A DNA stretch of 64,000 nt from Myxococcales bacterium UBA1660. GTDB taxonomy: Bacteria > Myxococcota_A > Polyangia > Polyangiales > Houyiibacteriaceae. Location: contig DCLA01000010.1 of NCBI GenBank assembly GCA_002320815.1, positions 95,991 to 159,990 of the forward strand. Direction: 5' to 3'. How positions within the stretch are numbered: the stretch's first letter is position 1; each line of letters starts with the position of its first letter. Position numbers and translations under genes: made by a program. The notes below the pieces were generated by a model. That model searched no databases. It was not told the DNA's origin and saw only the letters and a list, made by a program, of their open reading frames with translations. Of this stretch, positions 1-64,000 are shown piece by piece.

Positions 1-723
1 TTCCAGCGGCACTCGGGGGGCGTGACCGCGACCGACGGAGTGGAGCCCATCCTGGAACGCGCCGCGACGGTCGCGCAGGGCGTCGACGATTTCCTCCGCG
101 CCGCGGCGGCGCTGGAGCGCGGGGAAGGGCGGGTCACCGTCTCCAGCCTGGAGATCCTCATCGAGCACGTGCTCGCCCCGGCGCTCCCGGCCTTCCGCGC
201 CGCGCACCCGGGCGTCGACCTGGTCTTCCGCGCCGACTCCCGGATCGTGAGCCTCGAGCGCCGAGTCGCCGACGTCGCGCTCCGGGTGGTGCGCCCCCAC
301 GAGGCGCGGGTGGTCGGCAAGCGGGTGGGCACGGTGGGGTTCGGGCTCTACGCCAGCGCCGCCTACCTCGCGCGCTCGCCCATCGAGGCGCCGGGCGATC
401 TGAGGGGCCACGCCGCCGTGATGTACGCCGCCCCCTGGGACGGCCTGCCGGAGATGCGCTGGCTGACCGAGCGGCTCGGCGGCACCGAGCCCGCCTACCA
501 GGTGGCGACCGCGGCCTCGATGGCGGCCATCGTGCGCAGCGGCGCGGCTCTGGGGGTCCTGCCGACCTTCCTCGCCGAGGGCCTGGTGCGGCTCGCGGAG
601 CCCGAGGCGGAGACCCGGCACGTCTGGGTCGTGCTCCACGAGGACCTGCGACGCGTGCCCCACGTGCGCGCGGTGGCCGACTTCCTCGGCGACACGGTCG
701 CCGCCGCGCTGCCGCCCCGCTGA
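1..723 (+). CDS. LysR-family transcriptional regulator, effector-binding domain (5' end truncated by window edge)
   Basis: The frame is open from nt 1. 'GRVTVSSLEILIEHVLAPALPAFRAAHPGVDLVFRADSRIV' is the typical start of a LysR substrate-binding domain, so the HTH must lie upstream of the window. TGA at 721-723. Confidence 0.8.
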   Translation, partial: FQRHSGGVTATDGVEPILERAATVAQGVDDFLRAAAALERGEGRVTVSSLEILIEHVLAPALPAFRAAHPGVDLVFRADSRIVSLERRVADVALRVVRPHEARVVGKRVGTVGFGLYASAAYLARSPIEAPGDLRGHAAVMYAAPWDGLPEMRWLTERLGGTEPAYQVATAASMAAIVRSGAALGVLPTFLAEGLVRLAEPEAETRHVWVVLHEDLRRVPHVRAVADFLGDTVAAALPPR

Positions 724-726
724 ACG

Positions 727-1183
727 CTACTCGACGCAGACGCAGCCGAAGCCGGCGAAGCCGCTGACGCACATCGCGCCCGCGCCGCACTCGGGCTCGG
801 CACCGCAGCGGCACCCCTCGGCGTCGCACTCGCTGGCGCGCGCAGCGACCGTCTTCGGGGACACAGACAGCGGTCGCCGTGCCACCCGCGTGCTCGTTCG
901 CCCAACGCACGCAGGCCTCCATCCCCATCCCATCGCAGACGCCGGCCTCGAAGGGAGGCACCGGGGTCGGGCACCCTCCGGGCCCGCCGTCGGCCTCGGG
1001 CCCGCCGTCCGCCTCGGGACCGCCGGCGTCGCTGCCCCCATCGGGACCGCCGGCGTCGCTGCCCCCATCGGGACCGCCGGCGTCGCTGCCCCCATCGGTG
1101 GCGCCACCATCGGGGAGGGAGTCACCGTCGTCGTCGCCACAGGCGCCGAGGGCGAGCACGAGGAGGAGCAGAGAGGTGCGCAT
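727..1183 (-). pseudogene. Cys-rich lipoprotein with an apparent frameshift (or assembly indel)
   Basis: ATG at 1183 gives the lipoprotein signal 'MRTSLLLLVLALGAC', followed by DGGSDAGGP repeats. That frame never terminates: it runs antisense into the LysR gene and becomes Arg-rich after about nt 850. A second frame with strong GC3 encodes '...ASECDAEGCRCGAEPECGAGAMCVSGFAGFGCVCVE' and stops with TAG at 727-729. The switch point lies at a GCGCGCGC tract (836-843). Confidence 0.5.
981..1101. repeat. In-frame tandem repeats inside the lipoprotein linker (18 bp x2, then 27 bp x3)
   Basis: 'gggcccgccgtc(g/c)gcctc' occurs twice (981-1016). 'cgccggcgtcgctgcccccatcgggac' occurs about three times (1021-1101). 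On the minus strand these encode PEADGG x2 and DGGSDAGGP x3. Confidence 0.85.
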
Positions 1184-1268
1184 CGCCCGCCATCCTAAGG
1201 CACTTCGCGCGTCGGCGGTGGCTGCCGGGAAGGGGGTGCTCGCCCGCTTCGGTGCTACACTCTCCGCG

Positions 1269-2102
1269 ATGGCTTCTTCCTCTCGGCGCGTGCTTCTCGG
1301 GCCGCTGCTCCTCCTCGGCGGGTGTGTGCTGGGGTACGTCGGGCTGGACGATCTGGAGTGTCCCTGCGCCGAGGGATGGGTCTGCCAGGGCGAGGTCTGC
1401 GTCCGGGAAGACGACGCGGTGGACGGTGGCCCCGTCGCCGACGCTTCGCTCGACGCGGCGGAGCCGGACCTCGGGCGGGACGCCGGGACGAGCGCCGACC
1501 TCGGACCCGACGACCTCGGCCCCGAGGACCTCGGGGTGGACGCGAGCACCTCGCCCTTCCGCGCCATCGCGCCGGGGGACTCGGTGGTGCTCGATCTCGG
1601 CGGCGCCGCGACCACCAACTGGGCGTACATCATGCAGAACGGCATGGTCGGCCCCCTGTTCAGCACCCAGGGCGAGGCGACCAGCGTGACCTTCACCGCC
1701 ACCGGGTTCGTGGGGGAGAACAACGACGGCGCCTCGGCCAACGACTTCGACTACCCGGCGACCGCGGCGCGGGACACGTCCTGGACCGGCTCCTTCGACG
1801 GGCACGCCGCCGCCCTCCCGCTGGTGGCCAACGTCGCCATCGGCGGCCTCCCCCCGGGGAGCTACACGCTTCACCTCTATGCTTCCCGGAGCGGGGACGA
1901 CAGCGGCAACTTCCGGCTCACCCGCTACACGGTCGCCGGCGTGGCCCAGGACCTCGAGGTCTCCGACAACACGTCGACGCGGATCGAGTACGTGGTCGCG
2001 CCCGATGCCGACGGAAGTGTGAGCATCGACGTCCAGGTCAGCCCGGAGGGGACGTCGCGCTTCGCCTACCTCGGGGTCGTCGAGATCACGCGCGACCCCT
2101 GA
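1269..2102 (+). CDS. Lipoprotein of unknown function (paralog A): Cys-knot N-terminus, acidic linker, beta-rich C-terminal domain
   Basis: ATG at 1269 gives 'MASSSRRVLLGPLLLLGGC' (lipobox). 'LECPCAEGWVCQGEVCVRED' follows. The C-terminal domain ends 'SRFAYLGVVEITRDP'. Clear paralog of the next gene. Confidence 0.8.
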   Translation: MASSSRRVLLGPLLLLGGCVLGYVGLDDLECPCAEGWVCQGEVCVREDDAVDGGPVADASLDAAEPDLGRDAGTSADLGPDDLGPEDLGVDASTSPFRAIAPGDSVVLDLGGAATTNWAYIMQNGMVGPLFSTQGEATSVTFTATGFVGENNDGASANDFDYPATAARDTSWTGSFDGHAAALPLVANVAIGGLPPGSYTLHLYASRSGDDSGNFRLTRYTVAGVAQDLEVSDNTSTRIEYVVAPDADGSVSIDVQVSPEGTSRFAYLGVVEITRDP

Positions 2103-2172
2103 GCCCGGCGCTCGGAGAACGCGCCCCGTTCGTCAGGGTGCGTCTCGCCGGTGGGTGGTACGGTCCGCCACC

Positions 2173-3018
2173 ATGGTGAGTTCGTCGCGCTCGCGCGTGC
2201 TGTCGACCACGGTCGTGCTCTCGTTCCTCCTCGGCGGATGCACGTTCGACGAGGTGAGCCTCCAGGGGCTCGAGTGCCCCTGCGCCGAGGGCTGGGTCTG
2301 CCGAGACGAGGTCTGTGTCCGCGCCGAGGAGGCGGTGGACGGCGGAACGGGCGCTCCGGACCTCGGTGAGCCCGACGCGGCGGTCGCCGACGCGGGGACC
2401 GATGACCCGGGGCCCGAGGACGCGGGGCTCGAGGACCTCGGGCCCGAAGACATGTTCGTGGACGGCGGCATCTTCGTCCCCATCGCCGAGGGCGACGGCT
2501 TCCTCGTCGACTTCGGCGGCGCCGCGACGCCCGACTGGGGCTACATCATGAGCAATGGCCTGGTGGGGCCGCTGACCACCACCGGCGGCGCCGCGTCCAG
2601 CGTGACCGTCGCCGCCAGCGGCTTCGCCGGCGAGAACCTCGACGGGGTCCGGACCAACACCTTCGGCTATCCGGAGTCGGCGGCGTCGGACTCCACCTGG
2701 TTGGGCTCCTTCGACTCCCACGAGATCGCGCTCACCCGAACGGGGACGGTGGTCGTCGGAGGGCTCCCGCCGGGGAACTACCGGGTCCGTCTCTACGGCT
2801 CGCGGCTCGAGGACGACTTCGGCCAAGGCCGCCTGGCTCGCTACACGGTGTCAGGCACCGCCCAGGACCTGGAGATCGGCGACAACTCGGACCGCCGTGT
2901 GGAGTTCCTCGCCGAGCCCGACGGCAGCGGCGACCTGGTGATCACCGTCGGCGTGAGCCCGCTGGGGAGCGCGCGCTTCGCCTACCTCGGCGTCCTCGAG
3001 CTCGTTCGGATGCCCTGA
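2173..3018 (+). CDS. Lipoprotein of unknown function (paralog B of 1269-2102)
   Basis: ATG at 2173 gives 'MVSSSRSRVLSTTVVLSFLLGGC'. 'LECPCAEGWVCRDEVCVRAEE' follows. The sequence is collinear with paralog A through to 'ARFAYLGVLELVRMP'. A GTG at 2155 is an alternative start. Confidence 0.8.
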   Translation: MVSSSRSRVLSTTVVLSFLLGGCTFDEVSLQGLECPCAEGWVCRDEVCVRAEEAVDGGTGAPDLGEPDAAVADAGTDDPGPEDAGLEDLGPEDMFVDGGIFVPIAEGDGFLVDFGGAATPDWGYIMSNGLVGPLTTTGGAASSVTVAASGFAGENLDGVRTNTFGYPESAASDSTWLGSFDSHEIALTRTGTVVVGGLPPGNYRVRLYGSRLEDDFGQGRLARYTVSGTAQDLEIGDNSDRRVEFLAEPDGSGDLVITVGVSPLGSARFAYLGVLELVRMP

Positions 3019-3022
3019 GCGC

Positions 3023-3763
3023 TCAGAAGCGCAGGCGCAGGCCGCCCGGACCCACGGCCCTGTCCTCGTCCACCTCGCCGCTGCGGAGGAGGTCGATGAG
3101 ACCCCAGATGGCGCCGGCGAGCACGATCGCGCCGCCCACGCCGAACATCACGTTGGCGCCCAGCGCGTAGTTCTCCGAGCGGTCACGGAGGTCGACGCGC
3201 TCCTGGTGCACCGGCTCCGCCAGCGCGTCGTCGTGGGCGCCGCTGGCGAGGACCCCGAAGACCACCCCGCCGCCGACGACGAGCACCCCCGCGCCGGCGA
3301 CGATCCACGGGACCACGCTCGGCTCTCGGACCTCCGGCGGGGGCGGGGGCGGGGTCCGCTCCTCGGCCGCGGCCCGGGCCTCGCGCTCTCGGGCCTCGCT
3401 CGCCGCGGCGGCGGCCGCCAACTCCTCGCGCTCGCCCACCTGGCGCTCGAGGGTCTCGATCCGCGCCTCGATGGAGCCCCGGTCCTCGATCGCCTCGGCC
3501 TCCTCCAGGTACAGCCGGTAGGCGGCGATGGCGCCTTCGTCGTCCCCCAGGCCCTCCAGGGCGCGGGCCAGGTTGTACTGCAGGATCGGGATGGGCTCGA
3601 TCGCGTAGGCGCGCTTCAGCAACGCCGCGGCCTCGGCGAAGTCTCCGGCCCGGTAGGCGTCCGCGCTCTGGCGGAAGAGCGCCTGGGGGCTCTCGGCGTC
3701 GTCTTGAGCGAAAGTGGCCGTCACCGGGACGAGCAGCAGACCGAGCACGAGGGCGAAACGCAC
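3023..3763 (-). CDS. TPR-containing membrane protein
   Basis: Only the C-terminal third of the 3023-5359 track ORF is protein-like. GTG at 3763 gives the signal 'VRFALVLGLLLVPVTATFAQ'. A TPR-like segment 'FAEAAALLKRAYAIEPIPILQYNLARALEGLGDDEGAIAAYRLYL' follows, then a coiled-coil/Pro-rich linker and two hydrophobic helices. The start could instead be the GTG about 18 nt upstream. Confidence 0.7.
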   Translation of the reverse strand: MRFALVLGLLLVPVTATFAQDDAESPQALFRQSADAYRAGDFAEAAALLKRAYAIEPIPILQYNLARALEGLGDDEGAIAAYRLYLEEAEAIEDRGSIEARIETLERQVGEREELAAAAAASEAREREARAAAEERTPPPPPPEVREPSVVPWIVAGAGVLVVGGGVVFGVLASGAHDDALAEPVHQERVDLRDRSENYALGANVMFGVGGAIVLAGAIWGLIDLLRSGEVDEDRAVGPGGLRLRF

Positions 3764-3862
3764 GCGGGGAGGGTAGCGCACTCCGCGGGGCCGGGGGACT
3801 TCCCGTGCCGCGTGTCGCGGACACCCTTGCCAAGGGGCCCTCCCGGGGGTGAAGATGCCGCG

Positions 3863-5422
3863 GTGCGGAAGCTCACCATCCTCGGGCTCCTCCTGAGCGC
3901 CTGCCAGGGCGTGGTCGGCGATCCGACCGGCTCCACCGAGCCGGTGGAGACGCCGGTGGTCTGCGACGCGCCCCCCGCGCCCTTCCCGGTGCGGCGGCTC
4001 ACCGCGGCCCAGATGCGCCAGACGGCGAGCGACGTGCTCGGCGTGGATCATCCCGTGCCCGTGGAGGACGAACGCCTGGGCACCTTCCCCAGCAACGGCT
4101 CGGTGGCGGTCGACGCGAACATGGCCTCGACGCTGAGCACCTGGGCTGGCGAGGTGGCGGCCGTCGCGGCGCCGGACATCGCCAGCAGCTGCGAGACCTC
4201 CGAGGCCTGCGTGGCCCAGCTCACCGGCGAGGTCGGCCCGCTGCTCTACCGGCGGCCCCTCGCCGACGAGGAGGCGCTCCCCCTCGAGGGCCTCTTCGCC
4301 ACCATCGCGGGCACCCACGATCGGGAGACGGCGGTCCGCTCGGTCCTCGAGGTGATGCTGCAGAGCCCGTACTTCCTGTACCAGGTGGAGCACGCCGAGG
4401 GCCCCGACGAGTGGTCCCAGCTCGCCCGGCTGACCTACGCCCTCTGGAACGCTGGCCCCGACGCGGCGCTGATGGCCCGGGTGGACGAGCTCGGCGACGA
4501 GGCCAGCGCCGAGGCCCTGGTGCAGGACGTGCTCGACGACCCGCGCTTCGAGCGGGGCCTGGGGGCCTTCTTGCGCCCCTGGTTGATGCTGGAGCAGATG
4601 GACGACAGCAACCGGCGCACCGACCTGCACGGTCAGCTCGACGACGCGACCCGCGCCGCCCTGCGCGCCCAGGCGCCCGCGTTCTTCCAGCGCGCGATGA
4701 CGGACGGCCTCGCCTTCGGTGAGCTCTTCACCGTGACCGAGGTCCAGGCCTCCGAGCTCCTGCGGGAGCTCTACGGCGACGACATCCTGGAAGACCGGGG
4801 CGAGACCTGGGTCCTCGACGAGTCGCGGCGTCTCGGTCTCCTCTCGCTCCCCGGCGTCCTCACCGCCAACAGCGGCCCGGAGTCCAGCTCGCCGACCCAT
4901 CGGGGCGTGATGGTCCTGTCCAACCTGCTCTGCTCGCCCCCCTCCGCGCCGCCGCCGAACGTGACCACCGAGCTGCCCGAGATCGAGGGCGCCACCACCC
5001 GCCAGCGGCTGGAGGCCCACCGCGACGATCCCACCTGCGCCGCGTGCCACGAGTCGATCGACGGCATCGGCTTCGCCTTCGAGAACTACGACTGGTTCGG
5101 CCGGTACCGTACCGAAGAGAACGGGTGGCCCATCGACGCCAGCGGCCGGCTGGTCGCCGACGGGGAGGTCCGCACGGTGACCGACGGCATCGAGCTCTCC
5201 CGCGCCCTGGCGGAGAGCGAGCAGGCCCGGGAGTGCTTCGCCGAGATGTGGCTCACCTACGCCGCGGGTCGCTCGCCCCGCGCGAACGATGCCTGTCTGA
5301 TGGAGGAGATGGCCCAGAGCCTCGACGCCCCCGGCGGGCTCCGGGCGATGCTGGTCCACCTCTTCCGCTCCCCCGAGTTCCTGCGCGGCCAGCTGACCCC
5401 GCGCGAGGAGGTGGCCCCGTGA
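3863..5422 (+). CDS. DUF1592/DUF1588/DUF1585-type lipoprotein with a CxxCH motif
   Basis: GTG at 3863 gives 'VRKLTILGLLLSACQG' (lipobox). 'MLQSPYFLYQVE', 'THRGVMVLSNLLCSPP' and 'DPTCAACHESIDGIGFAFENYDWFGRYR' are typical of the Planctomycete/myxobacterial DUF1592 family and include the c-type haem motif CAACH. The upstream part of the track ORF (3206-3862) is antisense to the TPR gene and is not coding. Confidence 0.8.
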   Translation: MRKLTILGLLLSACQGVVGDPTGSTEPVETPVVCDAPPAPFPVRRLTAAQMRQTASDVLGVDHPVPVEDERLGTFPSNGSVAVDANMASTLSTWAGEVAAVAAPDIASSCETSEACVAQLTGEVGPLLYRRPLADEEALPLEGLFATIAGTHDRETAVRSVLEVMLQSPYFLYQVEHAEGPDEWSQLARLTYALWNAGPDAALMARVDELGDEASAEALVQDVLDDPRFERGLGAFLRPWLMLEQMDDSNRRTDLHGQLDDATRAALRAQAPAFFQRAMTDGLAFGELFTVTEVQASELLRELYGDDILEDRGETWVLDESRRLGLLSLPGVLTANSGPESSSPTHRGVMVLSNLLCSPPSAPPPNVTTELPEIEGATTRQRLEAHRDDPTCAACHESIDGIGFAFENYDWFGRYRTEENGWPIDASGRLVADGEVRTVTDGIELSRALAESEQARECFAEMWLTYAAGRSPRANDACLMEEMAQSLDAPGGLRAMLVHLFRSPEFLRGQLTPREEVAP

Positions 5423-6726
5423 GTCGCTTCGGTCGTCGCGGTTTTCTCATCGGCTCCGCCGCGGGCGGACTCGCCGCGCTCCTGCCTTGGACCCGCGCCC
5501 ACTCCCAGGAGCTGCCCCGGCCCAAGCGCCTGGTCCTCTTCTTCACGCCCCACGGGACCCTCTTCGACAGCGGGCGCCCGACCGAGAAGTGGCTGCCGAC
5601 CGGGACCGAGCGGGACTTCACCCTCCACCCGCTGATGGACTCGCTGGTGCCCTTCCAGGACCAGCTCATCGTCACCCACGGCATCGCCAAGCGGCACCGC
5701 GGGCCCGACCTGGGCGGTCCGCACACCACCGGGATGCCCATTCTCTGGAGCGCCGGCGGCGTCACCCCGGAGGGCGACTTCACCCGTGGCGAGCTGCCCT
5801 TCGGGTGGAACAGCCACGCCTCGGTCGACCAGCTCGTGGCCCAGCACCTGGCCACGGTCGATCCCACCCCCTTCGACTCGATGACCCTGGGCGTCGCCTC
5901 CGGCGGCAACCACCCGGGATCCCGGATGATCTACGCCGGGCCCGGGATGCCGGTCACGCCGCTGACCACGCCGCAGGCGACCTTCGACCGCTTCTTCGCC
6001 GGGAGCCTCCCGGGGGAAGAGGCCGACCGCGAGCGCGCCCGGCGGCTCAGCGTCCTCGACGCCGTCCGCGGCGAGCTGACGCGTCTCTCGCCCCGGATGG
6101 GCACCGACGCGCGCCGGCGCCTCGAGGCCCACACCGAGGCGATCCGGAGCCTCGAGCGCGGCCTCCAGTCCTCGCTCTCCGAGTGCGCCATCCCCGACCC
6201 CGAGGTCGGGGACGGTCTCGGCGAGATGATCGACAAGCAGAGCGAGCTGCTGGCCACCGGCCTGGCCTGCGGGCTGACCCGGGTGGGCTCCATCCAGTGC
6301 CGCGTCGGCGAGAACGACGGGCGGGTCTACGACTTCCTGGGCCATACGGTCGGCCATCACTCCCTGACCCACCGGGAGCCCGACGAGCCCGAGGCGCTGG
6401 AGCAGATCCACCGCTTCTACTTCGAGCGCTTCGCGGCCCTTCTGGGCCACCTCGCGCGCTTCCCGGAGGGCGACGGAACCCTGCTCGACCACACCCTGGT
6501 GGTCTGGGGCTCGGACACCCGCGGCTGGGACCACAACTACGCCGCGCCCTTCATCTTCGCCGGGGGCGGGCGCAGCGGCGTCCCCACGGGCCGCTGGCTC
6601 GAGTATGGCGACGTCGAGCACAACCGCATGTTGGTCAGCCTGGCGCACCACATGGGGCTCACGTCGATGGAGACCATCGGCGACGCCGACGAGGGCGCGG
6701 GGCCGCTCTCCGGCCTCCTCGGCTGA
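5419..6726 (+). CDS. DUF1552 family protein with twin-arginine signal
   Basis: GTG at 5419 overlaps the upstream stop (GTGA). 'VSRFGRRGFLIGSAAGGLAALLPWTRAHS' is a Tat-type signal. Conserved partner of DUF1592 proteins. Confidence 0.8.
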   Translation: MSRFGRRGFLIGSAAGGLAALLPWTRAHSQELPRPKRLVLFFTPHGTLFDSGRPTEKWLPTGTERDFTLHPLMDSLVPFQDQLIVTHGIAKRHRGPDLGGPHTTGMPILWSAGGVTPEGDFTRGELPFGWNSHASVDQLVAQHLATVDPTPFDSMTLGVASGGNHPGSRMIYAGPGMPVTPLTTPQATFDRFFAGSLPGEEADRERARRLSVLDAVRGELTRLSPRMGTDARRRLEAHTEAIRSLERGLQSSLSECAIPDPEVGDGLGEMIDKQSELLATGLACGLTRVGSIQCRVGENDGRVYDFLGHTVGHHSLTHREPDEPEALEQIHRFYFERFAALLGHLARFPEGDGTLLDHTLVVWGSDTRGWDHNYAAPFIFAGGGRSGVPTGRWLEYGDVEHNRMLVSLAHHMGLTSMETIGDADEGAGPLSGLLG

Positions 6727-6828
6727 GGCCGACGGCGAGCGGTAAACCCCGGTTTTACCCGCCTTAACTGCCTTTGCCGGTCTGGGCGACGCAGGGTTCT
6801 CCTCATCAACCCCCGAGGAGGTCGCTCG

Positions 6829-8898
6829 ATGTCAGCACCCAAGTCCCACGCCCGCTTCTCTTTTCTGCTCTGTCTCCTGCTCCTGGCCTTCGGCGCCGCC
6901 TGTGGCTCCGACGGCGACGGCGGCACCACCCCCTGCGAGGAAGGCGACGACGCCTGCGTCGAGGCCCTCGACCAGGTCCGCCTCACCTACCTCGACGTCC
7001 AGTACGACCTGAGCCAGCCGGTCTACATCAACAACCGCGTGCCCATCGAGTACGGCCTCACCGGGGCCGGCGGGGACGGCGCCGTCTCCCAGGTCGCGGT
7101 CGCCTTCAGCTTCATCGAGGCCGACCCGGCCGATCCCGAGGCGCCCATCCAGTGCACCTCGAACGCGATGATCGCCGAGCTCCCCGGCGACGGCGCCGAG
7201 CACCGCTTCAACGGGTACATCTGGCCCACCACCGCCTGTGAGGAGCTCCTGGGCCACGAGGTGAACATCGCGGTCGAGTTCGACGGCGGCGACGAGGTGG
7301 AGACCGAGACCGACGCGCCCATCGTCGCCTTCACCACCGCCGCCCAGGGCGAGGCGGTGAACCAGCAGTGCCTCTCCGCGCTGGGCGAGCCCGGCTGCGT
7401 GTACGCCATCGACCTGCAGGCCACCCCCGAGGCCGCGGGCGAGGACCTCATCGACGTGCTCCACGCCGGCATGCAGGCGGGCAGCTCGGTGGGCGTCCTG
7501 CCCCTCGAGGCCATCGCGCCGACCCTCTCCATCGAGTCGATCCTGACGGTCAACGGCCGCGACCCCTACATCGCCGCCGTCGACCCCGCGGACGTCCCCG
7601 AAGACCTCATCGCCGACGAGCCCGGCATCGTCGAGGATCTGCAGTTCGGCCTCTCCGAGGCGGAGGCCCAGGCCCTCATCGGGATGCCCGGCGCCGCCGC
7701 GCTCCGCTACGCCATCCGCCCGACCGGCTCCGAGGACGAGTACCTCCCCCTGCGCGTCGGTCTCCCGGACTCCGAGACCCAGGAGCGCGTGGACGCCATC
7801 GCCGTCGAGGAGCTCCTCCCCGGCACCCCGAACATCTTCGCCCACGAGCTCTACGCCGAGGGCAACACCCGCGTGGCCCTCGCCGAGGGCGGCACCTGGG
7901 GCGCCCTGACTGACTTCGAGGTCCGCGGCTGCTTCGAGGCCGACTTCGTCCAGGAGGGCAACGAGGGGAGCTACGACGGCACCGACGACTGCCGCACGGT
8001 GGAGATCGTGATGGTGCGTGAGACCGAGAGCACCAGCGCCGCGACCGCCCACGAGTTCAACGCCAACCTGGAGCGCACCATCGGCGGCTCGCGCCTGCGC
8101 CTGGAGACCGGTCTGGAGACCCAGAACCGCCTCGACACCGAGGGTGTCTCCAGCCGCATCGAGGGCTACGTGACCATCGCCGGTCGCATCGGCCGGAACT
8201 TCGCGGTCGACGTCGCTCGGGCCTCCGCCGAGGCCGGCGCCGGCCTGGACCCCCTCGCCAACGGCTACGAGGTCTCCGTGGTCGCCTTCGGGGAGACCGT
8301 CTTCGAGGCCAGCGAGACCGGCGGCGAGATCACCCGCGAGGACGAGTTCTCGGTGGCCAAGTCCTTCCGCTTTCCGGGCCTCGGCTTCGGCTTCGGTCCG
8401 GTGCGCATCGGCCTGACCTTCGAGCTCGGCGGCGAGGTGGGCATCGGCATGGAGGACGGCCTCTTCAGCACCACCGACGCCGACATCTGCACCGAGGCCC
8501 TGGGGCAGGACTCCTTCCTCGCCTGCGCCCAGATCGGCCGGACCACTACGCCCTTCTTCGCCTTCACCGGCGTCATCGAGGGCGGCGTCCGCATCGGGCC
8601 GGTCAGCGGCGGCGTCGAAGCCGACCTGCGGCTGGTGAACACCGAGTTCCCGCTGCAGACGACCCTGAGCATCGGCGCCACCGAGGACGGCCGGGTCAGC
8701 GTCGTGGGCAACGCCAACTGGAACCTCGAGCTGCGCCTCATCCAGGGCGACGTGAACATCGTCGGTCGCATCCGCTTCCGCCGCCGGTTCCTGCGCCGCT
8801 TCAACCGCACCTTGCGCGTGAACCTCTTCTCCTTCGCCTCGCCGCTCATCGAGCGCGAGCTCCTGAACCGCTCCATCGCCCTCGAGGAGCTCCTGTGA
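6829..8898 (+). CDS. Large lipoprotein, unknown function (beta-rich C-terminal half)
   Basis: GAGGAGG Shine-Dalgarno at about 6812-6818. 'MSAPKSHARFSFLLCLLLLAFGAACGSDGDGG' is a lipobox signal. High GC3 throughout. The C-terminus 'GLGFGFGPVRIGLTFELGGEVGIG...NANWNLELRLIQGDVNIVGRIRF' suggests beta-strand repeats. No family recognised. Confidence 0.75.
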   Translation: MSAPKSHARFSFLLCLLLLAFGAACGSDGDGGTTPCEEGDDACVEALDQVRLTYLDVQYDLSQPVYINNRVPIEYGLTGAGGDGAVSQVAVAFSFIEADPADPEAPIQCTSNAMIAELPGDGAEHRFNGYIWPTTACEELLGHEVNIAVEFDGGDEVETETDAPIVAFTTAAQGEAVNQQCLSALGEPGCVYAIDLQATPEAAGEDLIDVLHAGMQAGSSVGVLPLEAIAPTLSIESILTVNGRDPYIAAVDPADVPEDLIADEPGIVEDLQFGLSEAEAQALIGMPGAAALRYAIRPTGSEDEYLPLRVGLPDSETQERVDAIAVEELLPGTPNIFAHELYAEGNTRVALAEGGTWGALTDFEVRGCFEADFVQEGNEGSYDGTDDCRTVEIVMVRETESTSAATAHEFNANLERTIGGSRLRLETGLETQNRLDTEGVSSRIEGYVTIAGRIGRNFAVDVARASAEAGAGLDPLANGYEVSVVAFGETVFEASETGGEITREDEFSVAKSFRFPGLGFGFGPVRIGLTFELGGEVGIGMEDGLFSTTDADICTEALGQDSFLACAQIGRTTTPFFAFTGVIEGGVRIGPVSGGVEADLRLVNTEFPLQTTLSIGATEDGRVSVVGNANWNLELRLIQGDVNIVGRIRFRRRFLRRFNRTLRVNLFSFASPLIERELLNRSIALEELL

Positions 8899-10703
8899 GC
8901 CGCCTGCCCAAGCCGCTGATGGTCGTCGCCCTGGGCACGGCCGTCGGCTCCCTCGGGGCCTGGTTCGCCGCCACGCCCACGCCGGCGCCCCAGGTCGCCG
9001 AACCCACGCCCGAGCTGGCCTGCTCCTTCGTCCGCGGTGAGCGCCGCGCCTACGAGGTCTCGTCCCAAGCCGGCACCACCGAGGCGGTGGACCGCTTCGC
9101 CGGCACCCTCAGCCTGGAGGTCGTCGAGGCCTCCGCGGTCGGGGCCCTGGCCCGCGCGGCCTTCAGCGAGGTCTCCCTCGAGCAAACCCTGAGCGACACC
9201 CCGGCGCGCGAGCGGGACGTGGAGGGCGCGCCCTTCTTCGTCCGCATCGACCGCCAGTGCCGCTACACCCACCTGGGCTTCGGCGACGACTGGCAGGCCT
9301 CCGGCCGCGACGTGGTCACGCAGGTGCTGCACGCGACGGAGATGGTCGTCTCCGGGGAAGCCCGGGACCACTGGCAGGCCGCGCAGCGGGATGGCGGCGG
9401 GGACTATGTCGCGGAGTACCGCGCCGCGGTCACCGCCGACGGAGTCGAGGTCGTCCGCCAGAAGCCGGCCTACGACGCGGACCCGGAGGCTCGGCGCCTG
9501 GGCATCGAGCTGACCGTCCTGCGCTCCCGCGCGGAGGCCCGCTTCGACGCCGCGGCCCAGTCCATCGAGCGCGTCGCCGGCGCGGAGCAGCTCATGCTCT
9601 CCCTGCCGGACGGCACCGAGCAGGTGCTCACCCACCGCTTCTCCATGGGGCGGCGGGACGAGGCCTTCGCCCTGGTCGCCGCCGCCTCGGTGGACGACGT
9701 CGACTTCGACGACACCCCCCGGGCCATCCCGGTGGACCGCCCGGTGGATCCCGGCCTCGCCGCGCTCGCGCTCGGGGACGCCCGGGACCGCTTCGGGGAC
9801 TTCTTCGCCCGCCTGGGCTCGGACGGTGTCTTCCCCGCCGCCCGCTTCTTGGCCGACTGGCTCCGGGCCAACCCGGCCCAGTCCCAGGCGCTGATGGAGG
9901 AGCTCCGCAGCGGGGCCATCGACGAGGCCGCCCAGGCGTCGTTCTTCCTGGCCTTCGAGCTCGCCGGCACCGACGCCTCCCGGGAGGTGCTGGTGGGCGC
10001 GGTGGTCGACGGGGTCCTCACGGACCTCAACCGCGCCCGGGCCGCTTCGGCGTTGGCGGACCATGGGGAGCCCAGCCGTGCGGTCGCCGACGTCCTCCTG
10101 GGTCTGGCCCACGACGACGCCTCGGGGACCGTGAGCACGGTGAGCCGCCTGGGGCTCGGCAGCCTGGCGGGCCGCGCCGACGGCGCCCTCGGCGACGAGC
10201 TGCGCGACGTCCTGGCCGGTGAGCTGGCGGCGGCCGAGGCCCGCACCGATCGGGTCGCGGCCATCGACGCCATCGCCAACTGCGGCGACGACCGCTTCGC
10301 CGACGCCCTCGGGGCTCAACTCGGGGCCGGCGAGCCGTCGGTGCGGGCCCACGCGGCGGAGGCCCTCGGGCGCCTCTCGCCCGAGGTCGCGCGGACCCAC
10401 TTGGTGGAGCAGCTCGGCGCCGAGGAGGATCCCCAGGTGGTCGCCTCGGTGCTGCGTGGCCTCCGCCAGGTCGACGAGGGCGGCTCCGCCCTCGGGGCCG
10501 GGGAGCTCTCCCTCGCGGGGGAGCGGCTCGCCTCGCCCCACGCCTCGGTCCGCCTCGGCCTCATCGAGTGGTTGGGTCGCTCCGCGGACCGTCCGGAAGT
10601 GCGTCGGCTCCTGGCCGAGCAGTTCCATCGCGAGACGGACCTGCGCCTGAAGCAGCGGCTGGGGTCCTACGTGAGCGCGGCCGAGCTGCGCGCGGCGGGC
10701 TGA
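8895..10703 (+). CDS. Signal-anchored protein: N-terminal beta-rich module plus C-terminal HEAT-like helical repeats (possible vitellogenin-N/LLTP-like)
   Basis: GTG at 8895 overlaps the upstream TGA (GTGA). The N-terminal hydrophobic segment is 'LMVVALGTAVGSLGAWFAA'. HEAT/PBS-lyase-like repeats are 'RVAAIDAIANCGDDRFADALGAQLGAGEPSVRAHAAEALGRLSPEVARTHLVEQLGAEEDPQVV'. Confidence 0.75.
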   Translation: MSRLPKPLMVVALGTAVGSLGAWFAATPTPAPQVAEPTPELACSFVRGERRAYEVSSQAGTTEAVDRFAGTLSLEVVEASAVGALARAAFSEVSLEQTLSDTPARERDVEGAPFFVRIDRQCRYTHLGFGDDWQASGRDVVTQVLHATEMVVSGEARDHWQAAQRDGGGDYVAEYRAAVTADGVEVVRQKPAYDADPEARRLGIELTVLRSRAEARFDAAAQSIERVAGAEQLMLSLPDGTEQVLTHRFSMGRRDEAFALVAAASVDDVDFDDTPRAIPVDRPVDPGLAALALGDARDRFGDFFARLGSDGVFPAARFLADWLRANPAQSQALMEELRSGAIDEAAQASFFLAFELAGTDASREVLVGAVVDGVLTDLNRARAASALADHGEPSRAVADVLLGLAHDDASGTVSTVSRLGLGSLAGRADGALGDELRDVLAGELAAAEARTDRVAAIDAIANCGDDRFADALGAQLGAGEPSVRAHAAEALGRLSPEVARTHLVEQLGAEEDPQVVASVLRGLRQVDEGGSALGAGELSLAGERLASPHASVRLGLIEWLGRSADRPEVRRLLAEQFHRETDLRLKQRLGSYVSAAELRAAG

Positions 10704-10704
10704 G

Positions 10705-11649
10705 GTGCGCCGGGTCGCGTCGTCGCTCCTGGTCCTGCTGGGCTGCGTCGGGTCCCCCGACGGGGCCCGGCCGGACCCCCTCGCCGGCGCCGAGCCGCTG
10801 GCGGTGTCGAGTTTCGACGCGACCGGGCGCTCCGCGCCCCTGGTGATCCCGAGCGCGACCACGCTGTGGGCGCTCGCGGGTCCCGACGAGTGTTTCGCCC
10901 TCGCCGGGGACGGCGGGGGCTTCGCCGCGCGCGGCGCGGCCCTGGACCGGGTCGAGGCCGGGGTGGTCCACTACCAGCGCGTCCGCTGTGACACCGGGAC
11001 CCCGCTGCGCGAGGCGCTACCCGCGGGGCTCGAGGTGGCCTGGGTCCCCCACGAGGCCCCGACGGGCCGCGCACGCCTCGGGCTGCGTTTCCTGGTCACG
11101 GAGCACTCCGCGGTCCGGGGCGCGGTGCCCGCCGAGCTGCTGGCGGCGCTGGCCGCGGAGCTGGCCCCGGCGGACCTCGAGCCCGAGCTGGTGGCGACGG
11201 TGTCGCTCCACGGGGCTCCGGCCGAGAGCCGCTTCGGCGACCTGGAGACCGAGGCCCTCGACGCGCTCCTGGCTCTGGGCCCGCCGGCGATCCCCGGGGT
11301 GGTCGACGTCGTCTTCGCCGGCTGCCTCCAGCGGGAGGACGCGCTGGGCGTCCCCTCGGCCGTCCTCGGCTTCACCGGCCGGGTCGGTGGGGGCGGCGGC
11401 GGGGGCGCCGACGCCGTGTTCCTGCCCGGGCGCCGGTGCGAGAGCTTCGCCTCCGAGCCGGCGCCCGTCGACGTGGATCGCACCGCGCACCTCTTGGCCC
11501 ACGAGTTGGGTCACTTCCTCGGCCTCCCACACAGCGAGGGCGGTGGCGACCTGATGGCGACCAACCCCCAGCTCGCCACCGCCCGCGGGCTCACCCCGGC
11601 GCAGGTCGCCCGGCTGCGCGAGCACCCCTTCGTGCGCCCCGCGCCCTGA
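10705..11649 (+). CDS. Metzincin-type zinc metalloprotease lipoprotein
   Basis: GTG lies 1 nt after the upstream stop. 'MRRVASSLLVLLGCVGSPDG' is a lipobox signal. The zinc motif 'HELGHFLGLPH' (HExxHxxGxxH) is at nt 11500-11532, followed by 'DLMATNP' (Met-turn-like). Confidence 0.8.
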   Translation: MRRVASSLLVLLGCVGSPDGARPDPLAGAEPLAVSSFDATGRSAPLVIPSATTLWALAGPDECFALAGDGGGFAARGAALDRVEAGVVHYQRVRCDTGTPLREALPAGLEVAWVPHEAPTGRARLGLRFLVTEHSAVRGAVPAELLAALAAELAPADLEPELVATVSLHGAPAESRFGDLETEALDALLALGPPAIPGVVDVVFAGCLQREDALGVPSAVLGFTGRVGGGGGGGADAVFLPGRRCESFASEPAPVDVDRTAHLLAHELGHFLGLPHSEGGGDLMATNPQLATARGLTPAQVARLREHPFVRPAP

Positions 11650-11694
11650 GCGCGGCCCAGCCGGCTCGACTCCGCCTCGGCCTCTCGGGCGGCA

Positions 11695-12888
11695 TCACTC
11701 CGCGCGGGCGCGGGTCCGGCCGGTGAAGGTCGAGTGGAGCGTGGCGAGGTCCAGCCCGTCGCTCTGCGCCGGGCCGTGCCAGACGTAGACCGCGGCGGGC
11801 GCGGTGGCCTCGATGGTCGCTCGCTCGTCGAAGACAAAGGTCCGGCGGCTGGCGCTCGGGTCCCACACCTCGACCAGCACCGCGTCGGTCGCCCCCAGCG
11901 TGAGCTCGGTCCCGGCGATCGAGGGCGAGGCCGGCGCGGGCAGGGCAGGGGGCGTCAGCCGGGCCGGGGTCTCGCCGGCGGTGGCGCGGGCCACCGAGGC
12001 GGACTCGACCCCGTCGCCGGTGGCCAGGGCGAAGGCCCAGCAGCGCGAGGCCGCGAGGGCGCCGGTGGCCTGGGGCAGGGCGAAGGCCGTCTGCCCGCGG
12101 AAGTTGCCCAGGATCATCGTGGCCGAGTCGACGCCCACGCCGGGGACCCCGACCACGCGGTCGGTCCCGGGGACCAGGTCGGGCAGGTCGATGGCCAGGG
12201 CGGCCTGGGGCACCGGGTCCAGGACCACCTCCACGGACGGCGCGTCGACCTCGGCCACCAGCGGCGCGCTGACGGCGAAACCCAGCGGGGTGATCACGTC
12301 ATCGGCGGCGTCGTCCGGCGTGCCGCCGTCGTCGTAGGCGTCGAACTGCGCGAAGACCGTGGTGCGCGCGCCGGGCACGGCGAGCCCGTTGAACGCGCAC
12401 TCGGTGGTCTCCGCGCATTGGGTGAGGGTCGCGCCGCTCACCGTGAGGTGCTCGCCGCTGGTCGCCGCCGACACCCGCGTGAAGAGGACGGCCCCCGCGG
12501 GCACCTCGGCGGCCCCGGGGAGCGCGACGGTCCCGTGGTATTCGGCGGTGGCGGCGACGTCCCGCTCGAGGGGCAGCGTGAGCACCTCGGCCTGCGCGCC
12601 CACGAAGGCCGTGGCGAAGTAGCCGGAGGCCTGGACCTCGATGCGGTCGATGGCGTCGGCCTCCACGGCCAGCCTCCCGTCGGCGCCCGTCCGGCCCACG
12701 TCGATCCCGTCCGCCAACACGGTAGCGCCGACGATGGGCTCGCCGTCGTAGCGGTCGACGGCCATCACGTGGGCGGTCCCGGCGAAGGTCCCGCGGACGC
12801 CCGGATCGATGGCTGCCGGCGGGGTGGGGGAGGAGTCATCGGCGCAGCCCCCGAAGAGGGCCAAGAAGCAAAGGATGCGGAGGCGCAT
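11695..12888 (-). CDS. Lipoprotein, unknown function (carboxypeptidase-regulatory-like N-terminal segment)
   Basis: 'MRLRILCFLALFGGCADD' is a lipobox signal. 'GEPIVGATVLADGIDVGRTGADGRLAVEA' resembles CarboxypepD_reg-type beta-sandwiches. Good GC3. Confidence 0.7.
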   Translation of the reverse strand: MRLRILCFLALFGGCADDSSPTPPAAIDPGVRGTFAGTAHVMAVDRYDGEPIVGATVLADGIDVGRTGADGRLAVEADAIDRIEVQASGYFATAFVGAQAEVLTLPLERDVAATAEYHGTVALPGAAEVPAGAVLFTRVSAATSGEHLTVSGATLTQCAETTECAFNGLAVPGARTTVFAQFDAYDDGGTPDDAADDVITPLGFAVSAPLVAEVDAPSVEVVLDPVPQAALAIDLPDLVPGTDRVVGVPGVGVDSATMILGNFRGQTAFALPQATGALAASRCWAFALATGDGVESASVARATAGETPARLTPPALPAPASPSIAGTELTLGATDAVLVEVWDPSASRRTFVFDERATIEATAPAAVYVWHGPAQSDGLDLATLHSTFTGRTRARAE

Positions 12889-13063
12889 GGGGACCCCAAG
12901 CTAGCAGCCGGGGAAACGTGTTGCACCGTTCCCTTCGCCCCCTCTCGGGTCCGGCGCGCCTCTGGCTTCCCCCTCCCGCCGTCGCGCGCGTCCTTGCAGA
13001 GGGCCCCCTCGGCGGGCATCGTCGGCCCCGGATGACTCCCGTCGCGCCGGACGCCCCCGAACG

Positions 13064-15580
13064 ATGAGCCGCTTCGGCCCCCCGCCGGCCCTCACGCCGC
13101 TGCTCGGTCGCGCCGAGGAGCAGGGCCGGCTGGCGACCGCGCTGACGGGGGAGAGCCGGCTGACGGTGCTCACCGGGCCCCCGGGTATCGGCAAGACCCG
13201 CCTGGCGGTCGAGGCGGGCCGGTCGCTCGCCGAGGGCACCTCCGTCTGGGTCGACGCCTCCACGATCCAGGGACCGGAGGACCTCTGCGCCTGTCTCGCC
13301 GACGCCCTCGGACTGCGGCTGAGCTGGGTCGACCTCGGCGACTACGTGGACGAGCTCGGCTACGCCCTCGAGGGCCGCGGTCCGGTCCTGGTGATCCTCG
13401 ACGAAGCCGAAGGTGCGCTCGACGCCCTGAGCGCGGTGCTGCCCCGCTGGCTCGACGCGGCGCCCGCCGCGCGGGTCCTGGTGACCAGTCGAGAGCGCCT
13501 GGGCGTGACCGGCGAGGTCCTGGTGGAGGTCGGCCCGCTGGCGACCGAGGGGGACGACGCCGCGGCGGTGCTGCTCGTCCTCCAGCACGCTGGCGCCCGC
13601 CTCCCGGACGAACCGGCCGAGCGCGCGGCCCTGCAGCGGCTGGTGCAGGCCCTCGACGGAGTCCCGCTGGCGCTCGAGCTGGTCGCCTCCCGGCTGCGGG
13701 TGCTCTCGGCGGTGGAGATCCTGGAGCGCTTCGCCGCCAAGGGGCTGAGCGCCATCGAGGCCAAGCACGGCCGTGGTTCCCCGCTCTACGAGGCGCTGGC
13801 GGACTCTTGGGACCGGTTGGAGCCACCGGCCCAGGAGGCCCTGGCGCGTTGCGCCGTCTTCGCCGGCGCCTTCGACACGGCGGCCGCCGAGGCCGTGCTG
13901 GGTCCCGAGGCCGTCGACCTGCTCCATCTGCTCCGCGACCGCTCGCTCCTGGCGCGGAGCGAGCGGCAGCATCGGCTCTACGCTCCGGTGCGCGCCTTCG
14001 CCGCCGAGCGCCTCGCCGCGGAGGTCGCCGCCGACGCCTCGCGGTCCCACGCCGCCTACTACGCCGAGTTCGCCCGGCGCCATCGGGAGGCGCTGGCCGG
14101 ACCCCGCCGGGCCGCGGCCCTGCGCGCGCTCACCGACGCCCTCGACGAGCTGCGGGGCGCCTGGGAGGCCGCGGACCCGGGCCAGCGCCGGGAGCTGGCG
14201 CTGGCCACGACCGAGGTGCTGGTGGAGCGGGGCCCGGCCGAGGCCGCCTGGGCCCAGCTCGACGCGCTGCCGCCGGACCCCGAGGTCCGCATGGCCCGCG
14301 CGAAGGTCCACGAGGTGACCGGTCGCATGGAGGCCGCCATCGCGGACCTCGAGGCGGCGACTGCCGCGCTCGAAGTCCCGGCGGAGCGGGCGCGGGGCTT
14401 GGTCCAGCTCGCCGCGTGCGAGCTGGCCCGGGGCGCCGTGGACGCGTCGGTACAGCTCGCCGACCATGCCCTCGAGCTCGCGCCCGAAGGGAGCGCCGTC
14501 CGGGTAGAGGCCCTGCGCCAGCGGGCCATCGGCGCCCACGCCCGGGGCTCGCTGGACGTCGCGGCCGAGCACTACGAGCGCGCCCGGCGCCTCGCCGACG
14601 ACCTGGGGCTGAGCCAGCGGGCGGCCCAGCTCCGCGCCGACATCGGCACCGTCCGCCTCCAGGAGGGCCGCCACGACGAGGCCCGGGAGCACTACCAGGC
14701 CGCGGTCGAGGCCCTCGATCCCCGCTTCGCCCCGGTTGCCCTCGGCCTCGCCGAGGGGAACCTGGCCATCCTGGAGCAGGAGCAGGGCGCCCTCGAGCGG
14801 GCCGCCGAGCTCCTCGCGCGGGGCATGGGCCGGCTGCGCTCGGTGGGTCATCGCCTCTACGTGGCGCACCTGGGCGTCTACGCCGGCGCGGTGGAGCACG
14901 AGCGGGGCGACCTCGCGCTCGCCATCACCTTCTACGAGCAGGCCCTCGACGGGCTCCGCCGGGTCGGGGACTCGCGGACCACCGCGGTGGTCGCGGCCCT
15001 GCGTGGCGCCGCCGAAGCCGAGCGGGGCCGCGAGGCCGCTGCCCGGGCCGCCTTCGAGGAAGCGGCCGGCGCGCTGGAGCGGATCGACGATCCCGGCATC
15101 CATCGGGCGGTGGCCCTCCATCGGGTCCACCTGGAGCTGCTCGATCCCGCGGCCCGCGACGCGGCGGTGGCCGCCGTGGCCGAGGCGGCGGCCGACGAGG
15201 TCGTCGCGCGCTCCGACGACGCCCGCATCGCCATGCGGCTCCTCGACCGGCGCCTGGGGCGCGGCGCGCTCACGTTCGCGGTCGACGCCCGGACGCTGAC
15301 CTTGCCCGACGGCAGCGAGGTCGACCTCTCGACGCGCACGGCGCTGTGGAACATCGCGCTGGCGCTGGGCGAGGCCCACGGCGAGGGGGCCGCCCTGGAT
15401 TCCATGGCGCTCCTCGAGGCGGGCTGGCCCGGGGAGACCATCTCCGCCGAGTCGGGCCTCAACCGGGTGAAGGTGGCCCTGAGCACCCTGCGCAAGCTGG
15501 GGCTCCGGGAGGTCCTCCTGCGCAGCGACGAGGGCTATCGCTTCGATCCTGAGATCCCCGTGACCCTGGCGCCGGACTGA
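13064..15580 (+). CDS. STAND/AAA-type NTPase with TPR-like repeats and a C-terminal OmpR/PhoB-type winged-helix domain
   Basis: Walker A is 'LTGPPGIGKTRLA' and Walker B-like is 'VLVILDEAE'. A long Ala/Leu-rich helical repeat region follows. The C-terminus 'LTLPDGSEVDLSTRTALWNIALAL...GLNRVKVALSTLRKLGL...SDEGYRFDPEI' matches the trans_reg_C pattern. Confidence 0.8.
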   Translation: MSRFGPPPALTPLLGRAEEQGRLATALTGESRLTVLTGPPGIGKTRLAVEAGRSLAEGTSVWVDASTIQGPEDLCACLADALGLRLSWVDLGDYVDELGYALEGRGPVLVILDEAEGALDALSAVLPRWLDAAPAARVLVTSRERLGVTGEVLVEVGPLATEGDDAAAVLLVLQHAGARLPDEPAERAALQRLVQALDGVPLALELVASRLRVLSAVEILERFAAKGLSAIEAKHGRGSPLYEALADSWDRLEPPAQEALARCAVFAGAFDTAAAEAVLGPEAVDLLHLLRDRSLLARSERQHRLYAPVRAFAAERLAAEVAADASRSHAAYYAEFARRHREALAGPRRAAALRALTDALDELRGAWEAADPGQRRELALATTEVLVERGPAEAAWAQLDALPPDPEVRMARAKVHEVTGRMEAAIADLEAATAALEVPAERARGLVQLAACELARGAVDASVQLADHALELAPEGSAVRVEALRQRAIGAHARGSLDVAAEHYERARRLADDLGLSQRAAQLRADIGTVRLQEGRHDEAREHYQAAVEALDPRFAPVALGLAEGNLAILEQEQGALERAAELLARGMGRLRSVGHRLYVAHLGVYAGAVEHERGDLALAITFYEQALDGLRRVGDSRTTAVVAALRGAAEAERGREAAARAAFEEAAGALERIDDPGIHRAVALHRVHLELLDPAARDAAVAAVAEAAADEVVARSDDARIAMRLLDRRLGRGALTFAVDARTLTLPDGSEVDLSTRTALWNIALALGEAHGEGAALDSMALLEAGWPGETISAESGLNRVKVALSTLRKLGLREVLLRSDEGYRFDPEIPVTLAPD

Positions 15581-15760
15581 ACGGCTCGGTTCCACGGGGT
15601 TTCATCGGTCTCCGCCCCGGCGGCGCCCGTTGACCCGGCCGGGGTGGAAAAGAGAGGATCCTCCGACCGCACCTGGCGAAGTTCCAGATCGAGCCGCCGG
15701 CGTTGGGGACCGAGGTGCCGCGCATCCCCGGGAGTGCCGCGCGATCGCCGGCGTAGGGGC

Positions 15761-16000
15761 CTACTCGAGCCGCCGGCCGTCGGGGAGGAGCCGCGGATCG
15801 GGCATCGTCCCCTGGGAGGCGAGCCGGTAGCGCTCGCAGCGCTCGTAGGCGCCCTCGCGGTAGAGCGATTGGATGACCCGCAGGGGGCTGTCCGAGCGGA
15901 AGCGGGGGAACATCGGGCAGCGATCGACGTTGGGGCAGCTCGTGGCGCTCCATGACGTGTGCTCCCATCCGAACCCACCGCCAGGGATGGGGTCACTCAT
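15761..16000 (-). CDS. Small Cys-containing hypothetical protein (79 aa)
   Basis: ATG at 16000 gives 'MSDPIPGGGFGWEHTSWSATSCPNVDRCPMFPRFRSDSPLRVIQSLYREGAYERCERYRLASQG...'. Only this terminal part of the 15761-16915 track ORF looks protein-like; the upstream part runs antisense through the tRNA. Confidence 0.5.
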   Translation of the reverse strand: MSDPIPGGGFGWEHTSWSATSCPNVDRCPMFPRFRSDSPLRVIQSLYREGAYERCERYRLASQGTMPDPRLLPDGRRLE

Positions 16001-16065
16001 TTGGGTGAGGTCCCAGAAATGCGCAGTGCCGATGCCCTCGTTTAGGGTCGACACGTGCCGATCCG

Positions 16066-16362
16066 GTGCCATTCTCCGGCCCCATGAGCCCGTCCGAACT
16101 GCCGGCCCATCCCGAGAGCGAAGCCGCGATGTGGCACTACGTCCGGGGTGTCGAAGCGCGCCTGCGCGCCGACCTCCGGGGCACGCGCATGCAGCGCGAG
16201 ATCGACGTCGCCCGAAGCCTGGAGCGCTTCTATGCCGCCGCCGGCCGCCCCTGGCGCGCGACCACCGTGGGCCGCATCGCCGAACTCCTCGAGCGCGCCC
16301 AGACCGGCGTCCTGGCCGTCCAGCAGGTCCGCCTGCCCCGCACCCCCGAGCAGCGCTGGTAG
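16066..16362 (+). CDS. Small hypothetical protein
   Basis: Sequence is 'MSPSELPAHPESEAAMWHYVRGVEARLRADLRGTRMQREIDVARSLERFYAAAGRPWRATTVGRIAELLERAQ'. The composition is helical and non-repetitive. The start may be the ATG at 16084. Confidence 0.45.
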   Translation: MPFSGPMSPSELPAHPESEAAMWHYVRGVEARLRADLRGTRMQREIDVARSLERFYAAAGRPWRATTVGRIAELLERAQTGVLAVQQVRLPRTPEQRW

Positions 16363-16399
16363 CGCCGCCCCGAAGAGTGCACGCCAGCGCCGAACTTCC

Positions 16400-16428
16400 T
16401 TGACGACCCACCCCCGAAGTCGTATCTC
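16400..16428 (+). promoter_or_regulatory. Putative sigma70-like promoter of tRNA-Gly
   Basis: TTGACG (16400-16405), a 17-nt spacer, then TATCTC (16423-16428), ending 12 nt before the tRNA 5' end. The same cTTGAC -35-like hexamer precedes the other two tRNA loci. Confidence 0.4.
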
Positions 16429-16440
16429 CGTCCCCCTCAC

Positions 16441-16513
<73 letters not shown>

Positions 16514-16524
16514 CCGAGAAAACA

Positions 16525-16563
16525 GGCCCGCCAGGCATCCGCCGGCGGGCCGTTTCGTTTTCC
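16525..16563 (+). terminator. Hairpin plus T-rich tract after tRNA-Gly
   Basis: GGCCCGCC (16525-16532) pairs with GGCGGGCC (16544-16551), followed by 'gtttcgtttt'. Confidence 0.5.
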
Positions 16564-17151
16564 CGGGACCGAGATGGTCCCTTGAAATCCGGTAATGCCT
16601 GCGGACGACATCACGGCAGGGGCCCCAGTGGGCCGAGTAGGGACCAGCTTCGTCACGCAATCGCATCATGGTGACATCCCGCCACGGAATGGACCGCCCC
16701 GCGTCCCTGCATCGAGCCGCTGACCGGCCTCTGTGCTCAATCCAAGTAGGCCGCCAAGGCGTTAGTATCCGGCGCAAGCTGCGGGGCGCCGTGAACGGCG
16801 ACCTGGAGCTGGTCGACGATGTGGAGCGCATAAACGGCGAGTATGTTCTTCTACACGGATGTCGAAGATCTACTGAAAGGCTCAAGGAGACGCAGCGGCA
16901 TGGGTTCTCCATCAACCGCCTAGCTAGCTAGCTGCCTTTGCCGGACTCAGCCGCGGGTTCCACAGCGAGCTGCGGGCTCAGATAGTCCCGACGCTGGCCA
17001 CCGTCGAGATGCCCGCGGCCGCGCTACAAGTGGCCCCCTGCGACCTCTTGTGCCCTTCGACCAAACCGTGGGCTCGCACCGGCCGTCTTGTCGCCCGCGT
17101 GCTGGAGGCTGTCTTTCCGGTGGGCGATTGCGCTATCGTAAGCCGTCGTCC

Positions 17152-17658
17152 GTGCACATTACCCAGCAGAAGGAGGAGTTCTCTGTGGCGTACGTTCACG
17201 CGATCGCCGCCAGCGCGGGCTGCGCTGTCGACCGACCGAAAGTCGACAACGAGAGCGTGGACGTGGAGGTTCGAAGCAACCTCAGCTACCAGAAGTTCGA
17301 CAACCCTCGGATCGACCTTCAGCTCAAGTGCACCGCCTCGCTGCAGGGTCACGCAAAGGGCGTGTTGAAGCACAAGATTCCCGTCCACAACTATAATGCA
17401 CTTGTCTCGACACGACGGGTCATTCCTCTGCTCTTGGTTGTCGTCCACGTGCCCAAATCGGTTGACCGGTGGATCCATCAAGACAATCGGATGCGCGCCG
17501 ATCTTCGGTTCTGCGCCTACTGGTGCGCATTTAGAGGGAAGGCGCGGTCAACTAACTCGACGTCGGTGACCGTGAGCATCCCCCGCTCGCAGGTCTTCAC
17601 GCCTTCCGTGATCCGCTCGTGGATGAAGCGCGTGGGCGACGGCGAGTTTCTGCAGTGA
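17152..17658 (+). CDS. DUF4365-like PD-(D/E)XK (restriction-endonuclease-fold) protein
   Basis: GTG at 17152 gives 'VHITQQKEEFSVAYVHAIAASAGCAVDRPKVDNESVDVEVRS...PRIDLQLKCTAS'. This has the layout I associate with DUF4365: N-terminal helix 'Q..E..s.AYv.aia', a D...D.E segment, then a 'QLK' strand. The track start at 17050 would add an unlikely Arg/Gly-rich leader. Confidence 0.65.
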   Translation: MHITQQKEEFSVAYVHAIAASAGCAVDRPKVDNESVDVEVRSNLSYQKFDNPRIDLQLKCTASLQGHAKGVLKHKIPVHNYNALVSTRRVIPLLLVVVHVPKSVDRWIHQDNRMRADLRFCAYWCAFRGKARSTNSTSVTVSIPRSQVFTPSVIRSWMKRVGDGEFLQ

Positions 17659-18788
17659 CGGTGAGAGGCGAGTCGTTCGGAATCAAGCCCGGGGAGCTAC
17701 TAGCGCTTCTCGCGCGGCGTGGTTGGGATCGCGTCCAGCCGGGTAGGCTGACGTCCATTTGGGCTCGAGACGGTGTACGTATGCTGGTTCCCGTTGACGA
17801 TACGGCGGACGACTACGAGCGAAGGGTTCGGGATGTACTCCAAGACCTTGCCGCCAGAGACGGTCTAGACCTTCGGCGCCTCCGGCACGAAGTCGAAGAA
17901 TCCATCTTCGACAGCCTCAGTCTGCGGGTGGCTGCGCACTCGGTCGCGGGCACCACCACTCTCGAAGAGGGGCGGTCCCTGCTGATGGTTGCGCGCCAAG
18001 CCTGGAACTCGGGGGCTCGCCTCTTCGCGCGTAGATCGCCAGACGGTTTCTCTCAGGACGATGCGAAGGCTTTCGTTAGGCGGGTGAGGCTGGGGCAGAC
18101 GGAGCGTGGGAGCTATATCGTGCGGACGCTGGCGCCGGTGATCGAACTCCCCGAGCCCGGTCGACAGTTCTCCAACGAACCTACCGTCAGCCCCACTCAC
18201 ACGATAACAAGATTCTTGGCCGGGTCTTTAGGGGCTCTCCGGGAAGTCGTGCCGGAACTCCAGGTCGACGGCCTCGACTTGTCTCGCGCCGGGGCATTCC
18301 TGGCGACCAAGGGTGTGACGGCCGAGATTTGTAGAGCGATCAGCCGCGCTGTTGAAGAGCCAGGTGCTGAGAGTCTGCAAGCCGAGGTGAAGACCTCCGA
18401 CGTTGCTGCGCCTCCACTTGTCGGCGTTGCTTCGTTCACAGTTGATGATGCCCCGGCGCTACGAGCGGTAGCCAACGTGATCGCAGACCCACCACTCGCG
18501 GCGAGGCTTGGAGTGGAGGGGAAGGTCATAAGGCTGCATCGACGCCCCGGGGCCGAGCATGGCTTTGTGCGAGTGATGGCACTGGTCGATGGGCGAACGC
18601 GCCAGGTCAGCTTCTCATTAGGGGTGGAGGACTATGAGGTTGCGGTCGAAGCGCACAGGGCGATGAAGACCGTCGCGGTCTACGGTCCGCTGGAAACGCG
18701 GGGAACTGAGCTGTGGATCTCGAACCCCGCGAGCTTCCTCGTCATGGCAGATAGGTCAGAAGAGCTGCCCTTCGAGGAGAACGAGTAG
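17655..18788 (+). CDS. Hypothetical protein (377 aa), translationally coupled to the DUF4365-like gene
   Basis: GTG at 17655 overlaps the upstream TGA (GTGA). The sequence is non-repetitive and globular-looking ('IKPGELLALLARRGWDRVQPGRLTSIWARDGVRMLVPV...'), with no catalytic motif I recognise. Codon usage matches the island. Confidence 0.6.
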   Translation: MTVRGESFGIKPGELLALLARRGWDRVQPGRLTSIWARDGVRMLVPVDDTADDYERRVRDVLQDLAARDGLDLRRLRHEVEESIFDSLSLRVAAHSVAGTTTLEEGRSLLMVARQAWNSGARLFARRSPDGFSQDDAKAFVRRVRLGQTERGSYIVRTLAPVIELPEPGRQFSNEPTVSPTHTITRFLAGSLGALREVVPELQVDGLDLSRAGAFLATKGVTAEICRAISRAVEEPGAESLQAEVKTSDVAAPPLVGVASFTVDDAPALRAVANVIADPPLAARLGVEGKVIRLHRRPGAEHGFVRVMALVDGRTRQVSFSLGVEDYEVAVEAHRAMKTVAVYGPLETRGTELWISNPASFLVMADRSEELPFEENE

Positions 18789-18875
18789 TCATCACATGGA
18801 TGGGCAATTAGGTCCTAGCCCACGGCTCCACATGGACAGGTCACACCCTCGTGGTACCTGACGGTTGGCCACGAA

Positions 18876-19928
18876 GTGAGAAAGGACTCCACGAAAAGAC
18901 GCGCACATCGAATCCGTCGGGCGCGGAAGGCCGCGCGCCACCAGGAGCGGCGCCACTGGAGTCGCGAGCTTTATCGCGATTCTCAGCGGGCACTGTCCCG
19001 ATGGCTGCGGGAGAATGCGCCGATCACTCGGTCGGTCGCTGCGCGACACCATCATGAGACCGTTCGCCTCGAGGGTGTGCTGTGCCTCGCATCGAGGCCC
19101 GGCCCAACACTGAAGGAACTGCTGAAGCTCGACCTCCAACTACCCTCATGCCCGACCTTGGTCGTGGTCGACCTTCGGGGGGTCAAGGCCATCGATGCCG
19201 CGGCGATAGTCTACCTCTGCTCTCGCATTCGGAGAATCGGTCGGCGGCCGCACACCCAGGTGGCGGGCTTCTACCCGGTGGCTGACGCGCCGACCCGGCT
19301 TCTGATGGAAGCGGGGTTCGACGACTTCCTCAAGTCTGAGCAGGTGCCTAGGCGAGCAACCGGGGACTTCCGGTCCGTGAAGCTGGTCGTGGGGCGTCGT
19401 CGGAATGAAAGAGTGAATCCCGACGTTGCGGCAGAAGTGGGGGGATTTATCAAGGCGCTGCAGCCATCCATGAGCGTGATCGAGCACGACTCGCTGACTC
19501 TAGCAGTGAGCGAATGCTTGGAGAATGTCCGGGTCCACGCGTATCGGCCACGAATCGAGTACGGTTGGTACGTCGTCGGGGTGCACGACCCGGACCGTCG
19601 AGTCTCGTCTGTCGCTATCCTTGACGCCGGAAGGGGTATCTTCGCGAGTTCCACCGAGAACGCTCCGCTGAGCGACACGAAGGGCAACCGGAAGGTTGCT
19701 CTGCTAGAGACTACGAAGGGGGTACGAACAGCCTCGATGTCGCCTGAGCGCGGCAAGGGGCTCAGCTCCCTACGCGAGATGGTCTGCGACCCCACCTGTG
19801 GGGGCTCCTTCACGGTCGTGTCGTCCGGCGCCATGGTCCGTTGGGTGACTGGCGACGAACCGGATCGTATAGTAACGGTCCCCGATGTCGGTGGGACGAT
19901 CGTAGTGGTCGAGGTCCCGGACCCATGA
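18876..19928 (+). CDS. Fusion protein: STAS-like domain plus SpoIIAB/RsbW-like GHKL ATPase/Ser kinase
   Basis: The STAS-like segment is 'PTLVVVDLRGVKAIDAAAIVYLCSRIRRI...LLMEAGFDDFL'. The GHKL N-box is 'LAVSECLENVRVHAY' (compare SpoIIAB 'VSEAVTNAIIHGY'). The G1 box is 'VAILDAGRGI' and the G2 is 'ERGKGLSSLREM'. The N-terminal 50 aa are Arg-rich and the true start is uncertain. Confidence 0.7.
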   Translation: MRKDSTKRRAHRIRRARKAARHQERRHWSRELYRDSQRALSRWLRENAPITRSVAARHHHETVRLEGVLCLASRPGPTLKELLKLDLQLPSCPTLVVVDLRGVKAIDAAAIVYLCSRIRRIGRRPHTQVAGFYPVADAPTRLLMEAGFDDFLKSEQVPRRATGDFRSVKLVVGRRRNERVNPDVAAEVGGFIKALQPSMSVIEHDSLTLAVSECLENVRVHAYRPRIEYGWYVVGVHDPDRRVSSVAILDAGRGIFASSTENAPLSDTKGNRKVALLETTKGVRTASMSPERGKGLSSLREMVCDPTCGGSFTVVSSGAMVRWVTGDEPDRIVTVPDVGGTIVVVEVPDP

Positions 19929-20269
19929 CGAGCACCTACATTCATATCGCCAAGAACTATAGCCCCCGTCTCGGCGGCCGATATGTTCGCGACGGGAAGT
20001 TCTCGGGCGAGGACTTCCGAGATAGGGTCCTGCGCCCGGCGTTCCTCGCGAACGACAAGGTCTCGATGAACATCGATGGCACTGAAAACATCAGCGCTTC
20101 GTTCTACGAGGAGGCGCTTGGCGGTCTTGTAGCGGAGTTCGGGCTGAAGGCCGTTCTAGAGAAGCTGACGATCGTAGCGGTGGAGCGTGGCTACCTCGTA
20201 CCTCGCCTGCTCCGCTGGATGGAGCAGCGTGAGGCTCAGCGTGTTGCAAAAACCGCAGCCAACGCTTAG
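19925..20269 (+). CDS. DUF4325 (STAS-like) protein
   Basis: ATG at 19925 overlaps the upstream stop (ATGA). 'FRDRVLRPAFLANDKVSMNIDGTENISASFYEEALGGLVAEFG' fits the DUF4325 pattern ('v.ldf.gv..issSF.dE.fg.l'). Confidence 0.65.
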   Translation: MTSTYIHIAKNYSPRLGGRYVRDGKFSGEDFRDRVLRPAFLANDKVSMNIDGTENISASFYEEALGGLVAEFGLKAVLEKLTIVAVERGYLVPRLLRWMEQREAQRVAKTAANA

Positions 20270-20289
20270 GCCACGGCAGCGACTCCGCT

Positions 20290-20892
20290 ATGGCATCGCC
20301 CATCATCTCTGCCCTCGCGCTCGTCGTTTCGATTGTCGTAGCGTTCCTCACTTTGCGTTGGGCTGGACGAGCGCCATGGCATTCCCTCGTCGGCGAACAA
20401 CTCAATAGGATCATTCACAGGACCGTTGACGACTGGCACGCGATGGACTCACTCCTTGCGTGGCCCGTGAAGGATGCCCGGGAGGAGCTGGCGCAAAGGC
20501 TCAGCAACCTGCGCGAGAGCGTCGACCGAAAGCTCAAGGCTCTTGAGCTTCTGTACCCCGAGCTATCGAAGCCCCTCATGAGGGCAAGACAACGGATGCT
20601 CGAGACATGGGACGATCGGTTTTTCTCCTCCGATGAAGCGACGCTTCCCGAACGGGACCGCGAACGTCTAAAGACAGCGTATCGAGACGCAACGACAGAG
20701 TTCCTGGCGGCAATCCGTGCCTTCGCCGAGACGATAGGTGACCCGGGACGACTAACAAAGTCTCGGCTCGGCAAGGGCTTTGCAGCCTTGCTCGTGGCAT
20801 CATCTTTGGTCGGGGCCGGATTCTGGCTCGGGCTGACCTACGGTGTGGACGACGAGCGCGAGCCTGCCGCGTCGAGGGTCTCACCGTCCTAG
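20290..20892 (+). CDS. Membrane protein with N- and C-terminal TM helices flanking a helical soluble region
   Basis: Starts 20 nt after the DUF4325 gene. The TM helices are 'IISALALVVSIVVAFLTL' and 'FAALLVASSLVGAGFWLGLTY'. The middle roughly 130 aa are charged and helical. No family recognised. Confidence 0.6.
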   Translation: MASPIISALALVVSIVVAFLTLRWAGRAPWHSLVGEQLNRIIHRTVDDWHAMDSLLAWPVKDAREELAQRLSNLRESVDRKLKALELLYPELSKPLMRARQRMLETWDDRFFSSDEATLPERDRERLKTAYRDATTEFLAAIRAFAETIGDPGRLTKSRLGKGFAALLVASSLVGAGFWLGLTYGVDDEREPAASRVSPS

Positions 20893-20981
20893 GGCCCGCG
20901 TCGCCAGTGTCCAGGTCCGAGCTTGGCTAGACCTCTGTCGCGATCACCCAGGGACACGGCTTTGCCCAGACATTTGGAATC

Positions 20982-21173
20982 CTACCGAATACCTCGATGA
21001 ACTCCTAAATAGTGCTTCTCCGCAAGCGCTACGCGGTGGCCGAACTGGCGCGCACTGAGAAACGCTATCACCCATCGAAGACCCCGGGCGTGCGTTGCAC
21101 AGGCTTCGAAGCCTCTTCCGGACGACGCTCGGTGCTCCAAAGTTCTCGTCCCCGTCGGTGGGATGGGCGTCAT
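20982..21173 (-). pseudogene. Possible C-terminal remnant of a tyrosine recombinase/integrase
   Basis: 'ARGLRWVIAFLSARQFGHRVALAEKHYLG' aligns by eye with the integrase box II region (hDLRHtfAs.l...G....i...LGHs....t..Y.h). It retains the Arg, the His/Trp position and the terminal Tyr. No N-terminal or core domain is present. Confidence 0.35.
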
Positions 21174-21289
21174 TGACCAGGTTTTTCGATAGCGGTTCGT
21201 CGGGGCCGAAACATACGGTCCGTGGGACTGGCGTCAGAGCGAGGACGAGTCTGCAAGTTGGGAGGCGGGGAGGGCGATCCCCGCGGGGG

Positions 21290-24259
<2,970 letters not shown>

Positions 24260-24364
24260 AGGGGTGCGTGGAGGTGGGGCGCCGGGCTACGCGCTCGCGG
24301 AGAAAGTCCGCGGATCGACCCATCGGGTGTGGGATGGCATACTACGCATCCCCGCCGGTTTGGG

Positions 24365-25711
24365 TCAACCTGTTGCGCGTCGTTCGGCGAGCCTCTCGAG
24401 GAACTTCGTGGAGAGGTTTCCGGACACGAAATCCGGGTCCTGGAGGATCCGGCGGTGCAGCGGGAGGTTGGTGCGGATGCCGTCGATGATGGTCTCGTCG
24501 ACCGCGCGCCGGAGCCGGCGGATCGCGATGTCCCGGGTGGGACCGACGGCGATCAGCTTGGCGATGAGGGAGTCGTAGACCCGGGGCACCGTCCAACCGG
24601 CGAAGACGCCGTCGTCGATGCGGATGCCGGGACCCCCCGCGGGGTGGTAGCTGGTGATCTTGCCGGGCCACGGGACGTAGGTGTCCGGGTCCTCGGCGTT
24701 GATCCGCAGCTCGATGGCGTGCCCCTTCATGCCCGGCTCGTCGGGCAGGGTGGGGGTCTCTCCGGCGGCGAGCCGGATCTGCTCCATCACCAGGTCCACG
24801 CCGGTGACCTCTTCGGTGACCGGGTGCTCCACCTGGATGCGCGTGTTCATCTCCATGAACGCCAGGTTGCCCCGCTCGTCCATGAGGAACTCGAGGGTGC
24901 CCGCCGAGCGGTAGCCGCTCTCGCGGAGCGCGCGCTCGATGGTCGAGGTCATGTCCCGGCGGAGCTCCTCGGTCATGGCGACCGAGGGGGCCTCCTCGAG
25001 GATCTTCTGGTGTCGGCGCTGGATCGAGCACTCGCGCTCGCCCAGGACCCACACCTTGCCGGCGCCGTCGCAGAGCACCTGGAACTCGATGTGCCGGGGC
25101 TCCTCGACGTAGCGCTCGCAGTAGAGGTCGCCGTTCTTGAACGACGCCTCGGCCTCGGCGCGGGCGCGGGGGTAGGCCTTCCGCATCGACTCGGCGTCGC
25201 GGATGATCTGCATGCCGCGGCCACCGCCGCCGCCGGACGCCTTGAGCATCACCGGGAAGCCGACGGCCTCCGCCTGACGCACGGCGTCGTCCGCGTCCTG
25301 GATGACCTGGGAGCCCTCCATCAGCGGGAGACCCAACCGCTTGGCCAGGGCGCGGGCGGGGACCTTCTCGCCCCACTGGCTCATGTCCTCGGGGCGGGGC
25401 CCGATGAACGTGAGGCCACAGTCGGAGACGATCTGCGCGAAGTCGGCGTTCTCGCTGAGGAAGCCGTAGCCGGGATGGACCGCATCGGCACCGGTGATCT
25501 CGGCGGCTGCGAGGATCGCGGGCACGTTGAGGTAGCTCTGGGTGGCGTCGGGCGGACCGATGCAGACCGCTTCGTCGGCGAGGCGCACGTGGAGCGCCTC
25601 GGCGTCGACCTCGGAGTGCACGGCGACGGTCTCGATGCCGAGCTCGCGGCACGCGCGGAGCACCCGGAGCGCGATCTCGCCCCGGTTCGCGATGAGGACC
25701 TTCTGGAACAT
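24365..25711 (-). CDS. accC: Acetyl-CoA carboxylase, biotin carboxylase subunit
   Basis: '[33 protein letters not shown]' with full-length ATP-grasp collinearity. Confidence 0.95.
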   Translation of the reverse strand: MFQKVLIANRGEIALRVLRACRELGIETVAVHSEVDAEALHVRLADEAVCIGPPDATQSYLNVPAILAAAEITGADAVHPGYGFLSENADFAQIVSDCGLTFIGPRPEDMSQWGEKVPARALAKRLGLPLMEGSQVIQDADDAVRQAEAVGFPVMLKASGGGGGRGMQIIRDAESMRKAYPRARAEAEASFKNGDLYCERYVEEPRHIEFQVLCDGAGKVWVLGERECSIQRRHQKILEEAPSVAMTEELRRDMTSTIERALRESGYRSAGTLEFLMDERGNLAFMEMNTRIQVEHPVTEEVTGVDLVMEQIRLAAGETPTLPDEPGMKGHAIELRINAEDPDTYVPWPGKITSYHPAGGPGIRIDDGVFAGWTVPRVYDSLIAKLIAVGPTRDIAIRRLRRAVDETIIDGIRTNLPLHRRILQDPDFVSGNLSTKFLERLAERRATG

Positions 25712-26157
25712 CAGCGCTGCACGCGGAAGAGACGGTCGCCGTACTCGACGGGCTTGCCGTTCTCCACGAGGATCTCGAGGATCTTGCCGGAGAACTCCGC
25801 CTCGATCTCGTTCATCAGCTTCATGGCTTCGACGATGCAGAGGGTCTGCCCCGCCTCGAAGCTCGAGCCCTCGTTGACGAAGGCCTTCGAGGTCGGGTTC
25901 GGCGCCCGGTAGAAGGTGCCGACGAAGGGCGAGGTGACGTACTCGCCTTCGACCTCGGCCTCTTCGGCCGCCGGAGCGGCGGACGCGGGCGGCGGCGCGA
26001 ACGAGGGCGCCTGGGTCATCATGGGCATGGGGATCGCGGCGGCAGAGCCCCGGCGGAGCACGATGCGCTCTTCGCCGCGCTCGAGCTCGAGCTCGCTCAT
26101 GCCGTGATCGTCCATGGCTTTCATCAGCTCACGGAGCTGGTCGAGGTCGACTTCCAC
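25711..26157 (-). CDS. accB: Acetyl-CoA carboxylase, biotin carboxyl carrier protein
   Basis: The biotinylation motif '[15 protein letters not shown]' is present. The stop overlaps the accC start (ATGA). Confidence 0.93.
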
Positions 26158-26196
26158 TGTTCCTTTTCGCTCTCTCCGCGGTCGGCGCGGATGCGC

Positions 26197-26643
26197 CTAG
26201 CCGTCGGTCCGGCGGAGATAGCCGATGAGCGCCCGCAAGCCAAGGGAGTAGCTGTCCGCACCGAAGCCGGTGACGACTCCGACGGCCGCGGACGCGGTGT
26301 GGCTGTGGGCCCGGAAGGCCTCCCGCGCGTGCACGTTGGACAGGTGGACCTCCACCGCGGGTAGCGGGATCGCGCGCAGCGCGTCGCCCAACGCGATCGA
26401 CGTGTGGGTGTAGGCGCCGAAGTTGAACAGCACCCCGGCGTGGGTCGCGCGCGCCGCGTGGAGCCGATCGAGGAGCTCGCCCTCGTGGTTCGACTGATGG
26501 CAGTCGACCTCCACGCCGAGCTCGGCCGCGAGCTCCCGCAGGGAGTCGTCGATCGCCGCGAGGGTGGTCAGCCCGTACACGTCGACCTGCCGGGTCCCCA
26601 GGAGGTTCAGGTTCGGCCCGTGCAGGACCAGGATCGTCTCCAT
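26197..26643 (-). CDS. aroQ: Type II 3-dehydroquinate dehydratase
   Basis: 'ILVLHGPNLNLLGTRQVDVYG' and 'HLSNVHAREAFR'. Confidence 0.93.
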   Translation of the reverse strand: METILVLHGPNLNLLGTRQVDVYGLTTLAAIDDSLRELAAELGVEVDCHQSNHEGELLDRLHAARATHAGVLFNFGAYTHTSIALGDALRAIPLPAVEVHLSNVHAREAFRAHSHTASAAVGVVTGFGADSYSLGLRALIGYLRRTDG

Positions 26644-26650
26644 GAGCTTC

Positions 26651-27013
26651 CTAGAACGTCAGCTCGCTCGCGAGCGACTGGCCGCGGGTGCGGAGCAGGA
26701 AGCGCGCCTTGCCGAGGTTGCCGGAGGGCTGGAGCGTCACCGCGACGAAGTACTCTTCGTTGATGAGCCGGATCACCGTCACCAGCCGCTCGGCCTTGAT
26801 GGCGACCTCCTTGGCGGCCCCGGCCTGGAGCATCTCGGCGGCCTTGAGGATCTGCTTCAGAACGACCGAGTACTCCATGCCCACCGACTCGACATCGATG
26901 GTCTGGCCGTCCCGGACGTACTGGTCGACGGGGATGCCGTCGTAGCCCATCAGGAGGCCGGCGATGCCGCCCTCGGTGTTGTCGACGACGGATTGGAGGA
27001 CTTCCTTGAACAT
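26651..27013 (-). CDS. Roadblock/LC7 (MglB-like) domain protein
   Basis: ATG at 27013 gives 'MFKEVLQSVVDNTEGGIAGLLMGYDGIPVDQY...EYFVAVTLQPSGNLGKARF', the Robl_LC7 pattern. The longer track ORF (to 27238) adds an unlikely Arg-rich leader. Confidence 0.75.
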   Translation of the reverse strand: MFKEVLQSVVDNTEGGIAGLLMGYDGIPVDQYVRDGQTIDVESVGMEYSVVLKQILKAAEMLQAGAAKEVAIKAERLVTVIRLINEEYFVAVTLQPSGNLGKARFLLRTRGQSLASELTF

Positions 27014-27156
27014 GCGCGAGGGCGATCTCCGCATGGAACGGGACCCGGGGTCAAGTTCGCTGGCGTACCGCGCGCGACGAGGGGCGCTCCCCCGAGGGCG
27101 CGCGGGGCTCTTCGGGTGCGCTCGGCGTGCGGGCCCGCGCCACGCTCCCCGGGCGC

Positions 27157-27273
27157 TCAGCGATCGCGGTCGTCGAGCTTGCGGGTGAGCGCCACGGCGA
27201 CGAGCCCGAGCAAAAAGAAGAGCGACCAAGCCATCCAAGCCGGCATAGGAGGGCAGGTTAGAGGTTTCTGCAT
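27157..27273 (-). CDS. Possible small membrane peptide (38 aa)
   Basis: 'MQKPLTCPPMPAWMAWSLFFLLGLVAVALTRKLDDRDR' has one clear TM helix followed by a basic/acidic tail, and an AAGGA lies about 13 nt upstream. Too short for a confident call. Confidence 0.3.
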   Translation of the reverse strand: MQKPLTCPPMPAWMAWSLFFLLGLVAVALTRKLDDRDR

Positions 27274-27292
27274 CGCTTGTCGTTTTCCTTGC

Positions 27293-27320
27293 TTGACTTC
27301 TCTGCTGCCGAGGCTAAACA
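27293..27320 (+). promoter_or_regulatory. Putative promoter of tRNA-Leu
   Basis: TTGACT (27293-27298), a 16-nt spacer, then TAAACA (27315-27320), about 44 nt upstream of the tRNA. Confidence 0.3.
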
Positions 27321-27363
27321 GGCGTCTCCCAACGGGGCTCCGGCCCTCGGGACCTGACAACTT

Positions 27364-27448
27364 GCGGATGTGGCGGAATTGGCAGACGCGCTGGATTAAG
27401 GATCCAGTGGGGCAACCCGTGGAGGTTCGACTCCTCTCGTCCGCACCA
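27364..27448 (+). tRNA. tRNA-Leu, class II, apparent anticodon AAG
   Basis: The acceptor is GCGGATG/CGTCCGC. The long variable arm is 'tggggcaacccgt'. The T arm is GGAGG-TTCGACT-CCTCT. CCA is encoded. The anticodon arm CTGGA-TTAAGGA-TCCAG places A-A-G at positions 34-36, with U33 and G37. Confidence 0.85.
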
Positions 27449-27462
27449 ACGGTCCCACGAAG

Positions 27463-27492
27463 AAAGGCTACCCCGACGGGGTAGCCTTTTTT
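27463..27492 (+). terminator. Rho-independent terminator after tRNA-Leu
   Basis: GGCTACCCC-GAC-GGGGTAGCC followed by TTTTTT. The preceding AAA makes it potentially bidirectional. Confidence 0.8.
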
Positions 27493-27552
27493 CGTTCAGT
27501 CCTCTCGAACTCCCCGCGGCCGCGCCCCATCGGAGCGCGGCCGCCGACGCGC

Positions 27553-27984
27553 TCAGCCGACGACGCTGAGGAGCTTCGTCATGCGCAGCATGAGCGGCAG
27601 GTGCGCCACCGCGCCGGTCACCTGGATGGCCCCGTCGGCGGAGGCCTTGGCCACCTCCCGCGCCACCTCGCCCCGCGGGTCGGGCAGCCCGAAGCGGGGC
27701 TCGAGCTCCACCAGGGACATCTTGGTGATCCACTCGCTCGAGGTGCGGACGGTGGTGTCCGGGATGCCGTGGAAGTCGTCGTAGATGGTCACGCCGCCGT
27801 CGTGGAAGTGCAGGGTCACGACCATCTGCAGATCCTCGATCACGAGGGCCACCCGGCCGCGCATGCGGCGCAGGGTGTCCTTCTTGCCCGGGCGTTCGGT
27901 GAGGTTGTCGCGCACGAGCTGCGCGAGCATCGAGGTGAACCCGTTGCGCTCCGCGCCGGGTCCGAGGGTCACGAAGGGTTCCAT
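27553..27984 (-). CDS. SCP2 sterol-binding-like domain protein
   Basis: 'FTSMLAQLVRDNLTERPGKKDTLRRMRGRVALVIEDLQMVVTLHFHDGGVTIYD...' has an SCP2-like layout and ends in an amphipathic helix. Confidence 0.6.
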   Translation of the reverse strand: MEPFVTLGPGAERNGFTSMLAQLVRDNLTERPGKKDTLRRMRGRVALVIEDLQMVVTLHFHDGGVTIYDDFHGIPDTTVRTSSEWITKMSLVELEPRFGLPDPRGEVAREVAKASADGAIQVTGAVAHLPLMLRMTKLLSVVG

Positions 27985-27997
27985 CGGGGGCTCCGGT

Positions 27998-28441
27998 TCA
28001 GGCGGGCGGCTGCGGGGCGGCGTCGAAGTCGGTGTCGACCGCGGTCGCGCTGTTCACCAGGGCGCGCGACGACTCCACGAAGCGCAGCATGGTGGGCAGC
28101 GCGCCCTTGGTGAGCTTCAGCTTGCCCTCCATCATCGCCTTGATGGGGTCGACCTCGCCGCGGATCACGCTGAGCCAGCGGTCGTAGTCGGCGACGATCA
28201 CGAAGGGGGCGGCGTCCATGGCGCCGAGGCCCTTCACGTACTCGATGCCTCGGCACTCGCCCTGGTGCACGTCGAGGACGAAGCCCATGGCGTCGTCGAT
28301 GCCGCGCTCGGGGGTCGCCTTGACCGCCATGGCGACCTTGCCGAAGGTCCACGGCTTGCCGTGCTTCCGGTAGGTCTCGTTCTGGTTCACGGCGTCGCGG
28401 AACGCGTCCGCCCAACCACGGGAAGGAAAGGGATGGCCCAT
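27998..28441 (-). CDS. SCP2 domain protein
   Basis: ATG at 28441 gives 'MGHPFPSRGWADAFRDAVNQNETYRKHGKPWTFGKVAMAV...DPIKAMMEGKLKLTKGALPTMLRF', the classic SCP2 C-terminal pattern. The rest of the 623-aa track ORF is an artefact. Confidence 0.7.
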   Translation of the reverse strand: MGHPFPSRGWADAFRDAVNQNETYRKHGKPWTFGKVAMAVKATPERGIDDAMGFVLDVHQGECRGIEYVKGLGAMDAAPFVIVADYDRWLSVIRGEVDPIKAMMEGKLKLTKGALPTMLRFVESSRALVNSATAVDTDFDAAPQPPA

Positions 28442-28516
28442 GGCGGCGGACCATGACGCGGGCCACCCGGGGGGGCAACGCGGGGCTCGGGGCTCCCCGC
28501 GTGCTAAGGCGACCCC

Positions 28517-29122
28517 ATGCTCCGACCCGTGCTCCGCCCCATGTTCCGACCCGCCGCCGCCCTCGTCCTCGCTTCGCTCGCCGCGTGCGGACCGAGCCCG
28601 ACGCCGGTGACGCCGGCGGAGCTGCCCGCCGAGGACCAAGCGCTCCTGCGCTGTCAGCTCGTGGGGACCTGGCGCCTGGCCGGGGTCGGCTCCCAGCCCC
28701 AGGGCATGACCGCGGCGCGCTGGACCCTGCGCGCCGACGGGAGCGGCGAGTACGAGGAGCCCGAAGCCAGCGAGCGCGGGTCCGGGGTCGCCGGGGCGAC
28801 CACGACGCCGCTCCGGTGGAGCCTGACCGGGCGGAACCTGAACCTCCGCGACGACCAGAGCACGACCACCTTCCGCGTGGACGACTTCGACGCCGACGCG
28901 ATGACCTGGTTCCTCTACGACAGCTCCACCCGCTACACCCTCGCGCGGGCGGGCACCGCCGAACCCTGTCCGCCGCCGCCGCCGCAGCCGGCGCCGGAGC
29001 CGGAGCAGCAGCCCGACGCCGCCAGCGAGCGGGCGGAGGACGACGGCGACGCCGAAGCTCCGGCGGACGCCGATCCGTCTCCCGCCGCCGCCGCCGCCGC
29101 CGCCGAAGGCGATGACGGCTAG
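28517..29122 (+). CDS. Lipoprotein, unknown function, with Pro/Ala/Asp-rich tail
   Basis: 'RPAAALVLASLAACGPSP' is a lipobox signal. 'LVGTWRLAG...RWTLRADGSGEY' suggests a lipocalin-like beta core. The start could be the internal ATG at about 28541. Confidence 0.65.
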   Translation: MLRPVLRPMFRPAAALVLASLAACGPSPTPVTPAELPAEDQALLRCQLVGTWRLAGVGSQPQGMTAARWTLRADGSGEYEEPEASERGSGVAGATTTPLRWSLTGRNLNLRDDQSTTTFRVDDFDADAMTWFLYDSSTRYTLARAGTAEPCPPPPPQPAPEPEQQPDAASERAEDDGDAEAPADADPSPAAAAAAAEGDDG

Positions 29123-29146
29123 GTCCCGCTCGGCTAGCGTGCAGCC

Positions 29147-29896
29147 ATGGCGGACCTGCTGCGCTCCACGCTCCTGACCGAGGCGGGCTTCGCCCACGGC
29201 TTCTCCCTCCGCACCGGCGGCGTCAGCGAGGGGCCCTTCGCCAGCCTGAACCTCGGGCGCGGTCTGGGGGATCCCACCGCGGCCGTGGAGACCAACCATC
29301 GCCGCTTCGCCGAGGCCGTGGGCTACGTGCCCGGCTCCCTCTTCGAGCTGAGCCAGGTCCACGGGCGCCGAGTCCGCGAGGCCGAGCCCGGCGAGGACCC
29401 GGCGCTCGTTCGCCAGGAGGAAGGCGACGGTCTCTTCGCCCGCCGCGCGGGGCTCGCGGTGGGGATCCGGGTCGCCGACTGTATGCCGGTGCTCCTCGCG
29501 CATCCGCGCAGCGGAGACGTCGCGGCGGTCCACGCCGGCTGGCGCGGCGTAGAGCAGCGCATCGTCACCGCGGCCGTCGAGGCCCTGGGTCACCCGCCCG
29601 CCGAGCTCCTGGTGGCGATCGGACCCCACATCCGCCAGGCGCGCTTCGAGGTGGGGGAGGAGGTGGCCGAGCGCCTCGCCGCGGTGGCCGGGGACGGGCC
29701 CCAGGTCGTCGATCGGAGCGGCGCCAAGCCCCACGTGGACCTCACGACGATCGTCCGGCGCGAGCTCGCGGGGGCCGGGGTGACCCAGGTCGACGACGTG
29801 GGCGGGTGCACCCACGCCGACCCGGCGCGCTTCTTCTCCTACCGTCGCGAAGGCACCACCGGGCGCCACCTGGCGGCCATCGTCGCCCGCGGCTGA
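29147..29896 (+). CDS. pgeF: Peptidoglycan editing factor / YfiH (DUF152, Cu-oxidase_4) family
   Basis: 'GFAHGFSLRTGGVSEGPFASLNLG', 'QVHG', 'VADCMPVLL' and 'AVHAGWRG' are the conserved His/Cys/His landmarks. Confidence 0.88.
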   Translation: MADLLRSTLLTEAGFAHGFSLRTGGVSEGPFASLNLGRGLGDPTAAVETNHRRFAEAVGYVPGSLFELSQVHGRRVREAEPGEDPALVRQEEGDGLFARRAGLAVGIRVADCMPVLLAHPRSGDVAAVHAGWRGVEQRIVTAAVEALGHPPAELLVAIGPHIRQARFEVGEEVAERLAAVAGDGPQVVDRSGAKPHVDLTTIVRRELAGAGVTQVDDVGGCTHADPARFFSYRREGTTGRHLAAIVARG

Positions 29897-29978
29897 GCCG
29901 GGGTCGCCGCCCGGCGCCCCGAGAAAAAGGCCACCTGGCCGCTACCGTGGGGTGGGGGTCCCGTGTTAAGCCCCGGCC

Positions 29979-30818
<840 letters not shown>

Positions 30819-30825
30819 GCGCGCC

Positions 30826-32133
30826 ATGGCGAGCTACGAGGAAGCCCTCCGCTGGCTCTACGGGCTCAGCGCCCGCGGCGTTCGCCTCGAGCTGGACCGG
30901 ATGGGCGGCGCGGTGGCCCACCGCGGTCACCCGGAGCGGGACGTGCCCGTGGTCCACGTGGCCGGCACCAACGGCAAGGGCAGCGTCTGCGCGCTGATCG
31001 AGCGGGCGCTCCGCGAGGCCGGCTACCGCACCGGGCACTTCGCGTCGCCGCATCTGCACCAGTTCACCGAGCGGGTGCGCATCGACGGCGAGCCCCTGAG
31101 CGAGGCCGAGGTCGCCGAGCGCCTCCGGGAGCTGCGCTCGGCGCTGCCCTCCATGCCGCCGCTGACCTTCTTCGAGATCGCCACGCTGATGGCCTTCGAG
31201 ACGTTCCGGGATCGCGCCTGCGACGTCGCGGTGCTCGAGGTGGGCCTCGGCGGCCGACTCGACGCCACCAACGTGGCCCACGACCGACGGGTCAGCGTGA
31301 TCACCCGGATCGCCAGGGACCACACCCGGATCCTGGGCGACACCCTGGGCGCCATCGCGGTGGAGAAGGGCGGCATCCTCCGGCCCGGGGTCCCCGCCGT
31401 GCTCGGCGTGCGCGAGCCGGAGGCGCGGGCCGCGCTGGAGCCCCTGGTGGAGGCGACCGGCGTGCCCGGATGGTGGATCGGGGAGGACTTCGACGGGCGC
31501 TCCCTGGACGAAGGCACCCCCGCGCTCGACGCGCCCCATCGGGTATCGCTCCGGATCGGCGCCGAGACTCACGAGACCGCGCTGGGCCTCGCCGGGGCCC
31601 ACCAGGCGACCAACGCGGCCATCGCCCGGGCGGCCTTGGTGCGGCTCCGGGACCGGGGCTTCGCGGTCGACGACGCCACCATCGACCGGGCCTTCGCCGC
31701 GGCCCGCTGGCCGGGGCGGCTGGAGGTCTTCGCCGACGAAGGCCGGACGGTGGTCGTCGACTGCGCCCACAACCCCGACGGCTGCGAGGCCCTGGCGGCC
31801 TTCCTCCGCTCCCGTCGGGTCCCCGGGCCGGCGGTGCTCCTCTTCGGCGCCATGACCGACAAGGCCCACGAGGGGATGCTGGCGCCCCTGGACGGGCTGG
31901 TGGACCACCGGGTCTACGCCATCCCGCCCATGCCCCGCGCGCCGGAGGACCTCGCGGTCTTCACCGCGGTGCGGCCCGGGGAGATCGCCCCCACCGTCGA
32001 GGCGGGCCTCGCGCGGGCGAGCGAGCTCGCGGGCGAGGGGGGCACGCTGATCGTCGCCGGCTCCATCTTCCTGGTGCAGGAGGTCCGCGCCCGCCTGCTC
32101 GGGGTCCCCAGCGATCCCCCCATCGCGATGTGA
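30826..32133 (+). CDS. folC: Folylpolyglutamate synthase/dihydrofolate synthase
   Basis: 'VVHVAGTNGKGSVCA' P-loop, Mur-ligase collinearity, and the conserved accD-folC arrangement. Confidence 0.9.
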   Translation: MASYEEALRWLYGLSARGVRLELDRMGGAVAHRGHPERDVPVVHVAGTNGKGSVCALIERALREAGYRTGHFASPHLHQFTERVRIDGEPLSEAEVAERLRELRSALPSMPPLTFFEIATLMAFETFRDRACDVAVLEVGLGGRLDATNVAHDRRVSVITRIARDHTRILGDTLGAIAVEKGGILRPGVPAVLGVREPEARAALEPLVEATGVPGWWIGEDFDGRSLDEGTPALDAPHRVSLRIGAETHETALGLAGAHQATNAAIARAALVRLRDRGFAVDDATIDRAFAAARWPGRLEVFADEGRTVVVDCAHNPDGCEALAAFLRSRRVPGPAVLLFGAMTDKAHEGMLAPLDGLVDHRVYAIPPMPRAPEDLAVFTAVRPGEIAPTVEAGLARASELAGEGGTLIVAGSIFLVQEVRARLLGVPSDPPIAM

Positions 32134-32176
32134 AACGGTAGAAACGAGCGCGCCGGGGGGCCATACTCCGCCACCC

Positions 32177-33205
32177 ATGAGCGCCTTCCTCGACGCCTGC
32201 CGCCGCAAGCCCTCCACCCACACGCCCATCTGGCTCATGCGCCAGGCGGGTCGCTACCAGGCCTCCTACCAGGCCATCCGCTCCAAGGTCTCCTTCCTGG
32301 AGCTCTGCAAGACGCCGGACCTCGCCTGCCAGGTCACCGTCGACGCGGTGGAGCAGCTCGGGGTGGACGCGGCGATCATCTTCGCCGACATCCTCTTGGT
32401 CCTCGACCCCCTGGGCATCGACTTCGACTTCGAGAAGGGCCACGGCCCCAAGATCTACAACCCGGTCCGGGACGCGAAGGCCATCGACGCCATGCCCGAG
32501 ACCATCGATGCCGAGGCCTCCCTGGGCTACGTGATGGAGGCCATCCGGCTGGTGCGGCGGGCCATCGACGTGCCGCTCATCGGATTCTCCGCGGCGCCCT
32601 TCACGCTGGCGGCCTACGCCATCGAGGGCGGCGGCTCCAAGAGCTACTACGAGACCAAGCAGCTCATGTACGGCGACGAGGGGGCCTGGAAGGTCCTCAT
32701 GACCAAGGTCGCCGACGCGCTCGCCCTCTATCTGCGCGCCCAGGTGGACGCCGGCGCCCAGGCGCTGCAGCTCTTCGACAGCTGGGTGGGCATCCTCTCG
32801 CCCGCCGACTACGAGCGCTACGTGGCGCCCTACACCAAGCGCATCTTCGACGCGCTGAGCGACGTGGACGTGCCGACGCTCCACTTCGGCACCGGCAACC
32901 CCGAGCTCCTCGTGCCCATGCAGGAGGTCGGCGGCGACGTGATCGGCGTGGACTGGCGCATCGACCTCGGCGACGCCTGGGACCGCCTCGGCGGGCCGGA
33001 GGAGACCGCGGTCCAGGGCAACCTGGAGCCGGCGATGTTGCTCGCCCCGGTGGACGTGATGAAGGCCGCCGCCGACGAGGTCCTGAAGAGCGCCGGAGGG
33101 CACCCGGGCCACATCTTCAACCTGGGCCACGGGATCATGCCCACCGCCACCGTCGACCAAGTGCGGGCGCTGGTCGATCACGTACACGAGAAGACCAGCC
33201 GTTGA
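32177..33205 (+). CDS. hemE: Uroporphyrinogen decarboxylase
   Basis: 'TPIWLMRQAGRYQASYQAIR' and 'FDSWVGILS'. Confidence 0.93.
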   Translation: MSAFLDACRRKPSTHTPIWLMRQAGRYQASYQAIRSKVSFLELCKTPDLACQVTVDAVEQLGVDAAIIFADILLVLDPLGIDFDFEKGHGPKIYNPVRDAKAIDAMPETIDAEASLGYVMEAIRLVRRAIDVPLIGFSAAPFTLAAYAIEGGGSKSYYETKQLMYGDEGAWKVLMTKVADALALYLRAQVDAGAQALQLFDSWVGILSPADYERYVAPYTKRIFDALSDVDVPTLHFGTGNPELLVPMQEVGGDVIGVDWRIDLGDAWDRLGGPEETAVQGNLEPAMLLAPVDVMKAAADEVLKSAGGHPGHIFNLGHGIMPTATVDQVRALVDHVHEKTSR

Positions 33206-34560
33206 GCGCAGTGGACCTCCTGGTGGTCGGCGGCGGCGTCGCCGGCCTGGGCGCCGCCTGGCGCGCCGTCGAGCGCGGGGCCTCGGTGGCCCTGCTCGAA
33301 GCCCGGGAGCGGGTCGGCGGCCTCGTGTGGACCGAGCGCACGGACGGCTTCGTCATCGAGCGCGGGCCCGAGTCCTTCCTCACCCGGGATCCGATCCTCC
33401 TCGAGCTCTCCGAGGCCCTCGGCCTCACCGATCGCCTGGTGAAGACCAACGCCCAGGGGGCCTTCGTGGTCCACCGCGGCCGGCTGGAGAAGATCCCCGC
33501 GGGCTTCCAGCTCCTGGCGCCCCTGAACGCCGGCGCCTTCTGGCGCAGTACGCTGGTCAGCCGGCGCGGGAAGCTCCGGGCGCTCTTCGAGCCCTGGCTG
33601 CCCACCCGCCCCCGGGACGACGAGAGCCTGGCCAGCTTCGTGCGCCGCCGCTTCGGCGAGGAGGTCCTCGACCGGCTCGCTCAGCCGCTGGCGTCGGGCA
33701 TCTATGGCGCCGACCCGGCCCGGTTGGGACTTCGCTCCACCTTGCCGCGCTTCCTCGACGCCGAAGCCCAAGGGGGCGTCATCCGCGGTCTCCGGGCCCA
33801 GGCGGGGACCGAGGATCGCGCCGCCGGCGCACGCTACGGGCTCTTCGCGAGCTACGACGGCGGCATGGAGGTGCTCACCGAGGGCTACGCGGCCGCGCTG
33901 GGCGACCGGGTCCGCACCGGCGTCGCCGTGGAGCGGCTGGAGCGCACGGTTGGCGGCTGGGTCGCGCACACCGACGGCGGCCCGGTCGAGGCCCGCACGC
34001 TCCTCCTGGCCACCCCCGCGCCGGTGAGCGCGCGGCTGGTGGAGGACCTCGATCCCACTCTGGCCGCGCACCTGCGGGCCATCCCGCTGGGTTCGGCGGC
34101 CACCGCCACCTTCGCCTACGAGGCCAGCGCGCTGCCGGAGCTCACGACCGCCGGCTTCGTGGTGCCCGCGGTGGAGGGCTCGGCGGTGCTCGCCTGCACC
34201 TTCTCCAGCGCCAAGTGGCCGCACCGCGCGCCCGAGGGCAAGCACCTGGTGCGGGTCTTCCTCGGCGGGCACACCAACCAGGACGTGGTGCACCTGAGCG
34301 ACGAGGCGCTCCTCCGGCTCGCTCGCCGGGGACTGCGCGAGCTCCTCGGCGTCACCGCCTCGCCGCTCTTCGATCGCGTCGACCGGTGGAAGGGCGCCAT
34401 GCCCCGCTACGAGGTCGGCCACCATCGGCGCATCGCGCGGATCGACGCCGCGGTGGCGGCGCTCGGTCCCGTGCGGCTGGCGGGGGTCGCCTACCACGGC
34501 GTGGGGCTCCCGGCGGTCACCCGCTGGGCCCGGGACGCCACCGACACCTTGCTCCAGTAG
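33202..34560 (+). CDS. hemY: FAD-dependent protoporphyrinogen (or coproporphyrinogen III) oxidase, HemY type
   Basis: The start overlaps the hemE stop. The dinucleotide fold is 'LLVVGGGVAGLGAAW'. Also 'FVIERGPESFL' and 'GVAYHGVGLPAV'. Confidence 0.85.
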   Translation: MSAVDLLVVGGGVAGLGAAWRAVERGASVALLEARERVGGLVWTERTDGFVIERGPESFLTRDPILLELSEALGLTDRLVKTNAQGAFVVHRGRLEKIPAGFQLLAPLNAGAFWRSTLVSRRGKLRALFEPWLPTRPRDDESLASFVRRRFGEEVLDRLAQPLASGIYGADPARLGLRSTLPRFLDAEAQGGVIRGLRAQAGTEDRAAGARYGLFASYDGGMEVLTEGYAAALGDRVRTGVAVERLERTVGGWVAHTDGGPVEARTLLLATPAPVSARLVEDLDPTLAAHLRAIPLGSAATATFAYEASALPELTTAGFVVPAVEGSAVLACTFSSAKWPHRAPEGKHLVRVFLGGHTNQDVVHLSDEALLRLARRGLRELLGVTASPLFDRVDRWKGAMPRYEVGHHRRIARIDAAVAALGPVRLAGVAYHGVGLPAVTRWARDATDTLLQ

Positions 34561-34592
34561 CGGTCGCCGCGCCGGTGCGATAGAGGACCCGG

Positions 34593-35042
34593 GTGACCTT
34601 CCGTCGACTGCTCCCGCTCCTCTGGCTCGCGTTCGCCTGCGAAGGTGGCCGCGTCGAGCTGGGAGGCGCCTGCGCCAGCTCCTGGGACTGCGAGGACGGC
34701 GACGTCTGCTTCCGCGTCGGCAGCGAGCCCGCCGACGAGGGCCACTGCATGACCACCTGCGAGGCGGGGACGGTCCTCTGCGAGGACGACACGGTGTGCA
34801 CCGCCAGCGTGGCCGAGCCCGAGGTGAGCGTCTGCTTCCTGGGCGGCGAGCGCGCGATCGGCGAGGGCTGCGAGGCCACCACCCAGTGCGTCGCGGGCGC
34901 CTACTGCGTCGACGTGGGCGACGGCACCCCGGTGTGCCGCGCCGCCTGCGACCGCGGCGCGCCCATCTGCGTCGCCGGGTTCACCTGCGAGCCCCTCGAG
35001 GGCGAGCGGCCCGGCTACTGCGCGCCTCCGGAGACCGAGTGA
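34593..35042 (+). CDS. Secreted Cys-rich protein/lipoprotein
   Basis: GTG start gives 'MTFRRLLPLLWLAFACEGG'. Repeated C-x-x-G-x-x-C modules follow ('GACASSWDCEDGDVCF', 'GEGCEATTQCVAGAYCV'). Confidence 0.7.
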   Translation: MTFRRLLPLLWLAFACEGGRVELGGACASSWDCEDGDVCFRVGSEPADEGHCMTTCEAGTVLCEDDTVCTASVAEPEVSVCFLGGERAIGEGCEATTQCVAGAYCVDVGDGTPVCRAACDRGAPICVAGFTCEPLEGERPGYCAPPETE

Positions 35043-35455
35043 CCTTCCGTACCTCCCTGCCAATCCGCTTCGGCCACGAAGACCACGCGCGGATCGTCTA
35101 CTTCCCGCGGTTCCTGCACTTCTTCCACTGCGCCTTCGAGGACTTCTTCGCCGGCAACGGGATCCCCTACCGGGAGTCGCTGGAGACCGATCAGGTCGGT
35201 TGGCCGGCGGTCCACGTGGACGTCGACTTCCAGAGCCCGCTGCGCTTCGGCGACACCTTCGACGTGGACGTCTGGGTCGCCGAGATGGGCACCAAGAGCG
35301 CGAAGTTCGCCTACCGGGGCCGCTGCGAAGGGCGCGCGGTGGCCACGGCGGAGATCACCGTGGCCTGCATCGCGATGGACACCTTCCAGGCGCAGCCGAT
35401 CCCGCCCAAGTACCGAGCGCTCTTCGAAGCGCACCGCGAACCCCCGACCGATTGA
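35039..35455 (+). CDS. Hotdog-fold acyl-CoA thioesterase (4HBT/YbgC-like)
   Basis: GTG at 35039 overlaps the upstream TGA. 'IRFGHEDHARIVYFPRFLHFFHCAFEDFF' and 'VDVDFQSPLRFGDTFDVDVWV' fit the 4HBT pattern. Confidence 0.75.
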   Translation: MTFRTSLPIRFGHEDHARIVYFPRFLHFFHCAFEDFFAGNGIPYRESLETDQVGWPAVHVDVDFQSPLRFGDTFDVDVWVAEMGTKSAKFAYRGRCEGRAVATAEITVACIAMDTFQAQPIPPKYRALFEAHREPPTD

Positions 35456-35492
35456 GTCGAGGGCCGCGGGCCTCGGCGGCTCGGCCCTGCGT

Positions 35493-36173
35493 TCAGCGGG
35501 GGAGCAGCTTGCCGATGGACGGCATGATCACGTGACGGCGCAGGTTGCGCGCGGCGCCGCGGAAGCCGGCGGGGAGGGCGCGGAACCCGATCTCCAGGTG
35601 CTCGTCGTCGGACTCGATGTCCCGGAGGGTGACCAGCGAGGTCAGCACGGCCACCAGCGAGCGCACCATCGGGTTCTGGCCGATGCGCGGGTCGCGCATG
35701 AGGTCCAGGGTGATGCGGTTGTCCTTGGCCTCGGCGATCACGGGGCTCTTGTTGGGCATGAAGCCCACCAGGCTGCCGGGGTTGGACAGGTCGAGGGCGC
35801 CCGACTTGATCAACGCGGCGACCGGGGTCTGCGCGTCGCCGTTGAGCTTGAGCATGACCTCCTCGAGCCGGAGCACGAGGGTCATCTCGTCGTCGTCGAA
35901 GACGATGCGGTCGATGTAGACGATGGCGCCCGCCCGGATGGGCGTGCCCATGAGGTCCACCGAGGCGGAGACGCGCACGCCGGGCGGCACGGCGTCGACC
36001 TTGAGGTCCTCCACCTTGCCGGCCTTCTCGGCCTGCTTGCCGAACCAGCGAAGCGCGGCCAGCGGGACCCCGAGCCGCAGGCCGAAGGCGTTGCGGATGG
36101 CGCGCGTGATCTCGCTCGGGTTCTCTCGAATGTAGCCGCGTGCGGCTTCGACTGCGGACTGAGCCATGGACAT
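35493..36173 (-). CDS. Hypothetical protein (226 aa)
   Basis: ATG at 36173 begins 'MSMAQSAVEAARGYIRENPSEITRAIRNAFGLRLGVPLAALRWFGKQ...'. Composition is balanced and GC3 is good. The remainder of the 538-aa track ORF is an artefact. Confidence 0.6.
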   Translation of the reverse strand: MSMAQSAVEAARGYIRENPSEITRAIRNAFGLRLGVPLAALRWFGKQAEKAGKVEDLKVDAVPPGVRVSASVDLMGTPIRAGAIVYIDRIVFDDDEMTLVLRLEEVMLKLNGDAQTPVAALIKSGALDLSNPGSLVGFMPNKSPVIAEAKDNRITLDLMRDPRIGQNPMVRSLVAVLTSLVTLRDIESDDEHLEIGFRALPAGFRGAARNLRRHVIMPSIGKLLPR

Positions 36174-36280
36174 CGTGGGCGGAGCATACCTAGGGCGCCC
36201 CGCCCGTGCAGCGGGTTTTTCCGAGAGATTTCGACGCAGTGCGTCACCCGGCGCGTCATGGCGCCCGCGCCGGGCTCCCG

Positions 36281-37393
36281 TCAGATGAGGGGGCCGGGGC
36301 AGCCGAAGTCGACGTCGACCTGGGTCACCGCCCCGGACTGCACCGCGGCGCACTCGTCGCCGTAGAAGGTCACGGTGTTGGTGGTCGGGTCGTAGTCCCA
36401 GCCGCTGGTGTGGGATTCGTTGCGGGGGATCAGCGGGCCCCCGTCGAAGCTCACCTGGAAGAGCCGCGGGTCCCGGGTCGCGCCCTCGAGCTGGATGGTG
36501 CAGCTCGCGGGGATGATCTCGGCGGCGATGGCGTCCAGGGCGCGGTCGAGCTCGGCCGCGGAGCGCGCGCTGTAGGGCGTTCCGGTGCCGCCGGCGGTGG
36601 CCATCCGGTTCAGGTCGCCGGCGGTGATCCCGTCGCCGAAGCCGAGCACGTAGGTCTGGATCCCCGCGGCGCGGAGGGCCTCGATGGCCGCCACCGTCTC
36701 GTCGACGGTCTCCTCGGTGCCGCCGTCGGGGAGGGCGGGGCCACAGTTGGGCTGGCCGTCGGTGGCCAGGAGCACGTAGCGGCCCACCGGGTTCTCGGCG
36801 ACGCCGGCGTAGTAGGAGCGCGCGGCGTCCAGGCTGGTGTGGGTCGGCGTGGCCCCGGTGTTGCGGGTCGCGCAGCCGAAGAAGTCGTCCACGATGCCGC
36901 CCAGGGTGCTCATGATCGCCGCGCCGTTGCGAGGCATGATCGGGTTGCTCACCTGCCCCGGCGCGCACTCGCCGCTCGAGTGCGGGAAGAGCATCATCCC
37001 GAAGTTGATGCGCGCGTCCTTGCTCGCGACCAGGTCGTTCAGCGCCGCCTTCATGATCTGCATCTTGGTCACCATCGACGGCGGGAAGCTGTCGATGAGC
37101 GGGGTGCACATGGACCCCGAGATGTCGACGGTCAGGAGCATGTCGGGCGGGTCCCCGACGATCTCGTTCATGATCGGCTCGGTGGTGTCGCAGCCCCCGT
37201 CCACCGGGGTCCCGAAGTCCTGGGGCGGCCCGAGATCGGTCCCGAGGCGCGGCCCGAGGTCGTCCGCGCCGCCGCCGCCGCCATCGGTGGTGCCGGGTCC
37301 CGAGTCGCTCGCCGGGCGCGAGGTCGTGCGACCGCCGCTGCCCGGATCACAGGCGAGCAGCGCGGCGAGGAAGAGAACGGTGAAGCGAGCCAT
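36281..37393 (-). CDS. von Willebrand factor A domain lipoprotein
   Basis: ATG at 37393 gives 'MARFTVLFLAALLACD' (lipobox). The MIDAS motif is 'LLTVDISGSM'. Also 'LLATDGQPNC'. A Cys-containing C-terminal beta domain follows. Confidence 0.82.
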   Translation of the reverse strand: MARFTVLFLAALLACDPGSGGRTTSRPASDSGPGTTDGGGGGADDLGPRLGTDLGPPQDFGTPVDGGCDTTEPIMNEIVGDPPDMLLTVDISGSMCTPLIDSFPPSMVTKMQIMKAALNDLVASKDARINFGMMLFPHSSGECAPGQVSNPIMPRNGAAIMSTLGGIVDDFFGCATRNTGATPTHTSLDAARSYYAGVAENPVGRYVLLATDGQPNCGPALPDGGTEETVDETVAAIEALRAAGIQTYVLGFGDGITAGDLNRMATAGGTGTPYSARSAAELDRALDAIAAEIIPASCTIQLEGATRDPRLFQVSFDGGPLIPRNESHTSGWDYDPTTNTVTFYGDECAAVQSGAVTQVDVDFGCPGPLI

Positions 37394-37478
37394 CGAAGCC
37401 AAGTCTCCAGTCACCTCCACACCCCCGGGAGGCGGCGCCATCATAGACGCCCTCGGCTTTCAGTGGCTGCGGGCTGGC

Positions 37479-38313
37479 TCAGAAGCGGCCGATGACGACG
37501 GTACAGTTGTCGTCGCCGCCGGCGTCGTTGGCGAGCTGGATGAGCTCCTGACAGAGCTCCTGCGGGGCGCGGCCCTGGCGGAGCTCGGCCAGCTTGGCGG
37601 CGATGACCTCTTCCGAGACCTGACCGCTGAGGCCGTCGCTGCACATCATGAGGATGTCGCCGGGCTCGAGCTCGGCGGCGGTCAGATCGACGCTCACGTC
37701 GGCGTCGCCGCCGCCGATGGCGTTGGTCAGGATGTGTCCGAAGCGCGGGTGGGTGTCCGGGAAGCCCCGCTCCTTGAGGGCCTCGGCCATCGTGTGATCC
37801 CGGGTGAGGCGCTGGAGGGTGTCGCCGCGCATCAGGTAGCCGCGGCTGTCGCCGACGTGGACCATGTAGAGCGCGGGCCAGACCACGTAGGCCACCGTGA
37901 GCGTGGTGCCCACCGACTCGCCGAGGCCCTTGCGGGCGGCCACCTTCCGCAGGTGGTTCTGGGCGTCGACGACGGCGTCGCGGAGCCCCTGGGAGAAGCT
38001 CTCCAGGACCTCCTGGGAGGGCCGGGTGTTGTTCGGCAGCCAGGGGAGGATCGAGAGCGCGTGGTAGGCGAGGGCGTCGATAGCCACCGCGCTGGCCAGC
38101 TCGCTGCGGGAGTGGCTGCCGATGCCGTCGGCGACCGCGAGGAGGTAGTTCCGTTCCCGGCTGACCACCGAGGACCCGTCGGGGACCTCGAAGCTGGAGC
38201 CCACGATGCGCAGGGTGCGGTCGAGCTCGGTCACCAAGTACTGGTCCTGGTTTCGCTCACGCTGCAGGCCGATGTCGGTCTGCCCGGCGATGACCGGCTC
38301 GGGCGCGTCCATC
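37479..38313 (-). CDS. PP2C-family Ser/Thr phosphatase
   Basis: 'GQTDIGLQRERNQDQY', 'AVADGIGSH', 'MMCSDGLS' and 'AGGDDNCTVVIGRF'. The start is taken at ATG 38313; a GTG at about 38408 would add a Pro/Thr-rich N-terminal extension. Confidence 0.85.
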
Positions 38314-38508
38314 TCGGTGGTACCCGAGTGTTCGCGGAGGGTCCGCAGGGTCGGGTCGGAGAAGCCGTCCCGCGGGGGCGGGGTGGGAGTCGGGCGGTCG
38401 TCGGTCACGGCGCGCCAAGGATGCAACAGGCCGCCCGTGGTTGACCAGCGTCCATCGACGGGTATTCGCGGGCGCGGCCGGGCCCGACAAGGGCTATGCT
38501 GCCGTCCG

Positions 38509-40389
38509 ATGAAGGCGCTCCTCAAGGTCGGCTACGGCTGCAACGACCACTGCACCTTCTGCCACACCCTCGACATCCGCGAGATCCAGGGCAGCGACGC
38601 CGAGGTGCGCGCCAAGATCCGCCGCGCCAAGGAGCTGGGCCACACCATGGTGGTCCTCAGCGGCGGCGAGCCGACCATCCGCCCGGAGCTCATGGCCTGG
38701 GCGGAGTACGCGGCCAGCCTGGACCTCGACTTCGGCCTGGTGACCAACGGGCGCCTGTTGGCCTACCCCGACGTGATCGAGGAGCTCCTCGGGCACCGCC
38801 TGCGCTACGTGTACCTCTCGCTCCACGGCGGGTCGCGGCGGGTCCACGACCTCCTGGTGCGCGCCCGGGCCTTCGACGAGACCTACGGCGCGCTGAAGAA
38901 CCTCTCCGGGACCGGGGTCGACCTGCACGTGAACTGCGTGGTGACCCGGCGGAACGTGGACAAGCTGCGCGAGCTGGTCGACGCGGTGCTCCCGTACCCC
39001 GACGCCACCCTGAAGATGTCGATGGTCGAGCCCAAAGGGGGGGGCGACAAGCACTTCCAGCGGATGATGCCGCGCATCGCCGAGGTGGCCGCGAAGGTCG
39101 CCGACGCCATCCGCTACGGCGAGGCCCAGCGGGGCGACGCGCCGGGTCCCCACTTCCGGCACGGGGCCATCCCCCTGTGCCTACTGCCCGGGCTCGAAGA
39201 CCGCTTCGACGACCTCAAGACCCACCGCTACGCCACCATGGTCGAGGTGGGCGAGGCGGACTACTTCCCCGTCGACGACCGCAACAAGCTCCAGCCCGAG
39301 CCCTGCGCCGGGTGCGCCCTCGCCGGGCCCTGCCCGGGGCTCTACCGCGGCTACCACGAGGTCCACGGCGCCGACGAGCTGCGCCCGGTCCCCAGTGGGC
39401 CGCGGGCGAACAGCTACGACTACGTGCTCGAGGCCCTCGTGCCCGATCGGCTCGGCAGCGACCAGTGCCCCCTCCGAGACGGCGGCCTGGGCGTGACCCC
39501 CTGGGATCGGGGCCGGCAACTCTTCGTGCGCCACGGCGGCAAGCTGGCCCGCTACCGCGCGCCCACCCGCGACTTCTCGGACGTGGCCATCGAGACCACC
39601 AAGCACGAGGTGGGGCAGATCTACTACGACGTCTCCGGCAAGGTGGCCCCCGACGACTTCGCCCGGGACCTGGTGCCGCTCCAGCGCGCGGCGGTCTGCG
39701 GCGACTGCCCGGAGCGCCCCCACTGCGTCGGGCTCCACGAGCCCCGGCTGGAGCCGCTCTTCGCGCGCGACGAGGCCGAGCTCGAGGCGCTCCTCGGGGC
39801 CCTCGAAGGCGACGTGCTCGACGTGGGCTGCGGCGACGGCCGCTCGTTGCCGGCCATGGCCGAGGCGGCGCGCGCGGGGCGCCTCCGGTATCTCGGCGTC
39901 GACCCGGACGTGGAGGCCCTGGCGTCCCTCGGGCGGGCGCACTCTTGGGCCCGCTTCGCGACCGGCACCGCCGAGGCGCTGCCCCTGGGGCCCGCCGAGC
40001 GCTTCGACCACGTGTTGCTGCTCCGGAGCTGGAATCACCTGCGGGAGCCCGTCGCCGCCGCGGAGCACCTCTGGGGCCGGCTCCGGCCGGGCGGGACCCT
40101 GCTGGTGGTCGACGACGTGCCTTTCGGGCTGGCCCGGAGTCGGCGCGCGACCCGGCGCGCGCAGGCCGGTTCGGCCATCTGGGAGCATCTGCGCAACGAC
40201 GACGCCGGCGCGGCCCTGGCGCGCCTTCGGAGCCTCGGCGGAGCGCTGGTGCTCCGGCGCGACGTGGGCCGGGACACCAGCAACCGCTGGATCCTCCGCT
40301 TGCGTAAAGCGCCCGAAGCGGAGCGTGCGCACGGCCAATCGGCGGCCAACTCTGATATGGAAGACGCCGAGCCCCTGCAGACCGGATGA
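38509..40389 (+). CDS. Radical SAM enzyme with Cys-rich auxiliary region, fused to a C-terminal class I SAM methyltransferase
   Basis: ATG at 38509. The CxxxCxxC motif 'GYGCNDHCTFCH' has its Cys codons at 38539, 38551 and 38560. 'VVLSGGEPT' is present. Cys clusters are 'PEPCAGCALAGPCPG' and 'AAVCGDCPERPHC'. Methyltransferase motif I 'VLDVGCGDGRSL' is at about 39814-39849. Confidence 0.85.
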   Translation: MKALLKVGYGCNDHCTFCHTLDIREIQGSDAEVRAKIRRAKELGHTMVVLSGGEPTIRPELMAWAEYAASLDLDFGLVTNGRLLAYPDVIEELLGHRLRYVYLSLHGGSRRVHDLLVRARAFDETYGALKNLSGTGVDLHVNCVVTRRNVDKLRELVDAVLPYPDATLKMSMVEPKGGGDKHFQRMMPRIAEVAAKVADAIRYGEAQRGDAPGPHFRHGAIPLCLLPGLEDRFDDLKTHRYATMVEVGEADYFPVDDRNKLQPEPCAGCALAGPCPGLYRGYHEVHGADELRPVPSGPRANSYDYVLEALVPDRLGSDQCPLRDGGLGVTPWDRGRQLFVRHGGKLARYRAPTRDFSDVAIETTKHEVGQIYYDVSGKVAPDDFARDLVPLQRAAVCGDCPERPHCVGLHEPRLEPLFARDEAELEALLGALEGDVLDVGCGDGRSLPAMAEAARAGRLRYLGVDPDVEALASLGRAHSWARFATGTAEALPLGPAERFDHVLLLRSWNHLREPVAAAEHLWGRLRPGGTLLVVDDVPFGLARSRRATRRAQAGSAIWEHLRNDDAGAALARLRSLGGALVLRRDVGRDTSNRWILRLRKAPEAERAHGQSAANSDMEDAEPLQTG

Positions 40390-40399
40390 TGAGGAGTCG

Positions 40400-40885
40400 A
40401 TGAGCGAGCCCCTGGAAGCCACCCCCCACGCCTTCGTCCGCGCGGATCGCGAAGACGGCAGCGTCTCCTTCGTCGTCGACGAGTCGGTCTACCCGCTCGA
40501 GGCGATCTACGGCGCGACCTTCACGTTCCTGGACCGCTGCTTCGTCTTCCTCGGCCGGGAAGGGGAGGGCCAGGTGCGGGTGGTGCTGAGCGCCAAGAAG
40601 CTGCCCATCGCCGACGACGAGCTGCGCGGCTGGGTCGGGGAGCTGGCCAACGAGCTGCTCGCCTGCGCCTGGCGCGGCCGCATCCTCGAGCAGAACCGGG
40701 CCACCATCGAGGCGGTGACCAGCCAGGCCATCGGCGGCGCCATGGGGCCGCCCAGCCTGGACGAGCTGGAGGACTTCGACTTCAGCGAGGAGCCCTTCGA
40801 GGACCCGCTCGGCATCGCGATGAGCTGGGAAGAGAAGTACGGCAAGAAGGACAAGAGCCAGGGCGGCGAGACGGAGGGCACGTGA
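40400..40885 (+). CDS. HxsD-like small protein with acidic C-terminal tail
   Basis: GAGGAG Shine-Dalgarno at 40391-40396, ATG at 40400. 'VYPLEAIYGATFTFLDRCFVFL...WVGELANELLACAWRGRILEQNRATIEAV' resembles, from memory, the His-Xaa-Ser system protein HxsD family. It shares a 'GELAN' motif with the next ORF. Confidence 0.6.
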   Translation: MSEPLEATPHAFVRADREDGSVSFVVDESVYPLEAIYGATFTFLDRCFVFLGREGEGQVRVVLSAKKLPIADDELRGWVGELANELLACAWRGRILEQNRATIEAVTSQAIGGAMGPPSLDELEDFDFSEEPFEDPLGIAMSWEEKYGKKDKSQGGETEGT

Positions 40886-41109
40886 AGGCCCTGCGCTTCG
40901 CCAAGGACCTCTACGTCGGCGAGCAGGTCGACGCGGCGGTGAAGGTCTACGGTCGCTTCGGGACCCTGGAGCTCGCCGAAGACGAGGACGCCTGGATCGT
41001 GACCGTCGACGCCCAGACCGACGCCCGCACCCGCCGCCTGGCGGGCGAGCTGGCCAACTACGCGCTGGGCCTGACCATCCGGCAGCACCGCGGGGAGGGC
41101 GCGTCGTGA
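40882..41109 (+). CDS. Small protein (75 aa), partial paralog of the preceding HxsD-like protein
   Basis: GTG at 40882 overlaps the upstream TGA. The sequence is 'MKALRFAKDLYVGEQVDAAVKVYGRFGTLELAEDEDAWIVTVDAQ...RRLAGELANYALGLTIRQH'. It is coupled at both ends. Confidence 0.55.
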   Translation: MKALRFAKDLYVGEQVDAAVKVYGRFGTLELAEDEDAWIVTVDAQTDARTRRLAGELANYALGLTIRQHRGEGAS

Positions 41110-42608
41110 GCGAACGACTCTTCGGGGCGATGACGCCCGAGACCTTCGACGCTCGGCAGCCGGCGTTCTTCCGGTTCCGGCAGCTCCCCATGGCTCCGGA
41201 CAAGGTGGTGCTGAGCAACCTCGAGGGGCGCTGGCTGGTCCTCGATCGACCGGACTTCCTGGCCTTCGCCCAGGGCCAGGTGAGCGAGGGGACCCCGCTC
41301 TTCCAGAAGCTCCGGGAGCGCAACTTCCTCCGGGCCTACTACGACGTCCCCGCCGCGACGGAGATGGTCCGCGCCCGGCACGAGTTCGTCGGCGCGGGCC
41401 CCAACCTGCACATCCTGGTGCTCACCCTCCGGTGCAACACCACCTGCGTCTACTGCCACGCCTCCCGGGCGAACATGGACCAGGTCGACACCGACATGAC
41501 GGTGGAGATCGCGGAGAAGTCGGTGGACTTCATCCTGCAGTCCACCAACCCGGCGGTGACCATCGAGTTCCAGGGGGGCGAGCCCCTGGTGCGCTTCGAC
41601 CTGCTCCAGCACGTGGTCCGCTACGCCAACGAGCGGAACGAGGCCATCGGCAAGGAGATCGACTTCACGCTGGTCACCAACCTCTCCCTCATGGACGAGG
41701 AGAAGCTGGACTGGCTCATCGAGAACCGGGTGCAGATCTGCACCAGCGTCGACGGCCCCCAGGACGTCCACGATAAGCAGCGGAAGCTGCCCAAGGCGAG
41801 CGCCCACGGCGAGGCCGTGAAGTGGATCGGGCGCATCAACGAGCGGTACGAAGAGCTCGGCCTGGACCAGACCCTCTACCACGTGGAGGCCCTGGTCACG
41901 ACGACCCGGCCCATCCTCGACCGCTGGAAGGAGCTGGTCGATCTCTACGTGGACCTCGGGTGCCGCGCGCTCTTCCTGCGGCCCCTCGACCCCTTCGGCT
42001 TCGCCGACAAGACCAAGCGGCTCATCGAGTACCCGCGCGCCGACTACGTCACGTACTACCGCAACGCGGTGGACTACATGATCGAGCTCAACAAGGGCGG
42101 CGTGGAGATCCTGGAGCGCTACGCGGCGATCTTCCTGACGAAAATCCTCAGCGGCGTGGACCCCAACTTCCTCGACATCCGGCAGCCCTCGGGCGCCGGC
42201 ATCGGGCAGCTCGCCTACTCGTACGACGGGAAGATCTTCACCTGCGACGAGGGGCGCATGCTCCACGAGATGGGCGACGACACCTTCGAGATCGGGCACG
42301 TGATGACCTCGAAGTACCGCGACGTGGTCGGCCACGAGGCGGTCCGCGCGGTGGTCATCGCCAGCCAGCTCGACGGGCAGCCGGACTGCGTCCACTGCCC
42401 CTACCAGCCCTACTGCGGGATCCCGCCGGTGCACTCGCACCGCATCCAGGGGACCCTGCTCGGTCGCATGCGCGAGAGTTCCCTGTGCGCCGTCCACAAA
42501 GGCATCCAGGACTACCTCTTCGAGAAGCTCGCCAGCGGCGACGAGGAGACCCTCCGAGTCCTCGAGAAGTGGACCACCATCCGCCCCCGCGACCACTTCG
42601 TGCAGTAG
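41106..42608 (+). CDS. Radical SAM/SPASM-domain maturase, HxsB-like
   Basis: GTG at 41106 overlaps the upstream TGA. An N-terminal domain of about 100 aa contains 'FFRFRQLP...VLSNLEGRWLVLDRPDFLAF'. The CxxxCxxC motif 'LTLRCNTTCVYCHA' has its Cys codons at 41433, 41445 and 41454. The C-terminal motif 'CVHCPYQPYC' (Cx2Cx5C) is SPASM/twitch-like. Confidence 0.8.
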   Translation: MSERLFGAMTPETFDARQPAFFRFRQLPMAPDKVVLSNLEGRWLVLDRPDFLAFAQGQVSEGTPLFQKLRERNFLRAYYDVPAATEMVRARHEFVGAGPNLHILVLTLRCNTTCVYCHASRANMDQVDTDMTVEIAEKSVDFILQSTNPAVTIEFQGGEPLVRFDLLQHVVRYANERNEAIGKEIDFTLVTNLSLMDEEKLDWLIENRVQICTSVDGPQDVHDKQRKLPKASAHGEAVKWIGRINERYEELGLDQTLYHVEALVTTTRPILDRWKELVDLYVDLGCRALFLRPLDPFGFADKTKRLIEYPRADYVTYYRNAVDYMIELNKGGVEILERYAAIFLTKILSGVDPNFLDIRQPSGAGIGQLAYSYDGKIFTCDEGRMLHEMGDDTFEIGHVMTSKYRDVVGHEAVRAVVIASQLDGQPDCVHCPYQPYCGIPPVHSHRIQGTLLGRMRESSLCAVHKGIQDYLFEKLASGDEETLRVLEKWTTIRPRDHFVQ

Positions 42609-42661
42609 CGGCCAGGGGACGACGCCGCCACGACGCACCGAGCGGCCGAGCCGCGCGGGGG

Positions 42662-42876
42662 GCCGGAGGAGGAGCGCGAAGCGCGACGACGCACCGAGCG
42701 GCAACGCCGCGAGCTCTTCAGGTTTATGGGGAGGGCGAGGAGCGATGTCGCGACGAGCCGCGCGGGGCAGTGCCGGAGGAGGAGCGCGAAGCGCGACGAC
42801 GCACCGAGCGGCGAAGCCGCGAGCTCTTCAGGTTTATGGGGAGGGCGAGGAGCGATTCACTCGCGACGAGCCGGGG
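42662..42876. repeat. Non-coding tandem direct repeat, 110-bp period, two full copies plus a partial upstream copy (about 42619-42661)
   Basis: 'gccggaggaggagcgcgaagcgcgacgacgcaccgagcggc(a/g)a(c/a)gccgcgagctcttcaggtttatggggagggcgaggagcgat' begins at 42662 and again at 42772. Each copy is followed by 'tcgcgacgagccg(cgc)gggg'. The period is not a multiple of 3. Confidence 0.9.
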
Positions 42877-43747
42877 GATTTTTCAAAATCCCCCCAACAG
42901 CTCTAGCATGATCGCCGCGGCCGAGATCGATCCGCTCCAGGCAGAGGCCGTGGGCGGGGGCGGTGGGGCCGCCTTCCTCGCGGCGGCCCTCGGGGCCCAG
43001 GAGGCGGGCCACCTGGTCGGGGTTCATCCGGTGGCGGCCCACGTCGAGCAGGGTGCCGGCGAGGATGCGCACCATGTTCTTCATGAACGCGGTCCCCTCG
43101 ACCTCGATGGCCAGCCGGTCGGGGCGGCCGGCCCAGTCGGGCACCACGTCGATGCGGGTCATCGTGCGCTCGGTGTTCTCGCGGTCGTCGCTGGCCGCGC
43201 GGAAGGCGCGGAAGTCGTGGGTGCCCACCAGGTGCGCCGCCGCCTCGCGCATGCGCTCGAGGTCCAGGTAGTCGGCCACCACCTCGCGGCGCTCCGCGCG
43301 CGGCACGTCGGGTCGCGAGTGCTGGGGGCCCACCCGCCAGGTCGTGCGACGCAGCAGCGGGTCGGTGGTCTCGCCCACGACCACCTGGTAGCGGTAGAGC
43401 TTCCCCGCGGCGTCGTTCCGGGGGTCGTAGCGACGATCCACCGCACAGGCGCTGCGGACGGAGACGTCTTCGGGGAGGAGGCCGTTGAGCCCCAGGGTGT
43501 AGGCCTTCTCCGGGAGCTCGCGGTCGCAGGCGAAGCTCACCACCTGGCCGCGAGCGTGGACCCCGGCGTCGGTGCGGCTGGCGCCCCGCATCCGGGAGGT
43601 CTCCAGGCTCAGGGCCTTCAGCGCCTTCTCCAGCGTGGACTGGACGGTGCGGACCTTCGGCTGCGCCTGCCAGCCATGGAAGTCCGTCCCATCGTAGGAG
43701 ACGATCAGGCGCACGCCGTAGGGCAGGCGCGGCTCGCGACGGGCCAT
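42857..43747 (-). CDS. truA: tRNA pseudouridine(38-40) synthase
   Basis: ATG at 43747 begins 'MARREPRLPYGVRLIVSYDGTDFHGWQAQ'. The catalytic motif is 'RTDAGVHARGQV'. The C-terminal tail ('...GILKNPPARRE') is encoded by the palindrome/repeat region. Confidence 0.9.
   Translation of the reverse strand: MARREPRLPYGVRLIVSYDGTDFHGWQAQPKVRTVQSTLEKALKALSLETSRMRGASRTDAGVHARGQVVSFACDRELPEKAYTLGLNGLLPEDVSVRSACAVDRRYDPRNDAAGKLYRYQVVVGETTDPLLRRTTWRVGPQHSRPDVPRAERREVVADYLDLERMREAAAHLVGTHDFRAFRAASDDRENTERTMTRIDVVPDWAGRPDRLAIEVEGTAFMKNMVRILAGTLLDVGRHRMNPDQVARLLGPEGRREEGGPTAPAHGLCLERIDLGRGDHARAVGGILKNPPARRE
42873..42894. repeat. Perfect 10-bp-arm palindrome
   Basis: GGGGGATTTT-tc-AAAATCCCCC. It lies at the 3' edge of the tandem repeat, inside the last codons of truA. 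Neither side has a T-run, so it is not a canonical intrinsic terminator. Confidence 0.85.
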
Positions 43748-43751
43748 GGGC

Positions 43752-44462
43752 TCAGAAGGTGAGGCCGAGGCCGCCGGTCCAGGCCAGCGAGCTGCCGCCG
43801 AAGTCGGCGGTGGAGCCGAAGAGCTCGAAGAGCAGGTAGGAGTGGTTGATGCCCCACTCGTCGTCGAGGTTGCGGGCCCGGCGCGGGTTGATGAAGTCCA
43901 GTTCGAGGGCCACCTGGGCACCCCAGTGGAAGCCGAAGGAGCGGCCCTCGGCCTCGGTGGTCGAGCCGTTCTCGATGGACGAGAAGATCATGTCCAGGCC
44001 GAGCTTGCCGGCGAAGACCAGCGGGATGTTCAGCTCCCGGGCCAGCACGTCGACGCGCAGGACCAGCAGGGCCTGCAGCGGGAAGATGCGGAACTTCAGC
44101 TCCTGGTCCACGCTGCTGCCGTCGGTGGGCGGCGTGCACTCGAGGTTCACGCAGCCGTCGGCGGTGTAGCGGGCCCAGTTGAAGCGGACGCCGCCGCCGA
44201 GGAGACCCACATAGGGGATCCGCAGGGGGATGACGTCGAGCTCGAGCCCGAGCATGGGCCCGATGTCGTCGCCGAAGACCGTGTCGAACGCGCCGCTGCC
44301 GACGTCCGGCGAGTAGCCGCCGACCCGGAGCTCGAAGGCGAAGTACTCCGGGGACTCGGTCGGCTGGTCGTAGGCGTCCGAGTAGGTGTACTGGGCCTCG
44401 GCGGTCGAGCCGAAGAGGGCCGCGAGGGCGGCGACCAAGAGGGTGGTGTGGATGCGGTTCAT
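43752..44462 (-). CDS. Outer-membrane beta-barrel protein
   Basis: ATG at 44462 gives the signal 'MNRIHTTLLVAALAALFGSTAEAQ'. Alternating beta-strand pattern, with a terminal 'GGLGLTF' (C-terminal Phe). Confidence 0.75.
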   Translation of the reverse strand: MNRIHTTLLVAALAALFGSTAEAQYTYSDAYDQPTESPEYFAFELRVGGYSPDVGSGAFDTVFGDDIGPMLGLELDVIPLRIPYVGLLGGGVRFNWARYTADGCVNLECTPPTDGSSVDQELKFRIFPLQALLVLRVDVLARELNIPLVFAGKLGLDMIFSSIENGSTTEAEGRSFGFHWGAQVALELDFINPRRARNLDDEWGINHSYLLFELFGSTADFGGSSLAWTGGLGLTF

Positions 44463-45436
44463 CGACGGCGCCTCGAGCGGAGCACCAGGCCGAGGGCCAG
44501 GAAGCCCCAGAGGGGAGCCTGACCTACAGGGGACCCGCCCGCGCTGCAACCATCCGGGCAGGTGCCGCCCTCGGCGGTGTGCACGTCGCAGAATCCCATG
44601 ACCGAGATGCGGGTCACGCAGATCGCCGAGGAGGCGGTGCCCTCGTTGCCGGCCTGGTCGACGGCGACCACGTACACGCTGGCGCTCTCCCCGACCGCCA
44701 GGCCCATGGTCTCGGGGTTGATGGTGGCCGAGCTGGCGCCGACGTTGGTGGTGCTGACCAGGGTGCGCTCCTCGGTCCCCCCGTCGCCGGTCGAGGAGCC
44801 GCAGGCGCCGCCGCGGTAGATCCGGTAGTAGGTCTGGGTCTCGCTGAGGGCGGTCCAGGTGATCTGCACCGCGCTGTCACCCTGCAACGTGTCCTGGTCG
44901 ACGGTCACCGCCGTCGGACCGTTCGGGTCCACCAGCAGGCTGACGAAGCCGTAGTTGCTGCCCACGTCGCCGGTCTCGTTCGCGTTGTCGGTGGTCAACG
45001 CGAAGATGCGCACCGTGGTGCCGCTGCTGGTGGTCGAGGAGCAGGCGGTGCTGGCGCCCTCCAGGATCTGGTCCAGGGGCACGAAGAAAGTGCGCGTGTC
45101 CGAGAGGTCCACGGTGCCGATGTTCGTGCAGGTCGCGGTGTCCGGCGCGCGGGCCGCGGTGGTGCTGCAGTCGTTGGAGCTGGTGGTCACCCAGAGGTCC
45201 ACGAAGTTGGTGTTCGTGATCGCCGACGGCGACGTGACGGTCACGCCCGCGGAGCTGGGATCGTCACAGGCGGCGGCGCTCAGACCGCGGGCCACGCACT
45301 CGCTGGTGTTGCAGGTCTCGCCGTTGCCCATGAGCGCGGTCGCGCTCAGGTTCAGCGGGTTCGACTGGGCAGCGGCCAGACCGGGTCCGGTCAGCAGGGC
45401 GGCCAGGAGCACGCCGGGGATGGAGAGAGTCCTCAT
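44459..45436 (-). CDS. Secreted Thr/Ser-rich protein with MYXO-CTERM sorting domain
   Basis: The signal is 'MRTLSIPGVLLAALLTGPGLAAAQ'. The C-terminus 'CPDGCSAGGSPVGQAPLWGFLALGLVLRSRRRR' is Cys, then TM, then an Arg cluster (the MYXO-CTERM pattern). The stop overlaps the start of the OMP gene (ATGA). Confidence 0.8.
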   Translation of the reverse strand: MRTLSIPGVLLAALLTGPGLAAAQSNPLNLSATALMGNGETCNTSECVARGLSAAACDDPSSAGVTVTSPSAITNTNFVDLWVTTSSNDCSTTAARAPDTATCTNIGTVDLSDTRTFFVPLDQILEGASTACSSTTSSGTTVRIFALTTDNANETGDVGSNYGFVSLLVDPNGPTAVTVDQDTLQGDSAVQITWTALSETQTYYRIYRGGACGSSTGDGGTEERTLVSTTNVGASSATINPETMGLAVGESASVYVVAVDQAGNEGTASSAICVTRISVMGFCDVHTAEGGTCPDGCSAGGSPVGQAPLWGFLALGLVLRSRRRR

Positions 45437-45604
45437 CGCGGTGGGGTTTAGCAAGGTTCGAGCCATGGAAGGAAAGAGAAAAGCGGGCAGTTTTCGATGC
45501 GATGGGCGGGGCGCCCGCTTGTCATCCTGACACCCGGGGGCCATGGGGGCCCGCCGCGCTGACAGCATGGCGAACCCCGGGGTTCTTCGGAGCAGGGGGC
45601 GGCC

Positions 45605-46588
45605 TCAGAGGAAGAGGCCCTCGGCGATCTGCACGGCGTTCAACGCCGCGCCCTTGCGGAGGTTGTCCGAGACGACCCACATCTGCAGGCCGCCGGGGTT
45701 GCCCACGTCCTCGCGGATGCGGCCCACGTAGACCGGGTCGGTGCCCGCGGCCTTCAGCGGGGTCGGGTAGACTCCGTTGGGGAAGTCGTCGACGACCTCG
45801 ATCCCCGCGGCCTCGCTCAGGATCTTCCGGGCGGTGGCGGCGTCCATGGGCTCGGTGAGCTCCAGGGTGACCGACTCCGAGTGGCCGTTGACCACCGGGA
45901 CCCGGACCGCCGTCGGGGAGACCCGGATGCTGGCGTCTCCCAGAATCTTGCGGGTCTCGTTGACCATCTTCAGCTCTTCCTCCTGGTAGGCGCCGGCGGC
46001 GTCGACCGACCAGTGCATCAAGAGGTTGCCGGCGAGCTGGCCCTTCAGGGCCGCGCCCTCGCCGCCCTTCATCTGCTCTTCGAGGGCGTCGACGGCGGCG
46101 GCGCCGGCGCCGCTGATGGCCTGGTAGGTGGACACCACGATGCGTTTCACCGGGTTCACCCGGTGGATCGGCGCCACGGCGACGACCATCTGGATGGTCG
46201 AGCAGTTGGGGTTGGCGATGATCCCCTTGGGCCGGGTCTTGGCCGCCTCGAGGTTCACCTCGGGGACCACCAGCGGACACTCGGGATCGGAGCGGAAGGC
46301 GGAGGAGTTGTCGATGACCACCGCGCCCTTGGCGGCGGCGACGGGGCTCCACTCCTTGGAGGGACCGCTGCCCGCCGAGAAGAGGGCCACGTCGACCCCC
46401 TCGAAGTGCTCGGCGGCGATCTCCTTCACCACATGGGTCTTGCCCTGGAACGTGACCTCGGTGCCCGCGCTCCGGGCCGAAGCGAGCGGAACCAGCTCGG
46501 ACACGGGGAACGCGCGCTGCTCGAGGACGCGGAGCATTTCTCGGCCCACCATCCCGGTGGCGCCAGCGACTGCAACTCGGAAGCTCAT
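45605..46588 (-). CDS. asd: Aspartate-semialdehyde dehydrogenase
   Basis: ATG at 46588 begins 'MSFRVAVAGATGMVGREM'. The active-site motif is 'IANPNCSTIQMV'. Also 'STYQAISGAG'. Confidence 0.93.
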   Translation of the reverse strand: MSFRVAVAGATGMVGREMLRVLEQRAFPVSELVPLASARSAGTEVTFQGKTHVVKEIAAEHFEGVDVALFSAGSGPSKEWSPVAAAKGAVVIDNSSAFRSDPECPLVVPEVNLEAAKTRPKGIIANPNCSTIQMVVAVAPIHRVNPVKRIVVSTYQAISGAGAAAVDALEEQMKGGEGAALKGQLAGNLLMHWSVDAAGAYQEEELKMVNETRKILGDASIRVSPTAVRVPVVNGHSESVTLELTEPMDAATARKILSEAAGIEVVDDFPNGVYPTPLKAAGTDPVYVGRIREDVGNPGGLQMWVVSDNLRKGAALNAVQIAEGLFL

Positions 46589-46694
46589 GCGCTGTGAATG
46601 GCACGGGCGCGGGCGCTGGGCCAGTGATCCCCCCGGGAAATCGGGCGAAATCGGGGGAAAGGGCGGCCGCTGGCCTCGGCGCCGGGCTCGGTTC

Positions 46695-48260
46695 ATGACC
46701 CGGCCCATGCGCGTGCGACACGTTCCGATCGTGCTCGGCCTCCTGGCCGGGTCCACTGCCGTCAGCGCCCAGGGGGAACCACCGGCCGAGGCCGAGGAGA
46801 CCGCCCCCGCGGCCCCACCGACGGCGTCCCCCCAACCCGACTCGGCGGAGGTGGAGGCGGCCCTCCGGGAGCAGCTCGAGGCCCTCTCGGCGCCGGGCGG
46901 CCTCACCGCCGACCAGGCGGCCGAGCGCGCGGTGGCCACCGCGCCGTCGTTGAATCGCGCCGCGGCCGCCGTCGCCGCCGCGGAGGCCGGCGCCCGCCGG
47001 GCCTGGCAAGGTTTCTTCCCGCAGCTGGAGGTCAGCGCGCGCTACACGCGCCTGAGCCCCATCGATCAGCCCTCCTTCGGCGGCGCGCTGCTCAGCGACG
47101 AGGAGCTGGCGCTCTCCCGGGGCCTGGTGGCCAACGTGGACGACCCCGACGCCCAGGCGCTCTGGGCCGGGCTCCTGGACAGCTTCGGGAACTCCCAAAG
47201 CTTCGAGTTCCCGGTGATCCTGAACAACTACGTGCTGCGGGCGACCGCGACGCTGCCGGTGAGCGACCTGCTGCTCACCATCCTGCCCGGCTACCGCGCC
47301 GCCGAGGCGGCGGTCGAGGTGGCCGAGGCCCAGGCCGAGGCGGACCGGATCCTGGTCGCCCACCGGGCCCGGGAGACCTACTACCAGCTCGCGCGTGCCC
47401 GGGGCGCGCTGGTGGTGGCCGAGAAGGCCGTCGACCAGGTGACCGCGCACCGCGCCCGGATGGCCACCCTGGTGGAGGCCGGCGCCGCGGCTCCGGTCGA
47501 CCTCCTGCGCATCGAGGCCCAGCTCGCCCAGGCGCGGGTCGCCGTGGCGCGGAGCCAGGGCGGCGCACGCATGGCCGAGCGGGCGCTCCAGCTCCTGATG
47601 CACGAACCCGGCGCGGTGGGGCTGGGCGAGGACTTCGCCGAGACGGTCGACATGCCGGCCGAGAGCGTCGAGGCCTTGAGCCAGCGCGCGCTGCGGGACC
47701 GCCAGGAGCTGCAGACCCTGCGCTCGCTGGTCCGCGCCCGCGAGGCCGCCATCCGCGCGACCCTGGGTCGCCAGTATCCGCAGCTCCTGGTCCAGGGGAA
47801 CGTGGACGTAGCCAACCCCAACCAGCGGATCATCCCCCAGGTCGCCGAGTTCCGGACCACCTGGGACGTCTCCGTGATCCTCCGCTGGTCGCCCAACGAG
47901 ATGGGCGCCGCCCGGGCCCAGGCCGCCGAGGCCGAGGCCCAGCTCGCGCAGGCCCGGGAGGACATCGCCGCCCTCGGCGACGCCGTCCAGCTCGAGGTCT
48001 CCGAGGCACACACCTCGCTCGAGGCCGCGCTGGCGGCGCGCTCCGCGGCGCAGGTCGGTCTGGTGGCCGCCGAAGCCGAGCACCGGGTCCGGGTGACCCA
48101 GCTCGAGGCCGGCACGGCGGTGACCAGCGACCTCCTCGACGCCGAGACCGCCCTGACCCGGGCGCGCCTGGCGGTGGTCGACGCCGCCATCGAGGCCCAC
48201 CTCGCGCGCTGGCGCCTCACCCGCGCCGTCGGCGGGGTCAGGGCACCAGGGGGCAGTTGA
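46695..48260 (+). CDS. TolC-family outer membrane efflux protein
   Basis: The signal is 'MRVRHVPIVLGLLAGSTAVSAQ'. Two repeats of the OEP helical pattern are present ('FFPQLEVSARYTRLSP', 'YPQLLVQGNVDVANPN'). The start is at 46695 or 46707. Confidence 0.8.
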   Translation: MTRPMRVRHVPIVLGLLAGSTAVSAQGEPPAEAEETAPAAPPTASPQPDSAEVEAALREQLEALSAPGGLTADQAAERAVATAPSLNRAAAAVAAAEAGARRAWQGFFPQLEVSARYTRLSPIDQPSFGGALLSDEELALSRGLVANVDDPDAQALWAGLLDSFGNSQSFEFPVILNNYVLRATATLPVSDLLLTILPGYRAAEAAVEVAEAQAEADRILVAHRARETYYQLARARGALVVAEKAVDQVTAHRARMATLVEAGAAAPVDLLRIEAQLAQARVAVARSQGGARMAERALQLLMHEPGAVGLGEDFAETVDMPAESVEALSQRALRDRQELQTLRSLVRAREAAIRATLGRQYPQLLVQGNVDVANPNQRIIPQVAEFRTTWDVSVILRWSPNEMGAARAQAAEAEAQLAQAREDIAALGDAVQLEVSEAHTSLEAALAARSAAQVGLVAAEAEHRVRVTQLEAGTAVTSDLLDAETALTRARLAVVDAAIEAHLARWRLTRAVGGVRAPGGS

Positions 48261-49218
48261 TCAGCGCATCGGTCTCTTCGTAGGCGACCACCCGGCCCGC
48301 GATCGGCGTGATGGCGTAGGTCGCGGCGTCCACGTCGAACATGTCGTGGGCGTCGCGGTAGTCGGCCATGGTCTGGTCCATCGCGGTGTCGATGCTGGCG
48401 TAGTCGCTGGGCACGGTGACGGTGACCATGCGCCAGAGCGGCGTGTACTCCACGCTGTCGAGGCCCACCCCGAAGACGTTGTTGGAGTCGACCATGTCGC
48501 CGTCGCCGGTGAGGTCGACCATGGCCATCGCCTCGGACAGCGGCGCGTCCTCGCCATCGCGGGTCAGCACGTAGACGTTGCGGATGAGCACCTCGCCCTC
48601 GGTGGTGCCGAGCTCACCGAGGCCCAAGCGGCCGGTCCCGGCGCCGAAGAGCATGCACTCCGCGCGCATGTCCCGGACGTACACCGGGCGGGGGCCGCGG
48701 GTCCCGCCGTCGGCGGTCTCCACCGTCGCGTCCGGCGCCACGATGGGGCAGTTGAGGTAGGCGTTGCGCTCCGAGAGGGTGGCCAGCCCGTCGGCGGCCG
48801 CGTCCTCGACGGCGTCCCAGGAGCCGAGGATCTCTCCGGCGTAGCTGCCGCTCACCTGCACCTCGGTGACCTTGCCGAAGGCGCTGAACCCCGGCTCGCC
48901 GGGCAGGTGCTCGAAGACCAGGGGGTGGTCCAGGAGCGCGCATTCGCCGTCGGTCTCCCGGCAGAGCACGGCGACCCGCTGCGGGGTGGCGATGCTGTTG
49001 GGCATGGGCCAGTAGCGCTGGGGCTCGCCGTCGACGAAGCCGTGCAGGATCGGCACGGTGCCCTCGACCCCGTCCTCGGTGGCGACGGTCGCGGCCAGGG
49101 CGGCGTCGGCCTCGGCCACGGTGGGCAAGACCGTGCCGGCCGGTTGGTACGCCCCGGAGCCCTCGCCGCAGGCGAGGAGGGCGAAGGAGGCGAGGAAGAG
49201 CGGGAAGCGAAGAGACAT
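48238..49218 (-). CDS. Lipoprotein, unknown function
   Basis: ATG at 49218 gives 'MSLRFPLFLASFALLACGEG' (lipobox). Good GC3. It overlaps the TolC gene 3' end convergently by 23 nt. Confidence 0.7.
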   Translation of the reverse strand: MSLRFPLFLASFALLACGEGSGAYQPAGTVLPTVAEADAALAATVATEDGVEGTVPILHGFVDGEPQRYWPMPNSIATPQRVAVLCRETDGECALLDHPLVFEHLPGEPGFSAFGKVTEVQVSGSYAGEILGSWDAVEDAAADGLATLSERNAYLNCPIVAPDATVETADGGTRGPRPVYVRDMRAECMLFGAGTGRLGLGELGTTEGEVLIRNVYVLTRDGEDAPLSEAMAMVDLTGDGDMVDSNNVFGVGLDSVEYTPLWRMVTVTVPSDYASIDTAMDQTMADYRDAHDMFDVDAATYAITPIAGRVVAYEETDALINCPLVP

Positions 49219-49294
49219 CGCACGAGCGTACCGCGCGACCCCGGCGCGCGTTAGCCTCCCCGACCGTGAGCGCGAAGCGGAAGGAGACTCGGCG

Positions 49295-49675
49295 ATGGTC
49301 GTGGTGAGCGCAGCGGTGATCTTCCACGAGGGCCGGGTGCTGATGACCCAACGCCCGGCGAAGACCCACCTGGCCGGCAAGTGGGAGTTCCCCGGCGGCA
49401 AGGTGGAGAGGGGCGAGGACCCCCGGGACACGGCGGTCCGCGAGCTGCGCGAAGAGTGCGGCATCACCATCGAGGTCCAGGACATCCTCGAGGTCTCCTT
49501 CCACGCCTACCCGGAGAAGGACGTGCTCCTCCTCTTCTACGAGGGGCGCTGGGTCTCCGGCGAAGTACAGCACCTCGGGGTCGCCGACCACCGCTGGGTG
49601 GAGCCGGGCCGCATCGGTGAACTCGACCTGCCGCCGGCCGACGCCCCGCTGGTGGCCAAGCTCGCCGCCCGCTGA
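49295..49675 (+). CDS. mutT: NUDIX hydrolase, MutT-like 8-oxo-dGTP diphosphatase
   Basis: AAGGAG at 49281-49286 precedes ATG 49295. The Nudix box is 'GKWEFPGGKVERGEDPRDTAVRELREECGI'. Confidence 0.85.
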   Translation: MVVVSAAVIFHEGRVLMTQRPAKTHLAGKWEFPGGKVERGEDPRDTAVRELREECGITIEVQDILEVSFHAYPEKDVLLLFYEGRWVSGEVQHLGVADHRWVEPGRIGELDLPPADAPLVAKLAAR

Positions 49676-50125
49676 TCAGCAGCCGTCGATGGTCCAGAGC
49701 TCGGCGTCGGCGCAGGGCTGCCAGCCCTGGACATCGAAGAGGTTCCGGCCCCCGCCGACGCTGATCCCCGTCGTCGGCGTCCACACCTGGAAGGAGGGGT
49801 CCGCGACCGACTCCATGCAGCCGGCGGCGGTGTTGCCGATCACCTCGGTGTCCGCCGCGTGGCAGAGGGCGACGACGTCGCGATCCTCGTAGCAGGCGTT
49901 CGCGGCGTCGATCGGCTTGGCGGTGATGGCGGTGCAGCCCGCTGGGCAACTCCGCGCTTCGCCGACTCCGACGGGCGCGCAGGGGTCGGCGGGGCCCTGG
50001 TCGACCGGCGTCGCCGCGTCCGCCACGCCGCCGTCGTCGATCATGGTCCCATCCCCCGGGTCGTCGCCGTCGTCCCCTCCGCAGGCGGTGAACAGGAGCG
50101 AGGCGAGGAGGGCGAGGCGGCGCAT
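49676..50125 (-). CDS. Cys-rich lipoprotein
   Basis: 'MRRLALLASLLFTACGGDDGDD' is a lipobox signal. Eight further Cys residues follow. Confidence 0.7.
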   Translation of the reverse strand: MRRLALLASLLFTACGGDDGDDPGDGTMIDDGGVADAATPVDQGPADPCAPVGVGEARSCPAGCTAITAKPIDAANACYEDRDVVALCHAADTEVIGNTAAGCMESVADPSFQVWTPTTGISVGGGRNLFDVQGWQPCADAELWTIDGC

Positions 50126-50172
50126 ACCCCCTCTGTCGGGTGAATGCGCCGGCCGTCAATCCTCGGGGGCGC

Positions 50173-50769
50173 TCAGGCGAGCGTACGAACCGCGGGGGCG
50201 TCCTCGACCCGCAGGCGCGCGGTCAGCGGCTGTCGGGTCCCGGCCTCCTCCCGCTCGATGACCAGCACGGCCTCGGCGCCATACACGGCGCGGGCTGCGG
50301 CTTCGAGGACGGGGACGAAGGCGGTGAAGGCGTCGTCGTCGTTGGGGGCGTGGAGGCGGTCGGGGACCCGCACCAGGACCTCGGTGGCCGAGAACTCGAG
50401 GCCGTCCTCCTCCAAGTCGGCGCAGGCCCGGAGGGCGCGCTTCAGGGCGTCGGTGAGCCGGGTTTCGAGGTCCCCCTCGAAGGCGCGCTTGCGCGCGAAG
50501 AGCAGGCCCGGGCGGTCCTCGCCGAGGTCGTAGTAGAGGTCCACCCCGTGGCCCACGAGGAGGATCCCCGGACCGCGCCACACGTGGGTGTAGTCGGTCA
50601 CGTCGATCAGCAGCTCGTCGGGCACCTTGGCCTCGCGGATCCAGCGATGGAACACGGGCACGAGGTCGTGGGGATCGGCGGCGGCCTTGCTCGCGAAGAG
50701 CTTCACCTGGACGCGCTCGGCGCGCGAGATGTCGGTCTGGGTCATGACGGTCGATTCCTTCGCGATCAC
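50173..50769 (-). CDS. Hypothetical protein co-transcribed with sulfite reductase
   Basis: GTG at 50769 overlaps the sir stop (GTGA); an alternative ATG lies at 50745. Balanced composition ('FHRWIREAKVPDELLIDVTDYTHVWRGPGILLVGHG'). Confidence 0.6.
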   Translation of the reverse strand: MIAKESTVMTQTDISRAERVQVKLFASKAAADPHDLVPVFHRWIREAKVPDELLIDVTDYTHVWRGPGILLVGHGVDLYYDLGEDRPGLLFARKRAFEGDLETRLTDALKRALRACADLEEDGLEFSATEVLVRVPDRLHAPNDDDAFTAFVPVLEAAARAVYGAEAVLVIEREEAGTRQPLTARLRVEDAPAVRTLA

Positions 50770-53075
50770 TCGGCGGGGGCCGCGGCGGCGGACGCCTTGG
50801 GGGCAGGGGGCGGGGTGAGCTGCGGGGTCTCGCCGATCCGGGCGTAGGCCGCGTGGGTGGCCTCGACGAAGAGTCGGGCCTCATCGATGACCCGGTGGGC
50901 CGCTTCGGCGTCGGCGCCGGTCCAGAACTCCTCGTCACCGGCCGCGTGGGCCTTGAGGAGGTAGGTCGCGAACTTCCCGCCCGCGAAGGGATCGTGGAAG
51001 AGCCCGGTGTCGTGCAGGTGCTCCCGGAAGAGCGTCACGATGTCGTCGGCCTCGTCGCGGACCTCGTGGCCGAGGTGCCGCACCAGGGCCTGGGCCGCGG
51101 TGAGCATCGAGCGCAGCGCCTGCGAGGCGGCCTTGCCGTGCTCGCCGACGTCGTGGAGGTCCTGGGCCTGGTCGAGCTGCTGCTCGGCGGCCTGGATACC
51201 GAACTCGACGAAGGGCACCACCTCGCCGGCGCACTCGCCGATCCCGAGGTCCCCGATGGTGTACTCGCGGGGGTCGCCCCAGTCGCTGTAGTAGCTGGGG
51301 TCCTCTTCGTAGCTGGGGGGCTTGGTGATGGGCGCCAGGAGCTTCCGGACCTCGCCCTTGCCGATGCGCTTGATGAAGGCCTGGAAGGACTCGTCCTCCT
51401 GGCGGTCGGCGACGAACTTGGCGGTGATGAGTTCCACCGCCTGGGGCACGTTCTTCGAGGGCACCGCGCCGACGACCATGCCGTAGGACTTGGCGTTCTC
51501 GGTCCACTGGCCGCCGAGGACCACGTTGAAGTGCGGGACCTTGCGGCCGCCGACGTTGCGGCTCACGCCGAGGAAGCCGAGGTCGGCCACGTGGTGCTGG
51601 CCGCAGCTGTTGAAGCAGCCGCTGGCCTTGATGCGCAGGGGCTTCACCGCCGGGTCGAGCTGGTCGCGGATGACCGTGAGGTGCTTCCGGAGTTCGCCGG
51701 CGAGGCCGCGGCTGGCGCTGATTCCCAGCTTGCAGGTGTCCGTGCCGGGGCACGAGGTGACGTCGTTGATGGTGCTCGCGCCCGCCTGGGCGAGGCCCAT
51801 GGTGTCGAGGGCCTCCCAGAAGGCGACGGCGTCCGCCCCGCTGAGCCAGCGGAAGGCCAGGTTCTGCTCGACGGTCGCGCGGATGGAGTCCCCGGTGTAC
51901 TTCCGCGCCAGGTCGGCCAGGAGCCACCCCTGCTCGGAGCTGATGTCGCCGAGGGGCAGGGTGAGGGTGGCGACGAAGTAGCCCTCCTGGACCTGCGGGC
52001 GGAGGTTGGTCTTCGCCCACTCGTGGAAGCGAGGCGGCGCGGCCTCGGGGAGGGCGCCGCCGTCGCGGATCGGGTTCTCGATCGGCCCGTGCAGGGTGTC
52101 CAGGAAGTCGGTCCAGCGGGGGTCGTCCCGGAGCTGCGCGCGCTCCTCGGCGACGAGCTCCCGGAAGCGCTCGATGCCCTCCTTCTGGATCAGGAACTTG
52201 ATGCGGGCGCGGGCCCGGCTCTGCTTCTCGCCCAGGCGCGCGAAGACGCGGCACACCGCCTGCGACACCGGGAGGAGCTCCTCCTCGGGGCAGAAGTCCA
52301 TGAGGATCTTGGCCTCGACCGGCACCGCGCCCAGGCCCCCGCCGACCACGAGCTGGAAACCGCGCTTGCCGTCCTTCAGGACCGCGGTGGCGCCGAGGTC
52401 GTGGAAGGTCACCAGGCCACAGGGCTCGCCGTGGCAGCCGCTGAAGGCGATCTTGAACTTGCGGCCGAAGTCCTGGACGTCCGGGTGGCCCAGGAGGAAC
52501 TGGGTGAGGGCGTCGGCGTAGGGGGTGACGTCGAAGCTCTCGGTGTTGCACACGCCGGCGAACTGGCAGGCGGTCACGTTGCGCACGCTGTTGCCGCAGG
52601 CTTCGCGGGTGGTGATCCCGCAGGCGGCCAGCCGCCGGTGCATGTCCACGGTGTCTTCCACGTGGACGAAGTGGAGCTGGATGTCCTGGCGGGTGGTGAC
52701 GTGGAGGATCCGGTCCGAGTACTCCTCGGCGAGGTCGCTCATCACGTCGAGCTGTTCGGCGGTGATCCGGCCGTAGGGGATCTTGATGCGCTGCATGCCC
52801 GGGGCGTCGAAGACGGTGTCCGGGCCTTTCTTGAGGTCCCCACAGGGGAACTCGAGGGGCTTCTGGCCGGTGCCGTCGTCGCGCAGGCCGTTGTCGTAGC
52901 GCTGACCGTACACGCCCCGCCGGAGCCGCGTCTCCGCGAAGATGCGGTCGTCCATGCCGGGACCCTTCTTCAGCTCGATCTGCGCCTCCCAGGCGTCGAT
53001 CTCCTCGCCGAGGGGGGCGGGGATGGCCTCGCCCAGGGTCGACTTCCAGCTTCGCTCGCTCATCGCTTCCTCCAT
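50766..53075 (-). CDS. Sulfite (nitrite/sulfite) reductase hemoprotein with a helical C-terminal extension of about 200 aa
   Basis: The siroheme/4Fe-4S cysteines are 'TSCPGTDTCKLG' and 'ASGCFNSCGQHH'. The duplicated NIR_SIR/ferredoxin-like halves are present. The overlapping 769-aa plus-strand and 788-aa minus-strand track ORFs are artefacts. Confidence 0.88.
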   Translation of the reverse strand: MEEAMSERSWKSTLGEAIPAPLGEEIDAWEAQIELKKGPGMDDRIFAETRLRRGVYGQRYDNGLRDDGTGQKPLEFPCGDLKKGPDTVFDAPGMQRIKIPYGRITAEQLDVMSDLAEEYSDRILHVTTRQDIQLHFVHVEDTVDMHRRLAACGITTREACGNSVRNVTACQFAGVCNTESFDVTPYADALTQFLLGHPDVQDFGRKFKIAFSGCHGEPCGLVTFHDLGATAVLKDGKRGFQLVVGGGLGAVPVEAKILMDFCPEEELLPVSQAVCRVFARLGEKQSRARARIKFLIQKEGIERFRELVAEERAQLRDDPRWTDFLDTLHGPIENPIRDGGALPEAAPPRFHEWAKTNLRPQVQEGYFVATLTLPLGDISSEQGWLLADLARKYTGDSIRATVEQNLAFRWLSGADAVAFWEALDTMGLAQAGASTINDVTSCPGTDTCKLGISASRGLAGELRKHLTVIRDQLDPAVKPLRIKASGCFNSCGQHHVADLGFLGVSRNVGGRKVPHFNVVLGGQWTENAKSYGMVVGAVPSKNVPQAVELITAKFVADRQEDESFQAFIKRIGKGEVRKLLAPITKPPSYEEDPSYYSDWGDPREYTIGDLGIGECAGEVVPFVEFGIQAAEQQLDQAQDLHDVGEHGKAASQALRSMLTAAQALVRHLGHEVRDEADDIVTLFREHLHDTGLFHDPFAGGKFATYLLKAHAAGDEEFWTGADAEAAHRVIDEARLFVEATHAAYARIGETPQLTPPPAPKASAAAAPAE

Positions 53076-53226
53076 GGGACGGAAGCCCTCGCTTCCGCTG
53101 AGGCGCAGTTAGGCAGCGGCGGAAGCTATAGTCAAGCTGAGAGGGCAAGAATAGGCGTGTAGTCCGGAAAATGACGAGGAATAGCCGCATTTGTACCACA
53201 CCCAATGAGTAAAGAAATAAACCTTC

Positions 53227-53255
53227 TTGACACCCCCCGCGGCTAGAGCTAGCTA
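53227..53255 (+). promoter_or_regulatory. Putative promoter of the tRNA Gln-Glu-Glu cluster
   Basis: TTGACA (53227-53232), a 17-nt spacer, then TAGCTA (53250-53255), within the only AT-rich intergenic stretch of the window. The -10 match is weak. Confidence 0.3.
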
Positions 53256-53309
53256 GTGCGTCCCGCAACGGCGGGGGCGACGAGGAAACACCGACTCGCA
53301 TCGTTCTTT

Positions 53310-53380
53310 TCGGGGATCGTCTAACGGCAGGACTCCAGATTCTGGTTCTGGCTATCTAGGTTCGAATCCTAGTCCCCGAG
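53310..53380 (+). tRNA. tRNA-Gln (anticodon CTG)
   Basis: The acceptor is TCGGGGA/TCCCCGA (U1:A72). The anticodon arm is CCAGA-TTCTGGT-TCTGG. The T arm is CTAGG-TTCGAAT-CCTAG. Confidence 0.9.
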
Positions 53381-53409
53381 CAAAGTAGCCGGCTTCGGCC
53401 GGCGCCCAC

Positions 53410-53481
53410 GGCCCCATCGTCTAGCGGTTAGGACATCGGCCTCTCACGCCGGTAACGGGAGTTCGAGTCTCCCTGGGGTCA
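53410..53481 (+). tRNA. tRNA-Glu (anticodon CTC), copy 1
   Basis: The sequence begins 'GGCCCCATCGTCTAGCGGTTAGGAC'. The anticodon arm is TCGGC-CTCTCAC-GCCGG. The T arm is GGGAG-TTCGAGT-CTCCC. It is followed by 'ccg', so CCA is incomplete. Confidence 0.9.
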
Positions 53482-53545
53482 CCGAGTCTGCGGATGCAGA
53501 CGCGAACATAGGTCGGTCGCACGCGGCCGACCGGGTAGCACACCC

Positions 53546-53620
53546 GGCCCCATCGTCTAGCGGTTAGGACATCGGCCTCTCACGCCGGTAACGGGAGTTC
53601 GAGTCTCCCTGGGGTCACCA
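53546..53620 (+). tRNA. tRNA-Glu (anticodon CTC), copy 2 (identical body, CCA encoded)
   Basis: Identical to copy 1 across the mature tRNA, offset by 136 bp, and ends ...GGGGTCACCA. Confidence 0.9.
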
Positions 53621-53623
53621 AAG

Positions 53624-53654
53624 AAGCCCGCTCCACATCGGAGCGGGCTTTTTT
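53624..53654 (+). terminator. Rho-independent terminator of the tRNA cluster
   Basis: GCCCGCTCC-acatc-GGAGCGGGC followed by TTTTTT. Confidence 0.85.
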
Positions 53655-53702
53655 CATGCGGACGGGGATGGGGACGGGCGCCGGCCGCTCCCGTCGCAGC
53701 CG

Positions 53703-54098
53703 TCAGTTCAGCGTGTGAGGCATCGCCAGCGCGAAGGGCGCGATCGCCACGTCGACCAGCTCGCCATCGGGTCGACGCATCTGGTAGCTGCCGCGCATCT
53801 CGCCGCGCGGGGTCTTGAGGACCGCGCCGCTGGTGTACTCGAAGGCCTCGCCGCGGGAGAGTCGCGGGTGCTCGCCCACCACGCCGGGGCCGCGCACCTC
53901 TTCCTCGTGGCCCATCTGGTCGCGGATGATCCAGTGGCGGGTCTCCAGGTGCATGGGCTCCGGGGAGCTCTCGTTGTGGATGACTACGCGATACGCGAAC
54001 ACGTAGCGACCCACCGCCGGCTCGGAGTGTTCGGCGACGTATTGGCTCTGCACGGTCACGCGGATGCCCTCGGTGAGGGCGCTCGATTCGGTCTCCAC
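53703..54098 (-). CDS. apaG: ApaG (DUF525) protein
   Basis: 'ALTEGIRVTVQSQYVAEHSEPAVGRYVFAYRVVIHNES...HWIIRDQMGHEEEVRGPGVVGEHPRL' is the ApaG pattern. The GTG at 54098 is preferred over the ATG at 54170, which would overlap the divergent mpg start region. Confidence 0.8.
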   Translation of the reverse strand: METESSALTEGIRVTVQSQYVAEHSEPAVGRYVFAYRVVIHNESSPEPMHLETRHWIIRDQMGHEEEVRGPGVVGEHPRLSRGEAFEYTSGAVLKTPRGEMRGSYQMRRPDGELVDVAIAPFALAMPHTLN

Positions 54099-54135
54099 CA
54101 CGGCGAGGGATCTACCACGTGCTATCCCGGCGTGC

Positions 54136-54759
54136 GTGCGACTTCGGCAGTCCTTCTTCGCGCGCGACACCCTGGTCGTGGCGCGGGCGCTCCTGGGTCA
54201 GGAGCTGCGGCATGGGCCCGTGCGGCTTCGGATCACCGAGACCGAGGCGTACACCGCCGACGACTCCGCCTGCCACGCGCACCGGGGCCGCACGAAGCGC
54301 AGCGCGGTGATGTTCGGTCCGCCCGGGCGGGCCTACGTCTACCTCTGCTACGGCATCCACCAGATGTTGAACATCGTGACCGAGCCGGCCGAGCGGGCGG
54401 CCGCCGTCCTGGTCCGCGCCTGCGAGCCGCTGGCCGGCCTCGACCTCGTCCGCGAGCGGCGCGGCGGCAAGGCGGGGCCGGTGCTCCTCACCGGCCCGGG
54501 CAAGGTCGGCGCGGCGCTGGCCCTGGACACCTCCTGGACCGGCCATCCCCTCTACGCCGCGGGCGGCCTCGAGGCGCACGTCGGCGACGCGCCCGCGGCC
54601 ATCCTCCGCGGACCGCGGGTGGGCATCGACTACGCGGAGCCGGCCGATCGCGACGCCCCCTGGCGCTTCGCCATCGCCGGCTCCCGCTGGGTCAGCCAGC
54701 GAGCCTCGCTCCGGCCGGAGACCGAAGCCGAGACCCGGGCCGCTCAGGCCGCGCTCTGA
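54136..54759 (+). CDS. mpg: DNA-3-methyladenine glycosylase (AAG/Mpg family)
   Basis: 'ITETEAYTADDSACHAHRGRTKRSAVMFGPPGRAYVYLCYGIHQMLNIV'. The start is assigned to GTG 54136 ('VRLRQSFFARDTLVVAR'). Confidence 0.85.
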   Translation: MRLRQSFFARDTLVVARALLGQELRHGPVRLRITETEAYTADDSACHAHRGRTKRSAVMFGPPGRAYVYLCYGIHQMLNIVTEPAERAAAVLVRACEPLAGLDLVRERRGGKAGPVLLTGPGKVGAALALDTSWTGHPLYAAGGLEAHVGDAPAAILRGPRVGIDYAEPADRDAPWRFAIAGSRWVSQRASLRPETEAETRAAQAAL

Positions 54760-55289
54760 TCCCAGGCGCCCTTGATCCGCTTGAAGGCCTCGATGCCCTC
54801 GGCGGTCAGGTCGAGCGCGCCGGCCTCGACGAGCTTCTCGTGCACGGCCTTGGGGTCGCGATCCCAGCCCTTGGGGAGGTCCAGGCGCACGTTGAGCGGC
54901 ACGCCGCCGAGCTGCCCTTGCTCTTCGAGGCCCCACACCGCCTCGGCGGCCAGGAACTGGCCGGCGACGGTGCGCACCGGACCGTCGAGGTGGGCGGCGA
55001 GCGGGAAGACGTCGTAGAGACCGACCACGCCGTCGTCGAGCGAGAGCGCCTTGCGCAGCGCACCGAAGGCGGCGGGCGAGATGGGCAGCTCGACCAGGTC
55101 CAGCCCGGCCATGGGCTCGCTCCCGGCGGACACGTACGCGCGCTCCATGGCGTCGCCGTGGCTACGGGTGACCGCCGCGGGACGAGCGCCGCTGTCCAGC
55201 AGCGCGGTCACGACGAGGAAGGGGCGCGGGTCGCGCTTCTCGCTGTCGGGGGTCGGGCTCTCGGTGGTCTCGTTGGCGGCGTCTTGCAT
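54744..55289 (-). CDS. Hypothetical protein
   Basis: 181-aa ORF with good GC3 and balanced composition. It overlaps mpg convergently by 16 nt. No motif recognised. Confidence 0.55.
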   Translation of the reverse strand: MQDAANETTESPTPDSEKRDPRPFLVVTALLDSGARPAAVTRSHGDAMERAYVSAGSEPMAGLDLVELPISPAAFGALRKALSLDDGVVGLYDVFPLAAHLDGPVRTVAGQFLAAEAVWGLEEQGQLGGVPLNVRLDLPKGWDRDPKAVHEKLVEAGALDLTAEGIEAFKRIKGAWDQSAA

Positions 55290-55429
55290 GATGGCTCCAA
55301 GGGGGGCGCGCGGGTCGGGGGACCTCGGGGCGCGCGAAGGGCGGGAACATACATCGCCGATCGCGCGGCGCCAACGGACGCGATCGCGCGATGCGCATGG
55401 GCGACGCGCGTGCTAAGGGCTGCGCCGCG

Positions 55430-56320
55430 ATGGAAGTCACTCTCGTTCAGCGCAGCGTCTACGATCTCCCCTCGAAGCAGCGCGTCGGAGCCATCGTCTT
55501 CGACGGCACCGCGGACATGCAGATCTGGCCCGGCCCCGGCCCCGAGCGGGAGCTCGAGGAGCACTACGGCGCGGGGCTGCAGCGCGCGCTCGACAACGAG
55601 CTGCGCCAGGTCGACGGGAAGAAGCTCGCCATCCCTTCGGTCATCCGCGTCCACCCCGGTCGGCTGCACTGCAACTTCCTCGCATGGGTCGCGTCCCGCG
55701 CGCCGGAGCCCGGCACCGAGCGCTCCAAGGCGCCCGGCGCGGAGGTCCTCTTCGACGGCGTGGTCGAGGCGTTGCGCTTCGCCGCGGGCCGCAGCGTGGA
55801 GAAGGTCGCCTTCCCCGCCCTCGGCGCCGGACCCGACGAGATGGGGCGTGCCGAGCGGCTGGCCATCATCGTGAAGGCCGCCCACTCCTACTACCAAGAG
55901 TGCGTCCAAGCGGGCCGCTCCCCGGTGGTGGAAGAGGTCTTCGTCTGCGAGCCCTCCGGCCCGGCCTTCCGCGACGCGCAGAAGCGCGTGGGTGGCCTGG
56001 TGAAGGCGGTGGAGAAGCAGCTCCGCCCGGTCGAGGTCGCCGAGAAGAAGGAGGCGCGTCGTCGCCTGGCGTCCAAGGGCAGCAGCGGTCGCTCGTCGTC
56101 GAAGGCGAAGACCAAGGCGCCCAGCCTCACCGCGGAAGAGGCGCTGGGCGCCCGCCGCACCGACGTGCGCTACTCGATGCGCAGCACCTACGCCGAGGGC
56201 GACCTCTTCGTCCATCCCAAGTTCGGCGCCGGCAAGGTGGTGGGGCTCCCCGCGCCCGGCCAGATGCTCTGCGTCTTCGAAGACGGGTCCGAGCGCAAGC
56301 TCGTGCACGGGAGGTCCTGA
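55430..56320 (+). CDS. Macro-like domain protein with basic linker and small C-terminal beta domain
   Basis: ATG at 55430. 'VGAIVFDGTADMQ...' and 'VEKVAFPALGAGPDEMG' resemble the macro-domain phosphate-binding loops, but the N-x6-GG motif is degenerate. The C-terminus 'YAEGDLFVHPKFGAGKVVGL...VFEDGSERKLVHG' is DUF3553/Tudor-like. Confidence 0.55.
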   Translation: MEVTLVQRSVYDLPSKQRVGAIVFDGTADMQIWPGPGPERELEEHYGAGLQRALDNELRQVDGKKLAIPSVIRVHPGRLHCNFLAWVASRAPEPGTERSKAPGAEVLFDGVVEALRFAAGRSVEKVAFPALGAGPDEMGRAERLAIIVKAAHSYYQECVQAGRSPVVEEVFVCEPSGPAFRDAQKRVGGLVKAVEKQLRPVEVAEKKEARRRLASKGSSGRSSSKAKTKAPSLTAEEALGARRTDVRYSMRSTYAEGDLFVHPKFGAGKVVGLPAPGQMLCVFEDGSERKLVHGRS

Positions 56321-56919
56321 TGCGTTTGGAAGTCCACCCCGAGACGCCGCAGACGCGGATCATCGCCAAGGCCGTCGACGTGCTGAAGCGCGGCGGGACC
56401 ATCGCGTACCCGACCGACACCGTCTACGCGCTCGGCTGCGACATCTTCGCGAAGAAGGCCTTGGACAAGGTCTATCAGATCAAACAGATGAAGAAGGACC
56501 ACCCGGTGGCCTTCGTCTGCGCCGACCTGAGCGACATCGCCAAGTACGCCGTCGTGGACGACGTGACCTACCGCTTCATGAAGCGGCTGGTGCCCGGGGC
56601 CTACACCTTCATCCTGCCGGCGACCCGCGAGGTCCCGCGCATCCTGATGATGAAGCGCAAGACGGTGGGCATCCGGGTCCCCAACCACCCGGTGCCCCAG
56701 GCGTTGGTCAAGGCGCTGGGGAACCCCATCGTGAGCACCTCGGCCACCTGGGACGGCGAGCAGCTCAACGATCCCGACGACGTCGCCGCCCACTACAAGC
56801 AGTGCGACATCGTGCTCGACGCCGGCTGGGGGATGCTCGAGCCCTCCACGGTGATCGACCTGACCGGGGATGGCTACCAGGTCACCCGCGTCGGCGCGGG
56901 GCCGGTCGACACCCTCTGA
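56320..56919 (+). CDS. L-threonylcarbamoyladenylate synthase family protein (YciO/YrdC/Sua5-like)
   Basis: ATG at 56320 overlaps the upstream TGA by 1 nt. 'GGTIAYPTDTVYALGCD', 'GAYTFILPA' and 'VGIRVPNHPV'. Confidence 0.85.
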   Translation: MRLEVHPETPQTRIIAKAVDVLKRGGTIAYPTDTVYALGCDIFAKKALDKVYQIKQMKKDHPVAFVCADLSDIAKYAVVDDVTYRFMKRLVPGAYTFILPATREVPRILMMKRKTVGIRVPNHPVPQALVKALGNPIVSTSATWDGEQLNDPDDVAAHYKQCDIVLDAGWGMLEPSTVIDLTGDGYQVTRVGAGPVDTL

Positions 56920-56945
56920 CGCTCGCCTTCGGGTAGGCTGGGCGC

Positions 56946-57284
56946 GTGAGCGACATCGGCTTCCACGGGCTGGCGGCGGCCGTCGCTGGCTTGGCGTTCC
57001 TGGCGCTGGCCGGGGCCCTCGCGCTGACCATGATCCTGGTGGTCGTGGTCCGCGCCGCGCGGCGACGACCGCTGGGCAGCCCGGGGCTCGCTGGCGCCGG
57101 GGTCGCCACCGGCCTCTGGGCGCTGGTGGGCACCGTGGCGTTGGTCGCCGCGGAGACGTCGCCTGCGAGCAGCGACGACTCCCTCGCGTTCTGGGGCACC
57201 GCGGGCCTGGTCGTGCCGGTGCTGGTGGCCGTGGCCGTGACCGTCCTGGGCGGTCGGCCGCGCGGCGACGACCTCAGAGGCTGA
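56946..57284 (+). CDS. Small integral membrane protein (3-4 TM)
   Basis: GTG start. The hydrophobic helices are 'LAAAVAGLAFLALAGALALTMILVVVV', 'VATGLWALVGTVALVAA' and 'GLVVPVLVAVAVTVLG'. Confidence 0.55.
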   Translation: MSDIGFHGLAAAVAGLAFLALAGALALTMILVVVVRAARRRPLGSPGLAGAGVATGLWALVGTVALVAAETSPASSDDSLAFWGTAGLVVPVLVAVAVTVLGGRPRGDDLRG

Positions 57285-58182
57285 CGCAGACGAAGTCCTC
57301 GCCGGTCTCCCAGGCGAGGCGCGCATCGGTGCCGGCGACGGCGATGGAGGCCGATCCTCCGCTCTCCCCGACCCAACAGCGGTGCGCCACCGGCTCGTCC
57401 GTGCGCGGACAGGCCTCCGGGGTCTCCACCGCGACCGTCACCTCGCCGGTGTCTTCCAGGGTCCCGGTGCACTGCGACGCGGCGCAGTGCGTGATGGCCT
57501 GGGCGACGGGGAGGGACCCGAAGCATCCATCGCCGCCCAGGCAGACGCCGTCGGTCCCTTCGCTCCAGCGACGATCTCTCCCGGTGCGCCGGCTGACACA
57601 GGTGCGGCGCCGCTCGGCTCCGACGCGGACCGCTTCCACCTCCAGCCGCTGGCCGGCGACCTCGAGGACGTGGCGGCCCGGCGGGAGGCCGGGGAGGGTG
57701 CAAGGAGACTCGGTGATGATGGGACAAGCGACGGGGGGACGACCCACGCACTCGTCGTCGCCGCCGAGATGGGCGCCGACACCATCCAGGCCCACGATCA
57801 GACGGTCGTCCGCCCACTCCCACCGGCACCGCGCGCTCTGAACCAAGGACACCAGCCCGATCGTGAAGGGCTCCCCCGCGGGCACCTCTTGGTCGGCCCA
57901 CTCCATACAGGCCGCGTCGACCCAATCGCTGAGGTCCCCGACGATGCACTCCTCGTCGGCGTTCGCGGTGGCGCCGTCGAGCGAAGTCCCGGCGTCGTCG
58001 CGGTGCGCGTCGCCGCTCTCTCCGTGCGCCGCGCTGCAGGCCGTCCCCAGAGCCATCGCGCCCAGAGCCATCGCGCCCAGAGCCATCGAGCGCAGGGCCA
58101 TCGCGCGCAGGGCCCGAAGGCCCCGGAGTCGTCGTTCATCCCCGTCCACGATCGGGGGGACGGGCTGCGACCCGGCGGCCAT
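57274..58182 (-). CDS. Cys-rich lipoprotein with a repeat-expanded signal peptide
   Basis: '...RAMALRSMALGAMALGAMALGTACSAAHG' is a lipobox signal, followed by a Cys-rich body. The true start is probably one of the internal Met codons. Confidence 0.6.
   Translation of the reverse strand: MAAGSQPVPPIVDGDERRLRGLRALRAMALRSMALGAMALGAMALGTACSAAHGESGDAHRDDAGTSLDGATANADEECIVGDLSDWVDAACMEWADQEVPAGEPFTIGLVSLVQSARCRWEWADDRLIVGLDGVGAHLGGDDECVGRPPVACPIITESPCTLPGLPPGRHVLEVAGQRLEVEAVRVGAERRRTCVSRRTGRDRRWSEGTDGVCLGGDGCFGSLPVAQAITHCAASQCTGTLEDTGEVTVAVETPEACPRTDEPVAHRCWVGESGGSASIAVAGTDARLAWETGEDFVCVSL
58046..58120. repeat. 15-bp tandem repeat (about 5 units) encoding the (M-A-L-G/R-A/S)n signal-peptide core
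   Basis: 'cccagagccatcgcg' occurs twice, followed by the variants 'cccagagccatcgag', 'cgcagggccatcgcg' and 'cgcagggcccgaagg'. Confidence 0.85.
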
Positions 58183-58192
58183 TACGGCGTCG

Positions 58193-58654
58193 TCAGGGGA
58201 CGAAGAGATCGCGTTGGGTGCGGAAGACCTCCGCGGTGCGCCCGTCGGTGGGGGCGTCGCCGACCAGCGCGCGCCACTCGTCGCCGGTGAAGCGGGCGAG
58301 GGCGCGGGCTTCGCCGCGGGACCCGAGGACCACGAAGAGGTGGTCTTCGCCGAGGTCGGCGGTGAGCCCGGTGGTCCGGGCCAGCTCGCGCACCAGGTCG
58401 CGGACCTCGGTCGTCAGCTCGGCGTCCTCGCAGGGAGCATAGGCTCGGTCCAGGCGCTCCCAGCTCCGGGCGAGATCGGCGGCGGCGCTGGGGGAGACCG
58501 GCTCCTCGCGGGGCACCAGGACGCCCTCGAAGAGCTCCCCGTCGTGGTCCGGCAAGGGCAGGAGCCCCAGCCGGCCGGTGGTGGCTTCCCAGAGCACGCG
58601 GGCGCGCGCGATGTCGCCCTGCTGGAGGGCGCGAGCGAAGGGGCGAAGGGTCAC
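58193..58654 (-). CDS. Hypothetical protein translationally coupled to the Ser/Thr kinase
   Basis: GTG at 58654 overlaps the kinase stop (GTGA). The sequence begins 'VTLRPFARALQQGDIARARVLWEATTGRLGLLPLPDHDGELFEGVLV...'. Confidence 0.55.
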   Translation of the reverse strand: MTLRPFARALQQGDIARARVLWEATTGRLGLLPLPDHDGELFEGVLVPREEPVSPSAAADLARSWERLDRAYAPCEDAELTTEVRDLVRELARTTGLTADLGEDHLFVVLGSRGEARALARFTGDEWRALVGDAPTDGRTAEVFRTQRDLFVP

Positions 58655-59643
58655 GAGAGCAAGAGGAAGGCGGCGGCGAGGGCCAGGACCAACACGGCCC
58701 CGACGATGGACGCCACCAGAACGGTGGGAAAGGGTTTGGTGGGCTCGGCGCCGCCGGCGGTGACCGGGGCTCGGCCCATCGGCCGACCGGGGACCGGGAC
58801 CTGCTCGAAGGCGGCCAGCATCTCCTGGCCGTTCTGGAAGCGGTCCTTGGCGGTCTTGGCCAGGGCCTTCTGGATCACCGCGTCGAGGGGCGGCGAGGGA
58901 ACCCAGCCCTCGACCACCTCGTGCAGGTGGGGCGGGGGCTTGGCCAGGTGGGCCTTGAACATGTCCATCCGCGTCTCTTCCATGAACGGCCACATGCCGC
59001 TGAAGAGCTCGAAGAGGATCACGCCGGTGGAGTAGACGTCGGCCCGGGCGTCCACCGGAGCACCGGCGCACTGCTCGGGGGCCATGTAGGCCGGCGTCCC
59101 GAAGACGGCGCCGGTCATGGTGAGCTTGGAGCTCTGGCCCCAGCGCTCGTCGTCGGTGAACTTCACCAGCCCGAAGTCGAGGAGCTTGGCGAAGGGGCGC
59201 CCATCCGGATGGGTCCCGAACCAGACGTTCTCGGTCTTCAGGTCCCGGTGCAGGGCGCCCTGGCCGTGGGCGTAGGCCAGGCCGGCGAGGATCTGGCGGC
59301 CCACCTCGAAAGCGACCGCGGGCTCGAGGGGGCCGTCCTCGACCATCTTGTCCAGGGGGTGGCCCTCGAGGAGCTCCATCGCGATGTACGGCTTGCCGTC
59401 GACGATGCCGAAGTCGTGCACGTGCAGGATGTTCGGGTGCTCCAGGCCGAAGAGGGCCCGGGCCTCGCGCTCGAAGCGGGCGCGGCTCTCCTCCTGGTCG
59501 CCGAGCTCTTCGTGGAGGACCTTGATGGCCACCGGCGGACCGTCCTGCTGCTCGGCGCGATAGACGGCGCCCATGCCGCCTTCCCCGATGAGCTGGGTGA
59601 CGTGATAGCGCTGGTCGATCACTTGGCCGACGAGGGCCATCAT
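58651..59643 (-). CDS. Ser/Thr protein kinase with C-terminal membrane anchor
   Basis: 'LIGEGGMGAVYRA', 'VAIKVL', 'HRDLKTENV', 'DFGLVK' and 'GTPAYMAPEQ'. The C-terminal TM is 'VLVASIVGAVLVLALAAAFLLL'. Confidence 0.9.
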   Translation of the reverse strand: MMALVGQVIDQRYHVTQLIGEGGMGAVYRAEQQDGPPVAIKVLHEELGDQEESRARFEREARALFGLEHPNILHVHDFGIVDGKPYIAMELLEGHPLDKMVEDGPLEPAVAFEVGRQILAGLAYAHGQGALHRDLKTENVWFGTHPDGRPFAKLLDFGLVKFTDDERWGQSSKLTMTGAVFGTPAYMAPEQCAGAPVDARADVYSTGVILFELFSGMWPFMEETRMDMFKAHLAKPPPHLHEVVEGWVPSPPLDAVIQKALAKTAKDRFQNGQEMLAAFEQVPVPGRPMGRAPVTAGGAEPTKPFPTVLVASIVGAVLVLALAAAFLLLS

Positions 59644-59705
59644 CGTCGCTCGCCCCGGGTGGGTCACGCCGCGAGGATGGTAGGACGGGCGCCGAGATTC
59701 AAGCG

Positions 59706-60893
59706 TCAGCCCTCGCGGGGGCCCGATTGGCCCAGGAGAGCCACCACCCGGTCCAGGATCGCGTCGGCGACGGCCGCCTTGCTCCGCCGCGGCAGGGGGT
59801 GGTCCCCGGCGGCGTCCACCAGGGTCACCAGGTTCTCTTCGCCCCCGAAGCCGTCGGCGGCGAGGTTGGCCACCACCAGATCGCACCGCTTCCGCTGGAG
59901 CTTGGCCCGGGCCCGGGCCGCGGCGTCCTCGGTCTCCAGGGCGAAGCCCACCAGGACCGGGTGGGCGCCGGACCGCGCCGCGCCCAGCTCGGCCAGGATG
60001 TCCGGGTTGCGTACCAGCTCCAGGGTCCTCGGCCCCGCGGTCTTGGCGATCTTCGAGGGGGCCTCTTCGGCTGGCCGGTAGTCGGCCACGGCGGCGGCCA
60101 TGATCACCGCGTCGGCGTCGCCCACGTGCTGGCCGATGGCCGCCTGCATGGCGCGGGCGGAGCGGACGTCGATTCGCTCCACGCCCGGCGGCGTGGGCAA
60201 GGCGCTGGGGCCGCTGACCAGGATGGCCCGCGCGCCGCGGCGGGCGGCGCTGGCCGCGAGGGCGAAGCCCATGCGCCCGGTGGAGCGGTTCCCCAGGAAG
60301 CGCACCGGGTCGAGGTCCTCGTGGGTGGGCCCGGCGGAGACCACCACGGTGCGGCCCGCCAGATCCCGCGGGCCCTGCAGATGCGCCACCACGGCGGCGG
60401 CGATGGCCTCGGGCTCGCTCATGCGTCCCTCGCCGGACTCGCCGCTGGCCAGCGCGCCGCGCTCGGGGCCGACCAGGTGGGCGCCATCGGCGGCGAGGGT
60501 GGCCACCACGCGCTGGGTCGCGGGGCGCCCCCACATCCGCCAGTGCATGGCGGGCGCGAAGAAGACGGGGCCCCGCGCACAGGAGAGGGTGGCCAGCACC
60601 GGGTCGTCACCGAGGCCGGCCGCGGCCTTGGCCATCAGGTCCATGGTGGCCGGCGCGACGACGATGGCGTCGGCCCAGCGACCGAGCTCGACGTGCACCT
60701 CGCCCGGGTGGTCCCAGAGGCTGGTCACCACCGGGTGGCCGGTGAGGCCGGCGAAGGTGGCCGGGCCCACGAAGTGCTGGGCGGCGCGGGTCATCACCAC
60801 GCGCACCTCGGCGCCGGCGCGACCCAGCTCCCGGACCAACGAGGCCGCCTTGTAGGCGGCGATGCCTCCAGCGACGGCGACGACGACCTTCAT
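59706..60893 (-). CDS. coaBC: Bifunctional phosphopantothenoylcysteine decarboxylase/phosphopantothenate-cysteine ligase
   Basis: 'MKVVVAVAGGIAAYKAASLVRELGRAGAEVRVVMT' plus C-terminal CoaB collinearity ('SGPTHEDLDPVRFLGNRSTG'). Confidence 0.92.
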   Translation of the reverse strand: MKVVVAVAGGIAAYKAASLVRELGRAGAEVRVVMTRAAQHFVGPATFAGLTGHPVVTSLWDHPGEVHVELGRWADAIVVAPATMDLMAKAAAGLGDDPVLATLSCARGPVFFAPAMHWRMWGRPATQRVVATLAADGAHLVGPERGALASGESGEGRMSEPEAIAAAVVAHLQGPRDLAGRTVVVSAGPTHEDLDPVRFLGNRSTGRMGFALAASAARRGARAILVSGPSALPTPPGVERIDVRSARAMQAAIGQHVGDADAVIMAAAVADYRPAEEAPSKIAKTAGPRTLELVRNPDILAELGAARSGAHPVLVGFALETEDAAARARAKLQRKRCDLVVANLAADGFGGEENLVTLVDAAGDHPLPRRSKAAVADAILDRVVALLGQSGPREG

Positions 60894-60954
60894 GGGACGG
60901 GGTGTAGCGCGGGAGGGGCCGCGGCGTCGAGCGGGCGGGTCCGGGCTCGCCGGG

Positions 60955-61116
60955 TCAGAAGAGGGTGTAGACGAAGGGGGCCACGTAGCTCAGGCCGCCG
61001 GTGAGCAGGAGCAGGCCGCCGGCGAGGACCAGCACCAGGAGCAGCGGGACGAAGAAGAGCTTCCGCCGGCCGACGAAGTGGGCCACGAGCTGCCGCAGGG
61101 TGGTCAGGCGGCTCAT
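60955..61116 (-). CDS. Small membrane protein (DUF5989-like) downstream of the carbamoyltransferase
   Basis: ATG at 61116 overlaps the upstream stop (ATGA). The sequence is 'MSRLTTLRQLVAHFVGRRKLFFVPLLLVLVLAGGLLLLTGGLSYVAPFVYTLF'. Confidence 0.65.
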   Translation of the reverse strand: MSRLTTLRQLVAHFVGRRKLFFVPLLLVLVLAGGLLLLTGGLSYVAPFVYTLF

Positions 61117-62801
61117 CGGGTGATCCGGAGGTCCTCGACGTAGAGCACGTCGGGCTTGCGGCGGACGAAGAAGTCCAGGGCGTCGGTGCCCCGGGCGACC
61201 AGCGGTTCGCCGGCGGCGTTGAGGGAAGTGTGGAGCACCGCGCGCAGGCCGTGGTCGCGTTCCAGGGCCTCGAGGAGCGGGTCGAGGGCGCCGCCGGGCT
61301 CGACGGTCTGGACCCGCGCCGTGCCGTCCACGTGCGTGGCCCCGGCGAGGCCTTCGCCGGCGACCCGGCACACGGTGGTCATCGTCGGGGTCATGTCGTT
61401 GGGCGCGCCCTCGAAGAGGGCCGCGGCGTGGGCCGTGCGGACCGCGGGCGCGAAAGGGCGAAAGGGTTCGCGGCCCTTGATGCGCCGGTTGAGCACGTCG
61501 CGCAGGCTTTCATCGTCGGCTCGGGTCAGCAAGGAGCGTTGGCCGAGCGCGCGCGGGCCCCACTCGGCGCGCCCCTGCACCCAGGCCACGATGGCCCCCT
61601 CGGCCAGTCGCGCGGCGGCATCCGCGGCGGGGTCGGCGACCCGCTCGCCGCGGAGCCCGAGGTGCGCGGCGACCGCGGCGGTGTGCCCGGGGTCCACGCG
61701 GACGCCCAGCGCGGGAGTGAACGACCCGGGGTCCGGGGTGTCGCCGAGTTGGCGCGCGCCGAGGAGGGCCGCCCCCAGCGCGCCTCCCGCGTCACCGGCC
61801 GCGGGGTGGACGTAGACCCGCCCGAAGGGCCCCTCGGCCAGGACCCGCGCGTTGGCCCGGCAGTTGAGCGCGACTCCGCCGGCGAGGACCAGGTGCCGCG
61901 CGCCGCTCCGCCGGTGGGCCGCGCGGGCCAGGCCGAGCACCGCGTCCTCGAGGAGGTCCTGGGCGCTGGCGGCGACGTCGGCGTAGTGGCGGTCGGCGGT
62001 GGCCTCGAGATCCCAGGGGCGGTGGGGATCCCGGGGCGGGCCCAGCGCACGCACCATCGCGTCGCCGTAGGCACGGTCGAGGCGCAGGTGATCCCCGAAG
62101 GCGTCCGGACGCAGGGTGAAGGCGCCATCGTCGTGGAGGGTGACCATCCGGTCCAGGGCTTCCCGGAAGCGGGGCTCGCCGAAGGCGGCGAGGCCCATCA
62201 CCTTGTACTCGCCTTCGTTCACCCGGAAGCCCAGGAACGCGGTGATGGCCGCGTAGAAGAGGCCCAGCGAGTGCGGGTGCTCGAGGGCGGTTAACGCCTC
62301 CGGGCCGCCGGGGCCGGGGCGCCAGATCGCGGTGCTCTCCGCTTCGCCGACGCCGTCGATGGTCAGCGCCACGGCCTCGCCGAAGGGGGCGGTGTCGAGG
62401 GCGCTGGCGGCGTGGCTGGCGTGGTGGGCCACGAAGTCCACCCGGGCTCGAGGGACGCCGCAGTGTGCTGCCAGCTCGTCCAGGACCCAGAGCTTGTCGC
62501 CGAGCTGGTCGCGGAGCGCGCGACGGAAGAAGCGCGCGCCGCGGGGGAAGGCGCCCAGCGCGCCGACCAGGATCCGCTCGAGCTTGCGGTAGGGGTTCTC
62601 GTAGAAGACCACCCGGTCCAGGTCCGGGCCGCGCAGGCCTCCCAGGGCCAGGCAGGCGTCGATGGCCTGGCGGGGGAGGGAGGGATCGTTCTTCACCCGG
62701 GAGAGCCGCTCCTCTTGTTGGGCGGCGACGATCCGGCCGTCGACGACCAGGGCCGCCGCGGCGTCGTGATAGTGCGCGCTGATCCCGAGGACCGCGGCCA
62801 T
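61113..62801 (-). CDS. Carbamoyltransferase (NodU/CmcH family)
   Basis: 'VLGISAHYHDAAAALVVDGRIVAAQQEERLSRVKND' and the C-terminal 'TSLNAAGEPLV'. Confidence 0.9.
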   Translation of the reverse strand: MAAVLGISAHYHDAAAALVVDGRIVAAQQEERLSRVKNDPSLPRQAIDACLALGGLRGPDLDRVVFYENPYRKLERILVGALGAFPRGARFFRRALRDQLGDKLWVLDELAAHCGVPRARVDFVAHHASHAASALDTAPFGEAVALTIDGVGEAESTAIWRPGPGGPEALTALEHPHSLGLFYAAITAFLGFRVNEGEYKVMGLAAFGEPRFREALDRMVTLHDDGAFTLRPDAFGDHLRLDRAYGDAMVRALGPPRDPHRPWDLEATADRHYADVAASAQDLLEDAVLGLARAAHRRSGARHLVLAGGVALNCRANARVLAEGPFGRVYVHPAAGDAGGALGAALLGARQLGDTPDPGSFTPALGVRVDPGHTAAVAAHLGLRGERVADPAADAAARLAEGAIVAWVQGRAEWGPRALGQRSLLTRADDESLRDVLNRRIKGREPFRPFAPAVRTAHAAALFEGAPNDMTPTMTTVCRVAGEGLAGATHVDGTARVQTVEPGGALDPLLEALERDHGLRAVLHTSLNAAGEPLVARGTDALDFFVRRKPDVLYVEDLRITR

Positions 62802-63427
62802 CAGCGCCAGCCCGCGGGACCGCGGCGGACCAGCGCCGCCAGCGGCGCCGAGAGGAGATACAGGAGGCCCATGGTGAGCGCGAAGAGGGGCTCGGTGAGC
62901 GCGCCGCCGGCCCGGCGCCAGCGCATGCCCCGGTCCAGCCAGCGCGCCCGGCGGGTGGCCCGCGGCTCGCCGACCGCCGTGAGGAGCTCGGCGGTGTAGG
63001 CCTCGTGGCGTCGCTCGTCGGCGAGGATGGATCGCAGCGCGTTGGCCAGCGCCGGATCTCGCTTCTCGAAGAAGCGCACGTGGGCCTCGAACTGGCGCCG
63101 GCCCCGGCGTTCACCGAGGTGCACGAAAGCGAGGAAGGCCGCCTCGCCCAGGCGCGCGAAGAGGTGCGCGTGACCGCGGCGGGGGAGCATCGAGGGGGCC
63201 TGCTTGGCGAGCTCCGCGCGGCGCAGGAGGATCTGCGCGTGGCGCGCCTCGTCGGCGGCGTGCTCCAGGTAGCGGGCCGCGCGCGCGGCGTCGGTGGTCA
63301 GCGCCGCGGCGCAGCGGAGCTCGAGCGCGCTCTCCGCCTCGGCCTCCGCGAAGGCCAGGAGCCGGCGCCAGGTGCGCCCGGGCAGGCGCCAGCTCAGCGT
63401 GTAGACGAAGTCGGCCAGAGCCCTCAC
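62801..63427 (-). CDS. Ferritin-like/rubrerythrin-like helical protein with C-terminal TM
   Basis: Its stop overlaps the carbamoyltransferase start. Paired 'E..H' helices are 'LEHAADEARHAQIL' and 'ILADERRHEAYTAEL'. The hydrophobic tail is 'LFALTMGLLYLLSAPLAAL'. Confidence 0.55.
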   Translation of the reverse strand: MRALADFVYTLSWRLPGRTWRRLLAFAEAEAESALELRCAAALTTDAARAARYLEHAADEARHAQILLRRAELAKQAPSMLPRRGHAHLFARLGEAAFLAFVHLGERRGRRQFEAHVRFFEKRDPALANALRSILADERRHEAYTAELLTAVGEPRATRRARWLDRGMRWRRAGGALTEPLFALTMGLLYLLSAPLAALVRRGPAGWR

Positions 63428-63918
63428 GGCGTCGCCCCGGCGCAGACTCCGCCGCCCTGCCAGGGGATGCAGTCACCGCTCGCGCACGGGTGCGCGTCGT
63501 CGCAGGCGGCGAAGCATTGGCCCACGGTGGCCACCGGTACCTCGCCCGCGGCGCACTCGGGCGGCGCGCGCCCGTCGCCCTGCACGCAGTGGAGCAGCGC
63601 CTCGCAGTCGTCGGCGTGGGCCGCGAAGCACTCGTCGGTGAGCGCGCCGAAGGCGTGCTGGCAGGTGGTGCCCTCGCACTCGGGCCATTCGGCGTAGCGG
63701 TCCAGGTGGTTGCGGCAGACCTTCTCGGCGACGACCTCCTGGTGGCAGGCGCAGAGCCGGTCGGCGCGCTCGTCGCTGGCGCGGGTGGGCACCTCGGCGG
63801 GGCGGGCCGCGCCGAAGGCCATGACCGGGGTGCCGTCCTCCCAGCCCACGGTGAGCGTCTGCGAGCGGTCGCTCCAGTGGAACTCGGCGCGCACCTCGTG
63901 GCCCGCCGCGAGGGGCAC
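63424..63918 (-). CDS. Cys-rich protein (N-terminus uncertain, may extend toward the window edge)
   Basis: Its stop overlaps the next gene's start. The C-terminal half is rich in Cys/His ('CACHQEVVAEKVCRNH', 'CEGTTCQHAF', 'CFAACDDAHPCASGDCIPW'). The frame stays open upstream of 63918. Confidence 0.5.
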   Translation of the reverse strand: MPLAAGHEVRAEFHWSDRSQTLTVGWEDGTPVMAFGAARPAEVPTRASDERADRLCACHQEVVAEKVCRNHLDRYAEWPECEGTTCQHAFGALTDECFAAHADDCEALLHCVQGDGRAPPECAAGEVPVATVGQCFAACDDAHPCASGDCIPWQGGGVCAGATP

Positions 63919-64000
63919 GATGAGGTCCGCCGCGTCGGCGGTGACCAGGACCAGGGTGTCCAGGCCGGGCTCGGCGGGCGCGATGGCCGTGGGCAGCGAG

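Follow-up and report, generated by a model that had tools for sequence, protein, structure and literature searches.

A myxobacterial radical SAM cassette with HxsB and a methyltransferase fusion, probably the enzyme-coding half of a type-4 His-Xaa-Ser maturation system split between two loci

Four tightly coupled forward-strand genes (38509-42608, as read from the sequence) in the window, the whole 64 kb stretch of DNA analysed here, probably make up one half, enzymes and adaptors, of a myxobacterial type-4 His-Xaa-Ser maturation system that is split, with its precursors encoded elsewhere in the genome. The encoded proteins belong to recognised families, their genes are linked in many relatives and lie under purifying selection, and HxsA4 precursors are present in the same genome (Table 1). 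The window enzymes would act on the precursors of that other locus, and an order of steps and a chemistry are suggested below.

Table 1. Features of the cassette and of the second locus (L087) in the same genome
Feature	Position	Strand	Evidence
Gene (i), HxsC-type radical SAM and class I SAM methyltransferase fusion, 626 aa	38509..40389	+	Sequence and HMM
Spacer of 10 nt with GAGGAG Shine-Dalgarno, between genes (i) and (ii)	40390..40399	+	Sequence
Gene (ii), HxsD-family protein with acidic C-terminal extension, 161 aa	40400..40885	+	Sequence and HMM
Gene (iii), HxsD-like protein, 75 aa	40882..41109	+	NF038315
Gene (iv), HxsB radical SAM/SPASM maturase with N-terminal domain of ~100 aa, 500 aa	41106..42608	+	TIGR03978
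HxsA4 copy 1	L087 8183-8473		94.6 bits on NF038313 (cut-off 55)
HxsA4 copy 2	L087 9696-10004		79.3 bits on NF038313 (cut-off 55)
HxsC4	L087 10001-11050		582.4 bits on NF038332 (cut-off 500)

The cassette and its products

Gene (i) stops at TGA 40387-40389 and gene (ii) starts at ATG 40400. The end of gene (ii) and the GTG start of gene (iii) at 40882 share the bases GTGA, as do the end of gene (iii) and the GTG of gene (iv) at 41106. In the NCBI annotation gene (iv) starts at ATG 41130, 21 nt past the stop of gene (iii), giving a protein of 492 aa, and the coupling of the two genes is tight with either start. An earlier, sequence-only reading had described the four coupled genes, with their Shine-Dalgarno, 10-nt gap and two GTGA overlaps, and had judged the cassette to be Hxs-related; both descriptions stand. 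Besides a genuine HxsB, the cassette specifies two small proteins of the HxsD family and a radical SAM enzyme of the HxsC type. The motifs it had picked out (CxxxCxxC and VLDVGCGDG in gene (i), the tail of gene (ii), GELAN in genes (ii) and (iii), and Cx2Cx5C in gene (iv)) were all found. The cassette is surrounded by the housekeeping genes hemE, asd and truA and a gene for a PP2C phosphatase. Also in the window, 17-22 kb upstream of the cassette, is a low-GC island with a DUF4365 protein, and a 110-nt tandem repeat stands where relatives have HxsA4 and HxsC4.

The product of gene (i) comprises a complete HxsC-like module (residues 1-294) with the CxxxCxxC motif (C11-x3-C15-x2-C18) and a first four-Cys group, a linker domain (residues 295-420) with a second four-Cys group, and a methyltransferase (residues 421-600) with motif I, VLDVGCGDG, at residues 435-443. 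Eleven cysteines, including those of the extra groups (C224/C266/C269/C275 and C320/C397/C400/C406), and the motif I residues D438/G440/G442 are invariant in 62 homologues. Pfam PF04055 (Radical_SAM) was matched with 79.9 bits (E = 3e-22) and Methyltransf_11 with 47.9 bits (cut-off 21.2; E = 2e-12), along with Methyltransf_12 and Methyltransf_25. In the AlphaFold model (pLDDT 90.4) the radical SAM fold matches BlsE, SkfB and SuiB, and the class I methyltransferase fold matches 3h2b, Rv2258c and RebM. The protein belongs both to the radical SAM superfamily (CxxxCxxC and PF04055) and to the class I SAM methyltransferases (motif I and fold). Its top NCBIfam matches are HxsC4 (NF038332, 99.6 bits, cut-off 500) and HxsC (TIGR03977, 63.3 bits, cut-off 267.9), and an alignment of residues 7-294 with the HxsC4 of the same organism runs from end to end (27% identity; E = 4e-26). 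It is a distant HxsC paralogue, homologous but far below both the HxsC equivalog and the HxsC4 cut-offs, and its substrate could differ. Genomes of at least 168 Myxococcota species carry the fusion, which has more than 900 homologous sequence clusters; among NCBIfam models there is none specific to it, and its members are annotated only as "radical SAM protein". The view that the fused methyltransferase lies outside the canonical description was borne out, in that the fusion is real and conserved and the canonical HxsD-B-C-A set carries no such domain. It is a new, so far unnamed extra component.

The two small proteins had been read as HxsD-like and as a partial paralogue sharing GELAN, which agrees with a distant match to TIGR03976 for the one and an NF038315 match above cut-off for the other. 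In NCBIfam the 161-aa protein matches only the general HxsD model TIGR03976, and this below cut-off (40.7 bits against 50; E = 2.3e-10), and a precomputed match to PF27806 (HxsD) is on record. No model covers its acidic C-terminal extension (about residues 113-150, including LDELEDFDFSEEPFEDPLG). In 36 orthologues, with or without a neighbouring HxsA4 gene, this tail hardly varies (GAMGPPSLDxLxDFDFSxExFxDPLGIAxSWEEKxGKK); it is better conserved than the HxsD core and is a new feature. The 75-aa protein scores 70.9 bits on NF038315 (HxsD-like protein; cut-off 41; E = 7.5e-20). Gene (iv) had been likened to HxsB, with a call for an HMM scan, and it matches TIGR03978 over its full length and far above the cut-off (538.2 bits against 370; E = 1.6e-161). 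It carries the radical SAM motif CNTTCVYC (PF04055, 53.7 bits) and a Cx2Cx5C tail, DCVHCPYQPYCG, shares 35-37% identity with annotated HxsB of proteobacterial plasmids across 92-97% of its length, and is 100% identical to MAQ16530.1, already named HxsB by NCBI.

Precursors in relatives and in the same genome

The window itself holds no His-Xaa-Ser precursor, as had been noticed for the cassette and its immediate surroundings. Six-frame searches of all 64 kb gave no stretch with three or more H-x-S within 40 aa and no (HxS)3+ run, and a profile of HxsA4 leaders found no leader remnant in the window (best E = 1.3; positive control 65 bits). Nor does the window contain an HxsC4 gene, gene (i) being the sequence that reaches 99.6 bits on that model.

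Relatives supply the missing component. The set of orthologous loci consisted of 80 from Myxococcota species genomes carrying the fusion enzyme, with up to 10 kb of sequence on each side of its gene for the neighbour counts, and 43 of these, with enough sequence downstream of HxsB, were taken as informative. All four cassette genes occur together in 46/80 loci; the 161-aa gene is present in 55/80 (no more than 500 nt from the fusion gene in 34/80) and the 75-aa gene in 49/80. A small HxsA4 precursor lies directly 3' of HxsB in 33 of the 43 informative loci and is absent locally from the other 10. It consists of a leader followed by QHCS(HGS)n, with n = 8-59, and W-stop; the gene for HxsC4, a radical SAM enzyme, usually comes next, giving the contiguous order fusion enzyme, 161-aa, 75-aa, HxsB, HxsA4, HxsC4. 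In these loci HxsA4 reaches 80 bits on NF038313 (cut-off 55) and HxsC4 598 bits on NF038332 (cut-off 500). No hydrophobic signal sequence is visible in HxsA4, which among NCBIfam models matches only the repeat-protein model. Two loci (L006 and L007) share the flanking genes of the window and likewise have no local precursor; compared with these, dN/dS is 0.20-0.42 for all four cassette genes, which are under purifying selection. Elsewhere the modules are shuffled: L044 and L048 lack HxsB but carry HxsA4 together with the 161-aa and 75-aa genes (L044 also has HxsC4), L072 and L079 have HxsC4 without HxsA4, and about 25 fusion-enzyme loci show no Hxs genes in the flanks covered, which reach up to 10 kb on each side, so that an obligatory partnership of every component does not follow.

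A Tara Oceans "Sandaracinus sp." MAG (CMN30_) is 100% identical to the window, as seen for proteins (i) and (iv) in MAQ16533.1 and MAQ16530.1, and the same MAG encodes HxsC4 (MAQ14724.1, CMN30_07995) on contig NZUS01000048.1. There, on a different contig and at least ~144 kb from the cassette, two HxsA4 genes precede HxsC4, the second being translationally coupled to it. The HxsA4 leader is acidic (..DEWExALPSFEKDAAGALSxEHRxVSERALRNADE..), and the repeat parts of this organism are QHCS(HGS)12 and QHCS(HGS)16, each with a C-terminal Trp. MAG bins can be chimeric, but composition, shared samples and shared assembly argue against this here: samples ERZ908085 and ERZ28654914 yielded both loci, the GC contents of the two are 0.719 and 0.717, and their tetranucleotide correlation is 0.993 (0.988 between the two halves of the window; at most 0.963 for other myxobacterial loci). 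The split layout is a new feature. The sequence-only reading had left the substrate unassigned, which is contradicted by HxsA4 following HxsB in most informative loci and by the two HxsA4 genes of this organism. It had also allowed that orthologous loci might reveal an HxsA-type precursor that was merely unannotated in the window; such a precursor does occur in the orthologous loci, but here it is relocated rather than overlooked.

Other readings of the cassette

It is unlikely that the cassette is self-standing and serves another substrate, be it the acidic tail of the 161-aa protein (as self or partner modification), the 75-aa protein or a small molecule, with the methyltransferase acting on that product. 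Such an arrangement would fit the lack of a precursor in the window and in the ten informative loci without local HxsA4, the fusion enzyme's frequent occurrence without neighbouring Hxs genes, and a tail that surpasses the HxsD core in conservation and has an invariant Ser-Trp (...DPLGIAxSWEEK...) resembling the C-terminal Ser-Trp of HxsA4. The tail is, however, equally conserved where HxsA4 is adjacent, so it is not a replacement substrate, and a docking motif fits equally well; the earlier suggestion of the tail as a candidate substrate is weakened to that extent. HxsB, moreover, corresponds over its full length to a peptide-maturase equivalog, and in relatives this maturase is partnered by HxsA4; the genome encodes two HxsA4 genes. 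These same genes, and an intact HxsC4, also stand against a decaying remnant left by deletion of HxsA4 and HxsC4, a reading that the tandem repeat in their place would favour but which is strongly disfavoured and very hard to credit: none of the four ORFs is disrupted, the catalytic Cys residues and the SAM motifs are all conserved, and the low dN/dS has held since the split from L006 and L007, which have the same precursor-less layout.

An antiphage role of the HXS type, in the manner of the E. coli and Klebsiella HxsD-B-C-A systems that block phage DNA entry, is improbable. The cassette does have HxsB and HxsD-family components in common with the experimentally shown defence system (PMC13128918), and the low-GC island with its DUF4365 protein lies upstream. 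HxsA4, however, is a small leader-plus-core peptide with no visible signal sequence, unlike the HxsA effector, and the genes sit in a housekeeping neighbourhood and are conserved across the Myxococcota species counted above. The PADLOC matches were all to generic models, for radical SAM (viperin-type) and for methyltransferases (mad2, type II MTase), with no complete defence system among them, and a published survey places 99.7% of canonical HXS systems in Pseudomonadota (PMC13128918).

Proposed maturation and comparison with known systems

For the split maturation system the likely substrates are the two HxsA4 precursors of the second locus. HxsB would bind the leader through its N-terminal domain and carry out radical chemistry on the His/Ser repeats, and the fusion enzyme, as an HxsC paralogue with two auxiliary four-Cys sites, may perform a second radical step, its class I methyltransferase domain adding a methyl group taken from SAM. 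Both small HxsD-family proteins would be partners or adaptors of HxsC-type enzymes, by analogy with E. coli, where HxsA is matured by HxsB and HxsC, and HxsC binds HxsD (PMC13128918). Going further, and only tentatively, the type-4 system may be a vertically inherited, non-defence pathway making a heavily cross-linked, methylated peptide from long (His-Gly-Ser)n-Trp, for example a metal-binding or redox-active one, with the fusion supplying SAM-derived carbon and the invariant DPLGIAxSWEEK tail docking the enzymes to precursors from a separate locus. If so, the +8 Da (+C, -4H) mark on canonical HxsA could have its origin in the same kind of carbon chemistry.

The type-4 components HxsA4 (NF038313), HxsC4 (NF038332) and the HxsD-like protein (NF038315) are already catalogued as curated NCBIfam models and, with HxsB (TIGR03978), are annotated by NCBI in, e.g., Sandaracinus amylolyticus; within the literature library searched, HxsA4 and HxsC4 are the subject of no paper. 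In the window, genes (iii) and (iv) score above these cut-offs, as do two HxsA4 genes and HxsC4 in the same genome, but what is contiguous in most relatives is here spread over two contigs. The canonical HXS is the HxsD-HxsB-HxsC-HxsA antiphage system of Pseudomonadota (Li et al., Nat Commun 2026, PMC13128918; TIGR03976-03979), for which only a +8 Da shift is reported as the chemistry on HxsA (PMC13128918). It shares with the myxobacterial system HxsB, HxsD-family small proteins, a second, HxsC-type radical SAM enzyme and a tandem His-Xaa-Ser substrate. The gene order differs, however (C'-D'-D''-B, with no adjacent HxsA effector, against D-B-C-A), and the myxobacterial system has at least three HxsC-type paralogues, one of them methyltransferase-fused, rather than one, as well as two HxsD-type proteins and a substrate made of a short leader and an (HGS)n-W peptide. 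Unlike canonical HXS it is chromosomal, so far confined to Myxococcota, and set in a housekeeping context.

For the chemistry of HxsB and HxsC on His-Xaa-Ser, of which that mass shift is all that is reported, the myxobacterial variant has the advantage of a substrate, (HGS)8-59-W, that is simpler and highly repetitive, and of separable enzymes, one of them methyltransferase-fused; heterologous expression and mass spectrometry could thereby bring the reaction within reach. The precursor of an "orphan" maturase cassette can lie at a distant locus, and neighbourhood-only (RODEO-style) precursor searches would miss such cases.

Among radical SAM/SPASM RiPP maturases, PqqE-PqqD, SkfB and SuiB also work with small partner proteins, and the likeness to the present system extends to the auxiliary Cys clusters that accompany the radical SAM core, to the small companion protein and to the leader-plus-core precursor. 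We know of no described member of these families with a fused class I methyltransferase and a second Cx2Cx5C domain.

Layout and family assignment of the cassette

The cassette is made up of four plus-strand genes in a region of about 72% GC, with a 10-nt spacer carrying a GAGGAG Shine-Dalgarno sequence ahead of gene (ii) and GTGA overlaps at 40882 and 41106. In the sequence-only reading the four ORFs were described with the same coordinates, Shine-Dalgarno sequence and overlaps, and all of these agree with the sequence. The start of gene (iv) is placed by NCBI at ATG 41130, just 21 nt past the stop of gene (iii), rather than at the overlapping GTG. Since the flanking genes, a PP2C phosphatase gene upstream and truA downstream, both lie on the opposite strand, the cassette forms a self-contained unit. 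The NCBI model of gene (i), MAQ16533.1 (727 aa), is probably too long, as it begins 101 codons upstream of the MKAL start conserved among orthologues (window 38206-38508). A search for sigma-70-type promoters and intrinsic terminators gave none, a result that is uninformative for a Myxococcota genome of 72% GC, and window 38000-43200 gave no Rfam match to a structured RNA.

Genes of the window cassette and of the second locus in the same genome (L087), in map order
Locus	Gene	Position	Strand	Product
Window	(i)	38509-40389	+	626 aa, radical SAM/methyltransferase fusion
Window	(ii)	40400-40885	+	161 aa
Window	(iii)	40882-41109	+	75 aa, HxsD-like
Window	(iv)	41106-42608	+	500 aa, HxsB
L087	1st			HxsA4 copy 1, 13 HxS units
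L087	2nd			382-aa protein, function not assigned
L087	3rd			HxsA4 copy 2, 17 units
L087	4th			HxsC4, GTGA overlap with copy 2 stop
L087	further along			three extra HxsC-like radical SAM genes

Judged by sequence, gene (iv), which NCBI already calls HxsB, is a genuine member of that family: it scores 538 bits against TIGR03978 (cut-off 370) and shares 35-37% identity with proteobacterial proteins annotated as HxsB. Gene (iii) passes the "HxsD-like protein" model NF038315 (70.9 bits, cut-off 41). The relatedness of the cassette to Hxs systems proposed earlier is supported. The other two genes fall below their family cut-offs. Gene (ii) reaches 40.7 bits (E = 2.3e-10) against the HxsD model TIGR03976, where the cut-off is 50, and has a precomputed Pfam HxsD match on record; the top family matches of gene (i), HxsC4 (99.6 bits) and HxsC (63.3 bits), are each far under cut-off. 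At its C terminus the 161-aa protein has the tail GAMGPPSLDxLxDFDFSxExFxDPLGIAxSWEEKxGKK, which is near-invariant across 36 orthologues. This acidic tail (residues 113-150; window 40736-40850) is better conserved than the protein's own HxsD-like core, and within it is an invariant Ser-Trp that recalls the Ser-Trp with which every HxsA4 precursor ends.

In gene (i), an HxsC-type paralogue is joined to a methyltransferase. An end-to-end alignment matches its residues 7-294 to the HxsC4 of the same organism, the C-terminal Cx2Cx5C...DELxPV motif included, and the remainder contains another invariant 4-Cys group as well as a class I methyltransferase domain. The fusion noted from the sequence alone is confirmed, and it is conserved. 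The AlphaFold model is confident (pLDDT 90.4), with an N-terminal half similar to radical SAM maturase folds and a C-terminal half similar to small-molecule class I methyltransferases. All neighbours returned by a fold search were generic radical SAM proteins or class I methyltransferases, and no solved structure spans both halves (best TMq 0.33).

The precursor in related loci and in the same genome

No HxS repeat or HxsA4 leader remnant was found in a six-frame search of the whole window, including the 110-nt repeat region after hxsB, in agreement with the earlier statement that no His-Xaa-Ser ORF lies in or beside the cassette. The nearest relatives, L006 and L007, with 77-86% protein identity and the PP2C, vWA and truA flanking genes in common, likewise showed no HxS run or HxsA4 leader remnant at the locus.

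The claim that the substrate is unknown is not supported by the orthologous loci, which do contain a His-Xaa-Ser precursor, an outcome that the sequence-only reading had itself listed as refuting. Among the 43 with sufficient sequence downstream of HxsB, 33 carry a gene of 79-238 aa directly 3' of it, and in a few loci this gene sits ahead of the 161-aa gene instead. Its product is built from an acidic leader (..LPSFxK....L...QREISDRA..AD..), QHCS, 8 to 59 His-Gly-Ser units and a terminal Trp, and it matches the NCBIfam "His-Xaa-Ser repeat protein HxsA4" (80 bits, cut-off 55). Usually next in order is a radical SAM enzyme of about 340 aa, "HxsC4" (598 bits, cut-off 500), and many loci have additional HxsC-like paralogues.

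The precursor is missing from the window, yet it is encoded in the organism. A search with an HxsC4 sequence led to a protein (P0163) whose contig count (23) and sources were like those of the window proteins. This protein, MAQ14724.1 (CMN30_07995), belongs to the Tara "Sandaracinus sp." MAG GCA_002703625.1. The same MAG encodes MAQ16533.1 (CMN30_17280) and MAQ16530.1, which are 100% identical to the products of window genes (i) and (iv), respectively. Both loci were recovered from samples ERZ908085 and ERZ28654914, and their GC contents are 0.719 (second locus) and 0.717 (window). The tetranucleotide correlation between them is 0.993, compared with 0.988 between the two halves of the window and at most 0.963 for other myxobacterial loci. 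The second locus lies more than 144 kb from both ends of its 337.7-kb contig, and the two loci are therefore at least 144 kb apart.

Several minor features of these loci may be recorded. HxsA4 repeat number is highly variable among species (8 to 59 HGS units), and one locus carries two neighbouring HxsA4 genes of 35 and 59 units (L066, 6877-8037). In the window organism, the number of pure HGS units in copy 1 is 6, 10 or 12, depending on the metagenomic contig (L086-L091), which may reflect population variation or an assembly artefact. Beside the HxsA4/HxsC4 locus (L087 1-7901) are sterol-/hopanoid-type genes: squalene-hopene-cyclase-like, HMG-CoA reductase and a squalene epoxidase/SQS_PSY fusion (1034 aa). 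In the window, where relatives carry HxsA4 and HxsC4, a 110-nt tandem repeat (42647-42873; 2.1 copies, 92% match, no Rfam match) spans the interval from the hxsB stop to the convergent truA. The window has no further copy of its 35-nt core outside this repeat; other Tara contigs from the population contain the core 1 to 3 times, with intergenic lengths of 139-517 nt.

Proposed mechanism and alternatives

In the E. coli HXS system, maturation of HxsA by HxsB and HxsC involves processing at the N terminus and a mass change of +8 Da on SHRSS, and HxsC binds HxsD (PMC13128918). By analogy, and given the conserved linkage, the most likely mechanism is that HxsB, the methyltransferase-bearing HxsC-type enzyme and the two HxsD-type adaptors of the window would work with HxsC4 on the HxsA4 precursors from the distant second locus, modifying their (HGS)n-W core. 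Family memberships, gene linkage, co-occurrence in one genome and selection are observed; that the window's enzymes act on the distant precursors, which adaptor pairs with which enzyme, and what chemistry takes place are inferred.

The cassette may instead act on a substrate of its own, for instance the invariant tail encoded by gene (ii), but this reading is weakened by the equal conservation of that tail where HxsA4 is adjacent. Decay of the cassette after loss of the precursor is strongly disfavoured: dN/dS against L006 and L007 is 0.20-0.42 in all four genes, and the cluster cysteines and SAM motifs are all invariant, and on these sequence comparisons the cassette is maintained rather than decaying. 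A defence role, as in the canonical antiphage HXS, is unlikely. The cassette sits in a housekeeping context, HxsA4 is a short peptide made of a leader and a core, whose sequence shows no hydrophobic signal, and the system is widespread in Myxococcota. Of canonical HXS systems, 99.7% are in Pseudomonadota (PMC13128918). PADLOC reported no complete defence system; its matches were all to generic models for radical SAM proteins (viperin-type) and methyltransferases (mad2, type II MTase).

Elsewhere in the window, at about 16000-21000, GC falls from about 0.73 to 0.63 over an interval that encodes a DUF4365 protein (17050-17658), alongside several ORFs that match no Pfam family; this stretch is probably a horizontally acquired island.

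The fusion family and its neighbours

Curated NCBIfam models already exist for HxsA4, HxsC4 and the HxsD-like protein, and a literature search on HxsA4, HxsC4 and HGS repeats (the type-4 variant) found no paper. New in the present study are the conserved, uncatalogued radical-SAM/methyltransferase fusion as a component of the system, the invariant acidic tail on the adaptor protein, and the split of the system over two loci in the window lineage.

At E <= 1e-10 the fusion enzyme has 932 clusters of homologous sequences, the best 120 of which are full length with at least 55% identity, and relatives are encoded in at least 168 species-level genomes. All or nearly all of the 80 retained loci belong to Myxococcota (Nannocystaceae, Polyangiales, Sandaracinaceae, Kofleriaceae and others). 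The 161-aa gene is present in 55 of them, the 75-aa gene and HxsB in 49 each, and all three together in 46; in some, genes inserted over 1-7 kb separate the fusion gene from the other three.

In 25 of the 80 loci the fusion gene is adjoined by a gene for a conserved secreted protein, about 190 aa long and bearing a Tat signal (GRRxxL; FQVDVLRRD...FVANxGDG), and in 20 there is also a gene for an aKG-HExxH peptide beta-hydroxylase (TIGR04267, 101 bits), often with a further HxsC-like radical SAM gene (e.g., L035 7736-9492 and L024 7106-9844, within fetched loci L009-L082). Because the arrangements of these genes vary, a functionally linked second sub-module is suggested. Both proteins, found in Nannocystaceae-type loci, were tested as alternative partners or substrates and rejected, neither having a homologue in the window.

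HxsC-like modules also occur with other fusion partners, namely a PrxQ-type peroxiredoxin (498 aa; L053 8508-10004) and a B12-binding radical SAM module (772 aa; L087 16796-19114), so that fusion to a methyltransferase is one case among several in the HxsC-like paralogue family.
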